Source: Nitrosopumilus sp.
GTDB lineage: Archaea > Thermoproteota > Nitrososphaeria > Nitrososphaerales > Nitrosopumilaceae
Assembly (NCBI GenBank): GCA_965207445.1
Contig: CBDBLX010000002.1
Span: 192,001-256,000 of the forward strand
Direction: 5' to 3'
DNA length: 64,000 nucleotides
This document shows positions 1 to 64,000 of this stretch, piece after piece. The position numbers were made by a program, and so were the translations under genes. Positions within the stretch are counted from its first letter, which is position 1. Each line of letters starts with the position of its first letter. The notes under the pieces were generated by a model. The model saw nothing but the letters and a program-made list of their open reading frames with translations. It searched no databases and had not been told where the DNA came from.

Positions 1-938
1 ATGAGTGCAAACACTCCAACTGGCAATATCTGCTTCATAGACTTGGGAAGTCCCTTTCTCTTCTTTTTTGCATATCCGGGTGGGTATGAGCTTGGGATGA
101 TCGGTTCATACCCTCTTAGTCGTTTCTCTTCTCTCCATATGTCAATAGGGTATATCTCTTCAGGTTTGGCATTTGGCTTTAGCTTTACCCCTGAATTATT
201 GTTCCCACTTATACAATTATCATAATACTCTGAGTATTTGACGCGCTCTGATCTCTTCCATTGCTCTAGTGGATCCTTTACTCTTTTTTCATAGACGCCT
301 ATCGAGTTTCCTTTTGATGTTCGAAACTGCTCGAGTCGTTTTTGACCCTCTTTTGTCTTTAGGAGAATTTGGTACTCTTCTTGCGACATGTCCTCTGGTG
401 CCTCTTTTGGTGGAATCCATTTGTATAGTTTGTAAAAGAGATCATCTTTATCATCTACAAACCCCCGCATCTCAAACCATGCATCAAAATCTATCTTTTC
501 TTGCATTCCACGTTCTCGCTTTGTTAGTATTATGGGAATTAGATGTGATATTGAATAACCTATTACAAGTATGTTAAAAGTATTGAGTATCTTTGCAAAT
601 ACTGTACTTGCAGTGTGCGCCTCTCCTTGCATTAACTCCATGTCTATGAACTCTTCTCCTACCAAGATGGTTGCTTGGACGTGTACATTGACTATTGTAA
701 TTAAGATAAATGCAAATACTGGCAACATGACACTGCGCATGAATCTGGAGATATGCGGCCTCTCATAGTAGAATCTCTGCGATCTTACCCACGATGAGAA
801 CTTTTTGTATACTATTGTAATGGCTATTACCCCCACTGCCAAGATGATAAATGCAATCTGAAGTGATTCGGATATTGCAAGTAAATGTGAAACGGCCTCA
901 AACTCGCCTACTGTAATCTGTGATAACTCTTCTACCAT
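1..938 (-). CDS. mscS: MscS-family mechanosensitive channel, long thaumarchaeal N-terminus; 3' end runs off the window
   Basis: Manually translated minus-strand frame from ATG at 938 (MVEELSQITVGEFEAVS...IYPIDIWREEKRL...ILPVGVFAL). It is absent from the ORF track because it has no stop in the window. Resembles Nitrosopumilus MscS N-termini from memory; the channel core lies outside the window. Confidence 0.75.
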   Translation of the reverse strand, partial: MVEELSQITVGEFEAVSHLLAISESLQIAFIILAVGVIAITIVYKKFSSWVRSQRFYYERPHISRFMRSVMLPVFAFILITIVNVHVQATILVGEEFIDMELMQGEAHTASTVFAKILNTFNILVIGYSISHLIPIILTKRERGMQEKIDFDAWFEMRGFVDDKDDLFYKLYKWIPPKEAPEDMSQEEYQILLKTKEGQKRLEQFRTSKGNSIGVYEKRVKDPLEQWKRSERVKYSEYYDNCISGNNNSGVKLKPNAKPEEIYPIDIWREEKRLRGYEPIIPSSYPPGYAKKKRKGLPKSMKQILPVGVFAL

Positions 939-1200
939 TATATCATACACCTCAAGTGTAATAATAATAATAATGATGATGATGTCATGTTTGTAAATGC
1001 CATTATTATTATTACTATATATGTATACAAGACAAAGATTGTATTGTTTGTGTGGTTATGGGTTTCATTGATTTTAGAGTTTCAAAGATGACTAGTGTGA
1101 TTATTTTTAGTATGATTGATTTATTGGTGGTTAGAAATTAAAGGTTGTATTTTATATCTGCATTAGATAACAAACTACAAAATTTTACGCTCAGATTTTG

Positions 1201-1352
1201 GTGTGAACCAAGCTCTTTGGATACAATAACGAAATCACATACTTGTGTTTAGTGGTCACATTCCTGTCTGCATGTCGAGTATTGTGCATGCGATGCATTT
1301 GGCTAGGAGTTATTTTCAAATGATTATATCAATTATGGAGCCTGGTTCACAC
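1201..1352. mobile_element. MITE family A, copy 1
   Basis: Terminal inverted repeats GTGTGAACCAAGCTC...GAGCCTGGTTCACAC; flanks agattttg/aaattttg (7/8 match); homologous to 28523-28670 and 43801-43949. Confidence 0.85.
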
Positions 1353-1591
1353 AAATTTTGGCAAGATCAGACATGGCAAGGATCAGAATTTTGTTATAAT
1401 TTGTGACCTCTAAAATTATACCCAATTAGTGTATGGTGTGATGGCCAGACTTTGTTAGACAAGTTGTGTGGTTTATTGTTTCGCATGCATGCCTCCTAAT
1501 ACCATTTGGGTGTTGGTCATATCATGTGATACTAGAAGCATGATTGATAATCCCACATATCACATAAATAGTGAATTAGTAGAGTCAAAAT

Positions 1592-2113
1592 ATGGGATAT
1601 TTAGGGAACCATCTAGCTACAGTAGTGACAGGAGTCTTTGCTGCTATTTTGACTGTATTGTGGCCAATATTTGTTGACTTTTCACCAGTCATTGAGTTTG
1701 TCTTTATTATGGCTGTTCCTATAATGTGGTTTTTGGTGTTTACGTGCTGGATAGCTCAAAAGAGCGCCGATTACATGCACTCAAAACAACATTCCCACCC
1801 CGCCGCACAACACAACTCACAAGAACACATCACAACAACTACATCTAGTACTGTATACATGCAAGATGAAAAAAAAAGCTTGAATAGTGATACTACTACC
1901 TCTAAAGCCCAAAATGACACATCTGATATACAACGTGTCCAAAACGAACTTTTGGCAGATGTTGATGAACTCAAAGAGTCACTCAAACTCAAAGATAGTG
2001 AGATTGATAGATTGAATCGCCAAATTATAAACCTGCAGACCAGAGTCCAGATAGAGACTATCAAAGCTGAGCTGGCAAACCTAAAGATGCTCGCATCAAA
2101 ACAGAAAAAATGA
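1592..2113 (+). CDS. Hypothetical membrane protein (2 TM plus C-terminal coiled coil)
   Basis: 173-aa ORF with two hydrophobic N-terminal helices and a heptad-like C-terminus. Confidence 0.75.
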   Translation: MGYLGNHLATVVTGVFAAILTVLWPIFVDFSPVIEFVFIMAVPIMWFLVFTCWIAQKSADYMHSKQHSHPAAQHNSQEHITTTTSSTVYMQDEKKSLNSDTTTSKAQNDTSDIQRVQNELLADVDELKESLKLKDSEIDRLNRQIINLQTRVQIETIKAELANLKMLASKQKK

Positions 2114-2265
2114 TTACATGTTACAGTGACTGCAGTGTTTTTGCTCAATGTGGTTTTTTTTGCAAGAAGGACAACTAACTGCTCCCCCGTAGTGACATTT
2201 ACATGGACATAACTCAGTTGGGTCTATTTGCTCTTTTGTAGTATGTGTTAATTGGGATTGCAATA

Positions 2266-2820
2266 CTACTGTCCACCATCATCATTACTTGATGCTAGTT
2301 TTGTTGCCATATTTAGTGTATTATCAACCATCTCTCTGAGTCTTTCTTGTGCGTCACTAGTATTCATACCATCTATTATATCATCTGTCGTCATAAATAC
2401 TGGTTTTGGGTTTGCTACGACCCTAAAGTATGACAATAGTTGTGTAAGCAAAGTCTGAACATCAGTAAAACCGATGTGGCCTGCTGCTAATATGGCCATT
2501 CCAGCCGTCTTACCAGCCGTCTTTTTATAGTCTACAAATTCAAATAGGTTTTTGAGAGCTCCACTAAAAAAAGAGTTGTAAATCGGAGTACCAATTAACC
2601 AAACATCGGCCTGTACTAGTTCCTTTGCAGCTGACGTTGTATCTTCGTTGTACTGTTTGTCAAAGCCGTGGAAACACTCCATCTTTCTCTCCGATAGGTT
2701 TAGAAATGTGGTGTCTACATTATTATTATTATTATTTTTTGTATATTCATAAACATATTTCATCATTATCTCCGTATTGGCATTCTTTCTAGGACTGCCA
2801 GATATTACCACAACTTTCAT
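2266..2820 (-). CDS. NADPH-dependent FMN reductase
   Basis: Flavodoxin-like motifs GSPRKNANT and TPIYNSFFSGALKN; carries a poly-Asn insert. Confidence 0.9.
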   Translation of the reverse strand: MKVVVISGSPRKNANTEIMMKYVYEYTKNNNNNNVDTTFLNLSERKMECFHGFDKQYNEDTTSAAKELVQADVWLIGTPIYNSFFSGALKNLFEFVDYKKTAGKTAGMAILAAGHIGFTDVQTLLTQLLSYFRVVANPKPVFMTTDDIIDGMNTSDAQERLREMVDNTLNMATKLASSNDDGGQ

Positions 2821-2893
2821 GAATCATATCTTTTCTAGTCTCATTTAAATGATGTATGATGATCAAAGTAACCGTTCAACCCCCCGTCCATCA

Positions 2894-3178
2894 TCACTCC
2901 GTGTAGAGAGGGACAAAATTGCAAAGATGGTAAAAGTGAGGTGAAGTGGTGTAGAGGGGGGGGGGGGTAAATGGGGATTTTTCAACAACTCTACGACGCA
3001 AGATATGAATCGATTCCAGAATAACTAAATGAGAAACAACCGCAATCTTTCGTTTGTGTTCGATGTCATTAATTAGGGACTTATAATTAGGATAATAATC
3101 GTCTCTATGCCCTAACATATATGAGATCCAAACATTGGTATCATAATAGACTAGATCATTATTCGTTATCCCTGACAG
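2894..3178 (-). pseudogene. Truncated PIN-domain (VapC-like) nuclease
   Basis: Extending the 2894..3118 frame upstream gives LVYYDTNVWISY...VVSHLVILESIHILRR (PIN N-terminal Asp and Glu motifs). Similarity ends at a poly-G run near 2955-2967. Confidence 0.7.
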
Positions 3179-3671
3179 ATCTTACCAGCTCACTTGAGTT
3201 TTGTCTTTCATCAATATAATCACTAAGTAGACCGTCAAGAGACAATGTGTCTATTGCATCATCGGATTTAATATTGAAAATAGATTCAATCTTTTTCCTG
3301 CTTAGATCATTTTGTGCCAAAAGATTGTCAAGGTGTTCTTTTCTAATATGTTCTTGTAGAAACTTTACTTGTGTCTTGAGCGCTGAAACCTCCCTTGTCA
3401 ACTCTTCTATCATATCATAAATCCATGACATCTCGGAACTTTGATAATTTGTACGTTATATGTTTTCGTAATGCTGTTGACTAGGATATTCGGACATACT
3501 ACGCATTGGATTAGAAGATATTTCAGATCTCACAGAAATGAAAGATGATTTTGGATATTCTGTGTCGTTGGCCAAGTCAATATGTTGGAATGTGTACAAA
3601 TCGCGACGTGACATTAAAATAGATGAGTGCGGCATATAATACTCCCCGTCTGATTCTTTCGGTATTTCCAT
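3159..3671 (-). pseudogene. Putative antitoxin/partner gene split by one in-frame TAA
   Basis: ORFs 3456..3671 and 3159..3431 are in the same frame, separated by the TAA and 8 sense codons; the 3' end overlaps the PIN start. Confidence 0.5.
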
Positions 3672-3672
3672 A

Positions 3673-4152
3673 CTATATCACAACATTATCGGTTCGACGT
3701 TTTATATTTTCATTGCGTTTGAACAAAGATGTACATTTGGATTGAAAAGAAGTAGCAATAAAGCGCATATTTTCTAAAATTTCATACAAGCTTACTACAT
3801 CACTGCTTTTATAGGCTGATGATAATTTGAGTATATCCTCATGGATTTGATTTTTTAATTTATTCTTGTCTGATTCTGGTATAATATATCTTGTAAAAAG
3901 TGGCCCTACTTGTGAGAATATACCTTCTAGGACTTCTGCTACAAAAACACCCCGTTTAAAATTTGCAAGTGTAGATATATGAGTCAAATCTTTAGACATG
4001 TTAAAGCAGTTCTTAAACGCTTCATTTTCAACGAGATGTGTCATGGTTTCTAAATGTTCATCAAAAACTCCATACATATATTTTATATACTTATCTAATA
4101 ATCTATTTTGTAATCTACTAATAAAGATTCGTGCAGAGGTAACTGTAACCAT
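3673..4152 (-). CDS. Hypothetical helical protein (cargo)
   Basis: 159-aa ORF, co-oriented with and 1 nt from the next cargo gene; start uncertain. Confidence 0.55.
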   Translation of the reverse strand: MVTVTSARIFISRLQNRLLDKYIKYMYGVFDEHLETMTHLVENEAFKNCFNMSKDLTHISTLANFKRGVFVAEVLEGIFSQVGPLFTRYIIPESDKNKLKNQIHEDILKLSSAYKSSDVVSLYEILENMRFIATSFQSKCTSLFKRNENIKRRTDNVVI

Positions 4153-4235
4153 TCAACACTCGTACCTGCACCAGAAGTTAGACTATGAATCTATGCTTAA
4201 ATTTGGAAAGGGATTGAACGGTTACTGAACAAAAG

Positions 4236-4327
4236 CGGGCTTGGAGGGCTTCGATCCCTCGACCTGTAACTTAGGAGGCTACCACGCTATCCATACTGCA
4301 CGCTATAAAGCTCTGCGCCACAAGCCC
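4236..4327 (-). tRNA. tRNA-Arg(CCT) with a 17-nt intron at position 15/16 (4296-4312)
   Basis: Acceptor GGGCTTG/CAAGCCC; anticodon arm GTAGC-CTCCTAA-GTTAC; T arm GAGGG-ATCGAAG-CCCTC; bulge-helix motif around the intron. Confidence 0.9.
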
Positions 4328-4377
4328 AGTTTGAGAAACGTATGTAATTATTTAAGCCTACTTGGATGTATGTGATT

Positions 4378-5097
4378 CTAATTCTGATCCTGTTTTGTAC
4401 TATTAATTATACCCTCTACTCCATTCCAACTTGAATCTACACTAGTCTCACTCCATTGCTCAAAATATGTCACGTCTTTGAGATCAAGTCTCGGAAGCCA
4501 GCCAGCCTCTTCTAGGTCTGGCTTGCGTGCAAAATCTTTGACATGTCCTAGACACAGATAAGCAACAGGTGTCACATGTTTTGGTATGTGTAGTATGTTC
4601 TTGAGTGCATCATTGGAAAGTATACTGACCCATCCTACACCTATTCCTTCTGTGCGCGCCGCTAGCCACAAGTTTTGTATGGCGCAACATACACTGTGCA
4701 TCCCTGCTTCTGGAATGCTTGTTCTACCTATGACAAAGGGGCCAAATTTAGTTGGGTCATATGTGACACATAGATTTAGTGCAGATTCTATAATTCCTTC
4801 AAGTTTGAGTGATAGATACTTTTTTTTCTGATTTGGATCTTTGATCAAAGCAGACGATCTTATACGCTCTGCCTCAAATGATTCTTTGATCTTGTGACGC
4901 GTATTGGCACTTTTGACTAGTATGAAATTCCAAGGTTGCGAGAATCCAACTGATGGTGCATGGTGTGCTGCATGGAGAATCTTTACTAGTATTTGGTCAT
5001 CTATTTTTCTTTGTACAAAATGTGATCGTACATCTCTTCTGGTGTATATGGCCTTGTACAGTCCTTGTCGTTCTTCTTTACTAAAATCATTTGACAT
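4378..5097 (-). CDS. bluB: 5,6-dimethylbenzimidazole synthase
   Basis: Nitroreductase/BluB motifs RRDVR, APSVGFSQPW, CAIQNLWLAARTEGIGVGWVS. Confidence 0.93.
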   Translation of the reverse strand: MSNDFSKEERQGLYKAIYTRRDVRSHFVQRKIDDQILVKILHAAHHAPSVGFSQPWNFILVKSANTRHKIKESFEAERIRSSALIKDPNQKKKYLSLKLEGIIESALNLCVTYDPTKFGPFVIGRTSIPEAGMHSVCCAIQNLWLAARTEGIGVGWVSILSNDALKNILHIPKHVTPVAYLCLGHVKDFARKPDLEEAGWLPRLDLKDVTYFEQWSETSVDSSWNGVEGIINSTKQDQN

Positions 5098-5172
5098 TTG
5101 CTTGACCTTTTTTTATCTGTTTATACACCCCTGTTAAACCTTAATAGTCTGCATCATATCTGTTGGTTCAGT

Positions 5173-5246
5173 GGGCCGGTAGTCTAGCTGGTTAGGATAC
5201 CGCCTCGACACGGCGGTGATCGTGAGTTCGAATCTCATTCGGCCCA
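5173..5246 (+). tRNA. tRNA-Val(GAC)
   Basis: Cloverleaf GGGCCGG/TCGGCCC-A; anticodon arm CCGCC-TCGACAC-GGCGG; T loop TTCGAAT. Confidence 0.95.
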
Positions 5247-5861
5247 TTTCCATTTTTTATGGGCCTATTTTGAGCTCGTGTTTTACTCTTTAACTTTGTG
5301 TCTGTCAATATATGGATTGAAAAAGATTCGCATATAACTATGTTGGTTGAGTTCAAGCTTATTTTAAGCTCGTAGCTTGTAAAGCATAGATTGGTTCTGG
5401 CTCGATCTTTAGATATCGCAGAAAGTCTGCCGAATTGGATATGTTGTATCTGTTGTACATGGCATTTGATGCTTACGCCACTATTGATGATTTACTTCTG
5501 TAGATGTATCTATGCCTCAGACAGACACATCAGTAGTTCGTAATGTGCAAATTTTTAATGATCTTACTTCTAATTATGCAGTGCGGCAAATTTACAATGG
5601 CAAGGAACCACCGTGCTCTAATTCCCACCGCAGCAGTCTTCTGATTGATCCGGCAATTGAATCTACAAACGCATCCATTGTGAATAATTTTCCACCTGCA
5701 AGTCCGCCGTAATTTTCGTACCTTCCCATTGCCCACAAACCATACAACAACATTCCAAAAAATATCAACAGTAATGAATCCGCAAGGCGTTGCTAGGTCT
5801 CTGGAGTCATGTTTTTTATCACTATATATCATCTCTCTATTATTTAGCGCTTGCGATAAGT

Positions 5862-7731
5862 GGTTCTCCTGCAAACGCGGTTGGTGGCAATTAATACAGA
5901 TTTGAACCGTTGCGGTCAATCCGGACACGTAACTAGTATTTTGTCGCCACGTATGATAAACTTCAAACCCTCTGGGTTACCAAGTTTGGCAAGGACCGGC
6001 TTTGGAATGTACGAGTAACTAGTACCTCTTTTCACGTTGTGGGTTATGGATACTTGGAATTCAGTGGCATTGGCAGCCCATTTAGTCATGTTTGTTGTTC
6101 TCAGTACAACGTTATAACGTCACTGACATCGGATTGCGCACGAATGCTTATATATCCAATTGGTGATATATGTATAATGAAACAAAAAACAGTTCAGGAG
6201 GAAAAAGTGGTAGACGAAACTAAATCAAGATCAAAAACATTGGAAAATGACAACCCAAAGCCTGGCAAGCAGAGGCGCTCCAAGGCTCAGATTGATGCAA
6301 TTAGGAAAGCAGGCATTCAGATTGCATGCATTGCAGGTGCCATAACTACACTAAGCTCGATTAAATGGACAGTCGCATCGCAAACTGTGCAAGGTCTATT
6401 GTATGTGGTGTCGCTTAGTTCACTTGGAATGAGATGTCAGTGTGAGGCCAATCAAAATGGAAAAAAGATATGCAAACATGTGGTGGGGGTATACAAGCTC
6501 TTAGACAAAGAGTGGTGGTGTGGGCGTAGAAAAAGGATACAGATTAGGCGCAAAAAATTGAGATGTCAGTATCCAAAATGCAGATCCAAAGATGTGGTAG
6601 GATGGGGAGAGCGCAAGTGTAAGAGAAAAAGATCTGTGAGGCGATACATGTGCAAAAAATGTGGCCGTACATTTTCTGGAATGGAAGGGTTCAAGGGACG
6701 GCATTTTGATGCATCCATAATAGCAAAAGCGTTGTCCATGATGGCAACTAAAATGTCTCCAGAAGAAGTATGTGTGCAGCTTGCAATGGATGAGATCATC
6801 ATAAACCCATCTACAATACATAGGTGGACTGATGAGTATTCGCGAATCATGCTACGGTTCTCAAGTTTGTTGTGTCTTGATGCATGGTTTCAGTGGCATG
6901 TAGACGAACTAGAATTTAAAATACGTAAACAGACCAGATATTTGTTTGGTGTGATTGATGGCGCAAGTCGATTTGTTTTATCCCACGAGATCCTCAAGAA
7001 GAAAAAGGGATCTGATCCCACTAACCTGTTTCAAATGGCTGCTGCCCGTACGCGTAGGCTACCACGCATACTTGTAAGTGATGGACTGCAGGAGTTCATA
7101 AAGCCTGCCAGAAAAGTATTCTTTAAACGGGCTGGATCGGTGTTTGTACACATACGTGAGATACACATACAGAATCTTTTTAATCAAAATAACGTCTACG
7201 AACGACTCAACGGAGAATTTGAGGATAGACTCAAGTGTGTACGTGGACTAAAATCAGAGGACCCCGGACTCATACGTCTGATCATAGTATATCATAACTT
7301 TTTTAGAAAACACACAAGCCTCAAAAACAACATGACGCCTGCCAAGGCAATTGGAATTGACATTATACCAGTAAAAGACTCTGATCTTGCAGATAGTTGT
7401 GATGCTTGGATAACGTTCATCCAAAACGCATCCATACGTGCCTCTGCCTGAATTGCCAGACTCTGTACATTACACATCATATACACAAACACTCTACATC
7501 TGTTTGTGTTTTGATGCCAAATCAAACTATCATTTTTGGTGTACAATCTAATTTCTTCAAGATGAACCACCCTCGTTTGTTTTTTTGATACTGACTCTAA
7601 CTATCTCTATTCCAAATTATCGGCATAGTCATACAAAAAAGTACTAAAAACTTACACTTTTTTAACCTCAAATACCAAATTCAGATAAAAAGTTCATATA
7701 AACACCGATCAACCGCGTTTGCAAGAGAACC
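5862..7731 (+). mobile_element. IS6-family insertion sequence, apparently intact
   Basis: 24-bp TIRs GGTTCTCCTGCAAACGCGGTTGGT / GGTTCTCTTGCAAACGCGGTTGAT; perfect 8-bp target duplication CGATAAGT (5854-5861, 7732-7739). Confidence 0.92.
6177..7451 (+). CDS. DDE transposase (IS6/IS240-like) with SWIM zinc finger and zinc ribbon
   Basis: CQC...ICKH (SWIM); CQYPKC...CKKC; WHVDE, VSDGL, NVYERLNG, YHNFFRKH. The ATG at 6177 is preferred over the GTG at 6039. Confidence 0.88.
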   Translation: MKQKTVQEEKVVDETKSRSKTLENDNPKPGKQRRSKAQIDAIRKAGIQIACIAGAITTLSSIKWTVASQTVQGLLYVVSLSSLGMRCQCEANQNGKKICKHVVGVYKLLDKEWWCGRRKRIQIRRKKLRCQYPKCRSKDVVGWGERKCKRKRSVRRYMCKKCGRTFSGMEGFKGRHFDASIIAKALSMMATKMSPEEVCVQLAMDEIIINPSTIHRWTDEYSRIMLRFSSLLCLDAWFQWHVDELEFKIRKQTRYLFGVIDGASRFVLSHEILKKKKGSDPTNLFQMAAARTRRLPRILVSDGLQEFIKPARKVFFKRAGSVFVHIREIHIQNLFNQNNVYERLNGEFEDRLKCVRGLKSEDPGLIRLIIVYHNFFRKHTSLKNNMTPAKAIGIDIIPVKDSDLADSCDAWITFIQNASIRASA

Positions 7732-7739
7732 CGATAAGT

Positions 7740-8653
7740 CTCTGGGATGGTTTTGATGAGTTTGCTTTTGCTAGTGATTTTCATATTTGTGGCAAATGCT
7801 ACATACTGATCGACTATTTCATCAGTTTTTTTGGCATTATTTTTTCTGACGACAAGTAATGTAAACTTGCTGCTTTTTGTTTTTATCACACATCTCAATG
7901 ACTGATACAGTTTTTCTCTTTTGTTGTGAACTTTTAAAATGTATTTTTGTATGCGCTTATTTTTGGTTGCCGGCATTATGAAAGACAGGTGCAGGCGCAA
8001 AAGTTCATCTATGCATGCAACGTTGTTAAAACCTCGATCAAAGAGGCCAAGTTCCGGACGTGCATCCTCTTGAATTAATTTTTCAATGATTTTACGCATG
8101 ATTATGACCATTTTATAATTACTGGTCACACGATGTGCAAACAATTACCTGCTTGATTTACCATTTGTGCTGTCATAAATGAATGAAATCGCGCAGTGCC
8201 ATTTTTGGGCTTTGTTTTTAGCATCTCAGGTTTAAGTCCCTTGTCATAATATTCCCATCTGGTCATATCAATTGCAATAGTGCTTGCCTTTTTTGAGCAT
8301 GTTGTGTTTTCTGGCATTACTGAGCATTGTTTTGACGTTCTCGTCACCCCATTGTTTTACTTGCTCTAGATCTGCGCTCTTTAGGCATTTGAGCACAGTA
8401 TTTTCAGATGGTATGTTTATGCGTTCGCTTTTTCTAAAATAGTTAGCTTCATTGCGTTTTTTTTGTGTGTTGCTGCATTTACGCACATGTTGTTGAGTGC
8501 CATGGCGGCAAGTGTACCAAGATAATCATCCGCACCATATTTGCTGTTATATCTAGTTGATATGTTTAGTCCGAGATCGTTGAATCGTTTTCGTAAAACT
8601 TTATAATTTACTTGTCCTAATTCATATTGATGCTCTAGTACCTCATTTTTCAT
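7740..8653 (-). pseudogene. ISH3-like transposase, multiply frameshifted (C-terminus continues below 5861)
   Basis: Fragments IAIDMTRWEYYDK...KPKNGTARFH, LFDRGF, YVAFATN spread over four frames. Confidence 0.82.
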
Positions 8654-8921
8654 ATATGTTCAGAGGTACTAGAATATTCCCATATATTACACTTTCTAGT
8701 TGATCTGATCAAGTATGATCATCAACGTTTAACGACATTGTAGATTATTTAAATAAGATTATATAAAACACATTGCGAATTACTGATGTGGTTGTTAAAA
8801 CAATTATCGCATAGTCCTATCCGCTGTAGTATCCAAACCAGACATTCAATCTACCAATCTGTCTAATCTTTACGGGTATGACACGTGTCTGTTTGATTAT
8901 CTTAATCCTTGTCAGTGTGTG

Positions 8922-9227
8922 CTATATGTATCTGTTGCCTGCCTTGTTTAAAGCGAGTATGATTAGAATTGGTGTAAACAGTATAAGAAATGGGAAATGT
9001 TGAAAAATAGCCCTAAAAAAATATTCAGGGCCCCACCCACAATAAGTTGGAAGCAAGGATGGATTAGGATTATAATTATACGACGGGTCTTGATTTTTTT
9101 CAGCCTCTGGATTCGTAGTTCTGCAGAACGGCCCACCAAATACAATCAACGGACTCGAATAATTTAACACAATCAATCCAGACAATACAAGTACAATTAT
9201 TTTACTTCGTTTTCTCATAAGCGTCAC
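8922..9227 (-). CDS. Small two-TM protein with a two-Cys loop, coupled to the protease gene
   Basis: 101-aa ORF overlapping the protease stop by 4 nt; two hydrophobic segments. Confidence 0.6.
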   Translation of the reverse strand: MTLMRKRSKIIVLVLSGLIVLNYSSPLIVFGGPFCRTTNPEAEKNQDPSYNYNPNPSLLPTYCGWGPEYFFRAIFQHFPFLILFTPILIILALNKAGNRYI

Positions 9228-11635
9228 TGGAGATCCAAATTCAGAGTATCAACGATGTTCTCCCATGGTGTAAATATCTTGAACACTGCATCCCGTTCTG
9301 ACTTGCATACCGGCACCCCGTTAAAGTCATACATTAGATTAATGGTAGCGCCACTAGAAAGAGTAAGGGAACAACCAGATGCTACATGGATTCCTAAGAA
9401 CGTGGCATCGGTGCCATTTTTTACAAATACCGGGGCTCCACTGTCTCCAGATTCACCAGGATATGAACCGCTTGTATGATTCACCAATGTTATTGCATTG
9501 TTATTGTCGTCTTTGATTTTTATCGTTATGTTCTTGTACTGGAGTCCACCTGGTCCGTCATTATGTATGCCTGCAATGTGTATGCGCGTACCTGCTTCAA
9601 GATCTTGTACACCGCCAAGAGAGGTGATATTAAGGGTATGTTCCTTATATTTGATCTTGTACGGGTGTACGGGTAGCACATCCGTAGTGACATTGATTAC
9701 AGCTGCGTCTGCCACGTTTCCACCGTCCTTTTCAATTCTAAACATAGAATCCGAATCGATTGGGCCGATTGTCTGGCCTAGTATTGGATTCCGGGAATGT
9801 AGTATCTTTATGTCGGTTTTGATGGTTTTTGTGGGGTTTACAACATGAGATGCAGTGAGCATCTTTGTACTTGTTCCGTTGTCAGTTGTAAACACCAATC
9901 CTATAGTGCCAGTTTTTATGTCCTGTTCAGAGCCAATTTTATGGTACGCGAGTATGGGATTTCCGGAAATTATGGTGCCACCTGACATGACGTTTGGCGC
10001 TTTTAAGACGTCTCTGAATTTACTGTCTATGTAATCTATAGCGTCACAATAAGATTTTTGAAATTCCATGCCGCCAATAATACATTGATTGTTGTTACCA
10101 ATTCTTACTATGAATGACTTTTTGGCCTCGTTGCCGGCATCATCAGTGGCAGAGCACTTTACGATGGTGGTTCCAATATGAAATAAGCTTCCAGAGCCTG
10201 GAATGCATGTAGGTGTGACGCTGGGGTCGACATTGTCGTGCGCGGACACAGCATATTTCATGTTTAACCCGTCTGGATCTTCTATTCCAAATATTATAGG
10301 CGCAGGAACAGTTATCACGGGAGGTTCGGTATCTTGTGTCACATAATTTACTATGACCTTGAAGGTGGCAGTGGCCTTGTTGTTTGCCTTGTCCGTGGCA
10401 GTACACGTAACTGTGGTTGTCCCCACTGCAAACTTTGTGCCGCTTGTAGGACTACATGTCACAGTGACCGCACTACTGTCATCTTGTGCCGATACATCAT
10501 ATGTGATGATGCGACCTGTACTATCTGTGGTATCGAGATCAATGTCAACAGGTTGAAGTATGACCGGAGGCGTGGTATCAGAAGGCAGTGGGATGGTCAC
10601 GGGGTTTGATGTCACGTATCCACCGCTAGTGCCTGTCAACCTGCTGTCGCTCTTGTAGTATACATACACTCTGAACTTGTATTCTTTGCCTGGATCTGGA
10701 GAGTCATACGTGTAGGTATTTGTTCGGTGTGTATCTCTGTCAATTCGATTGCCGTCCTCGTAGACATACACCCTGTAATAATTGACCTCGTACTGCGGAG
10801 TGCTCCATGTTACACGTATGTTATCGCCAGATTTCACCGCCTTTAGGCTTGAGACGGGCGGGGGCGATACTTTACTTGTGGGGGGTTTTGTAGTGGGCAC
10901 CTCGTACCCAAGCGTGTTAATCTGGGTCTTGTACGTGTTGCATCTAGCGGTGGTGTGGCTAGGTATACACTTGTTCTGGTACTGCTTGTAGTAATAACAT
11001 GCAAGTGAGCCGGTGTTCGTATCGCATGGGTTCTCTTTTGACAATGTGGGTGCGGGTGTATTGGAATCTGGATCCACGCCCTCCTCGACCAGCCGCTGCT
11101 TGTAGTATGTGCACAGTGACTGGTACCCTGGCTTTACGGGCTTGCAGCTACTGTCATAAAACGACTTCCACTGGTTGATATCATTTTGTGAGGCGTCAAG
11201 GGTAATCATGCCATATTCAATATGTACCGGTATGCCGGCATGGCCTATTGCAAACGCAACGTCCTCTGGTTCGTACGCAAAGCCTACTGCAGCTGCCATT
11301 GCATCCATCATTATGACAAGGTCACCACGCTCCTCATCCACATAAGACATTACAAATGGATAATCAGGAGTGTCAAAATTTCCCAGGCTTTGCTGTTTCA
11401 TAATGTCGGTAAGATCACTATGTGCTGCATAGAGGTCATCTGCGCGACCAACGGGTCCTATCTCATCATCAGGGCTCAGTACATGTGGATTGTCCACAAC
11501 AGGATCGTCGGACAGCTCGTCTGTTGTCTGCGCAAGCGCTGACAAGGGCAGGAATAGAGCTAATGCAAGGGCAAGAACAATAGATAACCGTAAATGTATC
11601 AATATCTGATGTGCACAAATACCAGTTAAATACAT
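9224..11635 (-). CDS. Secreted multidomain trypsin-like (S1) serine protease with Cys-rich repeats, FN3 and two HYR domains
   Basis: Signal-like N-terminus; triad TASHV / DAAVI / GDSGAPV; FN3 (VTWS...YKFRVY); HYR repeats (DTTPPVI...FAVGTTTVTCTATD). Confidence 0.82.
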   Translation of the reverse strand: MYLTGICAHQILIHLRLSIVLALALALFLPLSALAQTTDELSDDPVVDNPHVLSPDDEIGPVGRADDLYAAHSDLTDIMKQQSLGNFDTPDYPFVMSYVDEERGDLVIMMDAMAAAVGFAYEPEDVAFAIGHAGIPVHIEYGMITLDASQNDINQWKSFYDSSCKPVKPGYQSLCTYYKQRLVEEGVDPDSNTPAPTLSKENPCDTNTGSLACYYYKQYQNKCIPSHTTARCNTYKTQINTLGYEVPTTKPPTSKVSPPPVSSLKAVKSGDNIRVTWSTPQYEVNYYRVYVYEDGNRIDRDTHRTNTYTYDSPDPGKEYKFRVYVYYKSDSRLTGTSGGYVTSNPVTIPLPSDTTPPVILQPVDIDLDTTDSTGRIITYDVSAQDDSSAVTVTCSPTSGTKFAVGTTTVTCTATDKANNKATATFKVIVNYVTQDTEPPVITVPAPIIFGIEDPDGLNMKYAVSAHDNVDPSVTPTCIPGSGSLFHIGTTIVKCSATDDAGNEAKKSFIVRIGNNNQCIIGGMEFQKSYCDAIDYIDSKFRDVLKAPNVMSGGTIISGNPILAYHKIGSEQDIKTGTIGLVFTTDNGTSTKMLTASHVVNPTKTIKTDIKILHSRNPILGQTIGPIDSDSMFRIEKDGGNVADAAVINVTTDVLPVHPYKIKYKEHTLNITSLGGVQDLEAGTRIHIAGIHNDGPGGLQYKNITIKIKDDNNNAITLVNHTSGSYPGESGDSGAPVFVKNGTDATFLGIHVASGCSLTLSSGATINLMYDFNGVPVCKSERDAVFKIFTPWENIVDTLNLDLQ

Positions 11636-11868
11636 AATGATATGCCTTTTGTGAGTTCTTACAACTGTTCACCTCTCACCTTCTGTCAGACAGACATAAC
11701 AGGTGACGTGGATCAAGATGATGCTTATCGTACATGCGTGACGGACTAGATCTTTTTGTCGCAATTTTAGAGTTTTGTGTTGTCGCTGTTGATTATCATG
11801 CGTGATATCTGTTGTAGCCTTGTCAGACGTTTTGCATCCTGTAGTTTTACTTTTCTTTTGACTCAAAA

Positions 11869-12280
11869 TCAATACATTCCTTTAACGGCATCATCAAGAT
11901 TACGTTTCTCTTCCTCTTCTCGTTCTATTGCATCCTCGTATTCGTCAATATCCAAATATTTGGTTATATTTTGTATTAGTATGTTGGTAAGATCTTCTGG
12001 TTTTAGAGCGTCTAGTTCCCATGAATTACCACCATACTTGTCTGAATATTTCCCAAACGAGGATCGGTCTTTTTTGTGAAATCTGGAGGAAGATCATACT
12101 CTCCGTTCTGTTTCATGTTTACTGCTATGCGCTCTACGTTTACAAAACAATCAAACTTTCATAATCTGTCACGTATGTCTCGGACCATATCCATCCCACT
12201 AAGGGTCATGGTCACCCATGTACAGTATGTGGCAATCCATGTATTCTTGTTGTTGGTGTTTGTGCATTCTCAGAGCGACA
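11869..12280 (-). pseudogene. Toprim/DUF2399-like gene remnant typical of integrated elements
   Basis: Frameshifted fragments ILYMGDHDP, VERIAV, YDLPPD, YGGNSWELDALKP. Confidence 0.6.
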
Positions 12281-13545
12281 TTATGCATGGCGCTTACAGA
12301 TGAGTATCCCTTGTTTGCAAGCAAAAGTAATCATATGTGGAAAAAAGAAACGTAGATCTAGTATCTTTACTCGTACCTGCGGATATGGTGGTTGTATCTG
12401 TTTTGTTATTGTGATTTTCGCCTTTATCTGGCTAGTTGTTGTGGGTTTTATTGTTGCTTGTTGTAATGAACCGGAATTCTGTACTTTACCTATCTGTTCT
12501 GATGCAAGCATAACATCCGGATCGAATCCACACATTCTGGTTTGTTGTCGCCACATATCTATGAGTATCTTGCGCTTGTCTGTTTCAGAATCATATGTCT
12601 CATCAGTAGATAAAAATATCTGACTCTACTCAAATGCACGTCGCATATCCTCTGTCATCTGTTCGGTTAACTTGCCTTTGTTTGTTGTATATCTGGCCTC
12701 CATGTCACCCTTGTGTCCCATAAAGAACTGTCTGTATGAGTGAGTCATACCTCCGTGGCTTTCTGCTATTAACAACTGACTATCAAAGTATGCCTTCAGA
12801 GTGTATGGACGTATATCTAATACGTTCTTGATAACGGGTCGAATGATACCCCACTTATTGAAGTTGTTGTAAGAAATTTACCTCCATGTCCACTTAGTTT
12901 ACTCCATCCTTTGAGACGATAATCAATACCCGTAGTTAAAAGTGGCGAGTCAGGTTTTAGACGCTCCCCAAATGTCATTCTCTCATCTAGTTATCCAAGC
13001 AAGTATTCACATCCTCCTTTAGTCAAAAATGTAAAGTATTTTTTTCGAATTTTACTCAAATTTGATCGCACCACCACCATTACAGGGATATTTTCAAAAT
13101 GAGTATCATTTCCATCTAATACCAAATCTGGGAAATCCGATAACACCAACCCATCACTTTGATCTGCCAATCCCATAACTTGCGGTCTTAGACCTGCAAA
13201 GGACATCACAATGATGATCGTTTTACGTCGCGGGTCTGATGAGTCAAGTATCTTTTTCAGTTGCTCTCTATCTGGTATTATCTCATTTTGTATGCTTATT
13301 GGCACATTCGAATTGGTCACTTTAATCTTACGTCTGATCTCTATACGATTATAGTCAAACCACGGTTTTATGGCAATCATCATCACAGTAATATATCCTG
13401 GAACATACTTTTTTTCTTCCATCCACAATACATGATCCAACAATAAATTCTCAGCTTTTATTGGATTGTCTTGTCCCATTTTTATCAGTTCATATGGTGT
13501 CATTGGTGAGGACATACTCACCAGTAGAGTGTAACTTTTATCCAC
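12281..13545 (-). pseudogene. Tyrosine recombinase/integrase pseudogene
   Basis: FAGLRPQV (catalytic Arg), KYFTFL, then after frameshifts RPYTLKAYFD, FMGHKGDMEARYTTNK and a MWRQQ tail. Confidence 0.8.
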
Positions 13546-13650
13546 AACTAATGCAATGATACTTTTATGTACAAGCTCGGGTCAAATTTTTAGGCACATT
13601 TAGGGCAGTACACACAGGATCTCGTTTGCGCTTGATGATGTTATACAAAG

Positions 13651-14112
13651 TCATTCCTTGATTATTATGGTGATGTGTTTCTCAGGCTCATCGTTGACCA
13701 AAAAGTACTTGAGCAGTTCGCCATCCTGTGAATATTTTTCGTATATGCGGGTGCCATTGTCATATGTCGTACGGTAGTGAACCCAAGTCCCTCCCTCGCC
13801 ATATCCGCTGGAGAATCTCACCGATGCCTCATCGCCGTCCCAATCTGAATATCTTTCGTTTGGGGGCAATCTGTAAACATCTGCCTGCCTGTCGGGTGCA
13901 ACCAACAAGTCTATCTCCTTATTGGTTAGTGTCACACCTGTCCGAAGCATCTCCTCGTATAGCGCCACGGATATTGCCTCAAGATCCTCGCGCGATGATA
14001 TCTCTAAGACAACATTTGACCCATCATCTGATCCGACTCCCAAAAGATATCCTACAGGAAACAATAGGACTCCTGTAAGAAAAATAAAAAAGACGAAGTG
14101 ACGCGTACGCAT
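13651..14112 (-). CDS. Hypothetical membrane-anchored/secreted protein
   Basis: 153-aa ORF with an N-terminal TM, starting 4 nt after the upstream gene's stop. Confidence 0.65.
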   Translation of the reverse strand: MRTRHFVFFIFLTGVLLFPVGYLLGVGSDDGSNVVLEISSREDLEAISVALYEEMLRTGVTLTNKEIDLLVAPDRQADVYRLPPNERYSDWDGDEASVRFSSGYGEGGTWVHYRTTYDNGTRIYEKYSQDGELLKYFLVNDEPEKHITIIIKE

Positions 14113-14116
14113 ATGA

Positions 14117-15182
14117 CTACCTCTGATACACGTAACTGGTAAAGGTTATCTCTACCCTTGATTCTGATCTGGCGTTTGGATTGTACAAAAATCCAGTCTT
14201 GGTCACAGTACCATCCATGTCGTAACCTATCAATTCGCGACCCTGCACCGGATCGGTAACCTGTCCCTTTACAACTATCACGGAATCTGATATACTCCAC
14301 CCGCGCATCACTGCATGTATGTACCAGTCTTGTACATGATTCGGCCCGGGTATGACAATGCTCTCAATGTCGCTTCCAGAATTCCATTCATATCCAGAAC
14401 ATATCTCATCAATGGTCTCACAGGGGGGAATACGTTATTCGTATGTCTGCCCAATGGTTGGCAAAATTCGTCACGAATTTGATGTCTGAATCTCTACCGG
14501 TTGTGTCTTTTGAATTACAAGCCTCTACGTAACTACATAGAGAGAGGCTACCAACCATGTCCCAAAAGTCAGGATCAGTAGCGCGTATACTCGGACCAAC
14601 GTTACCGTGGTTAGTCATGTTTTTCACGGAAGACGTAAATTCGTCCACCAGTCCTATGTTGGCAATACCAACCATGTCCACTATGCGGTCGTTGATGTCC
14701 GCTAAATCAAATGGTATGTCATATTGTGTTTTGGCCCATTCCAACAGGCGGGCTTCGGCTTCTGTGGGATCGTGCGCACCTGCCAGAATTTCCTTTTGAG
14801 ACGACAGTGCCACGAGCTCATAGCCAGCCACCTCTTGCCCGATCCTAGTCTCCAGGTTATAGATACGTATATTTTCGTCGCGCATGGCCTGGTTCCAGCC
14901 ATTCTCGGACATGTTCATCTCAACATATGCTATCACAGCTTGGTGATTGAGTTGTTCTTTCACGGTAGTGGCCCTGTTCCTGTCATCTATAACACCGGTG
15001 TTTCCCAACGTGGCTTGCGTGCCGTTGGTGGGAAGATCGACGGCGTTTTGGGAGACTGCATCCGTGGAACCTATAGAACCGACTGGACCATCATCATCTT
15101 CCGTTATGGCGTTCGCGTATGTAATGCCGAATGCTATGACGAGAATCATAATAGTCGTAAGAATTACGTGTTTGTGAATCAT
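14117..15182 (-). pseudogene. Secreted hypothetical protein interrupted by frameshifts
   Basis: Signal peptide from ATG 15182. The frame closes just after a G6 run near 14423-14428; ORF 14117..14311 is the probable C-terminus. Confidence 0.55.
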
Positions 15183-15232
15183 TAAAATGCGGATTTGCAC
15201 ACTACATGATAAGCGTACGTCAGTATGGAGTC

Positions 15233-15313
15233 GTAACCGTTCAACCCCTTCCAAAATTTAGGCACAGACTCGCCGTCTAACATCTGGTGCAGGCACGGGG
15301 GTTGAACGGTTAC
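15233..15313. mobile_element. MITE family B
   Basis: GTAACCGTTCAACCCC...GGGGTTGAACGGTTAC with perfect 9-bp TSD TATGGAGTC. Confidence 0.93.
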
Positions 15314-15383
15314 TATGGAGTCTGCACTTTTATGTGCAAAATACACTACAAAGGATTATTAGTATATTGATAAGGGTGTGATC

Positions 15384-15863
15384 ATGACAGTTGCTAAAAT
15401 AGAGACTAACTTTGGAGTTATACGGTTTGAGCTTTTACCTGATCTCGCGCCAGAGCATGTTCGAAATTTTGAGAGCCTCGCCAACAGTGGATTTTATGAT
15501 GGTACATTATTTCACAGAGTAATACCTGGATTTATGATACAGGGTGGTGACCCTAACACAAAGACTACCAACAAGGGTTCTTGGGGCACGGGTGGTCCTG
15601 GGTATAACATAAAAGCAGAGTTTAACTCTCGCTCACATTTGCGTGGGATTGTATCTATGGCAAGATCACAAGATCCTGACAGTGCAGGATCTCAGTTCTT
15701 TATAGTGGTCAGTGATAGCACATTTCTTGATCGAAATTATACCGTATTTGGTAATGTTATAGAAGGCATGGATGTGGCCGATAAGATCGTAATGTTGCAA
15801 AGGGATGGAAATGATTGCCCTCAACAAGAAGCCAAAATGACTAAAGTGTCTATTGAAGCATGA
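15384..15863 (+). CDS. Cyclophilin-type peptidyl-prolyl isomerase
   Basis: FYDGTLFHRVIPGFMIQGGDP, SMAR, SAGSQFFI. Confidence 0.95.
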   Translation: MTVAKIETNFGVIRFELLPDLAPEHVRNFESLANSGFYDGTLFHRVIPGFMIQGGDPNTKTTNKGSWGTGGPGYNIKAEFNSRSHLRGIVSMARSQDPDSAGSQFFIVVSDSTFLDRNYTVFGNVIEGMDVADKIVMLQRDGNDCPQQEAKMTKVSIEA

Positions 15864-17026
15864 CACGACGTATTAGAAAATGTCATATTGGACATTTAGA
15901 ACCATCACCATCACCACAATTATCCATTTCACGATCATTGTACTTGTGTATGTTACTAGTTTGTGTTGCTGCTGCTGTTGGGACTTTGGAATCATATACT
16001 ACTGCACACGCCCAAAACATGGCATCTCAAGAATCAATAACTGTTAATTTAGGCGCAGAGAGCCATCTTGATATACATGTCAGACATGTATTATCCCCAT
16101 CAAATGAGCAGACTATACTAAATCTAGTAGGACCTGATGTATCTAACATAACAATATCGGCCGGTACCCTAGACTCTGAGCAGTTATTGTATCAGAATGT
16201 ACAAACAAACACTAGTGATGATGATGGTAGCAAGACGATACTAGTGCCGCCTACAGATGATGAGATAATTGCAGTTGAATATGTCATCCAAAATGCACTA
16301 GACCTCACAGGTATGATATACTCTATTAATTATGATTATCCCCATACTACCACCTTTTACACACCAGATAATACAGATGTAGTGCTTGTCAACGATAGAG
16401 TGATAAATCTTGAGGAGAAGAGTGGATTTGCCTGTCATGGGTGTTATATGAAGTTGGAGTATTCAGTAGATACCTCTAAACACGTACAAGAGATAAAAAT
16501 CAATGACCACACATCATTTACTACAGAAATAATATCACATACAAACACCAATCTTGAATTTGATTTGGCAACAGGTGATATCTCATTTCAGATACATGGT
16601 GATGAAAGTGATAATATTGACTCACAATTCATAACAGTTGTAATTCCTGCTGATTTGATGAACCCTCCATTTACAATTTTGCATGATGGGGCACAAACGT
16701 CACATAAAAGATTTGAAAATGGTACACACTCACACATTATAATCAAATTAGAATCAAGTGGAACATATACTATTAATGGTATGTTATCACAATTTGTAAC
16801 TGAACAACAGATACTATCCTCCTCAAAAGACACCTCTTGGTATTATTACACTGTGGTACTAGTTGTTGCCTTTGTATCAATTATTGGAATATTTGTGGCA
16901 AAGAAAATAATTTCTACTCGCCACCGGCGCCACACGTACAAAAACCAAACTCGTCAGTTCGACTCTGGCACTCTGGGCACACTTCTCCATACTCGACTTC
17001 CCATGGTTCCTTTCCAAACAATTTAA
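15860..17026 (+). CDS. Hypothetical surface protein with C-terminal TM anchor
   Basis: 388-aa ORF with signal-like segment, CHGC motif and C-terminal TM; start uncertain; tail overlaps the opposite gene. Confidence 0.65.
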   Translation: MTRRIRKCHIGHLEPSPSPQLSISRSLYLCMLLVCVAAAVGTLESYTTAHAQNMASQESITVNLGAESHLDIHVRHVLSPSNEQTILNLVGPDVSNITISAGTLDSEQLLYQNVQTNTSDDDGSKTILVPPTDDEIIAVEYVIQNALDLTGMIYSINYDYPHTTTFYTPDNTDVVLVNDRVINLEEKSGFACHGCYMKLEYSVDTSKHVQEIKINDHTSFTTEIISHTNTNLEFDLATGDISFQIHGDESDNIDSQFITVVIPADLMNPPFTILHDGAQTSHKRFENGTHSHIIIKLESSGTYTINGMLSQFVTEQQILSSSKDTSWYYYTVVLVVAFVSIIGIFVAKKIISTRHRRHTYKNQTRQFDSGTLGTLLHTRLPMVPFQTI

Positions 17027-17105
17027 GATGCACATCGATCTCTGGTGGAATCTTAAATTCCTCATCATTTTTTACCCCTGAGTTTCCGTCAGTATTTTTT
17101 TCCAT
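16914..17105 (-). CDS. Small zinc-finger protein
   Basis: 63 aa, CPEC...FCTC; resembles a conserved thaumarchaeal small protein. Confidence 0.7.
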   Translation of the reverse strand: MEKNTDGNSGVKNDEEFKIPPEIDVHLKLFGKEPWEVEYGEVCPECQSRTDEFGFCTCGAGGE

Positions 17106-17343
17106 TAATAAAATATATACACACTATGATAAATATACATCTATTTAATATACACACTATAGATTGTAAATGTCAGTCAAGTGTCAAGTGTGATGTACTA
17201 ACCTCAAAACTGAATAAACTAGTAAACTAGAGGTATAGCTGAATTGGCATGCATTACATGAGCTGCTGACTAGTACATGTTTTGTTCATCAAAGCGGTGA
17301 GATATTTTACACTTGTCACATGTGCAACTTTTCAGATGCAAAA

Positions 17344-17805
17344 TCACATGCTAGTAATACACATAGGTGAGACATATGCCTCTGTTCCATCTTTTGAATA
17401 ATTACATATGACCTCATTATCATTTGTCATATCTGTCAATACTTTTGATATGATCTTTGAGTTTGTAAGCCATCTGCTCTTTTGCATTCTTTGGGTAATC
17501 TCTTGTATGGTACGCGGGCTCTCAAAAAAGTTATCTGTATTGTGCAGTGCCCTCAACCCTTCTCTTATCTGTTGGTGTGAGTGCATTGGACCTGCATCCT
17601 CTAGCTCTGGCTCATAAAACTCTGCCTCTTTTATCTTACTATCAAAGTCACTCAAATAGTTTGGCTTGTTTTCATGCTGCTGGTTTTCTGGTATACACTT
17701 GATTAACTCTTCTACAACTTGTTGTACCGTATCATTATCAACGTAAAAGTCACGCGAGTCCACTTCAATTTCGTTTGAGCCTATCTTTATTCTAATATGT
17801 GCCAT
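17344..17805 (-). CDS. Hypothetical protein (possible C-terminal winged helix)
   Basis: 153-aa ORF; FFESPRTIQEI helix-turn-helix-like segment. Confidence 0.7.
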   Translation of the reverse strand: MAHIRIKIGSNEIEVDSRDFYVDNDTVQQVVEELIKCIPENQQHENKPNYLSDFDSKIKEAEFYEPELEDAGPMHSHQQIREGLRALHNTDNFFESPRTIQEITQRMQKSRWLTNSKIISKVLTDMTNDNEVICNYSKDGTEAYVSPMCITSM

Positions 17806-17919
17806 ATCATACTATATCGAACTATGAATATAAACACGTTATATGATTATTAAAATTGACTTGGATTTTAAATCATATGAATATGGTATGGTTAAAAACA
17901 AACTCGGCTAATACTTATC

Positions 17920-18384
17920 ATGCAAAGATCGCAAAAACTTGGCATTATAGCGCTTGTAGCTATAGGTGTTACGATATTTGGGTACACGCAATATGCATCT
18001 GCTTCTTTAATCTCTGTAAATGTGATAGACAACGAGTTGATCAGTACAAGCGCATATGGCTCAGAGTACTCTATTGAACTAGAGTTTGAGAATCCTTCTT
18101 TACTTATACTACAGGCAGGAGAGACGGAATTTGAGATTCGCGCAGACGGTGAGATAGTTGCAAGAGGTGTCTTGGAGCCATTTACACTAACACCACTCAA
18201 TGAGATTCGAGTCAATGGCACTTACCACACAGATGATGATGATGATGTGAGCATAACTGATGAGAGTGAGACTGTAATGATCGTTGGCGAGACTGAATAT
18301 GACATGTTGTTTGTCTCAATTGGTGTTCCATTTGAGTATCAGCCTACTAGTGAGCAAGCAAGAGATTTTATACGCCAGAGCTAG
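17920..18384 (+). CDS. LEA14/WHy-like membrane-anchored protein
   Basis: N-terminal TM followed by a beta-rich domain with an FENPS motif. Confidence 0.7.
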   Translation: MQRSQKLGIIALVAIGVTIFGYTQYASASLISVNVIDNELISTSAYGSEYSIELEFENPSLLILQAGETEFEIRADGEIVARGVLEPFTLTPLNEIRVNGTYHTDDDDDVSITDESETVMIVGETEYDMLFVSIGVPFEYQPTSEQARDFIRQS

Positions 18385-18393
18385 GGCGCGTGT

Positions 18394-19320
18394 ATGCTTG
18401 TTGTGTTTGGTTCTGTAGCGCTTGACACCACCCGAACCCCAAAAAAGACACTCAAAGACAAACTTGGTGGCGCATCTACTTTTGCTGCTATCTCGGCGAG
18501 CAGTTTTACCAAGACGGGACTAGTTGCAGTGGTGGGCAGTGACTTGCCTCAAAAAGATTATCAGACACTTGCTAGTCGTGTCATGGTTGATGGACTGGTA
18601 AAAAAACCTGGAAAGACGTTCAGATATGACTGCAAGTATGACAAGACATTAAGTGTCAGAACCACACTAAAAACACAACTCAACGTATTGGAAGGCTTCA
18701 AACCCACACTACCTGAGACGTATGCCTCCTCCAAATATGTTTATTTAGCGAACAGTGATCCTGATCAGAATCTAGAGATGTTGGGGAAATTTACCAACAA
18801 AGTTAGATTCTCTATGTGTGATACCATAGATTTTTGGATAAAGACAAAGCGTGCATCTGTAATCAAAATCATCAAAAAAGTTGATGCTGCTATTATGAAT
18901 GATGAGGAAGCCATACTACTTGCAAAGGGTGAGCACAACCTACTCAAATGTGCAAAAAAGATACGGGCAGAGACAGGTGTCAAATATTTGATTATAAAAA
19001 AGGGGCCGCATGGCTCACTTTTGTTTTATGGTGATAATGATGCAGTGGTGGTGGTGGCAGCACCTGCATATACTCTTGAGGGTGTAGTTGATCCGACCGG
19101 TGCAGGTGATGCCTTTGCTGGTGCTGTGATGGGGTACTTGGCAAACCTCAACAAACCTAAAGTGTCTATTGGCGATCTAAGACGATCTCTTGTTTATGGA
19201 AATGTAATGGGTTCTTTTACAGTTGAAGGGTATGGTCTTGATGGGTTACTAAAAGCAACTAATTCACCAAAAAGCATAGAGAAGCGTGCTAAAATGTATA
19301 TACAATCCCTTCCATTGTGA
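18394..19320 (+). CDS. PfkB-family carbohydrate/nucleoside kinase
   Basis: GSVALD, LGGAS, DPTGAGDAFAG signature. Confidence 0.92.
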   Translation: MLVVFGSVALDTTRTPKKTLKDKLGGASTFAAISASSFTKTGLVAVVGSDLPQKDYQTLASRVMVDGLVKKPGKTFRYDCKYDKTLSVRTTLKTQLNVLEGFKPTLPETYASSKYVYLANSDPDQNLEMLGKFTNKVRFSMCDTIDFWIKTKRASVIKIIKKVDAAIMNDEEAILLAKGEHNLLKCAKKIRAETGVKYLIIKKGPHGSLLFYGDNDAVVVVAAPAYTLEGVVDPTGAGDAFAGAVMGYLANLNKPKVSIGDLRRSLVYGNVMGSFTVEGYGLDGLLKATNSPKSIEKRAKMYIQSLPL

Positions 19321-19336
19321 TTATGGATGTAGATAA

Positions 19337-19696
19337 ATGATGAACAACTCAGATGATTCACAGACAAAGGACAGACTAGATGTAATATTTGCTCTACAGC
19401 GAGAACTTGCAGGTGTGATGAAGCAGGGCAAATATCCAAAAGAGCCAGAGGAGCGAGTATCTGCATTATGTACTGCAATAATACATGAGGCAGTAGAACT
19501 ACAACGCACAACAAACTGGAAGTGGTGGAAGACACCTACTGAATTTGACAAATCAGAGGCAAAAGAAGAGTTGATTGACATATGGCATTTTGTAGTACAG
19601 GCGTCACTAGAGTTGAATTTGACACCTGATGATATACTAGCCGAGTACAAACGAAAGAATCAGATAAATCGAGACCGGCAGAGAGATGGATACTAG
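19337..19696 (+). CDS. Dimeric dUTPase/MazG-like NTP pyrophosphatase
   Basis: EAVEL, WKWWK, EELIDIWHF, KNQINRDRQ. Confidence 0.88.
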   Translation: MMNNSDDSQTKDRLDVIFALQRELAGVMKQGKYPKEPEERVSALCTAIIHEAVELQRTTNWKWWKTPTEFDKSEAKEELIDIWHFVVQASLELNLTPDDILAEYKRKNQINRDRQRDGY

Positions 19697-19699
19697 ACT

Positions 19700-20194
19700 T
19701 TAATCTGTAATATTTGTTATACATTTTATTATTTTATTATAATCTGATACTCCTGTTTTATCAACTAGCGACACGTTTTGACTAAAGTGTTTGATCTGCT
19801 TTACAGTTGCCCTCAGATATGGGTCTGGGCTGTGTGAGTTTGATATTCTATTTGTGTTTCGTTGATCATTGTGAATTCCGTATTTGTGCAAGCAGACAAG
19901 TGAGTGTCCGGGATAGTGGCCGTGTCCATCTGTGCCACAAATGATCACTGTATGTATGTGTGGGTTTTCGTACAGAAATTTTAGCATGGCATCAATTCCT
20001 TTGTTCTCTGATAAGAGACGTCCTATGATATTGACATGTTGCAACACGTTTGGCACGGCTAGTTTTTTGAGCAGTTTGATATCACACAATGTACACACTG
20101 CAATAGATGATTCGGGGTTGCCACGGTATGACTCTTGTGGAATCGGTAACACGACTTTACATACCTCACCTAAAATATCATGTATAATGTTCAT
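19700..20194 (-). CDS. Stand-alone MtrA-like domain protein
   Basis: GNPESSIAVCTL, ENKGID, CGTDGHGHYPGHSL. Confidence 0.82.
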   Translation of the reverse strand: MNIIHDILGEVCKVVLPIPQESYRGNPESSIAVCTLCDIKLLKKLAVPNVLQHVNIIGRLLSENKGIDAMLKFLYENPHIHTVIICGTDGHGHYPGHSLVCLHKYGIHNDQRNTNRISNSHSPDPYLRATVKQIKHFSQNVSLVDKTGVSDYNKIIKCITNITD

Positions 20195-20320
20195 GTTTGT
20201 TTGTGCTGGAATGATGATATAAATCGCTCATTTTTAATGGTCTTGGTTATCATCTTAATTTTCTCAACTGTTTTTAGACGCAAGAGTTTGTGACTTGGAT
20301 GTGCGCAAGATCATCTACTG

Positions 20321-20423
20321 TATTGTCAAACTTGCAAAAAGTTGTATAGTCCCTTGGGCAGCGTGTGTATATTTCCCCCAACCACGAGGTGGTATATTGT
20401 CAAACTTGCAAAAAGTCGTATAG
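20321..20423. repeat. Two 29-bp direct repeats separated by a 45-bp unique spacer
   Basis: TATTGTCAAACTTGCAAAAAGT(T/C)GTATAG at 20321-20349 and 20395-20423. Confidence 0.85.
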
Positions 20424-20461
20424 CGGCAAGAATTCTTATATTTCAAATACTGACATTGTAC

Positions 20462-21025
20462 ATGAAGACTAGGCATCTACAAGAGGGTGATGCTTCTTAC
20501 AAAGTCTATCTGTACATTTTTTATTTATGTGCTAGTATAATGCTGGCCTCATTTGTCTATGGTGTATACGTGACTATGATTGAATGGATGGAAAAAGACA
20601 CGTATGTCATGGGTGAGGCGATACATAATACTGCTATCCCATTTGAGAATTTTGCAAGAGTGTCGACATGGATATTCTTCTCTACTATAATAGGGTGGTA
20701 CTGTGTATCGAGAATCGGCTGGAAAAAGACTGCAGGTGACAAGATCACTGGAACCCGAATGGCTTTGTTGCAACTCATGTTGCTTGGATTTGCAATTATC
20801 ACACTGTATGAAGTACTGTACAATTTTACGGTATTGAATGCACAGATAACTGCTGGTGTTGTAAATGGGGTGGTTCCAGACATTGATCGTCTAATGGTAG
20901 CTTATCCAGATCCTGATAGGCCATGGAATCTGGTCTTTGCAACAAAGATATTTCTTGCATGTTTTATCATTAGCTCACACGCACTATATCTCAGCACAAA
21001 ACCAAGAAAGACACTTGAAGATTAA
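20462..21025 (+). CDS. Conserved hypothetical multi-pass membrane protein
   Basis: Four hydrophobic helices, YPDPDRPWNLVFATK; ATG 20462 preferred. Confidence 0.78.
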   Translation: MKTRHLQEGDASYKVYLYIFYLCASIMLASFVYGVYVTMIEWMEKDTYVMGEAIHNTAIPFENFARVSTWIFFSTIIGWYCVSRIGWKKTAGDKITGTRMALLQLMLLGFAIITLYEVLYNFTVLNAQITAGVVNGVVPDIDRLMVAYPDPDRPWNLVFATKIFLACFIISSHALYLSTKPRKTLED

Positions 21026-21079
21026 TTTTCATATTTTTTCCGTAGCTTTATACGTTTACATTCAATATTCAAACTAAAA

Positions 21080-22189
21080 TTGGACATTGAAGAAAAGATT
21101 AGATTAGTTGCCGCACCTCCCACACAGGAGATAGTCACAAAAGATGATCTACGAACAATCTTTGAGACAAATGATTCACCAAAACACTACATAGGACTTG
21201 AGATATCAGGATTTTTGCATCTAGGTAGTCTTTTGAGTGTAGGGTATAAGATTAATGACTTTACAAATGCTGGCATAAAGTGTACTGTATTTCTTGCAGA
21301 TTGGCATACCGTAATTAATGATAAATTGGGTGGAAGTTGGGATACAATATCAAAGGTCACAGAGTATTACAAGGATGCATTCAGACTAGTCTGTCCTGAT
21401 GCTACAATCAAACTTGGCACTGATCTGTACAAGGAAAAGACAGAATATTGGCAGAAACTAGTCTCATTTACAAAACACATGTCACTTGAGCGTACCAAAA
21501 GAGCGCTTACCATAATGGGACGCTCAGAAGATGAAAAAAATATTGGATTGGCAAGGTTGTTGTATCCTCCTATGCAAGCAGTGGATATACACTCACTTGA
21601 TGTTGATATCGCACATGCTGGAATGGACCAGCGTCGAATACACATGCTAGTCAGGGAGATCTTTCCAAAGATGGGCTGGAAGGTGCCAGTAGCTGTGCAC
21701 CACAAACTATTACCTGGGCTTGCAAGGCCTGTTACTGGTGAGAATCAAGATGGTGAGAAGCGGCTACAACAACAACAGCAGCAACAACAGCAACAACAAC
21801 GGCAACAGACAGTCGGCAAGATGAGTAAATCGGACCCTGACTCTAGTATATTCATGCATGACACGGACTCACAGATACAAAAAAAGATCAAAAAAGCATG
21901 GTGTGAGGAGGGTGAGACAGAAAAAAACCCCGTACTTGCAATTGCAAAAAATATCATATTTCACACACCAAATGAGATTACTATAGAACGACCAGAGAAA
22001 TTTGGTGGCAATGTATCATTTGATAATTATGAATCATTAGAGTCTGCTTTTGCAAACAACAGCTTGCACCCCGCAGACTTGAAGCGTGCAATAGGTGAGG
22101 AATTGACAAAGATTGTTGCACCCATACGTGACAAACTTGATCTCTCAGATGAGACAGCGCAAATCATTCAAAACAATCTCTCATCATAA
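21080..22189 (+). CDS. tyrS: Tyrosine--tRNA ligase
   Basis: HLGS, YPPMQAVD, AGMDQR, KMSKS, LHPADLK. Confidence 0.95.
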   Translation: MDIEEKIRLVAAPPTQEIVTKDDLRTIFETNDSPKHYIGLEISGFLHLGSLLSVGYKINDFTNAGIKCTVFLADWHTVINDKLGGSWDTISKVTEYYKDAFRLVCPDATIKLGTDLYKEKTEYWQKLVSFTKHMSLERTKRALTIMGRSEDEKNIGLARLLYPPMQAVDIHSLDVDIAHAGMDQRRIHMLVREIFPKMGWKVPVAVHHKLLPGLARPVTGENQDGEKRLQQQQQQQQQQQRQQTVGKMSKSDPDSSIFMHDTDSQIQKKIKKAWCEEGETEKNPVLAIAKNIIFHTPNEITIERPEKFGGNVSFDNYESLESAFANNSLHPADLKRAIGEELTKIVAPIRDKLDLSDETAQIIQNNLSS

Positions 22190-22342
22190 TTATATTTTGG
22201 TAAAAAACATTTTTGCCAATTGTAAAACATCACATATAATGTCACAATATATAATGTCACCTCATATTAACACCGCATATATTAACACCGCATACATTAA
22301 CATGATCGTTTGAATCCAAAACAATTTTAATATGATCAACTA

Positions 22343-23152
22343 TTACGAAGACAGTCTCGCACCTGTTCCCAACTGGTATTTTGATGTATAGCCGCGCGGA
22401 TTTATCATCAAATCTTTGTATGTGTATGTAGATGAGTTTCCTATTATGACCGTACTTATCATACCAAGGTTATCAGAATGATCCGTGAGATGCTCGAGGT
22501 CAGTCAAGACCACAGTTTGAGACTCTCTGAATGCCCCTTTAATTATTGCAACAGGCGTATTTGGTTTTCTATATTGTAATAGTATTTCACGTGTATCTTG
22601 TAGTTGGTGTATGCGTCGTTTGCTTGCCGGATTATATATCACAATTACAAAATCCCCCTGTGCTGCTGCCTCTACACGTTTTGTTATTATTTCCCATGGA
22701 ACCAACAGATCAGACATACTCAATACTGCAAAATCAGTCATCAACGGTGATCCGATTATAGATGCACACGAGTTTAGTGCAGAGACACCTGGAACTATCT
22801 CTACTTTTAGATCGTCACTATCTACTGTCGGATCCCATCCGGATTTTGCAAGAGTCTCATATATCAGACCTGCCATTCCATATATTCCCGGATCCCCACT
22901 TGAAACAAGTGAGACTGTCTTGCCGGATTTTGCAATGTCAATGCATTGTTGTGCGCGTTCTACTTCTTGTGTCATTGCATAACGATATACGGTCTTACCA
23001 TCTATGAGATCCTTTACTAGATTTACATACGTCTCATATCCTATTATGGTGTCACTTTGTGCAATTGCTTCTTTGGCTCGAAATGTCATATGATCGTGAT
23101 GCCCAGGCCCTACGCCTACGATAAATAGTGTGCCACCCATATGTGAATTCAA
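22343..23152 (-). CDS. cobJ: Precorrin-3B C17-methyltransferase
   Basis: VGVGPG, SSGDPGIYGMAG, LSMSDLLVPW, INPRGY. Confidence 0.93.
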   Translation of the reverse strand: MNSHMGGTLFIVGVGPGHHDHMTFRAKEAIAQSDTIIGYETYVNLVKDLIDGKTVYRYAMTQEVERAQQCIDIAKSGKTVSLVSSGDPGIYGMAGLIYETLAKSGWDPTVDSDDLKVEIVPGVSALNSCASIIGSPLMTDFAVLSMSDLLVPWEIITKRVEAAAQGDFVIVIYNPASKRRIHQLQDTREILLQYRKPNTPVAIIKGAFRESQTVVLTDLEHLTDHSDNLGMISTVIIGNSSTYTYKDLMINPRGYTSKYQLGTGARLSS

Positions 23153-23299
23153 GTAGATTGTAATTTATCCGTAGCTACATCATCTTTGATGATTGTGTTT
23201 AAACTACTCGTTAGATTGAACAGTTACGTGTGTTTTTTTGTATAATATTATCATTTAAGTGTATGAATTTGATCTATTTACTTTATCTGTCAGTTGAAT

Positions 23300-24853
23300 T
23301 TATTGAAACGGATCAACAAGAGGCGCATTAATTACATAATAACTATTTGTTGGTCTTGCCAAACCTGCAGTCAACATGTCTTTTTTGGCAAACAATTCGA
23401 TATCTTGTATATTCTCTAAAATTTTTGCATCTGATGCGGGTTTGTTCCATTCTACAGAGTTAATACGCCACATTGGTGTATAATTATCATCACCAGGCAC
23501 TGCTCCAAATATGGCAGGTTGAAATCCTACAGACCCAGAACCAATTATCCCGTTTTCAAATATGTACATATCTGATGCTCCTGAGTGATCCACCAAACTA
23601 GCGTATGTTGGTATGAACTCTACTCCTATAATATCTGCAGGACGTTGTGGTGTTGCACCAGTGACTATATGATATGTTGTTTGCCCATCCGGACCCCAAC
23701 TTCTATGCGCCACAAATGTCACAGTCATATTCTCTGTATCTACATGTGTAATCTGACCACTACCATATGGCATATCATCTACAAATTCTGCATCAGTACG
23801 TAAAAGATTACTGTCATCTGATGATGGGATCTGAGGCATATTTGCTATTATGATATTATCTTGCTCATCATCATCATCATGTGTTGCAAACGTTATTCGC
23901 CCTGCATCTTTTGTTCTAATGATCTCATCGGCGCTCTCAAGTACAATATGGTTTTGACCAGGCCTCCAACTCACTTCGATGACCTCACTTAATGCACTGT
24001 ATGTATCGTCATTTGGTGTGGATGAGAATACTTCTAGTTGATAACCATACAGCCCGTCACCCTTGATACCATTTGTAAATACGTACACTTGTTGTAGTGC
24101 CACCTCTGGCAACGTAGATGATAAACTCGGAGCATGTGACACATTCCATCTCTGTGCCTCTGATATTGTTGATACATAATCCTCATCATTGGCATCTGTT
24201 ATGATGTATAATAGAGACTCTCCATTATACATGCCCTTGTGCATTGGGATCACTGCTGGAACACTTGCGTGTGCGAGTGCAAGACTTGGTTCTTTTTTTG
24301 GCGATATGTCAGATTTGATAGTCTGCATTGCTACAGGTGTGGGTTCACCTCTTACCCATGCATCTACACTCATTGTGGCAACAAACTCTTGTGTCGAATA
24401 CAAAGCAACGGCTGCTCCTGTAAAGTCTATCACACCAGAGTTGCTATTATTGTTCTGGGAACTGATTACAGATGCGGCGTACTTTGTCTGATTATCCACT
24501 GTCCATATGGGCAGTGTTGTATTTGCAGCCTCTGTGATGCCATCTTGTGTCATTGCATGTAATACTAGTACGTCAGTTGGAACATCTGATACAAATGTCA
24601 TTGAACCATCATATATTGTATCCTTGTTAGGTGACAGTACAAATGCAATGTGGTGTGTACCTGTACCTGCTATACTCGGGTCAGATATTGATGATACGGT
24701 CTGAGTAAAATGAATTTTTTTCTTAATATTGGCATCTGCAAACTGTTCAGTATCCAAACCCGGTATTATGATAAATATAGACATAATGATACCTATTGAT
24801 GCTATTGCTAGTATGATGCCTATTGATGAACTCTTTTTTTTACTTGCGCTCAA
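23300..24853 (-). CDS. Conserved thaumarchaeal membrane-anchored protein with a duplicated domain
   Basis: N-terminal TM; two copies of YIITDA/YHIVTGA...YVFTNG/YIFENG...YSALS/YTPMW. Confidence 0.75.
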   Translation of the reverse strand: MSASKKKSSSIGIILAIASIGIIMSIFIIIPGLDTEQFADANIKKKIHFTQTVSSISDPSIAGTGTHHIAFVLSPNKDTIYDGSMTFVSDVPTDVLVLHAMTQDGITEAANTTLPIWTVDNQTKYAASVISSQNNNSNSGVIDFTGAAVALYSTQEFVATMSVDAWVRGEPTPVAMQTIKSDISPKKEPSLALAHASVPAVIPMHKGMYNGESLLYIITDANDEDYVSTISEAQRWNVSHAPSLSSTLPEVALQQVYVFTNGIKGDGLYGYQLEVFSSTPNDDTYSALSEVIEVSWRPGQNHIVLESADEIIRTKDAGRITFATHDDDDEQDNIIIANMPQIPSSDDSNLLRTDAEFVDDMPYGSGQITHVDTENMTVTFVAHRSWGPDGQTTYHIVTGATPQRPADIIGVEFIPTYASLVDHSGASDMYIFENGIIGSGSVGFQPAIFGAVPGDDNYTPMWRINSVEWNKPASDAKILENIQDIELFAKKDMLTAGLARPTNSYYVINAPLVDPFQ

Positions 24854-24894
24854 TGTACGGCTTTAAGATTGTTCCTTTAAATTATTTTGGAAAT

Positions 24895-26337
24895 CTACTT
24901 TTTTGCTTCTTTACCAAGATCAAACACACTATGTATTGCCCGCGCAGCATTATCAGCATCTGAATTTCGTACAACCCATGCTAGATTAAGCTCAGATGAG
25001 CCCTGTGTTATCATTACCACATTGATATTCGCTGACCCCATAGCATCAAATACCTTTGAGGCAACACCTGCTGTACCACGCATCCCGGACCCAATCAATG
25101 CTACGATGGTCATATCAACTGTGACGTCAAGTTTCTTGATTATACTGCCTAATAGTCGTAACTCTAGCGCATTTACAGCTCTGTCAATATCTGCATTCTT
25201 AACTACTATAGTAATACTTGACTCTGATGGGTTTTGTGATATCATCATTACATTGACCTCTGCATTTGCTAGTGTGGTGAATATTTTAGCTGCTGTACCC
25301 GGCATCCCTACCATACTTGCACCATGTATGTCGATCAGACCGTTTCCTCTTATGCGACTAACACACTTTACTGTATCTTTTACCATCTCAGGTGGGGATG
25401 CTGTTACGAGTGTACCGTCATCTGTAATGTTTTGTGAGTTACGTATGCGCATTGGAATTTCTTTTAAAAGTACGGGCTCAAATGTTCTTGGATGTATCTG
25501 CTTTGCGCCAAAGAGCGCCATCTCGACTGCTTCGGCATATGAGACGTGTCTGAGAATCTTTGCATCTTTTACTATGTTAGGATCAGCAGTTACAAGTCCA
25601 TCCACTATACCCATTAACCATATCTCATCAGCATGCAAACAAGCGCCTATTATTGTTGCAGTATAGTCAGAACCACCTCTCCCAAGTGTGGTGAGACGTC
25701 CGTGTTGATCAGAGCCTACAAAGCCTCCTACTATGGGAATTTTATTATTATCTGCAAGTATGGCATTGATGGTCTTTGCAACGCGCAACTTTGTAGTATC
25801 CATGAGTGGTTTTGCCTCACCAAACTTTGAATCTGTTAATATTCCAACTTCTTTTCCTGTAAGTGGTACTGTCTTTTTATTATGGTCAGATATAGCACCC
25901 GCAACTAGTCTAATCGAGAGACGCTCACCAAATGACAATACATAATCCATCATACTACTTGTGAACTCACCTAATAACACCATACTATCTATAAGTGCCA
26001 TTAGTTCATCAGAGTCAGACTCTATCTCAGATATGACTTTATTTTGTAGTGACTGTTTTTTGTTTATTATCTGTCTTGCAAGGCGTTTGTGCCTGTCGAT
26101 CATTATCTTTGCAAAACGTCTTGCTATCTTTTTGTTGCCTGTTTTAACAGCTCTTGTGATATTGATCAACTCATCTGTAGTGCCTTTGGTAGCTGAACAT
26201 ACTACCACAAGACGATTCTCTTTTACTAGTGTGACTATATGACTTGCAATATTTTTCATACTATTTGCAGATGCAAGAGATTCACCATCGTACTTTATAA
26301 TTAATAATGGCTGTTTTTGCTGTTTGTGTTGTACCAT
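24895..26337 (-). CDS. lysC: Aspartate kinase with two ACT domains
   Basis: VVVCSA, TTLGRGGSDYTAT, FGAKQIHP, ACT repeats. Confidence 0.92.
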   Translation of the reverse strand: MVQHKQQKQPLLIIKYDGESLASANSMKNIASHIVTLVKENRLVVVCSATKGTTDELINITRAVKTGNKKIARRFAKIMIDRHKRLARQIINKKQSLQNKVISEIESDSDELMALIDSMVLLGEFTSSMMDYVLSFGERLSIRLVAGAISDHNKKTVPLTGKEVGILTDSKFGEAKPLMDTTKLRVAKTINAILADNNKIPIVGGFVGSDQHGRLTTLGRGGSDYTATIIGACLHADEIWLMGIVDGLVTADPNIVKDAKILRHVSYAEAVEMALFGAKQIHPRTFEPVLLKEIPMRIRNSQNITDDGTLVTASPPEMVKDTVKCVSRIRGNGLIDIHGASMVGMPGTAAKIFTTLANAEVNVMMISQNPSESSITIVVKNADIDRAVNALELRLLGSIIKKLDVTVDMTIVALIGSGMRGTAGVASKVFDAMGSANINVVMITQGSSELNLAWVVRNSDADNAARAIHSVFDLGKEAKK

Positions 26338-26366
26338 GTCAACATCGACACCACAAAGTCTTAATT

Positions 26367-27152
26367 TTAACTCTCTACTCGTGGAGCCAGATAAAAGTGA
26401 ATTCTACCTATATTTGCAATCTTACATTCTAGTCTGAGTGGCTTTGCAGATGAAAACTCACATGTGACGCGTGCAGTAGCGGACCCGACTGCTTTTATCA
26501 GAGGATTCAAGTATTCTAATGAGTATGTACCTGTACTCTCTGTAGTGGTCTCAACATCTTCGATTATATTTTGCGACTCATTCTCATTATCACTACCTGT
26601 ATCACGTGTACCACTCACGGCCAGATCTATCTTTACCTCACCAGAGTCACCTTTTCCTGAAAATGATACTAGTTCACTTGAGACATCAATCGTCAAATAT
26701 TCAGATACTACTTGCACGTCGCCGAGCACTTTTTCAAACTTTGTGGTGGGTACTATGATCTTCGTCGTGTATGGTACTTTGGGTAGAGGAGTATCAGTTG
26801 CTGAACTCTCAATTAATCTTATTTTATACTTTTTATTTTTACCAACCGTAACCAACAGTTTGTTGTCATCTGAGATCCCAATGTCGATGCTGTCTTTTTT
26901 GTCTGCACGTTTGATTATTTTGGCAAATTCATCTATACGAACTCCAAACTTTACGTCGCTGTCACACTCGTATTTCTCAAAAGCAGAATTAGGCCATGAA
27001 ATATCAATTAATGCCACGTGTGATGGATCCATTCCGCGAAATGTGATACCTTCTGCTGTTGCATCAAATGTGGCCTCTTCGACTAGAGTAGATATCGCAG
27101 ATATGATGGTCTTTAGGTCATCTGAACCACTAGTTTTAGCAATAAACGTCAA
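26367..27152 (-). CDS. pcn: DNA polymerase sliding clamp (PCNA)
   Basis: MDPSHVALID, FYLAPRVE. Confidence 0.96.
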   Translation of the reverse strand: MTFIAKTSGSDDLKTIISAISTLVEEATFDATAEGITFRGMDPSHVALIDISWPNSAFEKYECDSDVKFGVRIDEFAKIIKRADKKDSIDIGISDDNKLLVTVGKNKKYKIRLIESSATDTPLPKVPYTTKIIVPTTKFEKVLGDVQVVSEYLTIDVSSELVSFSGKGDSGEVKIDLAVSGTRDTGSDNENESQNIIEDVETTTESTGTYSLEYLNPLIKAVGSATARVTCEFSSAKPLRLECKIANIGRIHFYLAPRVES

Positions 27153-27204
27153 GTCATTTTAGGTGTACTTGTGCTATTTTAAAAGTGTACGTGTGTTGTT
27201 AGTG

Positions 27205-27280
27205 GGAACCACTCAACCTCGTATATGCGTCAGACGTTAGTCGACAAATCTATGTCTAAATCTGAAGGAGTTGAGCGGTT
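27205..27280. mobile_element. Degenerate MITE family B copy
   Basis: GGAACCACTCAACC...CAGACGTTAG...GTTGAGCGGTT; flanks ttgttagtg/ttgctagta. Confidence 0.65.
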
Positions 27281-27680
27281 TTGCTAGTATGTTGTATAAT
27301 TCTTCGATCATACCAAATAGAGTCAGATATGGCGCGGCGTGTATGGGTAGTTTTGTAGCAGATTTAGAGATAAAAGGCATCTCAGACAATAGATGAATGT
27401 TTGATTCGTGGTAATTCTAATTGAAATACTCTCCCCCTCCTACACACACCCAACTGCAACTTAAATAGATTAATTAAAATATGAAAAAACATAATTATTA
27501 CAAAACCTAAAAATCTAAATTATTTTATTTATTTATATTCAAATTTTAAATGAATATATCAATCAGGAAGGTTGGCTCACACAAATGCACGCTTCATTGC
27601 CTCTGAGTCACTCACAAAAGGCATGCTGCAAACCAGAGTCAATTATAATATAACAAAAGATATAGATCCATAGGAATAAC

Positions 27681-27869
27681 ATGCAAAACAAATCCGAAAC
27701 AATTGCAGTCGCGCCGCTGGTGGGTGTCACCTTGGCGTCACTTGCGACAACAAGCATTGTTGAAGACACGATGGCAGAGAAAGAGGCAACACTGCCAGGT
27801 GACCTTCCACACCCGGACGCAGAAAAGATCACGGACCGGGACATGGACATAATTACAGTCTTAAACTAA
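27681..27869 (+). pseudogene. Fragment of a secreted protein (signal peptide plus short remnant)
   Basis: 62-aa ORF in a GC-richer patch with a signal-like N-terminus. Confidence 0.35.
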
Positions 27870-27921
27870 ATCTGCAACAGACTCTCTTTTCTTATGTATA
27901 CAAATAATACGGTGACCGAGC

Positions 27922-28122
27922 ATGGACAAGTTGTTTTTCAGAATAAGCATCATTGTAGTCGGCCTCTTGATCGTACTGGTTGTGATAATACCCATGTATG
28001 CATACAGGAACCCACAGAATCCGTTTTCTGATTTGTATATGTGCATCATGGGGTTTGATCCTCCCGATCAGAGGGGGTTGTCATACGTCGAACACCGGTC
28101 GATGCCCCCGTTGTGTCCCTGA
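27922..28122 (+). CDS. Small single-TM protein with two Cys
   Basis: 66-aa ORF with a strong N-terminal TM. Confidence 0.5.
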   Translation: MDKLFFRISIIVVGLLIVLVVIIPMYAYRNPQNPFSDLYMCIMGFDPPDQRGLSYVEHRSMPPLCP

Positions 28123-28277
28123 CTGATCCGGATGTTTGTGGCCCATGCACAGAATAACGGGAATTCTACCCGTTGACATCTCCGTTTTATACGGCCAGCC
28201 GCATCCGGGCGGTAATGAACACGAGCACAAGAGCATGAGTGGGACTGCTTTTGACATACGGATTGCTACCGGCATGT

Positions 28278-28375
28278 CTGTAGTCTACAATGTGCCCAAT
28301 TTCAATGATCTTATTTTTAATTATACAGTATGGCACATTTACTATGGCAAGTAACTACCATGTCAGTAGTTCGCA
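28278..28375. mobile_element. ISH3-like end remnants
   Basis: Similar to 5531-5615, followed by a second CAGTAGTTCGCA end. Confidence 0.65.
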
Positions 28376-28522
28376 GACTGCGCAGTAGATGTCTTTTTTG
28401 TACCATACTTGTGTATCAGGCCCCCCCTCTCTGCGGTTTGTCTTGTATCCTGTATTGTGTTTGGATACTGTCCTCTTTTGAGGATGGTATCACATGTCCC
28501 AGTACGCAATAGTCACACTTTT

Positions 28523-28670
28523 GTGTGAACCAAGCTCATTGAACATAATAATAAAATCACATACTTGTATTTGGTTATATTCCTGTCTGTATATCAAGTA
28601 TCGTGCATGTGATGCATTTGGCTAGGAGTTATTTTGAATGATCATATCAATTATGGATCTTGGTTCACAC
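28523..28670. mobile_element. MITE family A, copy 2
   Basis: GTGTGAACCAAGCTC...GATCTTGGTTCACAC; colinear with 1201-1352. Confidence 0.85.
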
Positions 28671-28836
28671 TATTTTTGCAATGCCGTATTGTTAAAGCGT
28701 AGATTAACAAATTTGATTAACAAATTATACAACATGTTATGTATTGCTGTAACGGCAGTTGTGTTTAAACAAGACAAAATGTTTTTTATCTGTTGTGATT
28801 AAAAATATCAAATAATGTGTAAGTGATTGATCATAG

Positions 28837-29166
28837 TTAGGCATAGTTGCGCCAAGTGTACCCACATTTTGTGCATCGATAAAACTGCGTAGTAGGCTCG
28901 TCTGCACTTCTAGTCTGAAGCATCCACCATACGGCCTCGTCATGCCCACATTTTTCACACTCTATTTTGATGGTAGGGCGTGTCTCATCTTGATCTTCTT
29001 CACTGAACACCTCAAAGGCTTTTTCAGGATTTGTCGTTTTTTGCGCAATGTCTGATTTTGCACTTTTCTCAGAACTATTATCACTCTCAATATAATTACA
29101 CTTTGGGCATTTGTGACCATCTATATCCTTTTTTAGTTTTTGATCACACTTTGGGCAGAATTTCAA
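28837..29166 (-). CDS. tfs: Transcription factor S / RpoM
   Basis: CPKC...CPKC, CEKC, QTRSADEP, CTKC. Confidence 0.94.
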   Translation of the reverse strand: MKFCPKCDQKLKKDIDGHKCPKCNYIESDNSSEKSAKSDIAQKTTNPEKAFEVFSEEDQDETRPTIKIECEKCGHDEAVWWMLQTRSADEPTTQFYRCTKCGYTWRNYA

Positions 29167-29167
29167 T

Positions 29168-29446
29168 TTATTCTACCTTGATTGCTGCATTGATGGTCTC
29201 TTTAAGATCTTGTGCAGTCTTTATGGCTGCATCTGTTGCCTTTTGAATCTCATTTGTTGGTGTTGAAGAAGAGTTGACCTTCATCCAACATTCATTTGTA
29301 AGTGGATGTTTTACTATAACTCCTGCAAAATTAGTGCTATTTGCCTTTAAGAGTTCATGTTGAACTATATATAAAATTCCAATATCAGTTTCGGTGATTG
29401 ATATGTTTATCTCTTTAGGCTCTGAGTTAATTACTGTAGCTTTCAT
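29168..29446 (-). CDS. rpoL: RNA polymerase subunit L (Rpo11)
   Basis: FAGVIVKHPL; adjacent to tfs. Confidence 0.85.
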   Translation of the reverse strand: MKATVINSEPKEINISITETDIGILYIVQHELLKANSTNFAGVIVKHPLTNECWMKVNSSSTPTNEIQKATDAAIKTAQDLKETINAAIKVE

Positions 29447-30136
29447 GTGATTTTGTGAATTTCTATATTGATATAAATCAATAGAAGTTGATTTTTTTTA
29501 TAATGCCAACTGTCCTATTTATTTAATATATTCATATTTTATACACAATGTTAATAAAAATTTTACAAGGTGACATTACGTATTGTATTAACTTTACATT
29601 AATTATACCATATGAATATTTAATATACTATAAAACCTGATCAATTACTATGGTAATTTTTTATTATTTTACATCAACTAATTTTTAAGACGTTTAATCC
29701 CCTAATTCAGATTAATTTTTTGTGCATATACAACGCGATAAAAAATACCTCTGCAAAAGTAGCATGGGTTGTAATATGTGGTATGGGTAAATGGAGAATG
29801 CCTATCGAGAATGCGTGCACGGGAGCATGCTGTTATGTATGGTTGTATATCATACGATATATGATGCGCTCTGAGCCCTTTTTTCCACCTACATATGTGA
29901 TGATAATAGTATGACGACTTGTTGGCGACTCTTATCTGTCCTCAATGGATTTCATTAACTTTTAGATGTCGTCTAGTCTGGTGTGTCTGTGAGTTGAATT
30001 GATGCTGTAGGGGCAGGATGCATAGATAACTTGTCTGCAATTAACATAACAATGCTCAAAATATTTTTGATGTAATATGTTGATTTTGGCAACAACTCTA
30101 CACACATAAACAGGATGTGGCGCATCATCGATTGAA

Positions 30137-30685
30137 TTGGCAGAAAGTAGGTTTTCAGAACTAACACTTAGTGCACCAAAAACAGAGTACACGCGTAATG
30201 AAAACATTGAGATTACAGTAAAGTTCTCAATAACGGGTGGACTCAGAGACGCATTTAATGAGGTCAATTGGACAAAATCTTACGAGGCAAATGATGTCTC
30301 TTTCAAGTTAAAGTACGGTGCAAAAATTTCAACAGGAGGCTTTAGGAAAAAAGCTATTGGGAGACCTGTTGAGACATATCGCAAGGCATCTATATTTTGG
30401 ACTAGAAATCCAAAGTTGGTAAATCCGATGAAGGACAAGAGAATATGGGTCCAAGTTGCAAAGAACTTTATGCCATACATCAAACTAACAGAGGAGGAAG
30501 TTTGCAGTGAACTCTTTGACTTTACAGAGGTATTTGTAATAAAACCTTCCGAGTTGGGGGACGATGCTGGTACTTACAAACTAGGTGCTAGTGTACATGC
30601 ATCATGGCAAAAGCACAATTATACTGAATCAGGTAACATTAAACATGATGTTGATAATGGTGTTGAGATTACCCTCATTAATTAG
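30137..30685 (+). CDS. Conserved hypothetical protein
   Basis: 182-aa ORF (YRKASIFWTRNP) with thaumarchaeal character. Confidence 0.78.
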   Translation: MAESRFSELTLSAPKTEYTRNENIEITVKFSITGGLRDAFNEVNWTKSYEANDVSFKLKYGAKISTGGFRKKAIGRPVETYRKASIFWTRNPKLVNPMKDKRIWVQVAKNFMPYIKLTEEEVCSELFDFTEVFVIKPSELGDDAGTYKLGASVHASWQKHNYTESGNIKHDVDNGVEITLIN

Positions 30686-30715
30686 GGATATAAAGAACTA
30701 GGTGTACTTGCACAT

Positions 30716-30868
30716 ATGGCAAAATACGATGGACTGTTGGGACAACCAGTATTAGAGGTGGAAGAACCAGATAAAGAGGGTGGTATTACATTCATATTCA
30801 AAGATAATCGTTTTCTATTCATAAAAGCAATAGATGGAAAGATTGAAACCGTCTCAATACCAGAGTGA
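30716..30868 (+). CDS. 50-aa hypothetical microprotein
   Basis: MAKYDGLLGQPVLEVEEPDKEGGITFIFKDNRFLFIKAIDGKIETVSIPE; TATA-like ATATAAA about 25 nt upstream. Confidence 0.75.
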   Translation: MAKYDGLLGQPVLEVEEPDKEGGITFIFKDNRFLFIKAIDGKIETVSIPE

Positions 30869-30873
30869 TTATA

Positions 30874-31023
30874 ATGATGAAGTTTGATTCCATAAAGATG
30901 CAAGAACTAGTCAAGGTTATAGATCCTGACCCTGATGGTGGTGTGACGCTTGTGTTTCAAAATGATCAAACCTTAAAGATCACGATAACTGATAATGGTA
31001 CTCTGAGATCAGAGTTTGCCTAG
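30874..31023 (+). CDS. 49-aa hypothetical microprotein, paralog of the upstream one
   Basis: MMKFDSIKMQELVKVIDPDPDGGVTLVFQNDQTLKITITDNGTLRSEFA. Confidence 0.7.
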   Translation: MMKFDSIKMQELVKVIDPDPDGGVTLVFQNDQTLKITITDNGTLRSEFA

Positions 31024-31049
31024 TTTATGGTTTTATCGACAGTTATAAT

Positions 31050-31553
31050 TCAATTCTCTTTTGACATTTGCTCAAAATATACTATTGCATCTTCTTGCAC
31101 TGTAGACTGGATTGAGCCTGGTCTTTTGTTCCTTATCTCCCTTATCGCATCAACTGCTGTGTATCCTGCATACTTTATCAAATAACATGCCAAGACTGTC
31201 CCTGCTCTTCCCATACCTGCTGCACAGTGCACCATCACTTGATTCCCTGCTTTGATCTGCTCTTCAATGAAATCAGTTGCATTGTTTAATCGTTCATACT
31301 TTGGTGCTGTCAAGTCTGGTGTTGGGACATGCAGGTATTTTGTATCATATGCAGTAATCCATTCTGATGGGAGGGCATCTTCTGTCATTGTAACAATGGA
31401 TGTGACACCTTGTGATAGTATCCACTCAAACTCTTCTCTTGTCGTAGGTTTGCCTGACCCTGCAAGCTTGTCATCGATAACCCATGAAAAGTTAGTAGGT
31501 TTTTTAACTATATGGCCATGTACTTTTCTCCATATGTTTCCTGGCCTGCTCAT
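31050..31553 (-). CDS. Dual-specificity protein phosphatase
   Basis: HCAAGMGRAG (CX5R); RPGSIQ. Confidence 0.93.
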   Translation of the reverse strand: MSRPGNIWRKVHGHIVKKPTNFSWVIDDKLAGSGKPTTREEFEWILSQGVTSIVTMTEDALPSEWITAYDTKYLHVPTPDLTAPKYERLNNATDFIEEQIKAGNQVMVHCAAGMGRAGTVLACYLIKYAGYTAVDAIREIRNKRPGSIQSTVQEDAIVYFEQMSKEN

Positions 31554-31580
31554 AATTGGGTGCTATTTGGTCGTTCATTT

Positions 31581-32279
31581 TTACTTTTTGTTGTTGTTGT
31601 TGTTGTTATCTATGGCTAATGCTCTGACAGGTGAGCCGCTTGTGTCTTTGAGATTTAATGGGAGTGCCATAAAATCAAACTCAGTTGAGCGTATTTTTTG
31701 AAGATTTGCCAAGTTTTCTACTATTGGTATTCCTGCTTTTGTCAATATGAGATGAGCTGGAAACTTTGAATCTCTTCCTATATCGATGCTAGGTGAGTCT
31801 ATACCGATCACACGTGTATTTTTTGACACAAGATAATTTGCAGCTGATTTGGCAAGTCCAGGATTTTCTGTAAAGTAATCTTTTTTCCGCAAATGTTCTC
31901 TTTGCCATCCTGTATAAAATATGACTATATGTTGTTGTGGTATGTTGCATTTTCGTTCCTCCTCAAAAGATCTTATATCATCTTTGGTAATTGCATAATT
32001 GTTTATTTTCGTCTCTTTGTTATCTAATCTGATTAGCGTCGCAGGACCGATCAGTCGCTCTAGGGGAATTTGGTTTATCTTTTTTCCATTTTTAGTAAAG
32101 TGGTATGGCGCATCCATATGTGTTCCTGTATGCGTACTTGCAAAGAATAACTCTAGGTTGTAGCCATCTTGCTCAAGATCAGAGTATTTGATGAACTGTG
32201 AAGGCGGAGAGCCTGGAAATGTTGGCAGTGTCTTTGATATTGGTAGTGTGAGATCAAATAGTCGTCTTCTTTTTTGCAT
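31581..32279 (-). CDS. Cyclase / kynurenine formamidase family
   Basis: HTGTHMDAPYH, GIDSPSID, GSPVRA. Confidence 0.92.
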   Translation of the reverse strand: MQKRRRLFDLTLPISKTLPTFPGSPPSQFIKYSDLEQDGYNLELFFASTHTGTHMDAPYHFTKNGKKINQIPLERLIGPATLIRLDNKETKINNYAITKDDIRSFEEERKCNIPQQHIVIFYTGWQREHLRKKDYFTENPGLAKSAANYLVSKNTRVIGIDSPSIDIGRDSKFPAHLILTKAGIPIVENLANLQKIRSTEFDFMALPLNLKDTSGSPVRALAIDNNNNNNKK

Positions 32280-32373
32280 TATGTGGGGTTGCGCGTGGTC
32301 TGTTAAATGTCATGTGTACTGTAGTTTACTGCATAATTTGTCACCAATTAGTCAAATTACACAACGAACAAAT

Positions 32374-32458
32374 GTAGCCGTTCAGCCCCCCCGTGTACCT
32401 GCGCCAGACGTTAGGCGGTGAATTTGTGCCTAAATTTGGGAAGGGGTTGAACGGTTAC
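32374..32458. mobile_element. MITE family B (reverse orientation)
   Basis: GTAGCCGTTCAGCCCC...GGGGTTGAACGGTTAC; near reverse complement of 35211-35291. Confidence 0.9.
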
Positions 32459-32525
32459 TTTGCCAAATTACACAACAAACCACATGTCATGAAAAGTTAA
32501 ATATGCTTTACGCGTTATTAAAAAT

Positions 32526-32783
32526 GTGCCAACAGCATATGTTCTACTGAATTCTGATCTTGGATCAGACGAGTCAATAATTAACGAGGTAAAAGGAATA
32601 CTAGAATCTGAAAAGATGACATTTGAGGTGCAAGGGGTATATGGTGTGTATGATATTGTACTAAAACTTACCGCAGATGACCCTGAAGAGTTGCGTAGAG
32701 TAATTACAAACAAGGTAAGAAGGATAAACAAAGTCCAGTCAACTCTAACCATGATGGTAATAGAGGAACAAGAAGGTCTATAA
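32526..32783 (+). CDS. Lrp/AsnC ligand-binding domain protein
   Basis: AYVLLN, GVYGVYDIV, STLTM. Confidence 0.9.
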   Translation: MPTAYVLLNSDLGSDESIINEVKGILESEKMTFEVQGVYGVYDIVLKLTADDPEELRRVITNKVRRINKVQSTLTMMVIEEQEGL

Positions 32784-34025
32784 CAACTGCTTTAGTGTCC
32801 TGACTAACTCGTGTATCTGCGATTCGGTATTGTAAAAGTGAGGTGACGCGCGTACTATGTTTTGCTCTCCTGATTCACGTACAGCTAAAATTATGCCTCG
32901 TTTCTCTAAATAGTCGACTACATATTGTGGGCTTTTTTCTTTTATAGTAAAGGATGTAATACTTGTGCGCATATCAGAATCTGGATGCATGTGAATTGTA
33001 GCATTGGACATGTGTTCTAACTCATCTTGCAGTAGTTGTGAGAGATTTTTGTTCTTTGCTCGTATCTTTTCTAATCCAATCTTTTTGATGTATGCAAGTG
33101 ATGACTCGAGTCCAACTGCACCTACGTAGTTTCTAAAACCTGTCTGAAATTTACTTGGTGTATCTTTGAAATGCAATTCTTCTACATTATTATTATTATT
33201 ATTATTATCATCATTTTTTGATAATGTGGCAGACTCGCCTCCGATCATAACTGGACTCAACGCATCTTTTGCATCATCATTGCAGTAAAATATGCCGGTG
33301 CCCATCGGACCGCACAGCCACTTTGAGCCATTAAAAGACATGAAATCACATCCAATCTCAAATACACTACATGTGTGTGCATCTGTACACCCGATTGTCT
33401 GTGCAGCATCTACAAAAAAACTGCAATTATAATCACGTATTACATCATCTATTTTGGTTATTGGTATAATGGTACCTGTATTGTACAGAGCATGACTTAG
33501 TACGACTAGTCTGGTGCTTTGGTCCATGCTATTTCTTAACTCGTCTATATCAAAGAGACCTGTAGGGTCAATACTGAGGTTTTTAATCTGTATATTTTTT
33601 TTCTGTCTCTGATATAGCCATGGATAAAAATTTGCATGATGCTCGTGCTCCATACCTCTGATGATAATATTGCACCTTTCATGTAATGATTCTAGTCCGG
33701 TGGCAACCATGTTAATGCCATCTGTTGTACTCTGAGTCAAGGCTATTTCATTGGGTTTACAAGATATAATTTCAGAGATCATACTTCTGACATTTTGCAT
33801 TGTTTTTGTGACAAACTCATCTGCTTGCATTGAGTCTGGCCCAATCATGTTATATTTGAACAAAAAATCTGACATGGCTTTTATACTCGAATCTGGCATC
33901 AGTGAGACTGATGCATTGTTTAGGTAAATTTTGTTGTCTGCATATGAAAACTCTTCAAAATCATTTACTAGATTGTTGTGCTGTGGTTGTGGTTGTGGTT
34001 GTGGTGTTTTGGCATCGATACTCAT
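32778..34025 (-). CDS. Class V PLP enzyme (cysteine desulfurase-like)
   Basis: YLNNAS, VDAAQ, NGSKWLCGPMGTG, RASPHFYN. Confidence 0.9.
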   Translation of the reverse strand: MSIDAKTPQPQPQPQHNNLVNDFEEFSYADNKIYLNNASVSLMPDSSIKAMSDFLFKYNMIGPDSMQADEFVTKTMQNVRSMISEIISCKPNEIALTQSTTDGINMVATGLESLHERCNIIIRGMEHEHHANFYPWLYQRQKKNIQIKNLSIDPTGLFDIDELRNSMDQSTRLVVLSHALYNTGTIIPITKIDDVIRDYNCSFFVDAAQTIGCTDAHTCSVFEIGCDFMSFNGSKWLCGPMGTGIFYCNDDAKDALSPVMIGGESATLSKNDDNNNNNNNVEELHFKDTPSKFQTGFRNYVGAVGLESSLAYIKKIGLEKIRAKNKNLSQLLQDELEHMSNATIHMHPDSDMRTSITSFTIKEKSPQYVVDYLEKRGIILAVRESGEQNIVRASPHFYNTESQIHELVRTLKQLL

Positions 34026-34067
34026 TATTATATCTAGAATTACATATGATAATGATGGATAAAAACC

Positions 34068-34697
34068 ATGACTGACAATAAAATGATATCATATACGCCA
34101 CAATCATTTATGAGTCAACTCACCGCACCAATCAGTATAATATTATGTACTGATGCTATCAAAAAGACACGTCTGTTTGGGATGCTGTCGGACTTGGCAC
34201 CAAATCGTGTGTTATACCTTGATACTGATATGTTGTATACTGGTTGTGTATATGCGGGACTTTACAAAAACAAAGATCACACAACCATTCATTGTCCTGA
34301 CCAAGATACATGGCACCGTACCGTCACTGACATCATACATCAAGCGTCTATTACAAAGACTGTTGTTATAATCGACTCACTAAATGGTGTCTATGAGTTG
34401 TTTGGCAAATCTGACTCTGCAATGTCTGCTAATACTCATATCATGTCAATTGCATCCCTTGCAAGACAAGCAGGTTCTTCTGTTATAGTGGGCGCAATGA
34501 TACGAAGAAAAAATAGCCGTAAAACAAGTAATAACACCTCCCACAATCATACCAATAATGACAAAGACACTCTCAAGGTATTTGAAGAGTACGTTTTGCA
34601 TCCTAGTGGACGTCAAATACCAAAAATAACACCACATCATACTTTATTCTTAGAGGGCACACGACTACATCCGTTGATTACAAATGTTCTTGTGTAA
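34068..34697 (+). CDS. Hypothetical protein, degenerate RecA/P-loop-like fold
   Basis: VLYLDTD and VVIIDSL strands; no Walker A. Confidence 0.65.
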   Translation: MTDNKMISYTPQSFMSQLTAPISIILCTDAIKKTRLFGMLSDLAPNRVLYLDTDMLYTGCVYAGLYKNKDHTTIHCPDQDTWHRTVTDIIHQASITKTVVIIDSLNGVYELFGKSDSAMSANTHIMSIASLARQAGSSVIVGAMIRRKNSRKTSNNTSHNHTNNDKDTLKVFEEYVLHPSGRQIPKITPHHTLFLEGTRLHPLITNVLV

Positions 34698-34802
34698 TGC
34701 AATTAGTCGTGTATATAACACCGTTATAAAATGGCAAACGCCGTTATAGACCAATTATTTACAACAAGTCTTATTAGTAATGAATCGAGAATTAGAGTTA
34801 CA

Positions 34803-35102
34803 ATGCCAGTAGGAATTATTCCAGACATTAGCGAACAGATGTGTATAGGCTGTGCACTATGTGTAGAGATCTGTACATCCCTCGGACCTGATGTACTAAG
34901 AGTAAAACCCGTTGAAGGCTGGAAGAGAGGCAAGGCTTTTGTCTTTTATCCAGAGAGATGTATTTCTGATGGTGCATGCATTGGTGTATGCCCAACAAAA
35001 GCAATCTTTTGGATGCGACCGATGGACTTTACTGTCGGGCAGCCAGTTCCACTCTACAAGAATTCAGTCTTTGAGAAAGGTTGGACAGAACTGATCGATT
35101 AA
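34803..35102 (+). CDS. 4Fe-4S dicluster ferredoxin
   Basis: CIGCALCVEIC and CISDGACIGVCP. Confidence 0.93.
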   Translation: MPVGIIPDISEQMCIGCALCVEICTSLGPDVLRVKPVEGWKRGKAFVFYPERCISDGACIGVCPTKAIFWMRPMDFTVGQPVPLYKNSVFEKGWTELID

Positions 35103-35210
35103 ATCAGTTCTCTATATTTTTTCTTTTTCTTATAATTATTATTATTATTATTTGTGTAGTATGTACACTTTGATAACATTGTTTATCTAAACATTATTTT
35201 ACTTTTACAT

Positions 35211-35291
35211 GTAACCGTTCAACCCTTTCGCAAATTTAGGCACAAATTCACCGCCTAACGTCTGGCGCAGGTACAGGGGTTGAACGGTTAC
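35211..35291. mobile_element. MITE family B
   Basis: GTAACCGTTCAACCC...GGGTTGAACGGTTAC with perfect 9-bp TSD CTTTTACAT. Confidence 0.93.
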
Positions 35292-35306
35292 CTTTTACAT
35301 GTATAA

Positions 35307-36530
35307 TTATTTTCTGAGTTTAAATTTAGATGACCAACCTCTATTTTTTTTGTTACTATTGTCTGTAGAGTTTGATGATGATGATGGTTCGTGTTTGTCA
35401 TCTTCTACCTTGTCTGACTTTCGCATCTCGCCTACTGGCAGTCGCTGGAGCATCTCGTATGTTATGGTAAATCCTTTTCCGACCATTGTGGCATCTTTGG
35501 CATACTGTTCTTTGTTTGGTACCAAATCATCTGGCAAACTTCGTATACGTCTAGTCTTGAGATTAAAGAGGCGTATGACTTTGGAGTCCTCTAACTCTAC
35601 TTTGACATCTCCACTAAGCCCCTGTATGGAAAACTCTTCAAAGAATCTCATTGTACCGCCTTTTTTTAATTTGATTATACAATCATATGTGATCTTACCT
35701 CCATAAAACAATAATTCACGTGTTGATATTACTATATCTTCTTCTGCATTATATATGATTACTGTATCTGCGTTTAGTGATACTGTATTCTCAACATTTT
35801 CAACAATTATTTTTCCGTTTGGAGCTGAGATCTGCGTGCGTCGTTCACGAATTTTGTATACTCCTACTCTTCCTTCTATATCCTCTATTCTGTGCTTGCG
35901 GCCATACACATCTCCAATTACTACATTACCATTTTCAACTGTAAGGTGTGCTCCATTCTCTATCTTGTATTTATTCTCTAGTGGATCGACCATCTTAAAG
36001 TCACCGTGTGTGAGTCGTATGTGCGTTCGATACTCGTCTGCCATAGATGGACTGGTTATATTTCCCCTCATGATGATTGGGCCGTCATATGTTATACTAC
36101 CTGCCATAAAATTTCCTTTGATTAGTAATGCCCCATTTGCCTTTCGTTCAAGTTCGATCTCCCCTAATGTCTTTGATCCAAAGAGACGTGTTGCAGTTAT
36201 GTTTGCACGACATAATGCTGCTACCCACTCTTCGGCCGTTCTCATCTCTTTGTAGATCTGTTGTCCGAGTATCTGGTTTCTTCTCATAACGTCTGCATCT
36301 GTCTCATTTGCAAACACACGTGAGTTCTTCAGCCGTTCATCGTCTGTATCTGGATACTTTTTGCCCATCTTGAGGTCTTCGTATGCCTGCTTGATACGTA
36401 TGAACTGCTTGCCTTCTCCACCACGGTCTGAGTGTGACTGGAGCGCTAGCTGTCTAAATGCATCCCGTATCTGTTTTTCAGTAGAACCTTCGGGAATTCC
36501 AAGTATATCGTAATTTGACTCTATCACCAT
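35307..36530 (-). CDS. J-domain (DnaJ-like) protein with beta-rich C-terminus
   Basis: YDILGI...HSDRGG...FIRIKQAYE. Confidence 0.85.
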   Translation of the reverse strand: MVIESNYDILGIPEGSTEKQIRDAFRQLALQSHSDRGGEGKQFIRIKQAYEDLKMGKKYPDTDDERLKNSRVFANETDADVMRRNQILGQQIYKEMRTAEEWVAALCRANITATRLFGSKTLGEIELERKANGALLIKGNFMAGSITYDGPIIMRGNITSPSMADEYRTHIRLTHGDFKMVDPLENKYKIENGAHLTVENGNVVIGDVYGRKHRIEDIEGRVGVYKIRERRTQISAPNGKIIVENVENTVSLNADTVIIYNAEEDIVISTRELLFYGGKITYDCIIKLKKGGTMRFFEEFSIQGLSGDVKVELEDSKVIRLFNLKTRRIRSLPDDLVPNKEQYAKDATMVGKGFTITYEMLQRLPVGEMRKSDKVEDDKHEPSSSSNSTDNSNKKNRGWSSKFKLRK

Positions 36531-36899
36531 TTACAATATCAACAATTACTGTTTAGGGCTTTCATATTTGTGGTTTGTTTTAGATGATTTCTACCAATTA
36601 TCAAATTATAGCGATGTTCATAAATTCTGGTACAACTAAAAAATCATGCTAGGTAATTTTTAACAGACATCTTTGTATAGAAATACTCAGCAATTCAGAT
36701 TTGTCATATTTTTTAAAATATAGTGTCAAAAAATGTGGTATCGGGGCTTTATGATACACACGTGAGCTAACATGTGACGGGACATGCAAACATAGAGATG
36801 ATATGTGGTACTTTTAGCCTACACTATATTCACCTATTTTTGAATCAGCAGTGCTGGAATTTGCCTTTACAAATGGACACATGAGGCTTTTTGGCGGAC

Positions 36900-37200
36900 T
36901 GCACTTTCAAAATTTTGTAAATTCATTCAAATATGTGATTGTCAACAAACTCGTACACGGTATTTAGATGGGTAATTTTGTAAGCAGTATTCTGATTGCG
37001 TCATCAACTGCTCACTTGAGTATACTCATACCTCTTCTATCGGATTCAGATGCATGTCAAGTAGGGCCGAAAGATGATAATGCCATGTGTTCTAAAGAAA
37101 TTTTGTGCATTTTTAAAAGTGTGCCACGGCGCTTTGTCAAGCACCAATACCATTGCCCACAACCTTGTTGTAGACGTTCTCAATATGCTCTAAAAAAATA
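36900..37200 (-). pseudogene. IS630-family transposase remnant
   Basis: Frameshifted MVLVLDKAPWH and HLNPIEEV motifs; boundaries approximate. Confidence 0.65.
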
Positions 37201-37214
37201 TCCTCATGAGGAAG

Positions 37215-38432
37215 TCATTCAACGCCGGTTGTCCGGATGCCACAGTACTCCCAGCTGCCCGAGTAACGTATTACTTTATCCAGAAACTCGATCTGTCCAG
37301 GTCGTAGATCCCAGATCTTTGCTGTGTCAAATGTTATTATGTCTTGGTTTGAATCTGCCACATAATAGATGTAATTCACGTCATACGTCCTCGTGCTCAA
37401 GTTCTTGATTCTGCCCTCCACATTGACATACTGGGATGAACTTTGCTCGCACTTTATGATATCAATATCCAAAATGTTGTTTTCAGTGGACGTGTCCGGC
37501 GGGCTTGGATCGCTTACATCTTTGGTAACCCGTGCAGTGGCCGATTCGATCGTTATACCGCATTTACTCCACTCTTTATCGACACCAGGAACTTTGTTGT
37601 TGGTATGCGCGCTTGTACCAGGAGACAGGTTCCACAACTCTAACATCTGGGAGCTGTTGATTATGGTGCCGTTTTCTGTCATGATGTGGACTTGATACTG
37701 AACATTGGATTCCTGAGACCCTGTGTTCTCTATAACGGCGGGTACGTGAACCAAACCGCCGGTTTGGCTACATTCTTTGGTTGTGGCTTTGAACAAAGAG
37801 GTGTCTACGTCAACAAGTTCATAGTCGAATAATGATGGTTCGCGTGAAACACCTTCGGCCTGGGGCAGTATATCCGGCGTGCCTGTGGTGGGTGTATTGC
37901 TTGTTAAGCTGGATTGGTCGAACATATGATCCCGTGCAAGCACTACGAACAAAGATCCAAATCCATCTTCACCCTCACAAACATCTTCAAACTTGACTAT
38001 TTCATCTAGGTTTTTGTCTGATATATCTGTCAGTTGGGCCAGGCCTTTTTCGAATATATTCCTACTCTCTGTGGTATGACTAAATGTTCCAAGTGCGTTA
38101 TCATTCATGTAGGTAAGTGTGTACACCATTCCCATACCCAACAAAACTCGTTCAATACTGTCTGTGCATTCACTGGATGTCGCGGTCGTACTCGCGGGCG
38201 GAGCCTCTACAGATATGATGCCCTCGCTGATCAGGTACTCTATCGTGCCCGCGTACGCGTCATCATCTATCAGGCCGTCTGCCCAGAACCCGGCCACGTC
38301 CTTTACCCAATCCGGGATCGCAGTTTGCGCGTACGCGGTTTCCACCGCCGCCTGTCCCACCATAACAGCCGCAACCATCATGATCGTCACGGTTTGTCTG
38401 TTTTGCATCACCGATCCGTCAATGAGTGTCAA
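37215..38432 (-). CDS. Secreted protein with thaumarchaeal IPxWVK domain and two FxLYD-like Ig domains
   Basis: Signal peptide; IPDWVKDVAGFWADGLIDD; two repeats CxQ...IxN...L.PG...W..CGI. Confidence 0.75.
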   Translation of the reverse strand: MTLIDGSVMQNRQTVTIMMVAAVMVGQAAVETAYAQTAIPDWVKDVAGFWADGLIDDDAYAGTIEYLISEGIISVEAPPASTTATSSECTDSIERVLLGMGMVYTLTYMNDNALGTFSHTTESRNIFEKGLAQLTDISDKNLDEIVKFEDVCEGEDGFGSLFVVLARDHMFDQSSLTSNTPTTGTPDILPQAEGVSREPSLFDYELVDVDTSLFKATTKECSQTGGLVHVPAVIENTGSQESNVQYQVHIMTENGTIINSSQMLELWNLSPGTSAHTNNKVPGVDKEWSKCGITIESATARVTKDVSDPSPPDTSTENNILDIDIIKCEQSSSQYVNVEGRIKNLSTRTYDVNYIYYVADSNQDIITFDTAKIWDLRPGQIEFLDKVIRYSGSWEYCGIRTTGVE

Positions 38433-38497
38433 TAATAAATGATCTATGAAAGAACAGTAGGCGGAAATATGCCTCCTACGGGTGGCAGCCAGACGTA

Positions 38498-38519
38498 TGG
38501 ACGGGGGTCGAGTGGCTAC
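38498..38519. repeat. Solo degenerate family B end (cargo-type)
   Basis: TGGACGGGGGTCGAGTGGCTAC resembles the reverse complement of 2868-2890. Confidence 0.5.
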
Positions 38520-38543
38520 GTTTAGTCATGATCTTTTATCTTA

Positions 38544-38588
38544 TGTGTGCACTTCAAAAAAGTAAAACAGTTACACATTTGGAGGGGG
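38544..38588. repeat. Repeat family C, copy 1
   Basis: TGTGTGCACTTCAAAAAAGTAAAACAGTTACACATTTGGAGGGGG; similar to 42007-42050. Confidence 0.7.
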
Positions 38589-38975
38589 TGGGATATAACC
38601 TATGGCCTTTATAGTATCATTTATTATGTATGTATCTTTATCAGTTATAATATATGGTTTAGATTGATCACCTGCTGGCCCTGCAGTAGTTGACCTTGGT
38701 TCAGGGTCTGCATCTACTGGTTCAGGTTCAGTAGTTGGTTCATCTACTGGTTCAGGGTCTGGTTCATCTTGCGGCCCTGCAAGTGTTGTATACCCATTGT
38801 CTACAAGCCAAGATATTATATTCAAATAAGTTTCATCATCTATATCACCATTTGCCCAAAAACATGCTACTTCTTTAATCCAGTCTGGTATCTCTGCATA
38901 TGCAGTTCCTACAGTTGACAGACTTGTAATTATCATAATATTTGCAAAAATCGTTATTGTTTGTCTGCCTTTCAT
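38571..38975 (-). pseudogene. Truncated IPxWIK-domain surface protein with EP-rich linker
   Basis: Signal peptide, IPDWIKEVACFW, EPEPVD repeats; ends inside an Ig-like domain, with the stop supplied by repeat C. Confidence 0.65.
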
Positions 38976-39130
38976 TCCATGTGTGGAAATTTGGTACTTA
39001 TGACTTTGAAATAATAAAAAAATCTAGTACAGTAGCATTCTGTACTATGCAATTGTCAGTTAATCTTATTATACACATCTATCTTATTAATTTTATTACC
39101 CCTATATTAAACACAATTAATTAATACAAT

Positions 39131-39140
39131 TATTTAAATA
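39131..39140 (+). promoter_or_regulatory. Putative TATA box of the atypical tRNA
   Basis: TATTTAAATA 21-30 nt upstream of 39161; the region is AT-rich, so specificity is low. Confidence 0.4.
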
Positions 39141-39160
39141 TAATAATAGCTGGTAAATAT

Positions 39161-39233
39161 GGGCCAGTAGTATCATAGGCAATGCGTGTAATTGTCAGTT
39201 GTATGATCACGGGTTCAAATCCCGTCTGGTCCA
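39161..39233 (+). tRNA. Atypical tRNA-like gene: GTC (Asp) anticodon with G3:U70 and A73
   Basis: GGGCCAG/CTGGTCC-A; D stem GTAT/ATGC; anticodon arm TGTAA-TTGTCAG-TTGTA; T arm ACGGG-TTCAAAT-CCCGT; 73 nt. Confidence 0.75.
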
Positions 39234-39263
39234 CTCTATTTTGTCACTTCAGTAGTTCAAAAA

Positions 39264-39757
39264 GTGACGGTGTCACGAGACTTGGAGAAGAACGGACTCG
39301 TACAATTTGACATGTGGAACGAGGGTGAGTCTAGTTTCAACAGCAGACACAGGCTGCAGAGGTACGTGTTCTTGGCAAAGCGCTTTGGGCTTGACATGCA
39401 CTACGAGTATGACATGATGTGCTTGTACGGGCCCCCCCAGTCCAGAGCCTTGATGGGCGATTATCTCAAATACGCGGGAAACCACACGAGAAGCCCCGGA
39501 CGGCAGGATGATGACCGTCAGATCGTGATACGGCTTCCAGAGTCGTTTCGAAGTGGAGAGTTTCTGGACTTTGTCAGGAACAGGGACGACGATTGACTGT
39601 ACGTGGCCACTACTTTGATGGACCGCAGTGAAACTCTTCCTAACAGGAACGACTTGATCGAAAACGTCAAATGGACCACCCCCAGGTTTTCCATAGAGTA
39701 CATTGCAAACGTGCTGTATGAGCTGCAGGCCGCACATATGATAGACCTAAAACAATA
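39264..39757 (+). pseudogene. SocA/YwgA-like antitoxin-type remnant
   Basis: RLQRYVFLA...YEY...LYGP; an in-frame TGA at 39594-39596 is followed by LYVATTLMD. Confidence 0.5.
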
Positions 39758-39759
39758 AC

Positions 39760-40080
39760 ATGACTACAAATCTTCCGATAGTTCAGTCTTGTGTTTCATT
39801 CCTCGTCGTGGCAAAGTCGTAGATCATAGCCACAAATTCCCTTGTTTTTCAGCAATGTATTATCCGGCGTGAACAGGAATTTGGAGTAGGGATCGGCCAA
39901 GGCAAGGGCCAACAGCTCCGCGTCAACGCCCACCACCCTATTATCCACGTGTGTCAGCTCGGCTGCTATTTGGACGGATCTGTTTGATGGCGGCGCTGCA
40001 TGTTGGCGTCATTCCATAGTACTTTTTCATCAGGGACGCAAACTTTTCCAGCAGTCGATCCGGCCGCGTCCTGTCGCCGC
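39760..40080 (-). pseudogene. Possible PIN-domain remnant
   Basis: Fragment DAELLALALADPYSKFLFTPDNTLL resembles a PIN C-terminus; frameshifted. Confidence 0.4.
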
Positions 40081-40122
40081 ATTATATAATAATTATAATA
40101 GTAATAGTAATAATAATATGAA

Positions 40123-41601
40123 TTAGGAATCTGCATACATTGAGATCTCCCATGGTGTAGGAGTTTGAGCAAATGATGAGTATTCTTTGGTTTTAAGATC
40201 AGTATACACATCAAGAAAATCTTTGGTAAATACATCAATCAAAAACTTATTGTCGCTTTGTAGTGCTTCAATTGCTCCTTTGAGTGATGTTGGCAACGAT
40301 CCAACATTATACTCGCGTCTTTTCTCTGGTGTGAGTTGATATACATTTTCTGCAATTGGATCGCCAGGGTCTAGTCTTCTTTTTATGCCATCAAGTCCAG
40401 CTAGTAAGAGTGCTGACTCTAACAAGTATATGTTAGCAGTCGGATCTGGAACTCTGTACTCTATTCTTTTACTTTCTTCTTGATGTTTTGTGTACATTGG
40501 AACTCTGACTGCAGCAGACCTATTGCCAAATCCCCAGCAGACATTAATCGGGGCCTCGTATCCTGGAATGAGTCGTTTATACGAGTTTGTAGTGGGGTTT
40601 GTAATTGCGCACAATGCAGATGCATGGTCTAGTATTCCACCCACATAATATCTGCCTGCTTGACTCAATTGTGCGATTGTATCATTCTCATCATACATTA
40701 CATTTGTATTCTTATTCCAGAGACTCTGGTGCACATGCATTGCAGATGCATTATCACCTACTATTGGCTTTGGCATAAATGTCGCTACTTTATTTTTACG
40801 TCGCGCCTTTACCTTTACAAAATTCTTTATCGTAACTACAGTATCTGCCATTTTAATCATTTCCCCATATTTGAGGTTGATCTCACATTGCCCTGATGTT
40901 GCAACTTCGTGGTGCTCTGCCTCTATTTTGATACCAAATGATTTGTATAATTCATGGCAGACATCTTTACGAAAACCATCTAGTGTATCCTTTGGCTGTG
41001 CTGGATAATATCCTTCTCGAACCTCAATTGCAGTACTAACATTACCCTTTGACCATGGTGACTCTTTTGATTCGATCGAGTATCCTGACCCGACACCAGA
41101 GTGTATTGCAGCGTACGGGGATGGGTATACACTAATCCCATCAAATACGAAAAATTCTATCTCTGGTCCCCAACTAGTATGAGAAAATCCAAACTCTGAG
41201 ATTTTCTTTGATGCTTTTTCTGCAATGCCACGAGAATCACGATTGTATCTGGCATCGGGGCTGGTACTTCCATCATATAGATCACATATTATGCGAGCAT
41301 TTTTTCTTCCACTCAGATCATAATCTTCTGGAAGAATTTGAAACGTACTGGGATCAGGTAGCATAACCATATCTGAGTCATTGACTGTCTTAAAGCCCAA
41401 GATGGAACTTCCATCTAGTTTCTCTAGACCATTTACAAAACTATCTTGATTTATTGCATAGTGTGGCATTCCTACCTTGTGCAGTTCACCAAATACGTCT
41501 ACAAACCAAAAATCAATAAAAGAGATCGATTTTTTCTTAATTATATCTAATACCTGCTCTGCATTCATAGAGCTATATCCATTACTCACAAATATACTCA
41601 A
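40123..41601 (-). CDS. glnA: Glutamine synthetase type I
   Basis: DGSS, GPEIEFF, HHEVA, TFMPKP, NSYKRL, RIEYRVPD; the true start may be the MNAEQ ATG. Confidence 0.96.
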   Translation of the reverse strand: MSIFVSNGYSSMNAEQVLDIIKKKSISFIDFWFVDVFGELHKVGMPHYAINQDSFVNGLEKLDGSSILGFKTVNDSDMVMLPDPSTFQILPEDYDLSGRKNARIICDLYDGSTSPDARYNRDSRGIAEKASKKISEFGFSHTSWGPEIEFFVFDGISVYPSPYAAIHSGVGSGYSIESKESPWSKGNVSTAIEVREGYYPAQPKDTLDGFRKDVCHELYKSFGIKIEAEHHEVATSGQCEINLKYGEMIKMADTVVTIKNFVKVKARRKNKVATFMPKPIVGDNASAMHVHQSLWNKNTNVMYDENDTIAQLSQAGRYYVGGILDHASALCAITNPTTNSYKRLIPGYEAPINVCWGFGNRSAAVRVPMYTKHQEESKRIEYRVPDPTANIYLLESALLLAGLDGIKRRLDPGDPIAENVYQLTPEKRREYNVGSLPTSLKGAIEALQSDNKFLIDVFTKDFLDVYTDLKTKEYSSFAQTPTPWEISMYADS

Positions 41602-41765
41602 AAAATAACCATTAATAATACTACGGCGCAGTCATTATAATTTGATATATATATTAAATACATGTTTGTTAGAATATTTATGTATTTATATATATTTATA
41701 TACATATTTTATACCGCCTTTAGTTTGTTGCCACAAATGCATGGCAACAACAACAACAAAAAAAA

Positions 41766-41918
41766 TTAAAAATAGCGAGCTTGTGAGTGATGTACAACCA
41801 ATGCTGCTGTAGAGTGTTCTGGTACGATCTGACCTGACTCTGTGAGAGTCATTACATCTGGTGTATCACCCTCAAATCCTAACAATCCCTGCACCATCTT
41901 GTGTTGTATATCAGTCAT
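41766..41918 (-). pseudogene. metH: Orphan C-terminal fragment of cobalamin-dependent methionine synthase
   Basis: MTLTESGQIVPEHSTAALVVHHSQARYF* matches the end of the MetH reactivation domain. Confidence 0.7.
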
Positions 41919-42006
41919 AAATCTTGGTTCATACCGTTAAATTATTCAAGTGTTTGATCAAATTTTTTAAACCAAAATTATCATAGTATATAATTATAAA
42001 AATTTA

Positions 42007-42050
42007 AGTGTCCACTTCAAAAAGCAAAATAGTTACAAAAGTGGGGGGGG
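42007..42050. repeat. Repeat family C, copy 2
   Basis: AGTGTCCACTTCAAAAAGCAAAATAGTTACAAAAGTGGGGGGGG. Confidence 0.7.
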
Positions 42051-42626
42051 TTACTGTATACCTCTGCTGTGTTTTATTTTAGAAACCAATTCATTTTTTT
42101 GTATGGTGTCGCCGGAGTATTGGTTTGTCGCGACGTTGCTGACGCTTAAGTCAAAAACTCCTTGCTTTTGCCCAATTACGAAATGATGGCCTTTGTAGGT
42201 GTATCCGTCGGAAATGTCGCTGATAAGAACTATTACTCTGTTGCCCTCCACGAAACTAGGGGCAAAATCCGTAGTCATTATCATCGTTTCGGTTTCTCCA
42301 CCCAGCATTCTTACTGAGATCTGGCTACCATTATAATTTCCCAAGAGATCTTCTTCGACGTTTATTATAATGTCCGTATACACCCGATCTCCATCAGACT
42401 CTTTTGGCATGTCTACTCTGATAGACGTGGTTTCTTTCACGGTTCCAACAATTACATATTCGGCCTTTTGTGTAAGTTCGTTCAGCGTGTGTTCATAGAT
42501 TGCCGCACTTACATGGGCATTCATTTGCTGATCCTCGTACATGGCAAGACTGCCAATAGTCAAGACGGCCGCTACAACGCAAGGAATTATGACGCGTTTC
42601 TTACTCATGTTCATACACCTACGCAT
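42051..42626 (-). CDS. Secreted/membrane-anchored partner protein
   Basis: N-terminal TM; LNELTQKAEYVIVGTV...GG...F..G motif; overlaps the metalloprotease stop. Confidence 0.72.
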   Translation of the reverse strand: MRRCMNMSKKRVIIPCVVAAVLTIGSLAMYEDQQMNAHVSAAIYEHTLNELTQKAEYVIVGTVKETTSIRVDMPKESDGDRVYTDIIINVEEDLLGNYNGSQISVRMLGGETETMIMTTDFAPSFVEGNRVIVLISDISDGYTYKGHHFVIGQKQGVFDLSVSNVATNQYSGDTIQKNELVSKIKHSRGIQ

Positions 42627-43239
42627 ACCTAATGTCTATTGTGGTGTCATCGACAGGTTGTAAGCTTGACATGACTGCATTGCATATCGGATGCATTACT
42701 GAGTTGGGTGGGTTGTGGTTGTGGTGTTTAAGGCCAATGCTGTGACCCATTTCATGATTCATAATCCACTCTATGTCAATATCGCCCAGCGTACACTTAT
42801 TGCTGTCCCCGCCCCATCCTTCATCGGAGTCAAATCTGATTTCAGACTGGGCCATTCTGGTACCGATCTTATAAGAAATTTCATACGCTAGGATCCCTCC
42901 GGCTCCGTCTTGCGATTCAGACTGCACGTCAATGTGGTTGTTATAACAACTAAACCAACCATGCTCGTTAATCGTTACTCCGTTCATTTCGCCATTGTAT
43001 GTACTGCGCGATTTTTCCATTTCATCGATTACGTCATCACCGTTTCCGGTAGAGTCATTGAAATCTAGATCATCCAACGAGGATTCACTGTAACACATGT
43101 CAGTATCGGAGTGCCAGTAAGTCTTCCACGGTTCCTGCATCGGATGCAACATATGGAAATGTAACAGGACTGAAACACGGCAAATATGGCCGCAATTGTT
43201 GTTATTGTTTTTGCGTTTTTCATAGTCATTACACACCAT
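42619..43239 (-). CDS. Matrixin/metzincin zinc metalloprotease (signal peptide out of frame; possible pseudogene)
   Basis: HEMGHSIGLKH plus SVM Met-turn; the signal-like MKNAKTITTIAAIFAVF lies in another frame. Confidence 0.75.
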   Translation of the reverse strand: MVCNDYEKRKNNNNNCGHICRVSVLLHFHMLHPMQEPWKTYWHSDTDMCYSESSLDDLDFNDSTGNGDDVIDEMEKSRSTYNGEMNGVTINEHGWFSCYNNHIDVQSESQDGAGGILAYEISYKIGTRMAQSEIRFDSDEGWGGDSNKCTLGDIDIEWIMNHEMGHSIGLKHHNHNPPNSVMHPICNAVMSSLQPVDDTTIDIRYA

Positions 43240-43364
43240 TGCATTCCTGCGTTATATAAGGAGGTCAACTTAGATCTGGGATGCCTTTCGGATCTCTTGC
43301 ATTAACTGTCGGTAACCGTGTGTTGTTCCGGTTTCGCCAAGATGCATCCTCATACAGATTTCAA

Positions 43365-43800
43365 CTTAATTATGCAGTGCGACAGATTTACAATGACAAG
43401 TAACTACCATGTTTTAATTCCCATCAAAGCAGTCTTTTGATCAATCCGGCAATTGAACAGAAACGCATCCATTGTGAATAATTTTCCACCTGCAAGTCCG
43501 TCGTAATTTTCGTACCTTGCCATTACCCATAAACCATATAATAACATTCCAAAAAATATCAACAGTAATCAAAACTGCACGGCGTTGCTAGTTCTTTGGA
43601 GTCGTGTTTTTTATCACTATATATCCCATCTCTATTATCTGACGCCTGCGACAAGTCTCTGGGATGGTTTTGATGAGTTTACTTTTGCTAGTGATTTTCA
43701 TATTTGTGGCAAATGCTACATACTGATCAATTATTTCATCAGTTTTTTGGGCATTGTTTTTTTCTTGACGGCAAGTAGAGTGAACTTTACTGCTTTTTTG
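43365..43800 (-). pseudogene. ISH3-like transposase 3' relic
   Basis: Colinear with 5570-5861 joined to 7740-7880; cut off by MITE A. Confidence 0.82.
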
Positions 43801-43949
43801 GTATGAACCACGCTCTTTGGTCACAATAATAAAATCACATATCTATATTTGGTCACATTATTATATACATATTAAATATCGTGTATACACTACATTTAAC
43901 TAGGAGTTATTTTTGAATGATCATATTAGTCATGGAGCTTGGTTCACAC
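43801..43949. mobile_element. MITE family A, copy 3
   Basis: GTATGAACCACGCTC...GAGCTTGGTTCACAC. Confidence 0.82.
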
Positions 43950-44077
43950 ATTTCATCAAATGTTTTTTGTGCGATATCTTTTATGTGCATATGGAAAGTG
44001 ATGTATATGTAGACAGTTAATGTGACACGTATAATTTTTTATCATAAAAATCTCGAGATCACTATTCATCTGTACTG

Positions 44078-45445
44078 TTAGTTTGCTGCCACGAACTCTT
44101 TTTGTTTTGCAGTTTTTATCTGCTCTAGTTCATCTTCAAAAAAGAACTTTGCACCTTCAATAGGTTTTAGATCATCGAGCCATATTGCATTCTCATCATA
44201 TTTGGCAAAAAATGGTGTGTGAATCCAATCCGGATTTCTGCCTTGCAAAAATTTCAACATTATCATTTTTTGACCGCCAATAGTTGGTATACCTGCTACA
44301 TGGACTTTGCCTGGTGTTGCTGACATGCTAGGACCACGAACCGTCCTTGCAAGACCACTTACAGTAGAGTATGCTTTGCTAAATATTTCATATGCTTTTA
44401 CAAGAGATACTCCAAAGTAGTGCTGGGCGCCTGTATCCCTTACTACAAACATGTAATATGGAATGCACCCCATCTTGACTTGTTTTTCCCACATACGTCC
44501 CCACATGTTAGCATCGTCATTTATGTGCGTTAGTAGTGGTGATTGTGTTCTTATCTGGGCGCCTGTGGCTCGTACTCTATCTATTGCTAATTTTACTGCG
44601 CTAGTTGACATTTCATTTATGTGGTTGAAATGTGACATTATTGCCAAGTGCAGGCCACTATCTGTAATACGCTTGAATGTCTCTAACATCTCTTCTGCAT
44701 CAGAATCTGTTGTAAACTTGTAAGGCCAATATGCAAGTGCCTTTGTCCCTATTCTGATGGTTTTGAGGTTTGGTAACTTGGATTCTATAATAGTGTCTGC
44801 ATATTTTGCAAACATCTTTGCCTTCATTATCATGGGATCTCCTCCAGTAAACAAAATATCTGTAATTTCTGGATGCTCTGATACATACTGCGCTAATTGC
44901 TCTCCCTCTTTCATTGCAAACTTCATCTCATCCATACCGACAAATTGTGGCCACCTGAAACAAAAACTACAGTATGCGTGGCACGTCTGACTCTGACTTG
45001 GGAAGAATAGACATGTCTCTTTGTATTTATGTTGCATGCCATACAGTTTGGTTCCATCCTTTAATGTGGGAACGTTAAGTTCCATCTGCCCTGCAGGATG
45101 TGGGTTGAGTTGCAGGCGTATCTCATTTGCCACTTTTGCAATCTCGTCTTTATCTGCATTTTTGTTTAGTGTAGATTCCATTTTTTTATAATGTTCCGGT
45201 TTTAGCATTCCTCTTTGTGGAAATGTTAATACAAACATTGGGTCATTTGGCATATTGGTCCAATCTATGAGCTGTTCAACTACATAATTGTTGGCCTTGA
45301 ATGGTAGTACATTTCCTACCACTTCCATCTCTTGTTTCATCTGCTCTGGTAAATCCTCCATCTGTGGAAGTTTTCTAAAGTTAGTTAGTGTGTATGACTT
45401 GAGAGATGGAGCATTATCATCCCATACAGCTTCTTGAAGCGCCAT
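44078..45445 (-). CDS. KamA-family radical SAM enzyme (lysine 2,3-aminomutase-like)
   Basis: CHAYCSFCFR, FTGGDP, IRIGTK, PYYMF. Confidence 0.9.
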   Translation of the reverse strand: MALQEAVWDDNAPSLKSYTLTNFRKLPQMEDLPEQMKQEMEVVGNVLPFKANNYVVEQLIDWTNMPNDPMFVLTFPQRGMLKPEHYKKMESTLNKNADKDEIAKVANEIRLQLNPHPAGQMELNVPTLKDGTKLYGMQHKYKETCLFFPSQSQTCHAYCSFCFRWPQFVGMDEMKFAMKEGEQLAQYVSEHPEITDILFTGGDPMIMKAKMFAKYADTIIESKLPNLKTIRIGTKALAYWPYKFTTDSDAEEMLETFKRITDSGLHLAIMSHFNHINEMSTSAVKLAIDRVRATGAQIRTQSPLLTHINDDANMWGRMWEKQVKMGCIPYYMFVVRDTGAQHYFGVSLVKAYEIFSKAYSTVSGLARTVRGPSMSATPGKVHVAGIPTIGGQKMIMLKFLQGRNPDWIHTPFFAKYDENAIWLDDLKPIEGAKFFFEDELEQIKTAKQKEFVAAN

Positions 45446-45590
45446 TATAATACATGATGTGAACCGTTTGTTAAGTCTTTGGTTTACCTATAACCATTGT
45501 TTTGTAAATATTAGATAATAGCTTGGTTCAGTCTTTAATCTTCACTTTGTTTATTTATACATCATGCACAAATTTTCATATCCCCACAGA

Positions 45591-46088
45591 TCAAACTCCA
45601 GCATCAAGTAGAGCTGCGAAGAACAGTATTGCAACTGATATCACAACTGTAAGCTCGCCCAATATTATGATCTTTTTTCTTAGTCGCTGTATCTCTGTTG
45701 TTTTCATGGCCCCTGACATGATTTTTTCCTCTACATTCTTTGAGATGATCTTTACATGAAGTGCATATGTTATAATCAAGGCTATCACAAGTGATATCTT
45801 TATTACAAGAAATGTACCATAACTAGTAGCTGCTAAAAGATCTGGCCTACTTAATAATGCATGAGATGTGTACAGTCCGGTTGCCACAAGTATTGCAAGT
45901 GAGGGAACTGCAATTAGGTTGAACCTTCTTCCTACACGTATCATTATTTTCATTCTCTCTTCTACAGAGTCTGACATTGTCTTTAGAAGTGGTGAGAACA
46001 CTATACCGATGAATAGTGAGCCTCCGACCCAAATTGCAGCAGATACAAGATGCACCCATGTGATGATGGCTTGTTCTAGTGCTGACAT
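45591..46088 (-). CDS. CopD-family membrane protein
   Basis: WVHLVSAAIWVGG, YG..LVIK; four TMs. Confidence 0.85.
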   Translation of the reverse strand: MSALEQAIITWVHLVSAAIWVGGSLFIGIVFSPLLKTMSDSVEERMKIMIRVGRRFNLIAVPSLAILVATGLYTSHALLSRPDLLAATSYGTFLVIKISLVIALIITYALHVKIISKNVEEKIMSGAMKTTEIQRLRKKIIILGELTVVISVAILFFAALLDAGV

Positions 46089-46191
46089 GTCACAATGCTG
46101 TTTGGGGGTCTTATCTATTAGTGGTTATCTTTTTTTTGTGACAAGGGGATTACTTGAAACCTTTTTTAGACGCGTAAGGGTTTGTAGCATA

Positions 46192-46692
46192 ATGGAACTT
46201 CAAAGCAAGACTACTGTCTATATTGCCATTGGTGGCGTTTTGGCGCTGATGGGTGGTATTGTATATTATGCAAGCTTGGATAATGTATCATTGGAACAAG
46301 CAGAGATTGAGCTTGGCTCTATCGAACTGCGAGATATCAATACAGTGACGAATCAAGCAAAGTTCACAGTAGCGTTTGTTGTATCTAATCCTAGTGAAAA
46401 GACATTCACAGTGGCAAGTATTGGATATGAATTGTATGGCGATGCGGTATTATTGGGATCAGGACAGTACTCTGTAATTGACATTGCATTGCCTGGCAGA
46501 GCCGTATTTTATCCTGGTGCTGCTATACCACTTGAGAGTACGTTTGTGCTTGATAAGAGTTCTGTTGACAGTCACATCTATGAGGCAATGATAAATGGTC
46601 AAATTTCTGACTTTGCAGTAGAAGGTATCTTGACTACACAGACATCATGGAGTACTATTGATAAAGAGTTCAGAATTAATTCTATTACATGA
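46192..46692 (+). CDS. LEA14/WHy-like membrane-anchored protein
   Basis: ATG at 46192; TM followed by VSNPSEK. Confidence 0.75.
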   Translation: MELQSKTTVYIAIGGVLALMGGIVYYASLDNVSLEQAEIELGSIELRDINTVTNQAKFTVAFVVSNPSEKTFTVASIGYELYGDAVLLGSGQYSVIDIALPGRAVFYPGAAIPLESTFVLDKSSVDSHIYEAMINGQISDFAVEGILTTQTSWSTIDKEFRINSIT

Positions 46693-46982
46693 TATATTGT
46701 ATCAATTATGATTTATCAAAATACACACAACTATTTACAAACTATAACAAAATAGAATGATTAGAAAATTTAACATTAAAATTTACTGGTATTGTGTAGA
46801 TGCCACTTTATTTGAATTTTTATATTTTTAAATTCATTTTAACTAAATCCATTATAATTAGATTAATTATTTATATTTTTAAAAAAATATATTTTAAATG
46901 AAATCGCCGCTTAACATCTGGATTATAATTTTACCAAATTATCTTTAATTATAATTTGAGTGTAGTTTGATAAAACATCATA

Positions 46983-47040
46983 GAACCAGTTCAACCTCTT
47001 TCCAAATTTAGGCAGGTAAACGGGGGTGTTGAACGGTTAC
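46983..47040. mobile_element. Internally deleted MITE family B
   Basis: GAACCAGTTCAACC...GTTGAACGGTTAC with perfect 9-bp TSD AACATCATA. Confidence 0.85.
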
Positions 47041-47135
47041 AACATCATAGTATAAACAACCATTACTGGTCGTTATTTTTTAACATTGACAAACAAACAC
47101 ACAATAAAAATATAACAAATGTAGCATAATGAATA

Positions 47136-49901
47136 ATGGCAAAGACAAGAAAGACTGGTATTGCAGAGTCGACTACAAACACTACAACAAAGCGACCTCA
47201 TCCAAAAAAGGATCCTAATGAGCCAACAGTAGTAAACTCCAAACGGCTATGCATGAATCGATTCCAAGAGTGGTGGTCTACAGATGAATTATCTGCAATA
47301 ATATCACAGATCAACCCTGATATCATAATGATGTTTTCAGAGGACAATGAGGAAGTATTTAACTCTGAACGACTCTCTGAGATATTATATGATACTGTAG
47401 GTAGTCGTTTTTTGAGAAATATTGAAAATGATACTATGAAACGTAGACTGTTTTTAGACTTGGTACTTGCAACGGTGACTACAAAAAATATTATAGATCC
47501 TGATGTTATTGTAGAGGCTGCAAGAAACAATGCGCGCAAGTCTAGAAAAGATACTATAAATAAAATATCAGACATCTCCAATGCAGAGATAACCAACAGT
47601 TTAGGTCTGGCGCTTGCAAGCGTGTTGGGACTCCCACCTTCTGCTGCAGAAAAAGAACATGTAGAGACACTTCCGGACACTGAGGTGATTATCCCACATA
47701 CGCCACTCAATCCATTATATGATTACCAATTTACAACAGGAATTAAAGTGCGGCAGATGTTAGAGGGCACATTTGTTGAGCATGGAAAAGAGATAAAACG
47801 AAGAATGATCTCTGTTCCTACTGGTGCAGGCAAGACTCGTATGATCGTTGAGACCATAATAGAGTGGCTCAATGACGGTAAGCCTTCAAAAAATACACAA
47901 CAACGTGACTCTAGATTTGTACTCTGGATCGCACAATCAAATGAACTCTGTGAACAGGCATTTAGTACATTTAAGACCGTATTTGAGGATGCAGGCAGAC
48001 GTGGAACTACACTTCATATGCATAGATTCTGGGGTATAGGGGGAGCATTACCAACATTGGGTATGGATGATCTCCTTGATGAAAAGGGTATCATTGTTGC
48101 TACGATACACTCACTTTTCAAAATACTAGATGAGCCAGAGCAGCTTGAGACACTTGGTAAATTAACCTCATGTATTATTATAGATGAGGCTCATCATGCT
48201 GTTGCATCTTCTTATTCAGATGTACTCCGACACATGGGCTTTAACTGGGACAATAGAAAGATTGAGATCTCTGAGTGGGGTATAATACTCATAGGACTTA
48301 CTGCTACGCCATTTAGAGGTAAAGGTACTGGGGTTGATACTGACAGACTCAAAAGGCGTATGGGTGGTACGTATTTTCCTACCATTCCGTACTCTGAGGA
48401 GTTGAGGCGATACAAGCCACATGCAATAGTGGATTGTCAGGTTATGGCGTATTCCAAGGATCCTATTAAAATTCTTGGTGAGAGCTCGTATGATCGGGAT
48501 GGTCATATTGCAGATGAAGATTTCCATTGGGTACTCACACGTATATCTTCTATTGATGAGGAGTCAACTGATAATGTGACAGAGGATAATGGAATTTTGG
48601 TGTATGATGATAATGTAGTTGAAAATGTGCCTGAAGAAGATGAAGAAGATGAAGAAGATGAAGATGATGAAGATGATGAAGATGATGATAATGAAAGCGA
48701 AAAAGATGACTCGGAAGACAAAAGCTCTGAGAATAATAAAACAAAGACTGCAACATCTCCCCTTCCCACATGGAAGTATGATGGTCAGAAAAATATTATT
48801 CACACATTTAAAAAACCTGGCATATATGAGGTTGCATTAACTGTTCAGGATAATTTTCGTAATGAATCTACCACAACCACACAGATCAGAGTAGAAGCAA
48901 GACCTGTTCAAACCAAAATGACGCCTGAGGAGCGCCAACAAGATCTATATCACAGACTTATCATGCGAAATATCCTATGTGATGTGTATCACAAGGTGTT
49001 AAAGTCCGGCAGCTACGAATTAAGCGCACAAGATATGAAATACATGTCTACTTTTGGTGAGTTTCGTGGTGATACGCTAAGAGAGTTGGGCCGTGACAGA
49101 AATCGCAATGCAATGATAATTCAAGAGATCTACAAACTACATAAACTTGGCAAACAAAAGATACTGTTCTTTGGATGCAGTTTAGCCCACTCTAGGCAGA
49201 TTGCCATGTTGCTCAAGGTGATATATCACATGAAAGTAAAATTTGTTGACTCAAAGATGGACCTCGATTCTCGTGTTAATGCAATTGAACAATTTCGCTC
49301 AGGTGATCTAGAGGTGTTGTGTAACTTTGATGTTCTGACTACTGGTTTTGATGCGCCCAACATAGATTGTGTCTTTGTGGGACGGCCTGTCAGGAGTACA
49401 TTATTGTATACACAAATGATCGGACGTGGTATGCGCGGCTCTAAGAGTGGTGGGACTGAGAGTATGCTCCTAGTTGACATTGATGATAACTTTCAGCTTC
49501 GGCAAGATTTTGGCTCTACATCAATAGAACTGGGATGGAAGATATTTCGCAACTTTTGGAAAGAGTGGGTTGATCCATATGAAAATGAAGTTGGAATGGA
49601 AGATATAGAGTTTGATATGAAAAGCGCCAGTGAGATGCTTGCAGTAACGCACCAAAATGCACGCGGTGGTGTGATCGAAGATGACCATGATGCTGATGCT
49701 GATGATGATGATGATAAAGACGACAACGACGCAGATGACTTGGTATACTCGTGCCCCAAATGTGGCAAGCAAGCACAAGGAATATCAAACATACAAGAAA
49801 TGTTTGGCATTGTAGGGTCACCAGAATTATTAAAACAATGCCTAGAATCAAATGATCATTCCATGTTACCTAGTGAATGTATGGAGTGCAGAAACAAATA
49901 A
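47136..49901 (+). CDS. SF2 DEAH-box helicase with inserted PKD-like domain and C-terminal Cys4 motif
   Basis: PTGAGKT, DEAHH, TAT, LTTGFDAP, QMIGRGMR; CPKC...CMEC. Confidence 0.88.
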   Translation: MAKTRKTGIAESTTNTTTKRPHPKKDPNEPTVVNSKRLCMNRFQEWWSTDELSAIISQINPDIIMMFSEDNEEVFNSERLSEILYDTVGSRFLRNIENDTMKRRLFLDLVLATVTTKNIIDPDVIVEAARNNARKSRKDTINKISDISNAEITNSLGLALASVLGLPPSAAEKEHVETLPDTEVIIPHTPLNPLYDYQFTTGIKVRQMLEGTFVEHGKEIKRRMISVPTGAGKTRMIVETIIEWLNDGKPSKNTQQRDSRFVLWIAQSNELCEQAFSTFKTVFEDAGRRGTTLHMHRFWGIGGALPTLGMDDLLDEKGIIVATIHSLFKILDEPEQLETLGKLTSCIIIDEAHHAVASSYSDVLRHMGFNWDNRKIEISEWGIILIGLTATPFRGKGTGVDTDRLKRRMGGTYFPTIPYSEELRRYKPHAIVDCQVMAYSKDPIKILGESSYDRDGHIADEDFHWVLTRISSIDEESTDNVTEDNGILVYDDNVVENVPEEDEEDEEDEDDEDDEDDDNESEKDDSEDKSSENNKTKTATSPLPTWKYDGQKNIIHTFKKPGIYEVALTVQDNFRNESTTTTQIRVEARPVQTKMTPEERQQDLYHRLIMRNILCDVYHKVLKSGSYELSAQDMKYMSTFGEFRGDTLRELGRDRNRNAMIIQEIYKLHKLGKQKILFFGCSLAHSRQIAMLLKVIYHMKVKFVDSKMDLDSRVNAIEQFRSGDLEVLCNFDVLTTGFDAPNIDCVFVGRPVRSTLLYTQMIGRGMRGSKSGGTESMLLVDIDDNFQLRQDFGSTSIELGWKIFRNFWKEWVDPYENEVGMEDIEFDMKSASEMLAVTHQNARGGVIEDDHDADADDDDDKDDNDADDLVYSCPKCGKQAQGISNIQEMFGIVGSPELLKQCLESNDHSMLPSECMECRNK

Positions 49902-49928
49902 TATGTGTGCATATATATTATATTCTAG

Positions 49929-50459
49929 ATGATTGTTATGGTACATGGTCTTTTGATAGGACGGTTTCAGCCATTTCATCTTGGACATCTTGCAGCATTA
50001 AAATTTGCATTAAATATGGTAGACTGTCTCTTTATAGGAATAGGCAGCTCTAACAAGCCAATTGAGGCCAAAAATCCATTTACTGCTTCTGAGCGCAAAG
50101 AAATGATTACTTTATCTCTTGAGCAGAATTCACTCTCTCGTATCTCCATATATGAGATACCTGATGTTAATAATCATGTAAAGTGGTTGAGTGTAATAGA
50201 CGAAATAGTACCTTCATTTAAGATGGTCTTTACAAACGATGATTTAACTCATCATCTCTACTCTCGCAGAACCGATGTTAAAACACTCAACATTCCATTC
50301 TCTAATCGTGAACAGTTATCAGGTACACGAATCAGATATTTGATAAAAAGAGATGCATTACAGAACTCTGGAGAACAAAGTTGGCGAGATTTGGTCCCAT
50401 CTGGAACTCTTAGTGTGCTCAACAAGTGTGATGTTCTCTCAAGGTTCTCAAATCTCTAA
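49929..50459 (+). CDS. Nicotinamide-nucleotide adenylyltransferase
   Basis: GRFQPFHLGH, NPFT, SGTRIR. Confidence 0.93.
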   Translation: MIVMVHGLLIGRFQPFHLGHLAALKFALNMVDCLFIGIGSSNKPIEAKNPFTASERKEMITLSLEQNSLSRISIYEIPDVNNHVKWLSVIDEIVPSFKMVFTNDDLTHHLYSRRTDVKTLNIPFSNREQLSGTRIRYLIKRDALQNSGEQSWRDLVPSGTLSVLNKCDVLSRFSNL

Positions 50460-50493
50460 TTATAAATAAAGCACATTTGTATAATAATCAAAT

Positions 50494-51639
50494 ATGGAAT
50501 ATTTGGCAATGCTCCCTGGACCTACAAATGTCCCAAATAGGGTGATGAGGGCTATGCTTGCACCTGTGATTAATCATCGCAGTGACGATTTTGTCAAACT
50601 ATACACTGATGTTGTTGAAAAGACACAACAGGTATTTGAGACGACTAATGATGTGGTCGCATTGTCATCATCTGGAACAGGTGCTGTTGAGGCAGGAGTC
50701 ATTAATTTGGTTAAAAAAGGTGACAAGGTTATCATCCCTGTTAATGGTGAGTTCTCAAACAGACTTGCTCAATTAATAGAAGGGCAAGGTGCCAATACTA
50801 TCAGACTCGAGACACCACCTGGCCAAAATGCTACCTTTGAGCAAGTAAAAGAGGCATTTGATAACAATTCTGATGTAAAAGCATTTTATGTTGTACATAA
50901 TGAGACATCTACTGGCACTATGGTCAAATACTTGGATAGAGTATCTGATTTGACGTCTCGAAATGACACGTTTTACGTGGTTGATTCTGTATCATTGCTT
51001 GGTGGCGCAGAACTACCAGTTGACAAGTGGAATGTGGATATCTGTATGACTGGCGCTCAAAAGGCAATTGCAGCACCTCCCGGCATATCTCCTATCTCAA
51101 TAAGCCCAAGGGCCAAAAAGTATATGATCGAGAACCCTCCAAATACAATGTACTTTAATCTGGCACGATATTTCAAATATTATGAAGAGTCAAAGCATAC
51201 ACCATTTACACCTGCACTGCCGTTGATGTATGCGTATAGAGAAGCACTTACAATTCTATTAGAAGAGGGACTCTCAAATGTATTTAGGCGTCACAAGATA
51301 TGCTCTGATGCTTTGTACTCTGGTTTGAGTGCAATCGGACTGAGTCCCTTTGCCAAAGAGGAAGACCGCTCAATATCTATTGTAGCCTTGAATTATCTAG
51401 AGGGCTTGGAGGACAAGACTTTTCGCAATACTCTTGCAGAAAAATTCAGAGTACTTGTAGCAGGTGGTTTTGGGGATCTCAAGGGTAAGGTATTTCGAGT
51501 TGGCTGTATGGGTGAGGTTGGACCTTATCATGTTATGCGTACAGTATCTGCAATATCATCCACACTTGCGATGATGGGATATGATACTGACCCGCAAGCT
51601 GGATTGAGTGCTGCACAAAAAATACTGCAGACACTATGA
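50494..51639 (+). CDS. Class V aminotransferase (serine-pyruvate/alanine-glyoxylate type)
   Basis: PGPT, HNETSTG, GAQKAIAAPPG, FRVGCMG. Confidence 0.92.
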   Translation: MEYLAMLPGPTNVPNRVMRAMLAPVINHRSDDFVKLYTDVVEKTQQVFETTNDVVALSSSGTGAVEAGVINLVKKGDKVIIPVNGEFSNRLAQLIEGQGANTIRLETPPGQNATFEQVKEAFDNNSDVKAFYVVHNETSTGTMVKYLDRVSDLTSRNDTFYVVDSVSLLGGAELPVDKWNVDICMTGAQKAIAAPPGISPISISPRAKKYMIENPPNTMYFNLARYFKYYEESKHTPFTPALPLMYAYREALTILLEEGLSNVFRRHKICSDALYSGLSAIGLSPFAKEEDRSISIVALNYLEGLEDKTFRNTLAEKFRVLVAGGFGDLKGKVFRVGCMGEVGPYHVMRTVSAISSTLAMMGYDTDPQAGLSAAQKILQTL

Positions 51640-51731
51640 GTATTGTAATTGTGATCTTTGGTGATAATTGCCGTACAGTGGCAATGATGTATCGTTAATC
51701 TTATTGTGCGTTTGATTTAATATGTGGAAAT

Positions 51732-52940
51732 TTGACACTAGTCGCATTGAGTTTTGAGAAAGGATCTTTGATCTATGTCGAATATACAGCAAGTTTACAG
51801 TCCGATGGCAAGGTAATTGAGACTACTAATCAGACTACTGCACAAGCTCACTCTATATATGACGAAGAGGCACGATACGGCAAAAAACTTGTATCAATAA
51901 AGGAGATCAATTATCCGGTACTTGATGCATTGGCAAATGAACTATTAACTATGTCAGTTGGAGAACAACGACTCATTGAGATTCCACCTGAGCGCGCCTG
52001 GGGTACACGTGATCCTAAAAAGATACGCATGTATTCAATAAGAAAACTTGGCAAAGATGCTGAGAAATACTCTGTAGGAGATGCAGTAGAGATAGAAAAT
52101 AAAACTGGTATAATCCGATTTATAAGCTCTGGACGAGTGCAGGTGGACTTTAACCACGAGTACGCTGGTAAGACGTTGATTTATGATGTTATAGTTAGAG
52201 AACACCTGATAACTGATGATGAAAAGATCAAAGCAATTCTGCGTACAAAACTAGCTGATAGTGGTGATGTGGAGCATGACCTAGACGACGATAATAATGA
52301 ACTTTTTGTCTCCCTTATTGGCGATGTGCTGTCCTTGCCAAATTTACAATCTGCAAAACGTCTTGTTGTACGTGATCTGTTTAAATTTATACCAAATCTG
52401 CACCTTATTAATTTCTTAGAAGGCTACACAAATCCATCAACACAAGGTGTACTCAATAATGCTTCTTCTATTTCAGACCAACTGTCCTCTTTGGATATGG
52501 GTAGTGATGATGATGATGATGAAGAAGAAGAAATTGATGATATCACTGATGGTGAAGTAGACCCGTACGTTGATGATGCTGATGATGATGATGCACTTGT
52601 TTCTGATGAACAGACAGATGTGCATGATAAAACTGATTCTAGTGTTGGTGGTAATGATGATGGTAGTGATAATGATGATGGTAGTGATAATGATGGTGGT
52701 GATAAAGCATATGAAGAAAATGATAACGAGGATAGTACTGAACATTCGATCTTTAATGATCAAAAAAACATTAATGATAATGTGGATGCTGACTTTGAAT
52801 CAATTATGGATGACAGCGACAACAACAGCGACAACAACAGCGACAACAACAGCGACAACAACAGCGACAACAACAGCGACAACAACAGCGACAACAACAG
52901 CGACACAAAAACAACAGACACAAACAACACCCAAAACTAA
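51732..52940 (+). CDS. FKBP-type PPIase with long acidic low-complexity tail
   Basis: IPPERAWG, VDFNHEYAGKTL; Asp/Asn-rich C-terminus. Confidence 0.88.
   Translation: MTLVALSFEKGSLIYVEYTASLQSDGKVIETTNQTTAQAHSIYDEEARYGKKLVSIKEINYPVLDALANELLTMSVGEQRLIEIPPERAWGTRDPKKIRMYSIRKLGKDAEKYSVGDAVEIENKTGIIRFISSGRVQVDFNHEYAGKTLIYDVIVREHLITDDEKIKAILRTKLADSGDVEHDLDDDNNELFVSLIGDVLSLPNLQSAKRLVVRDLFKFIPNLHLINFLEGYTNPSTQGVLNNASSISDQLSSLDMGSDDDDDEEEEIDDITDGEVDPYVDDADDDDALVSDEQTDVHDKTDSSVGGNDDGSDNDDGSDNDGGDKAYEENDNEDSTEHSIFNDQKNINDNVDADFESIMDDSDNNSDNNSDNNSDNNSDNNSDNNSDNNSDTKTTDTNNTQN
52815..52904 (+). repeat. Perfect 12-bp tandem repeat (AGCGACAACAAC)x7.5, coding SDNN
   Basis: Directly visible. Confidence 0.95.
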
Positions 52941-53078
52941 CATATTACTATACAACTAACAAAAACTAACTATACCTTAATTGAGCATACACAGTAATTT
53001 TTTTACCTTTATACTATCAAAAAATGCTTGAAACAAAGTTATTAAAAGGCTAAAATACACTGGCAAATAGGTGATTTT

Positions 53079-53717
53079 TTGTCACGAAATAGTATTGAAA
53101 ACAAGATATTACATGGAACCACGACTGTTGGCATACGTGCAAGCGATGGGATAGTTTTATGCGCCGATATGCGCGCCTCTGCTGGCTACTTTATTGCAAA
53201 CAATAACACAATGAAGATACAAAAAATAGATGACCATGCAGGTTTGACCCTTGCAGGTGGTGTTGCTGATGCTCAAAACATAGTTGACATACTACGATAT
53301 CATGCTGGATTGCACAAAGTTGAAAAGGGTGGATTTATCAGTATACATTCACTTGCACGACTATGTTCTCTGATATTTCATCAGAACCGTGGTTATCCAT
53401 TTATCGCAGATATATTGGTAGGGGGATATGATGATGAACAAGGCCCTGCTTTATTTAACATTGATATGTTTGGCTCAGTTGAACCAAAGTCCTATGTCAC
53501 AACAGGTAGTGGCTCTCCTGTAGCATATGGGCTCTTGGAAGCAGAATATTCAAAAGATATTACCGTATCTGAAGCAAAAGAAGTTGCTCTTCGTGCAGTC
53601 AAAGCAGCAATCGTTAGAAATATCGGGACCGGTGATGGTATCAACGTGGCTGTAGTTGACCAAAATGGATTCAAACTTTTGACAGATGAACAAAAGAAAT
53701 CAGTAATTAAACTCTAG
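53079..53717 (+). CDS. psmB: Proteasome subunit beta
   Basis: HG-TTTVG, GSGS. Confidence 0.96.
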   Translation: MSRNSIENKILHGTTTVGIRASDGIVLCADMRASAGYFIANNNTMKIQKIDDHAGLTLAGGVADAQNIVDILRYHAGLHKVEKGGFISIHSLARLCSLIFHQNRGYPFIADILVGGYDDEQGPALFNIDMFGSVEPKSYVTTGSGSPVAYGLLEAEYSKDITVSEAKEVALRAVKAAIVRNIGTGDGINVAVVDQNGFKLLTDEQKKSVIKL

Positions 53718-53724
53718 TGATATA

Positions 53725-55683
53725 ATGCAAAAAAAACAAATGTCGACACCACCTCTATCAACAAGTGGTCCTCCACCTGACACACAAAGCGTAATGGCCA
53801 TCATATTGCAAAATATACCAAAAGAGGCCAACGTCACAAAGATCGAGTATGAGGGGCCCCGTATTGCACTATACTCTAATACGCCTAGATTTTTGTTAGA
53901 ACACAACGAACGTATAGCGCGCCTAGTTAACATTATCAAAAAACGCATCGTTGTTAGAACATCAGAATCTATTCGCAAAAGCGAAGATGAAGCTCGTAAA
54001 TTAATTGCCAAATATGTGCCACAAGAAGCAGGATTACAAGGTGCCATTTTTGATACCACAACAGGTGAAGTCTCAATTGAGGCAAAGAGGCCGTGGATCT
54101 TGCAACGAAAGTCAGATGATTTTAATCAATTTGATCTTATAGATAAGATTGGGTGGCGTCTTCGTATACGCAAATCCACTACATTACCATCACGAACCAT
54201 TCAGATGATAAATGCCACATTAAAACAATCATCTGCTGAGCGTAGTAAACAGTTCAAGCAGGTGGGTGATGAGATATTTCGGCCCCGACTATCACAGCGC
54301 ACAGAAGTATCTCTGTATACGTTAGGTGGCTTTGGCCAAGTGGGGCGCTCTTGCATGTTATTATCTACACAAGAAAGCAAGATACTAGTTGACTGTGGAA
54401 TAAATCCTGGTGCGCGTTTGGCAGCAGATGCGTATCCGAGACTTGACTCACTGAACCTCACACTAGGTGACTTGGATGCAGTTGTAATTGGTCATGCACA
54501 TCTTGATCATACTGGATTTTTACCTGTCTTGTGCAAATATGGATACAAGGGACCAATCTATTGCACTGAACCTACACTACCTATGATGAATCTTATACAG
54601 CTTGATGCCATAAAGGTGGCCACGGCCCAAGGAAGAGTGCCCATATATGCTGAGCGTGATGTAAAGCAGGTAATGCGGCAATCAATTACATTACCATACG
54701 GGACGGTAACTGATATATCCCCTGATATCAAGTTGATATTTGCAAATGCTGGACACATATTAGGCTCTGCTCTGTGTCATTTTCACATTGGAAATGGAGA
54801 ACACAACTTTGTGTATTCTGGTGATATAAAATTTGGAAAGTCTATACTCTTTGAGGCAGCAGACTTTAGGTTCCCGCGTGTTGAGACTTTGTTAATTGAG
54901 AGCACATATGGACTGCGAGAGGATATACAACCAAGTAGACAAGAGGTAGAGTCAGCATTCATCAATGCTGTAAACAATACACTTGCAGACGGTGGTAAGA
55001 TATTGATCCCAATTCCTGCTGTAGGACGTGCTCAAGAGATCATGATGGTAATTGATCATTATATGAAGTCTGGTGAGATGATAGAAGCACCCGTGTTTAC
55101 AGAAGGTATGATATCAGAAGCATCTGCTATACACGAGTCGTATCCTGAATATTTGGCACGTGAGTTAAAACAAAAGATACTAGAGACTGACGATAATCCA
55201 TTTGACTCTGAATACTTTACAAATATTGAACATGCAGATGACAGAGAAGAGCCGTTGCGTGAGGACTCTCCGTGTATAGTACTTGCCACTTCTGGTATGT
55301 TGGAAGGTGGGCCTGTCTTGGAATACTTTAGGAATATTGCACCACATGAAAACAACAAACTATTGTTTGTATCATATCAGGTGAATGGTACGATGGGTAG
55401 ACGTGTTCTTGATGGCTCACGACAAGTGACGATGGCAGGCAAGGCAGGCAAAGTCGAGGTTGTAACTGTTAACTGTGCAGTCGAGAAACTAGATGGGTTT
55501 AGTGGGCACAGTGATTATAATCAACTAATGGCGTTTGTACAAAGGATGCGCCCCAAGATCAGACGTGTGCTTGTAAATCACGGCGAACGTAAAAAATCAG
55601 ATAGTCTGACAGTTAACATACGTCGTAACTTTAGAGTAGCTGCTCATAATCCACAGATACAAGAAGCAATAAAGCTATTTTAG
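53725..55683 (+). CDS. fttA: Beta-CASP ribonuclease aCPSF1 (FttA)
   Basis: KH domains, HAHLDH, AGHILGS, FSGHSD. Confidence 0.95.
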   Translation: MQKKQMSTPPLSTSGPPPDTQSVMAIILQNIPKEANVTKIEYEGPRIALYSNTPRFLLEHNERIARLVNIIKKRIVVRTSESIRKSEDEARKLIAKYVPQEAGLQGAIFDTTTGEVSIEAKRPWILQRKSDDFNQFDLIDKIGWRLRIRKSTTLPSRTIQMINATLKQSSAERSKQFKQVGDEIFRPRLSQRTEVSLYTLGGFGQVGRSCMLLSTQESKILVDCGINPGARLAADAYPRLDSLNLTLGDLDAVVIGHAHLDHTGFLPVLCKYGYKGPIYCTEPTLPMMNLIQLDAIKVATAQGRVPIYAERDVKQVMRQSITLPYGTVTDISPDIKLIFANAGHILGSALCHFHIGNGEHNFVYSGDIKFGKSILFEAADFRFPRVETLLIESTYGLREDIQPSRQEVESAFINAVNNTLADGGKILIPIPAVGRAQEIMMVIDHYMKSGEMIEAPVFTEGMISEASAIHESYPEYLARELKQKILETDDNPFDSEYFTNIEHADDREEPLREDSPCIVLATSGMLEGGPVLEYFRNIAPHENNKLLFVSYQVNGTMGRRVLDGSRQVTMAGKAGKVEVVTVNCAVEKLDGFSGHSDYNQLMAFVQRMRPKIRRVLVNHGERKKSDSLTVNIRRNFRVAAHNPQIQEAIKLF

Positions 55684-55962
55684 GTCATACTGAGGCTTCC
55701 ATATCTTGATGTTTGAGGGTGCTATAATGATACGCTCTTCCCCTAACCTTGCAATGTCTGCATTGTGTGCTTTGGCAGTTGTGTATATTGCATCTATGAT
55801 CTCTCGGAGCTTTCCTACATCCTTTTGTGCTAGAGGTGTGACTCGAAGTATCAATATGATATTCTTTTTAATGTCCTCTTTGATTGCATGAATGTCACTT
55901 GGATCCTTGAGACTCATTGCCTTTATGTAGGTGGGATTGTTCTGTTTTTGCACACTATTCAT
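55675..55962 (-). CDS. sepF: SepF-like (DUF552) protein
   Basis: ILILRVTPL...DIARLGEERIIIAP. Confidence 0.82.
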   Translation of the reverse strand: MNSVQKQNNPTYIKAMSLKDPSDIHAIKEDIKKNIILILRVTPLAQKDVGKLREIIDAIYTTAKAHNADIARLGEERIIIAPSNIKIWKPQYDLK

Positions 55963-56001
55963 GTCCCTTGCTGTGTAAACACTTTCTATAATTGTTGTGT
56001 T

Positions 56002-57153
56002 TTAGAGAATCTTGAATTTTATGTATGATTCTTCAGTAGCTGGTGTTGCTTGTATATGTTGTATTGTATGGTTGCCATCTTTACCCCCCCCTACATGCTT
56101 GACTGTTACAGTATATGTTGTGGTAATGTTCTTTGGGGCATCGGAATATCGAAGGGTAATTGATGCAGTGAATTTGATAATATCATCTTGAATTTTACTA
56201 CTGCTACGTATTATCGACACAGGTCCCGTAAAGTCTTTTGCTTCTAGTAATATGTCCCCTGGCAGTGCTATTGCTTCGATGAGATCATTTTCATCTTTGT
56301 TTCTACCCACCACCATTTTGGTTTGCTCATCGAATCTAAAGTGTCTACCTACTTTTAACAAGTCAATGTCATTTATGGTAGGCATCTCTGTGTGATCAAA
56401 CAGATCCTTTGCTTTTATACCAAATTGTGGTTCTGTTAGCAAGCAACCACCGCCTGCATTGGGAGGATCTTCAATGTTAAACTCTTTTGCCATCTGGAGT
56501 TGGGTACGTCTTGTTCGCCCTCTTATCTTTCCCATGTCTTCTCGTTTGATGAGTCCCTCTATCTCTGGATCGGTCTTTGGCAACAGCGCTGCTGAAAGTG
56601 GTCTTACTATCTTACCTTGTAGTTGAGACTCTTTTTCTATTGTGCGTAGTGCAGGTCCATGTTGACTCATAGGGCGCTGTCCTAGTACCTCACCTGATAT
56701 CACAAACTCAGCACCAATCTCATTCATATGCTCTTTGGCAGCATCAAACATCATGGAACGGCAGTCAATACATGGGTTAAACCCCGCACCTCTCCCATAT
56801 TTGGGGCTCTTTAACATCTTGATGTATTCGTCTCCGAGATACACTGTCTTTAGGTTTATTCCAAGATCATCTGCCCTCTCTCTGATCTCAAAACCACACC
56901 CCCTCCCGCAATCAAAGTCACAAAATGGTGTCTTAATTGCCACAGCAGATACCTCAAAGCCTTGCTTTTGCATCATTTTAACTGCAAGTTGACTATCAAG
57001 TCCACCTGAGAGTAGAGCCACTACCTTTTTCTTTTCTTTATTGCTGTTGCTATTATCATTATCATGATCACTATAATTATGATCACTATAATTATTATCG
57101 TTGCTCTGTTCACTGTTTGTAGCTGGCATCACATCTGGCATCACATCTGACAT
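56002..57153 (-). CDS. ThiI/PP-loop tRNA thiolation-family protein with DUF814-like C-terminus
   Basis: SGGLDS, PCIDC, GEVLGQRPMSQ, GGCLLT, VGRNKDEN. Confidence 0.85.
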   Translation of the reverse strand: MSDVMPDVMPATNSEQSNDNNYSDHNYSDHDNDNSNSNKEKKKVVALLSGGLDSQLAVKMMQKQGFEVSAVAIKTPFCDFDCGRGCGFEIRERADDLGINLKTVYLGDEYIKMLKSPKYGRGAGFNPCIDCRSMMFDAAKEHMNEIGAEFVISGEVLGQRPMSQHGPALRTIEKESQLQGKIVRPLSAALLPKTDPEIEGLIKREDMGKIRGRTRRTQLQMAKEFNIEDPPNAGGGCLLTEPQFGIKAKDLFDHTEMPTINDIDLLKVGRHFRFDEQTKMVVGRNKDENDLIEAIALPGDILLEAKDFTGPVSIIRSSSKIQDDIIKFTASITLRYSDAPKNITTTYTVTVKHVGGGKDGNHTIQHIQATPATEESYIKFKIL

Positions 57154-57359
57154 GTACTAGCATGATTTGTGTCCTTTATACAAGCTTTGAAATGTGTATT
57201 TTTTTCAGATAATAGTTAATACAGAGAGCTACCTTTGATTCAAATCCAAACTCTTATTCACGCCAAACAATACCAAAAAAATCTAATTGTAAACTATGGT
57301 TTTAACATGATGAGGGATAAAATACAAGATTAATACCATTCAATATTTGCATACCATAC

Positions 57360-58439
57360 ATGAACAAACGAGATCAAATTCTTTTAAATCATGCAGACAA
57401 AATTAACTGTGATACACTAGTCGCATTCAAACCAGAGAACATATTTTACATGACAGGTTTTTGGGGGGAAGCAGTTGCCATACTGCACAAAGGACACCCT
57501 ACTGTGATTGTGGCACCTGAATTAGAAGTATCTAGAGCAAAATCAGAATCAAAGGACTGTGATGTTCTTGTAGCTGAGCGCAGCATGCAAGGATTGTCTA
57601 CAAGCGTCGTCAAGATTCTCAAAGAACGTACCTGCAAAAATATATGCACTGATTGTGACGATTACCAGTCCGTGACATATATGAAGCGTAAATTCCCAAA
57701 AATAAAACAGAATAAAGACACATTTTATTCTGCAAGAATGATCAAAGATGAATCGGAGATACGCACTTTAAAAAAAGCATCTAAAATAATAGATAATCTA
57801 TTTGATATATGCACACACAAACTACACGTGGGCCAAAGAGAGTCAGACATGCAGTCAATTTTAATGGCAGAAGCATCCATGTTAGGTGCATTTGATACTG
57901 GATATGCCTCTACACTAAACCCCCTCATTATTGCAGGTGGTCCCAATGGAGCTCTACCTCACGCTCAAGTATCGCAACGAAAGTTCAAGAAAGGGGATCT
58001 TGTTGTAGTTGATCTAACATTGAGATATGATGGGTATGTATCTGATGCAACTCGAACGTTTGCCATGGGTAATACAAACAATAAAGCACGCATCATATAT
58101 GATATTGTGCACGAGTCCCAAAAGGGTGGACTAGACTCTGTACGCTCAAATGCATCGTGTAAGTCTGTGGATGATGCGTGTCGTTCTTTTATCGACTCTC
58201 GTGGATATGGCAAGTACTTTGTTCACTCTACCGGACACGGCGTCGGACTAGAGGTTCATGAGATGCCTATAATATCACAAAAATCACAGACAAATTTACA
58301 AAAAAATATGGCAATAACTGTTGAGCCGGGGATATATGTTCCTGGTAAGCTTGGTGTTCGAATTGAGGATACGCTTGTTGTGCGTGATAGAAAACCTCTC
58401 ATACTGCATAAATTTACAAAAGAATTGATTCATGTGTAA
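57360..58439 (+). CDS. Xaa-Pro peptidase (M24B)
   Basis: DATRT, HSTGHGVGLEVHE, EPGIY, GVRIED. Confidence 0.93.
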   Translation: MNKRDQILLNHADKINCDTLVAFKPENIFYMTGFWGEAVAILHKGHPTVIVAPELEVSRAKSESKDCDVLVAERSMQGLSTSVVKILKERTCKNICTDCDDYQSVTYMKRKFPKIKQNKDTFYSARMIKDESEIRTLKKASKIIDNLFDICTHKLHVGQRESDMQSILMAEASMLGAFDTGYASTLNPLIIAGGPNGALPHAQVSQRKFKKGDLVVVDLTLRYDGYVSDATRTFAMGNTNNKARIIYDIVHESQKGGLDSVRSNASCKSVDDACRSFIDSRGYGKYFVHSTGHGVGLEVHEMPIISQKSQTNLQKNMAITVEPGIYVPGKLGVRIEDTLVVRDRKPLILHKFTKELIHV

Positions 58440-58475
58440 TATTGTTGTTAATCTGATTATTTATTAAGTTATATT

Positions 58476-59114
58476 TTAATCATAAAAATTCACCAAATCT
58501 ATGATATATTTGGACTTTACATTATCTGAAGTTATTTTACCCGAGTCTGTATTTACTATCCAAAAATATTCTTGATTTCCATCTTTAGAGTTGATATTCA
58601 TTGTAACATTGTATGTGTTTGATGATACATTTGATGATACATTTGATGATACATTTGATGGCGTATTTGATGGTATATTATTGGATGTATCATATATGAC
58701 AATGTCAATTGTTGTCTCTTTTTCACTAAACACTCTGTCACCTAATTCCTCTGTAACCAATTGCGATATGGCTTCTTTGATGGTGTATCCTGTTTCATCT
58801 GGGCCATTATATGACATCAGGGCATCTAGTACAATTTGGTCATCTGCCTCTAGTACTGGTAGTACGTCATCTATACTACCCTTTGTTAATTCTGGTATGA
58901 CAAATATCAAAAAGAGTGCAACTAGTCCCAAGTATATGGGTGCACGTTTTTTGAGAAATGACTTAAAACTTGAATCTGATGATGATGATGATGAGGACAG
59001 CAAATTTTTATCGCTTCTTTTACTATATTCGTCTTGATGTTTTTTATTGCTCTTTTTTCTCTTGTCTCGGGCCATATATGGTATACTTTGTCCCTTGTTA
59101 TCAACGCATCGCAA
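58476..59114 (-). CDS. Hypothetical single-TM protein
   Basis: Basic N-terminus, TM, SNVS 12-bp repeats; the start may be MARDK. Confidence 0.72.
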   Translation of the reverse strand: MRCVDNKGQSIPYMARDKRKKSNKKHQDEYSKRSDKNLLSSSSSSSDSSFKSFLKKRAPIYLGLVALFLIFVIPELTKGSIDDVLPVLEADDQIVLDALMSYNGPDETGYTIKEAISQLVTEELGDRVFSEKETTIDIVIYDTSNNIPSNTPSNVSSNVSSNVSSNTYNVTMNINSKDGNQEYFWIVNTDSGKITSDNVKSKYIIDLVNFYD

Positions 59115-59934
59115 CTAGTACCAGCACTTGCCATGGAAATGTTATGATGCCATTTTCATCAGTGTATGGCTTGGTGTTGCATTTGATCTCTTCTCTGAAT
59201 TTTTTCTTCTTTGTCCTTCCTAGAGCATCAATCTTTTCTTTTAATGGTTTTGAGACATACCTCTGATAATCCCTCCAGTAACTCTCAAATGTACCTGGAC
59301 TATACTCAAAGGTATAATCTTTAATTGCAACATTTGTAAATCCTGCATTATATACTACCTTTTTTAGCTCTTTTTTTGTAGAGTATCTGTCTAATTGAGG
59401 CGTATCTTTTGGTATGTAATCTTTGATGAATTTCTCTGCTGCATCTAATATGGAGCCATAAAATGGTGCCCTGTCTCTGCTACCATGCACCACTATACCT
59501 ATCTTACCTGTTTTCTTGAGGTTGCGTCGCATATTTTTGAGCGCCCTTGTTGCATTAGGAAAAAAGAACAGTCCATACTGGCATGTTATTACATCAAACT
59601 TTGTTGCAAATGCCATATTCTCTGCATCTGCATTTACAAACAGGATGTTGTGTGCATTTTCTTTTTGCGCTATTTTGATTGCTGATATTGACATGTCAGC
59701 TCCCACTACTAGTCCGTTATTTGATGTTGTATGGTTTAGCATTTTTGTGACCATACCTGTTCCACACGCAACATCAAGTATTGTATCGTCTTTGTGTACT
59801 TTGAGATCTTGTAGTAGTTTTTGTGTACTCTGAAGTGGACCGTGCATTTTAGATGCCCACCTTTTGTGGTATCTGGGAGCTAATTCGTTCCATGTGTTCA
59901 TGTTTGATTTTTTGTATGTGTTATGCATGATCAT
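59101..59934 (-). CDS. UbiE-like SAM-dependent methyltransferase
   Basis: LDVACGTG, ADAE, FDVITC. Confidence 0.9.
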   Translation of the reverse strand: MIMHNTYKKSNMNTWNELAPRYHKRWASKMHGPLQSTQKLLQDLKVHKDDTILDVACGTGMVTKMLNHTTSNNGLVVGADMSISAIKIAQKENAHNILFVNADAENMAFATKFDVITCQYGLFFFPNATRALKNMRRNLKKTGKIGIVVHGSRDRAPFYGSILDAAEKFIKDYIPKDTPQLDRYSTKKELKKVVYNAGFTNVAIKDYTFEYSPGTFESYWRDYQRYVSKPLKEKIDALGRTKKKKFREEIKCNTKPYTDENGIITFPWQVLVLVAMR

Positions 59935-61345
59935 TATTCTTGTGATTCTTTATTTTAGAGTACTCTTGTTCTATTGCATTTTTAATGAATTTTACAACAT
60001 GCTCTTTTTTGTGCCAGCCAGACTCTTTTACATCACTTTTTTTGGGACCCGTTATTGTAATTACATTATTCATATTAGGATTTTTTTGATATTTTTTGCC
60101 AATGTCATTTGCAATCATCATATCTGCGTGATATTTGGTCATTGCAGTACGTGCAGATCTTATCAGTGATGTGTTTGATACGTTTGCTTCTGCTTTAAAT
60201 CCAACCAAAAATACATCCTTTTGAAGATTTTTTATAGTTGATATTGTCTTTGGTGTCTTTTTGAGGTGAATCATATATTCTGACATGTCACTTTTTATCT
60301 TTGTGTGCTGTTTATGAGTTGATACTGGCGTGTAATCCGATATGGCTGCTGCCATTATAACTATATCAAATCTTCTCTTTTTGAGTTCTGCATGTATTGC
60401 ATTGTGCATTTGTTTGCTTGTCTCTACTTTGATTATCTTGGCGCCTTTGGGTGGTTCGTGTCGTCCTGGACCATATATTATGGTCACCTTGGCTCCTGCT
60501 AATATCATGTGAGATGCTAGTACAACACCTGTCTTACCTGAGCTGTTATTTGTGATCATCCGAACTGAATCGATATACTCTACTGTGGGGCCTGCGCTCA
60601 ATAGTATATGTTTGCCATAAAGAGGTGAGCTTTTTGGAGCAAATTTTGAGATGATCTGTTCTAGTACGTATTCGGGTTCTGGTGCCTTTGCTTTTCCCTC
60701 TATTATCTGGGGGCCAATAAATGTGACTAATTTTTTCTTTTTCTTTTTGCTACCACTATTGTTTTTTTGACTGTTGTCACCATTACTACTACTACCACCA
60801 CCACCATTACCATTACCACCACCAAGAAATTCAATATTTCGTAGCACTGCCGGATTCTCATACATTGACTCGTGCATTGCAGGGCATATCACAATCGGAA
60901 TCTTTGAGCCAAGCGCTACTGTCAATACAGTTGACACGGGAGCATCATCCATACCATTTGCTAGTCTGCCTATGGTATTTGCAGTAGCAGGATACACAAT
61001 CACAATATCAGACCTGTTATAGTCTGCAAGCCTAATGTGCTCTAGATCACCTGTCAGATCTGTTATTACATCATTTCCTGTTGCCCATTTCAGATACGCG
61101 GGTCGAATCAGTCTAGTTGCAGCCTTGCTTGCAACACACGTGACACTAGAACTTCCATGTCTCATCAAAAGTCGTGCTAGCTCGATTGCCTTGTATGCTG
61201 CAACACTTCCTGATATGCATAGTACTATTCTTTTACCACTTAATTCTGTACCACTTGCAGATACAATATCTAAGGATGGATGCTTTTTGTTCTTCACTGT
61301 TGTGTTTAAGATATCTGTTCTCTTTTTATATGTCACTGTAATCAT
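59921..61345 (-). CDS. coaBC: Phosphopantothenoylcysteine decarboxylase/ligase
   Basis: GSVAAYK, PATAN, PAMH, AGPT..N.SSGK, AAISDY, GFKAE. Confidence 0.95.
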   Translation of the reverse strand: MITVTYKKRTDILNTTVKNKKHPSLDIVSASGTELSGKRIVLCISGSVAAYKAIELARLLMRHGSSSVTCVASKAATRLIRPAYLKWATGNDVITDLTGDLEHIRLADYNRSDIVIVYPATANTIGRLANGMDDAPVSTVLTVALGSKIPIVICPAMHESMYENPAVLRNIEFLGGGNGNGGGGSSSNGDNSQKNNSGSKKKKKKLVTFIGPQIIEGKAKAPEPEYVLEQIISKFAPKSSPLYGKHILLSAGPTVEYIDSVRMITNNSSGKTGVVLASHMILAGAKVTIIYGPGRHEPPKGAKIIKVETSKQMHNAIHAELKKRRFDIVIMAAAISDYTPVSTHKQHTKIKSDMSEYMIHLKKTPKTISTIKNLQKDVFLVGFKAEANVSNTSLIRSARTAMTKYHADMMIANDIGKKYQKNPNMNNVITITGPKKSDVKESGWHKKEHVVKFIKNAIEQEYSKIKNHKNNDHA

Positions 61346-62307
61346 CTATCTATATTGTATTTCTTTTGAAATAATTGATACTCTTCGTTTTTCATACTAA
61401 ACTCGTTGTTTTTTGTGGGAAACTGACCGCTCTTAACATCACTTACATATGATGCGACCACTTTTGTGATATCATCTGCCAAATTACAATATCTCTTTAC
61501 AAACTTTGGTTTCAACGCATCGTACATTCCAAGCATATCATGTATTACTAGTACCTGCCCGTCGCATTTTGCACCAGAACCTATTCCTATTGTGGGTATG
61601 CTCACTGATTCTGTAATTGCTTTTGCTACCTCATGAGTCACCATCTCAAGCACTATTGCATATGCACCTGCCTCTTCTAATGCTATGGCATCTGATACAA
61701 GTCTTTTGGCCTCTTGTGCTGTTCTTCCCTGTACTCTATACCCATCTACAAGTGTTGCTGTTTGTGGTTGCAGTCCAATATGTCCCATTACGGGTATTCC
61801 TGCATCTACAATGCCCCTTACCCTTGATAGTACTGTCTCTGCCCCGCCACCTTCTACCTTTACAGAGTCTGCTCCTGCTTTGATGAGTATTCCTGCATTC
61901 TTGATTGCATCTGTGGTACTTGTTTGATATGACATAAATGGCATATCTGCGACTATAACAGCACTCTTTCTTGCTCTATACACTGCACTCACAAATATAC
62001 ACATATCATTGACAGTCACGTGCACTGTACTGTCGTATCCGAGCATCACCATGGCGGCACTGTCCCCTACCATCAAGATATCAACTCCGCCTCTATCACA
62101 CAACGATGCAAGTGTATAGTCATAACTTGTGACTATTGCTATGGGCTCGTGTTGGGCCTTTTTTTTGAGAATATCGCGTATTGTTTTTCTTTTTGCTGCT
62201 GTTGCTGCTGTTGCTGCTGTTCCTGTTGCTACGTTTGTTGCAGTGTTGCCTGCAACAGTGTTTGTTGCAGCATCACTTACTGCATTACTTGTTACATCAC
62301 ATGTCAT
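61342..62307 (-). CDS. panB: Ketopantoate hydroxymethyltransferase
   Basis: MVGDS, ADMPF, VKVEG, GHIGL.PQ, DGQVLV. Confidence 0.95.
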   Translation of the reverse strand: MTCDVTSNAVSDAATNTVAGNTATNVATGTAATAATAAKRKTIRDILKKKAQHEPIAIVTSYDYTLASLCDRGGVDILMVGDSAAMVMLGYDSTVHVTVNDMCIFVSAVYRARKSAVIVADMPFMSYQTSTTDAIKNAGILIKAGADSVKVEGGGAETVLSRVRGIVDAGIPVMGHIGLQPQTATLVDGYRVQGRTAQEAKRLVSDAIALEEAGAYAIVLEMVTHEVAKAITESVSIPTIGIGSGAKCDGQVLVIHDMLGMYDALKPKFVKRYCNLADDITKVVASYVSDVKSGQFPTKNNEFSMKNEEYQLFQKKYNIDR

Positions 62308-63212
62308 ACATCTCTTACCCCTGCAATATCATACTGATGCTTTTGCAAATTTGCACCAATCTGTTTTATAGCCGATTCTAAATTTACCACATTGTCAAAA
62401 TCTGCTTTAATGCGCTCCAACTCTGTGTTTGTTGCATTCATTAAATTGTAACACTCTTGTGCCAACACATCAGATGCCCTAGTTATGTTATCTATTATAC
62501 TAATGTCTGCTGTCTGTGCAGTTCTAGATAATGGATTGAGATCAAATGCAATTACTATTCTTTCTTTTGATCTTTTGAGGGCCGCTGTTCTATCGCCGTC
62601 TTCTAATGGTACAACTACTACATCTGATATCATAATGCCCTCTGCATCCACATTTCTGCGTGCCGAATCTATACCGCTCAAAAATTGCATATCTCTTTTA
62701 TTGGTGCCAAGTACATCAGAGGCTCCACACCTACGCAAATGTTGCGCAATTGCTTTTCTTCTTTGTTCATTATCATAAAAGAGGTTTATCTCTAGTGTGG
62801 CTTTGGTATATTTTGCAATCTTTACTAGTTGTTCTGCACACAGTGCAGCCGCATTACCATTTACAGATATGACTGGACTCTTTGCCATGTGTAGTGTAGC
62901 TGCTGCTGTAGTACACGCTCTTTTTGCCATATCACTAGTATGTTCTCCTAATATGTAATCAAATGCCTCACCTCTACCGTGTGCAAGTAGCCCTTCTGTT
63001 GCTACTAGACCTGATTCGTATCCTTCAACGAGTTTGTGGCGGATGTGTAGAGACTCTGCTCTTGGATGAGAATTTGGTATTGTTGTTGTTGTTAAAGTGC
63101 TCTGTGCAATGATGGCGTCTACATTTGTTTTCATTGATAAAGTATGTTTACTTTTTTTATTGTTATTATTATTCATATTATTATCACCTCGTAAGTCTGG
63201 CACCTTTTTCAT
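62304..63212 (-). CDS. Phosphopantothenate synthetase (archaeal PPS)
   Basis: HPRAESL, AHGRGEAFDY, SVNGN, PLEDGDR, DLNPLSRT. Confidence 0.92.
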   Translation of the reverse strand: MKKVPDLRGDNNMNNNNNKKSKHTLSMKTNVDAIIAQSTLTTTTIPNSHPRAESLHIRHKLVEGYESGLVATEGLLAHGRGEAFDYILGEHTSDMAKRACTTAAATLHMAKSPVISVNGNAAALCAEQLVKIAKYTKATLEINLFYDNEQRRKAIAQHLRRCGASDVLGTNKRDMQFLSGIDSARRNVDAEGIMISDVVVVPLEDGDRTAALKRSKERIVIAFDLNPLSRTAQTADISIIDNITRASDVLAQECYNLMNATNTELERIKADFDNVVNLESAIKQIGANLQKHQYDIAGVRDV

Positions 63213-64000
63213 CGATCTTTGTTTTGATGATTACTTTTGCATCATAATTGTCTAGTATCTGTTGTGCCCTCTTTTCAGCAGTACTGCCAGATTTAATCAT
63301 GCAGAATATGGTCTCACCAAACAACGCAACGCCACATTTTATATGAGCATTTTCAAGATGATTAATTATATTTTGCATTCGCTCAGTTATCACTCCAACA
63401 TATTTTGCAAACTCTAGTGACATTGTCTGAAAGTCCATATAGTTTTTTGATACACATAGATCATTTGTCATCTTTTCTCCCACTCCGTTTATCTTTGAGA
63501 GATGTTGTGTAAGAAACTGCCTTGTAGAGATTGGTGCCAAGCATATGATAATTATGCTCAGATTTGGTGTTTTGATGGTCTGTACTCTACCAACTCCCGG
63601 TGCACCTGGTTTGGTACGTATCTCAAATCCGCCATGATATGCTGCAAGTACATCACCTAGTCCAGTTTGGCACTCTATCTCTGAGGTGTGCGCAATGCCT
63701 CCGATCTGTGTACTTGTCATATGTGTCTCTAGTGCATCATCAAGTGCATATGCAAGTGATAATGCAATTGCACTGCTACCACCAAGCCCATATCCTATTG
63801 GTATTGCTATTTGATGATTTACATTTACTATAACGTTTGTTCTCTTTGATAATTTTAGGAATTTTTCAATCACGTTTTTAGAAATCCCCATCTGCTGTGT
63901 ATTGTCGTCTTTGGTGTGTGATTTTGAAGATGGTGCTGTTGCTGCTGTTGTATGTGCTGTTGCTGTTGCTGCTGCTGTTGTAGTATATGTTATCGTATAT
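63184..64000 (-). CDS. Pantoate kinase (GHMP family); 5' end probably beyond the window
   Basis: PIGYGLGGS, TGLGDV, PGAPG; adjacent to PPS/panB. Confidence 0.88.
   Translation of the reverse strand, partial: YTITYTTTAAATATAHTTAATAPSSKSHTKDDNTQQMGISKNVIEKFLKLSKRTNVIVNVNHQIAIPIGYGLGGSSAIALSLAYALDDALETHMTSTQIGGIAHTSEIECQTGLGDVLAAYHGGFEIRTKPGAPGVGRVQTIKTPNLSIIIICLAPISTRQFLTQHLSKINGVGEKMTNDLCVSKNYMDFQTMSLEFAKYVGVITERMQNIINHLENAHIKCGVALFGETIFCMIKSGSTAEKRAQQILDNYDAKVIIKTKIDEKGARLTR

Follow-up and report, generated by a model that had tools for sequence, protein, structure and literature searches.

A tRNA gene with alanine identity and an aspartate anticodon, and its predicted antisense RNA gene: a possible two-RNA toxin-antitoxin-type module in archaea and bacteria

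What does a cell gain or risk from a tRNA gene that carries the anticodon of one amino acid on the acceptor stem of another? Such a gene lies in the window, the whole 64,000-nt stretch of Nitrosopumilus sp. DNA analysed here, and an earlier note had read it as a lone candidate for Asp-to-Ala mistranslation. The gene and its flanking signals are these:

39161..39233, plus strand: extra tRNA gene, putative toxin, with an alanine acceptor (G3:U70, A73) and the anticodon GUC at 39194-39196
39133..39140, plus strand: TATA-like box of the tRNA, TTTAAATA, at -28 to -21 from G1, a consensus match only, within an AT-rich spacer
39239..39242, plus strand: T4 run past the tRNA, a weak terminator candidate from sequence

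The 73-nt cloverleaf with G3:U70, A73, GTC, G38 and C14 described for this gene was confirmed in three ways. ARAGORN calls a tRNA-Asp(gtc) at 39161-39234, the Rfam model RF00005 matches 39161-39233 with 48.3 bits (gathering score 29) and with standard pairs throughout the stems, and direct reading gives G1:C72, G2:C71, G3:U70 and C4:G69 followed by A73, together with a 7/5 acceptor branch, a variable loop of 5 nt and no encoded CCA. The first four acceptor pairs are identical to those of three host tRNA-Ala. The folding z-score is -3.4 (against 200 shuffles), but the cloverleaf (-14.9) is not the most stable structure: in the fold of lowest energy (-24.7) the acceptor and T arms are retained and the anticodon is buried. 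The upstream TATA-like box claimed for the gene is present, as is the downstream T run, but with four T only. An assembly error as the source of the gene was ruled out by an identical 506-nt contig in runs X1 and X3, which spans 38773-39278 with zero differences and which, possibly coming from the assembly's own sample, is not independent. A permuted tmRNA called by ARAGORN at 39144-39602 was also rejected, as the Rfam tmRNA model scored 28 bits where its gathering threshold is 47.

Judged by its identity elements, the gene is neither a canonical tRNA-Asp nor a canonical tRNA-Ala. According to excerpts of PMC9976931, aspartate identity consists of G73, G34, U35, C36 and C38, and G3:U70 suffices for alanylation in several systems. 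Here GUC is present but combined with A73 and G38 where G73 and C38 are needed, the same GUC stands in place of the NGC anticodon of a tRNA-Ala, and G3:U70 sits in a paired acceptor stem together with A73. The host genome (2.6 Mb, repeat-rich) contains its own tRNA-Asp with G73 (C2:604605), the separate canonical gene that the earlier note had wanted confirmed, as well as three tRNA-Ala bearing G3:U70 and one AlaRS gene, and the 39161 tRNA is therefore an extra gene. Its 48/73 identities to the nearest host tRNA-Ala speak against the plain decay from a host tRNA that had been considered, and the idea of an integration target was dropped, as its 3' end has no distant copy in the genome other than the host tRNA-Ala. 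Asp-to-Ala decoding is most likely the designed activity of the tRNA; GAC and GAU make up 6.9% of the codons in long open frames.

The location of the gene in an accessory patch, as had been proposed, is supported by the variable interval between DnaJ and glnA, which measures 3.6 kb here and 0.8-3.2 kb in four of the five relatives searched (the fifth has no close glnA match), and by the absence of such a tRNA from nine loci taken from these intervals, which also gave no blastn match to the interval of the window. No synthetase was found among the neighbouring ORFs. The ORF at 39264-39758 (plus strand) has an in-frame TGA at 39594-39596 where paralogous contigs have TGG, matches no Pfam or NCBIfam family at cut-off, and has an 82% similar copy at C2:1844903; run X5 (a small share) matched this ORF only. 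Directly past the tRNA, a motif of ~30 nt with a short palindrome (39249-39278) recurs at six places in the assembly and is likely a mobile-element end or recombination site, while a multi-copy repeat end (38527-38574) and a multi-copy fragment (36606-37207) are probably insertion-sequence remains.

A second RNA gene is predicted on the other side of the tRNA, with the following features:

39016..39063, minus strand: putative antitoxin, a predicted antisense RNA of ~48 nt with inferred ends, in divergent orientation 97 nt upstream of the tRNA
39047..39062, minus strand: single-stranded seed at the 5' end, complementary to tRNA nt 26-41, covering the entire anticodon loop
39025..39047, minus strand: 8-bp hairpin followed by a U7 run (39022-39016), a terminator-like match with a predicted duplex structure
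39083..39094, minus strand: TATA-like element of the antisense RNA, at -34 from the base opposite tRNA position 35, a distance conserved in the family

The seed could pair with the anticodon arm over 16 bp (13 Watson-Crick and 3 G:U), and the hairpin loop and 3' strand are predicted to offer a second contact with tRNA nt 5-13. A scan of the region found two terminator-like structures where 0.1 were expected, one of them being this hairpin; the evidence from the TATA-like element is weakened by the AT-rich context. The other tRNAs of the genome reach at most 8 Watson-Crick pairs over the anticodon with the small RNA (24 rows), or 10 in a wider test, and its best partner among them all is the 39161 tRNA (-32.1, the next being -27.2). 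The roles might also be reversed, with the small RNA as a toxin acting on a host tRNA and the tRNA-like RNA as its sponge, or the tRNA might be a decoy for an anticodon nuclease. The small RNA does start with the codon of its tRNA, and CreT-type RNA toxins sequester tRNA, going by the title of a work cited in excerpts of PMC10767807. However, the host tRNA-Asp does not appear in the seven tRNAs ranked next for the small RNA, and a sponge or decoy requires neither an intact alanine acceptor nor the lack of Ala anticodons seen in the family (below), making this a very improbable explanation. The reading of a lone mistranslator lacked the predicted cognate antisense gene, and with it the best reading of the locus is a controlled two-RNA module, compact and of toxin-antitoxin type, whose toxin would mistranslate to alanine; we assign this reading a probability of roughly 0.6.

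A BLAST-type search of 301 family genomes returned T-arm matches only and zero full-length homologues, and pattern searches were therefore needed. These demanded G3:U70, A73, U33 and a purine at 37, so that these features are invariant by construction, and since the members are kin their counts are not independent. An alanine acceptor with a non-G35 anticodon was found 14 times, in 9 of the 401 family genomes (0 in the reversed control), and a relaxed pattern hit 29 of 401 genomes of the class, 11 of which were true tRNA-Ala out of register, leaving 18; two further genomes from another 401-genome search bring the archaeal class to 20. The earlier note had suggested looking for homologs in related genomes and in viruses: the former exist by this pattern search in the 20 class genomes, but the IMG/VR scans (21 and 6 matches) gave no clear viral member, being mostly register artefacts (tRNA-Tyr, tRNA-Ala) with a few phage G3:U70 tRNAs that have no partner. 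The distribution is patchy, with members in 18 of the 401 class genomes, pattern matches in 4 of 401 genomes from the phylum of G401, and a maximum of six copies, differing in anticodon, in the genome G080. GTDB and metagenome scans yielded at least 119 matches each, without totals, and 221 of the 256 parsed were true tRNA-Ala matched through a variable gap; among the matches listed, members from beyond the archaeal class come from records titled Acidobacteriota, Dehalococcoidales and Gammaproteobacteria MAG, and from metagenomes. Some members stand among transposase, type ISP restriction, DarTG or T4SS genes, which speaks for the two-RNA module, and many between housekeeping genes with no evident mobile element, which speaks against it.

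Left out of the counts were L351 (no ARAGORN call, a mispaired acceptor and no partner) and the duplicates L316 (= L117), L315 (= L085), L313 (= L140) and L366 (= L356). L005 (U2:C71, degenerate) was left out of structural comparisons and counted as a miss in the 36-member partner tally, and G260, G092, G093, G258, G206, G228 and G077 enter the tallies as negatives only. The bacterial set (n=28) holds only members chosen by having a partner and therefore gives no frequency.

The anticodons of the 32 archaeal members are GAA (14), GUC (5), CAG (4), AAG (3), GAG (2), GAU (1) and AUC (1), with UCU or CUC in the two whose loop is ambiguous, and three more archaeal members carry GAA with C33 (L369-L371). 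Across the family the codons aimed at are those of Phe, Asp, Leu, Ile, Glu/Arg and Cys, with synonymous forms for Leu (CAG, AAG, GAG) and Asp (GUC, AUC); an in-register Ser, Pro or Thr anticodon on an Ala body was found in none of 401 genomes, and an extra Ala-anticodon copy in none of five cassette-rich genomes. The bodies are diverse (the nearest member is 73% identical), and the retention of stems despite divergence that the earlier note had stressed is seen throughout, acceptor pairs 4-7 being paired in 138/140 archaeal and 112/112 bacterial/metagenomic cells with varying sequence. Selection on alanine identity across the family, rather than chance, appears supported. Several further tRNAs with G3:U70 and A73 carry Val, Arg, Lys, amber, Tyr(AUA) or Ile anticodons and have no partner at threshold (L077, L083, L233, L260, L255, L046, L061, L232), some of them with odd anticodon loops and two from Acidobacteria records. 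In G014 there are two extra GUC tRNA-like genes with G73 (L322, L323) and no seed-type partner, with an inverted near-complete copy behind L323.

Position 37 is A in 30/32 archaeal and 28/28 bacterial members (the pattern permitted A or G). The anticodon stem has conserved mismatches, 31:39 being unpaired in 21/32 archaeal members and 27:43 being G:G in 17/28 bacterial ones, and its median pairing probability is 0.02 in archaeal and 0.0 in bacterial members, versus 0.92 in host tRNAs. Such unstable arms would ease strand invasion by the partner and may also limit decoding; in that they could mean poor decoding, they count against the two-RNA module across the family, and so does the charging of GAA/A73 and GAU/A73 members by their cognate synthetases, which presumably may also occur. 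The mismatches would equally suit a tRNA-like RNA that harms without clean substitution, through ribosome stalling, frameshifting, or AlaRS or EF drain, and that is still neutralised by the antisense RNA; most allo-tRNA(UAU) variants were inactive in suppression and two still caused cell death (PMC5389517, excerpts). We regard this as quite unlikely, as A37 and an anticodon repertoire that is narrow and yet varies synonymously speak for a role of codon reading. Weak arms and the C33 variants (L369-L371), which would curb decoding, are also what regulated, beneficial mistranslation might look like, in which the same switch diversifies the proteome or hardens it against stress at a low level, with no addiction or killing. 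The many chromosomal contexts fit this as well, and tRNA-ProX mistranslators raise the carbenicillin tolerance of E. coli (PMC10404621, excerpts), but the patchy spread, the up to six copies per genome and the allele-specific partners have the look of selfish modules, and we deem the beneficial alternative unlikely.

Evidence for the two-RNA module comes from the partners themselves. In 14 of the first 15 members the flank aligns with tRNA nt ~8-40 better than shuffles do (p <= 0.025 each), either as a direct copy upstream after an A-run or as an inverted copy downstream before a T-run, and both layouts give the same predicted product, a short antisense RNA with a free 5' seed, a U-run, and a 3' hairpin able to pair with tRNA nt 5-16. 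An adjacent partner (at least 11 Watson-Crick pairs over the anticodon) is found in 31 of 36 archaeal members, in divergent (22), tandem (8) or convergent (1) layouts that all yield antisense RNA. A T-run of at least 5 stands at the 3' end on the antisense strand in 30/31 and on the opposite strand in 0/31, and a TATA-like motif lies at -32 to -37 in 30/31. The 28 bacterial/metagenomic partners have TTGAC upstream in 25 cases, in 19 of them between -36 and -38 counted from the base that faces position 35, and a terminator-like hairpin behind. Out of sample, after the hypothesis had been written down, a partner was found in 21 of 24 new members and then in 3 of 3 later ones. Among the matches listed in the public scans, a downstream partner of at least 10 pairs accompanies 21/35 non-Ala members, including 15/15 with GUC; at the same threshold the controls gave 2/221 true tRNA-Ala and 0/184 other tRNAs. 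Against the two-RNA reading, 5/36 archaeal members, the mispaired L351 and 13/35 of the non-Ala public-scan matches lack a partner at threshold.

The pairing is also specific. The cognate tRNA ranks first for 14 of the first 15 partners (one tie) and for 44/57 in a larger set, where most misses are near-identical bacterial copies, and close relatives that differ in anticodon differ in the seed to match (L342/L352, L031/L040). On the two-RNA reading, a joint change of anticodon and seed would give new specificities, so that several modules could coexist in one genome. Archaeal tRNAs are modified by guide RNAs, and the small RNA might accordingly be a box C/D-like guide or a chaperone of tRNA modification or processing. 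This has next to no weight in our view, because the C box (RUGAUGA) occurs in 0/59 partners (0/31 archaeal, 0/28 bacterial), no Rfam family reaches gathering level on the partners of 10 loci, and the pair is also found in bacteria, which are not known to have C/D guides.

The window's own copy departs from the family in several respects. Position 14 is C (A in 31/35 archaeal members), 15:48 is A15:C48 (a canonical pair in 32/35), and the anticodon arm, with its G:U-rich stem, is the least stable among the 32 archaeal members compared (+4.8 kcal/mol), so that the caution voiced over C14 and the weak anticodon stem was justified. These features suggest an attenuated or decaying toxin gene, and the module may be one in which the toxin gene is dying or attenuated and the predicted antitoxin is still in place; that this copy is an active mistranslator in vivo is somewhat doubtful. 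The same features, along with the nonsense codon in the neighbouring ORF, would also fit a functionless decayed or duplicated tRNA, the match upstream of it being a remnant of partial duplication or an attachment site, and duplicated tRNA copies do match in controls (L336, L391). For the family as a whole decay or duplication is unlikely, and as a full account we find it barely credible: the partners are rebuilt as seed, hairpin and T-run, can lie either inverted on the downstream side or direct on the upstream side, consistently face the way that yields antisense RNA (30/31 against 0/31), and have positioned promoter motifs.

A sister family has serine bodies. In the same genome, at C2:1646701-1646788 (minus strand), there is an extra long-arm Ser-type tRNA with G73 and the Phe anticodon GAA, with a divergent hairpin RNA ending in a T-run at C2:1646828-1646875; the variable arm and anticodon stem of this tRNA form 15 perfect pairs with this partner, and similar cassettes are L382, L383 and L384. 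Overall, 18 Ser-bodied non-Ser tRNAs were found in 8 genomes, with a partner within 500 nt in 4/18. Extra Ser-bodied tRNAs with UAU, GAU, GAA or UCU and no nearby antisense partner are L385-L388, L390, L391, L394, L398, L399 and L401-L403, of which L385, L394, L398 and L399 precede a similar ORF and L391 is a tandem array of three. As these tRNAs mostly lack partners, such tRNAs can persist with no adjacent antisense gene, which counts against the two-RNA reading. Ala and Ser synthetases ignore the anticodon (G3:U70; serylated anticodon variants; PMC9976931, excerpts), and the use of precisely these two bodies supports mistranslation as the selected trait.

How might the module work? The tRNA gene, as is visible in its sequence, brings an alanine identity set together with a non-alanine anticodon. 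By established chemistry, the host AlaRS, blind to the anticodon, would charge the tRNA with Ala, which in the window's case would be inserted at GAC/GAU and damage the proteome. The predicted, separately promoted RNA of ~45 nt would pair with the anticodon loop via its free 5' seed, open the weak anticodon stem and make a second contact at tRNA nt 5-16, thereby blocking folding, maturation or decoding; the complementarity co-varies in sequence, and its function would be neutralising. If the antisense RNA were lost or not replenished (through element loss, transcription shut-off in infection, or stress), the more stable tRNA would be freed, with addiction or abortive defence as the outcome. 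We consider it slightly better than an even bet that this describes a widespread, undescribed and protein-free class of toxin-antitoxin systems found in both archaea and bacteria. Their toxin would be a mistranslating tRNA that can be re-addressed, and their antitoxin an antisense RNA that is specific to the allele and directed at the anticodon arm of this tRNA; with the same confidence, the class would cover the Ala body and the sister Ser body, and anticodons for Asp, Phe, Leu, Ile, Arg, Glu or Cys.

Our literature search, outside which most subscription papers lay, turned up no paper describing a tRNA gene paired with a cognate antisense RNA. The closest natural mistranslators are the allo-tRNAs described by Mukai et al. 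in Acidobacteria (8/4 and 9/3; excerpts of PMC5389517, and of the review PMC7609411), which likewise join Ser or Ala identity to non-cognate anticodons, cause missense suppression and death in E. coli, and occur near toxin-antitoxin genes (PMC5389517). Acidobacteria carry both these and the present Ala-bodied family, which differs in its 7/5 cloverleaf (as in the window, where the 8/4 or 9/3 branch is absent), its short variable loop, its occurrence in archaea too and its dedicated predicted antisense gene. The word 'antisense' is absent from the main texts of both papers and of a 2024 review (PMC11415595), although the supplementary allo-tRNA locus figures may bear on this point. The tRNA-ProX of Streptomyces and Kitasatospora (ProA/ProN/ProT), natural mistranslators toxic in E. 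coli, also reuse a single body with several wrong anticodons, but have Pro identity (C1:G72) and an operon with ProRSx, with 0 occurrences of an antisense partner in the main text (PMC10404621, excerpts). The present family has Ala identity, would use the host AlaRS and has no conserved protein partner, and the window's tRNA has G1:C72 with no neighbouring ProRSx.

With type VIII systems, of which TADB 3.0 lists CreTA and SdsR-RyeA as validated (PMC10767807, PMC9458426, excerpts), the module shares a putative RNA antitoxin and the arrangement of two neighbouring RNA genes, encoded on one strand or on opposite ones and no more than 200 bp apart; in the window the two genes, both predicted only, lie 97 nt apart on opposite strands. 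Unlike in the known systems, the toxin would be a tRNA. The SdsR and RyeA genes overlap on opposite strands, whereas here, whatever the layout, the partner occupies a locus of its own and is a bipartite copy that has evolved separately. CreA acts through Cascade, whereas no CRISPR repeat and no adjacent cas locus were found here: no CRISPR-repeat family matches the partners, and the sole Cas1 match of the genome (C2:80241) is 150 kb away. By sequence comparison the module thus lacks the defining features of both. Antisense RNAs of type I systems are short and allele-specific, with their own promoter and terminator, in convergent, divergent or tandem layouts; the difference is that the target here would be a tRNA anticodon arm instead of a toxin mRNA, with no toxic peptide. 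By analogy, we propose that the module operates in the manner of type I or type VIII systems. Known mistranslators and type VIII systems both differ from it, and we regard the tRNA-plus-antisense architecture as categorically new.

If this is true, a toxin can be made of tRNA and a natural tRNA silenced by its own antisense gene, which would offer an explanation of how cells carry potentially lethal mis-specified tRNA genes, a question open for the allo-tRNAs. Should toxicity and rescue hold, the module would count formally as a type VIII system of a new kind, and an orthogonal switch for controlled codon-to-alanine mistranslation is a possible use. Because annotation pipelines name such genes by their anticodon, they appear as ordinary additional tRNAs, and the class goes unnoticed in public genomes. 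Since the whole module measures 170-260 nt, would need host enzymes only, and has standard promoter motifs in its bacterial members, it is directly testable in E. coli.

Two further observations concern the host assembly. Contig C1 (121 kb) repeats part of C2 at 98-99% identity, as either a strain variant or a duplicate, with contamination at 5.5%. The tRNA-Glu(UUC) at C2:646367-646480 has an apparent T-loop intron, because of which ARAGORN truncates it.
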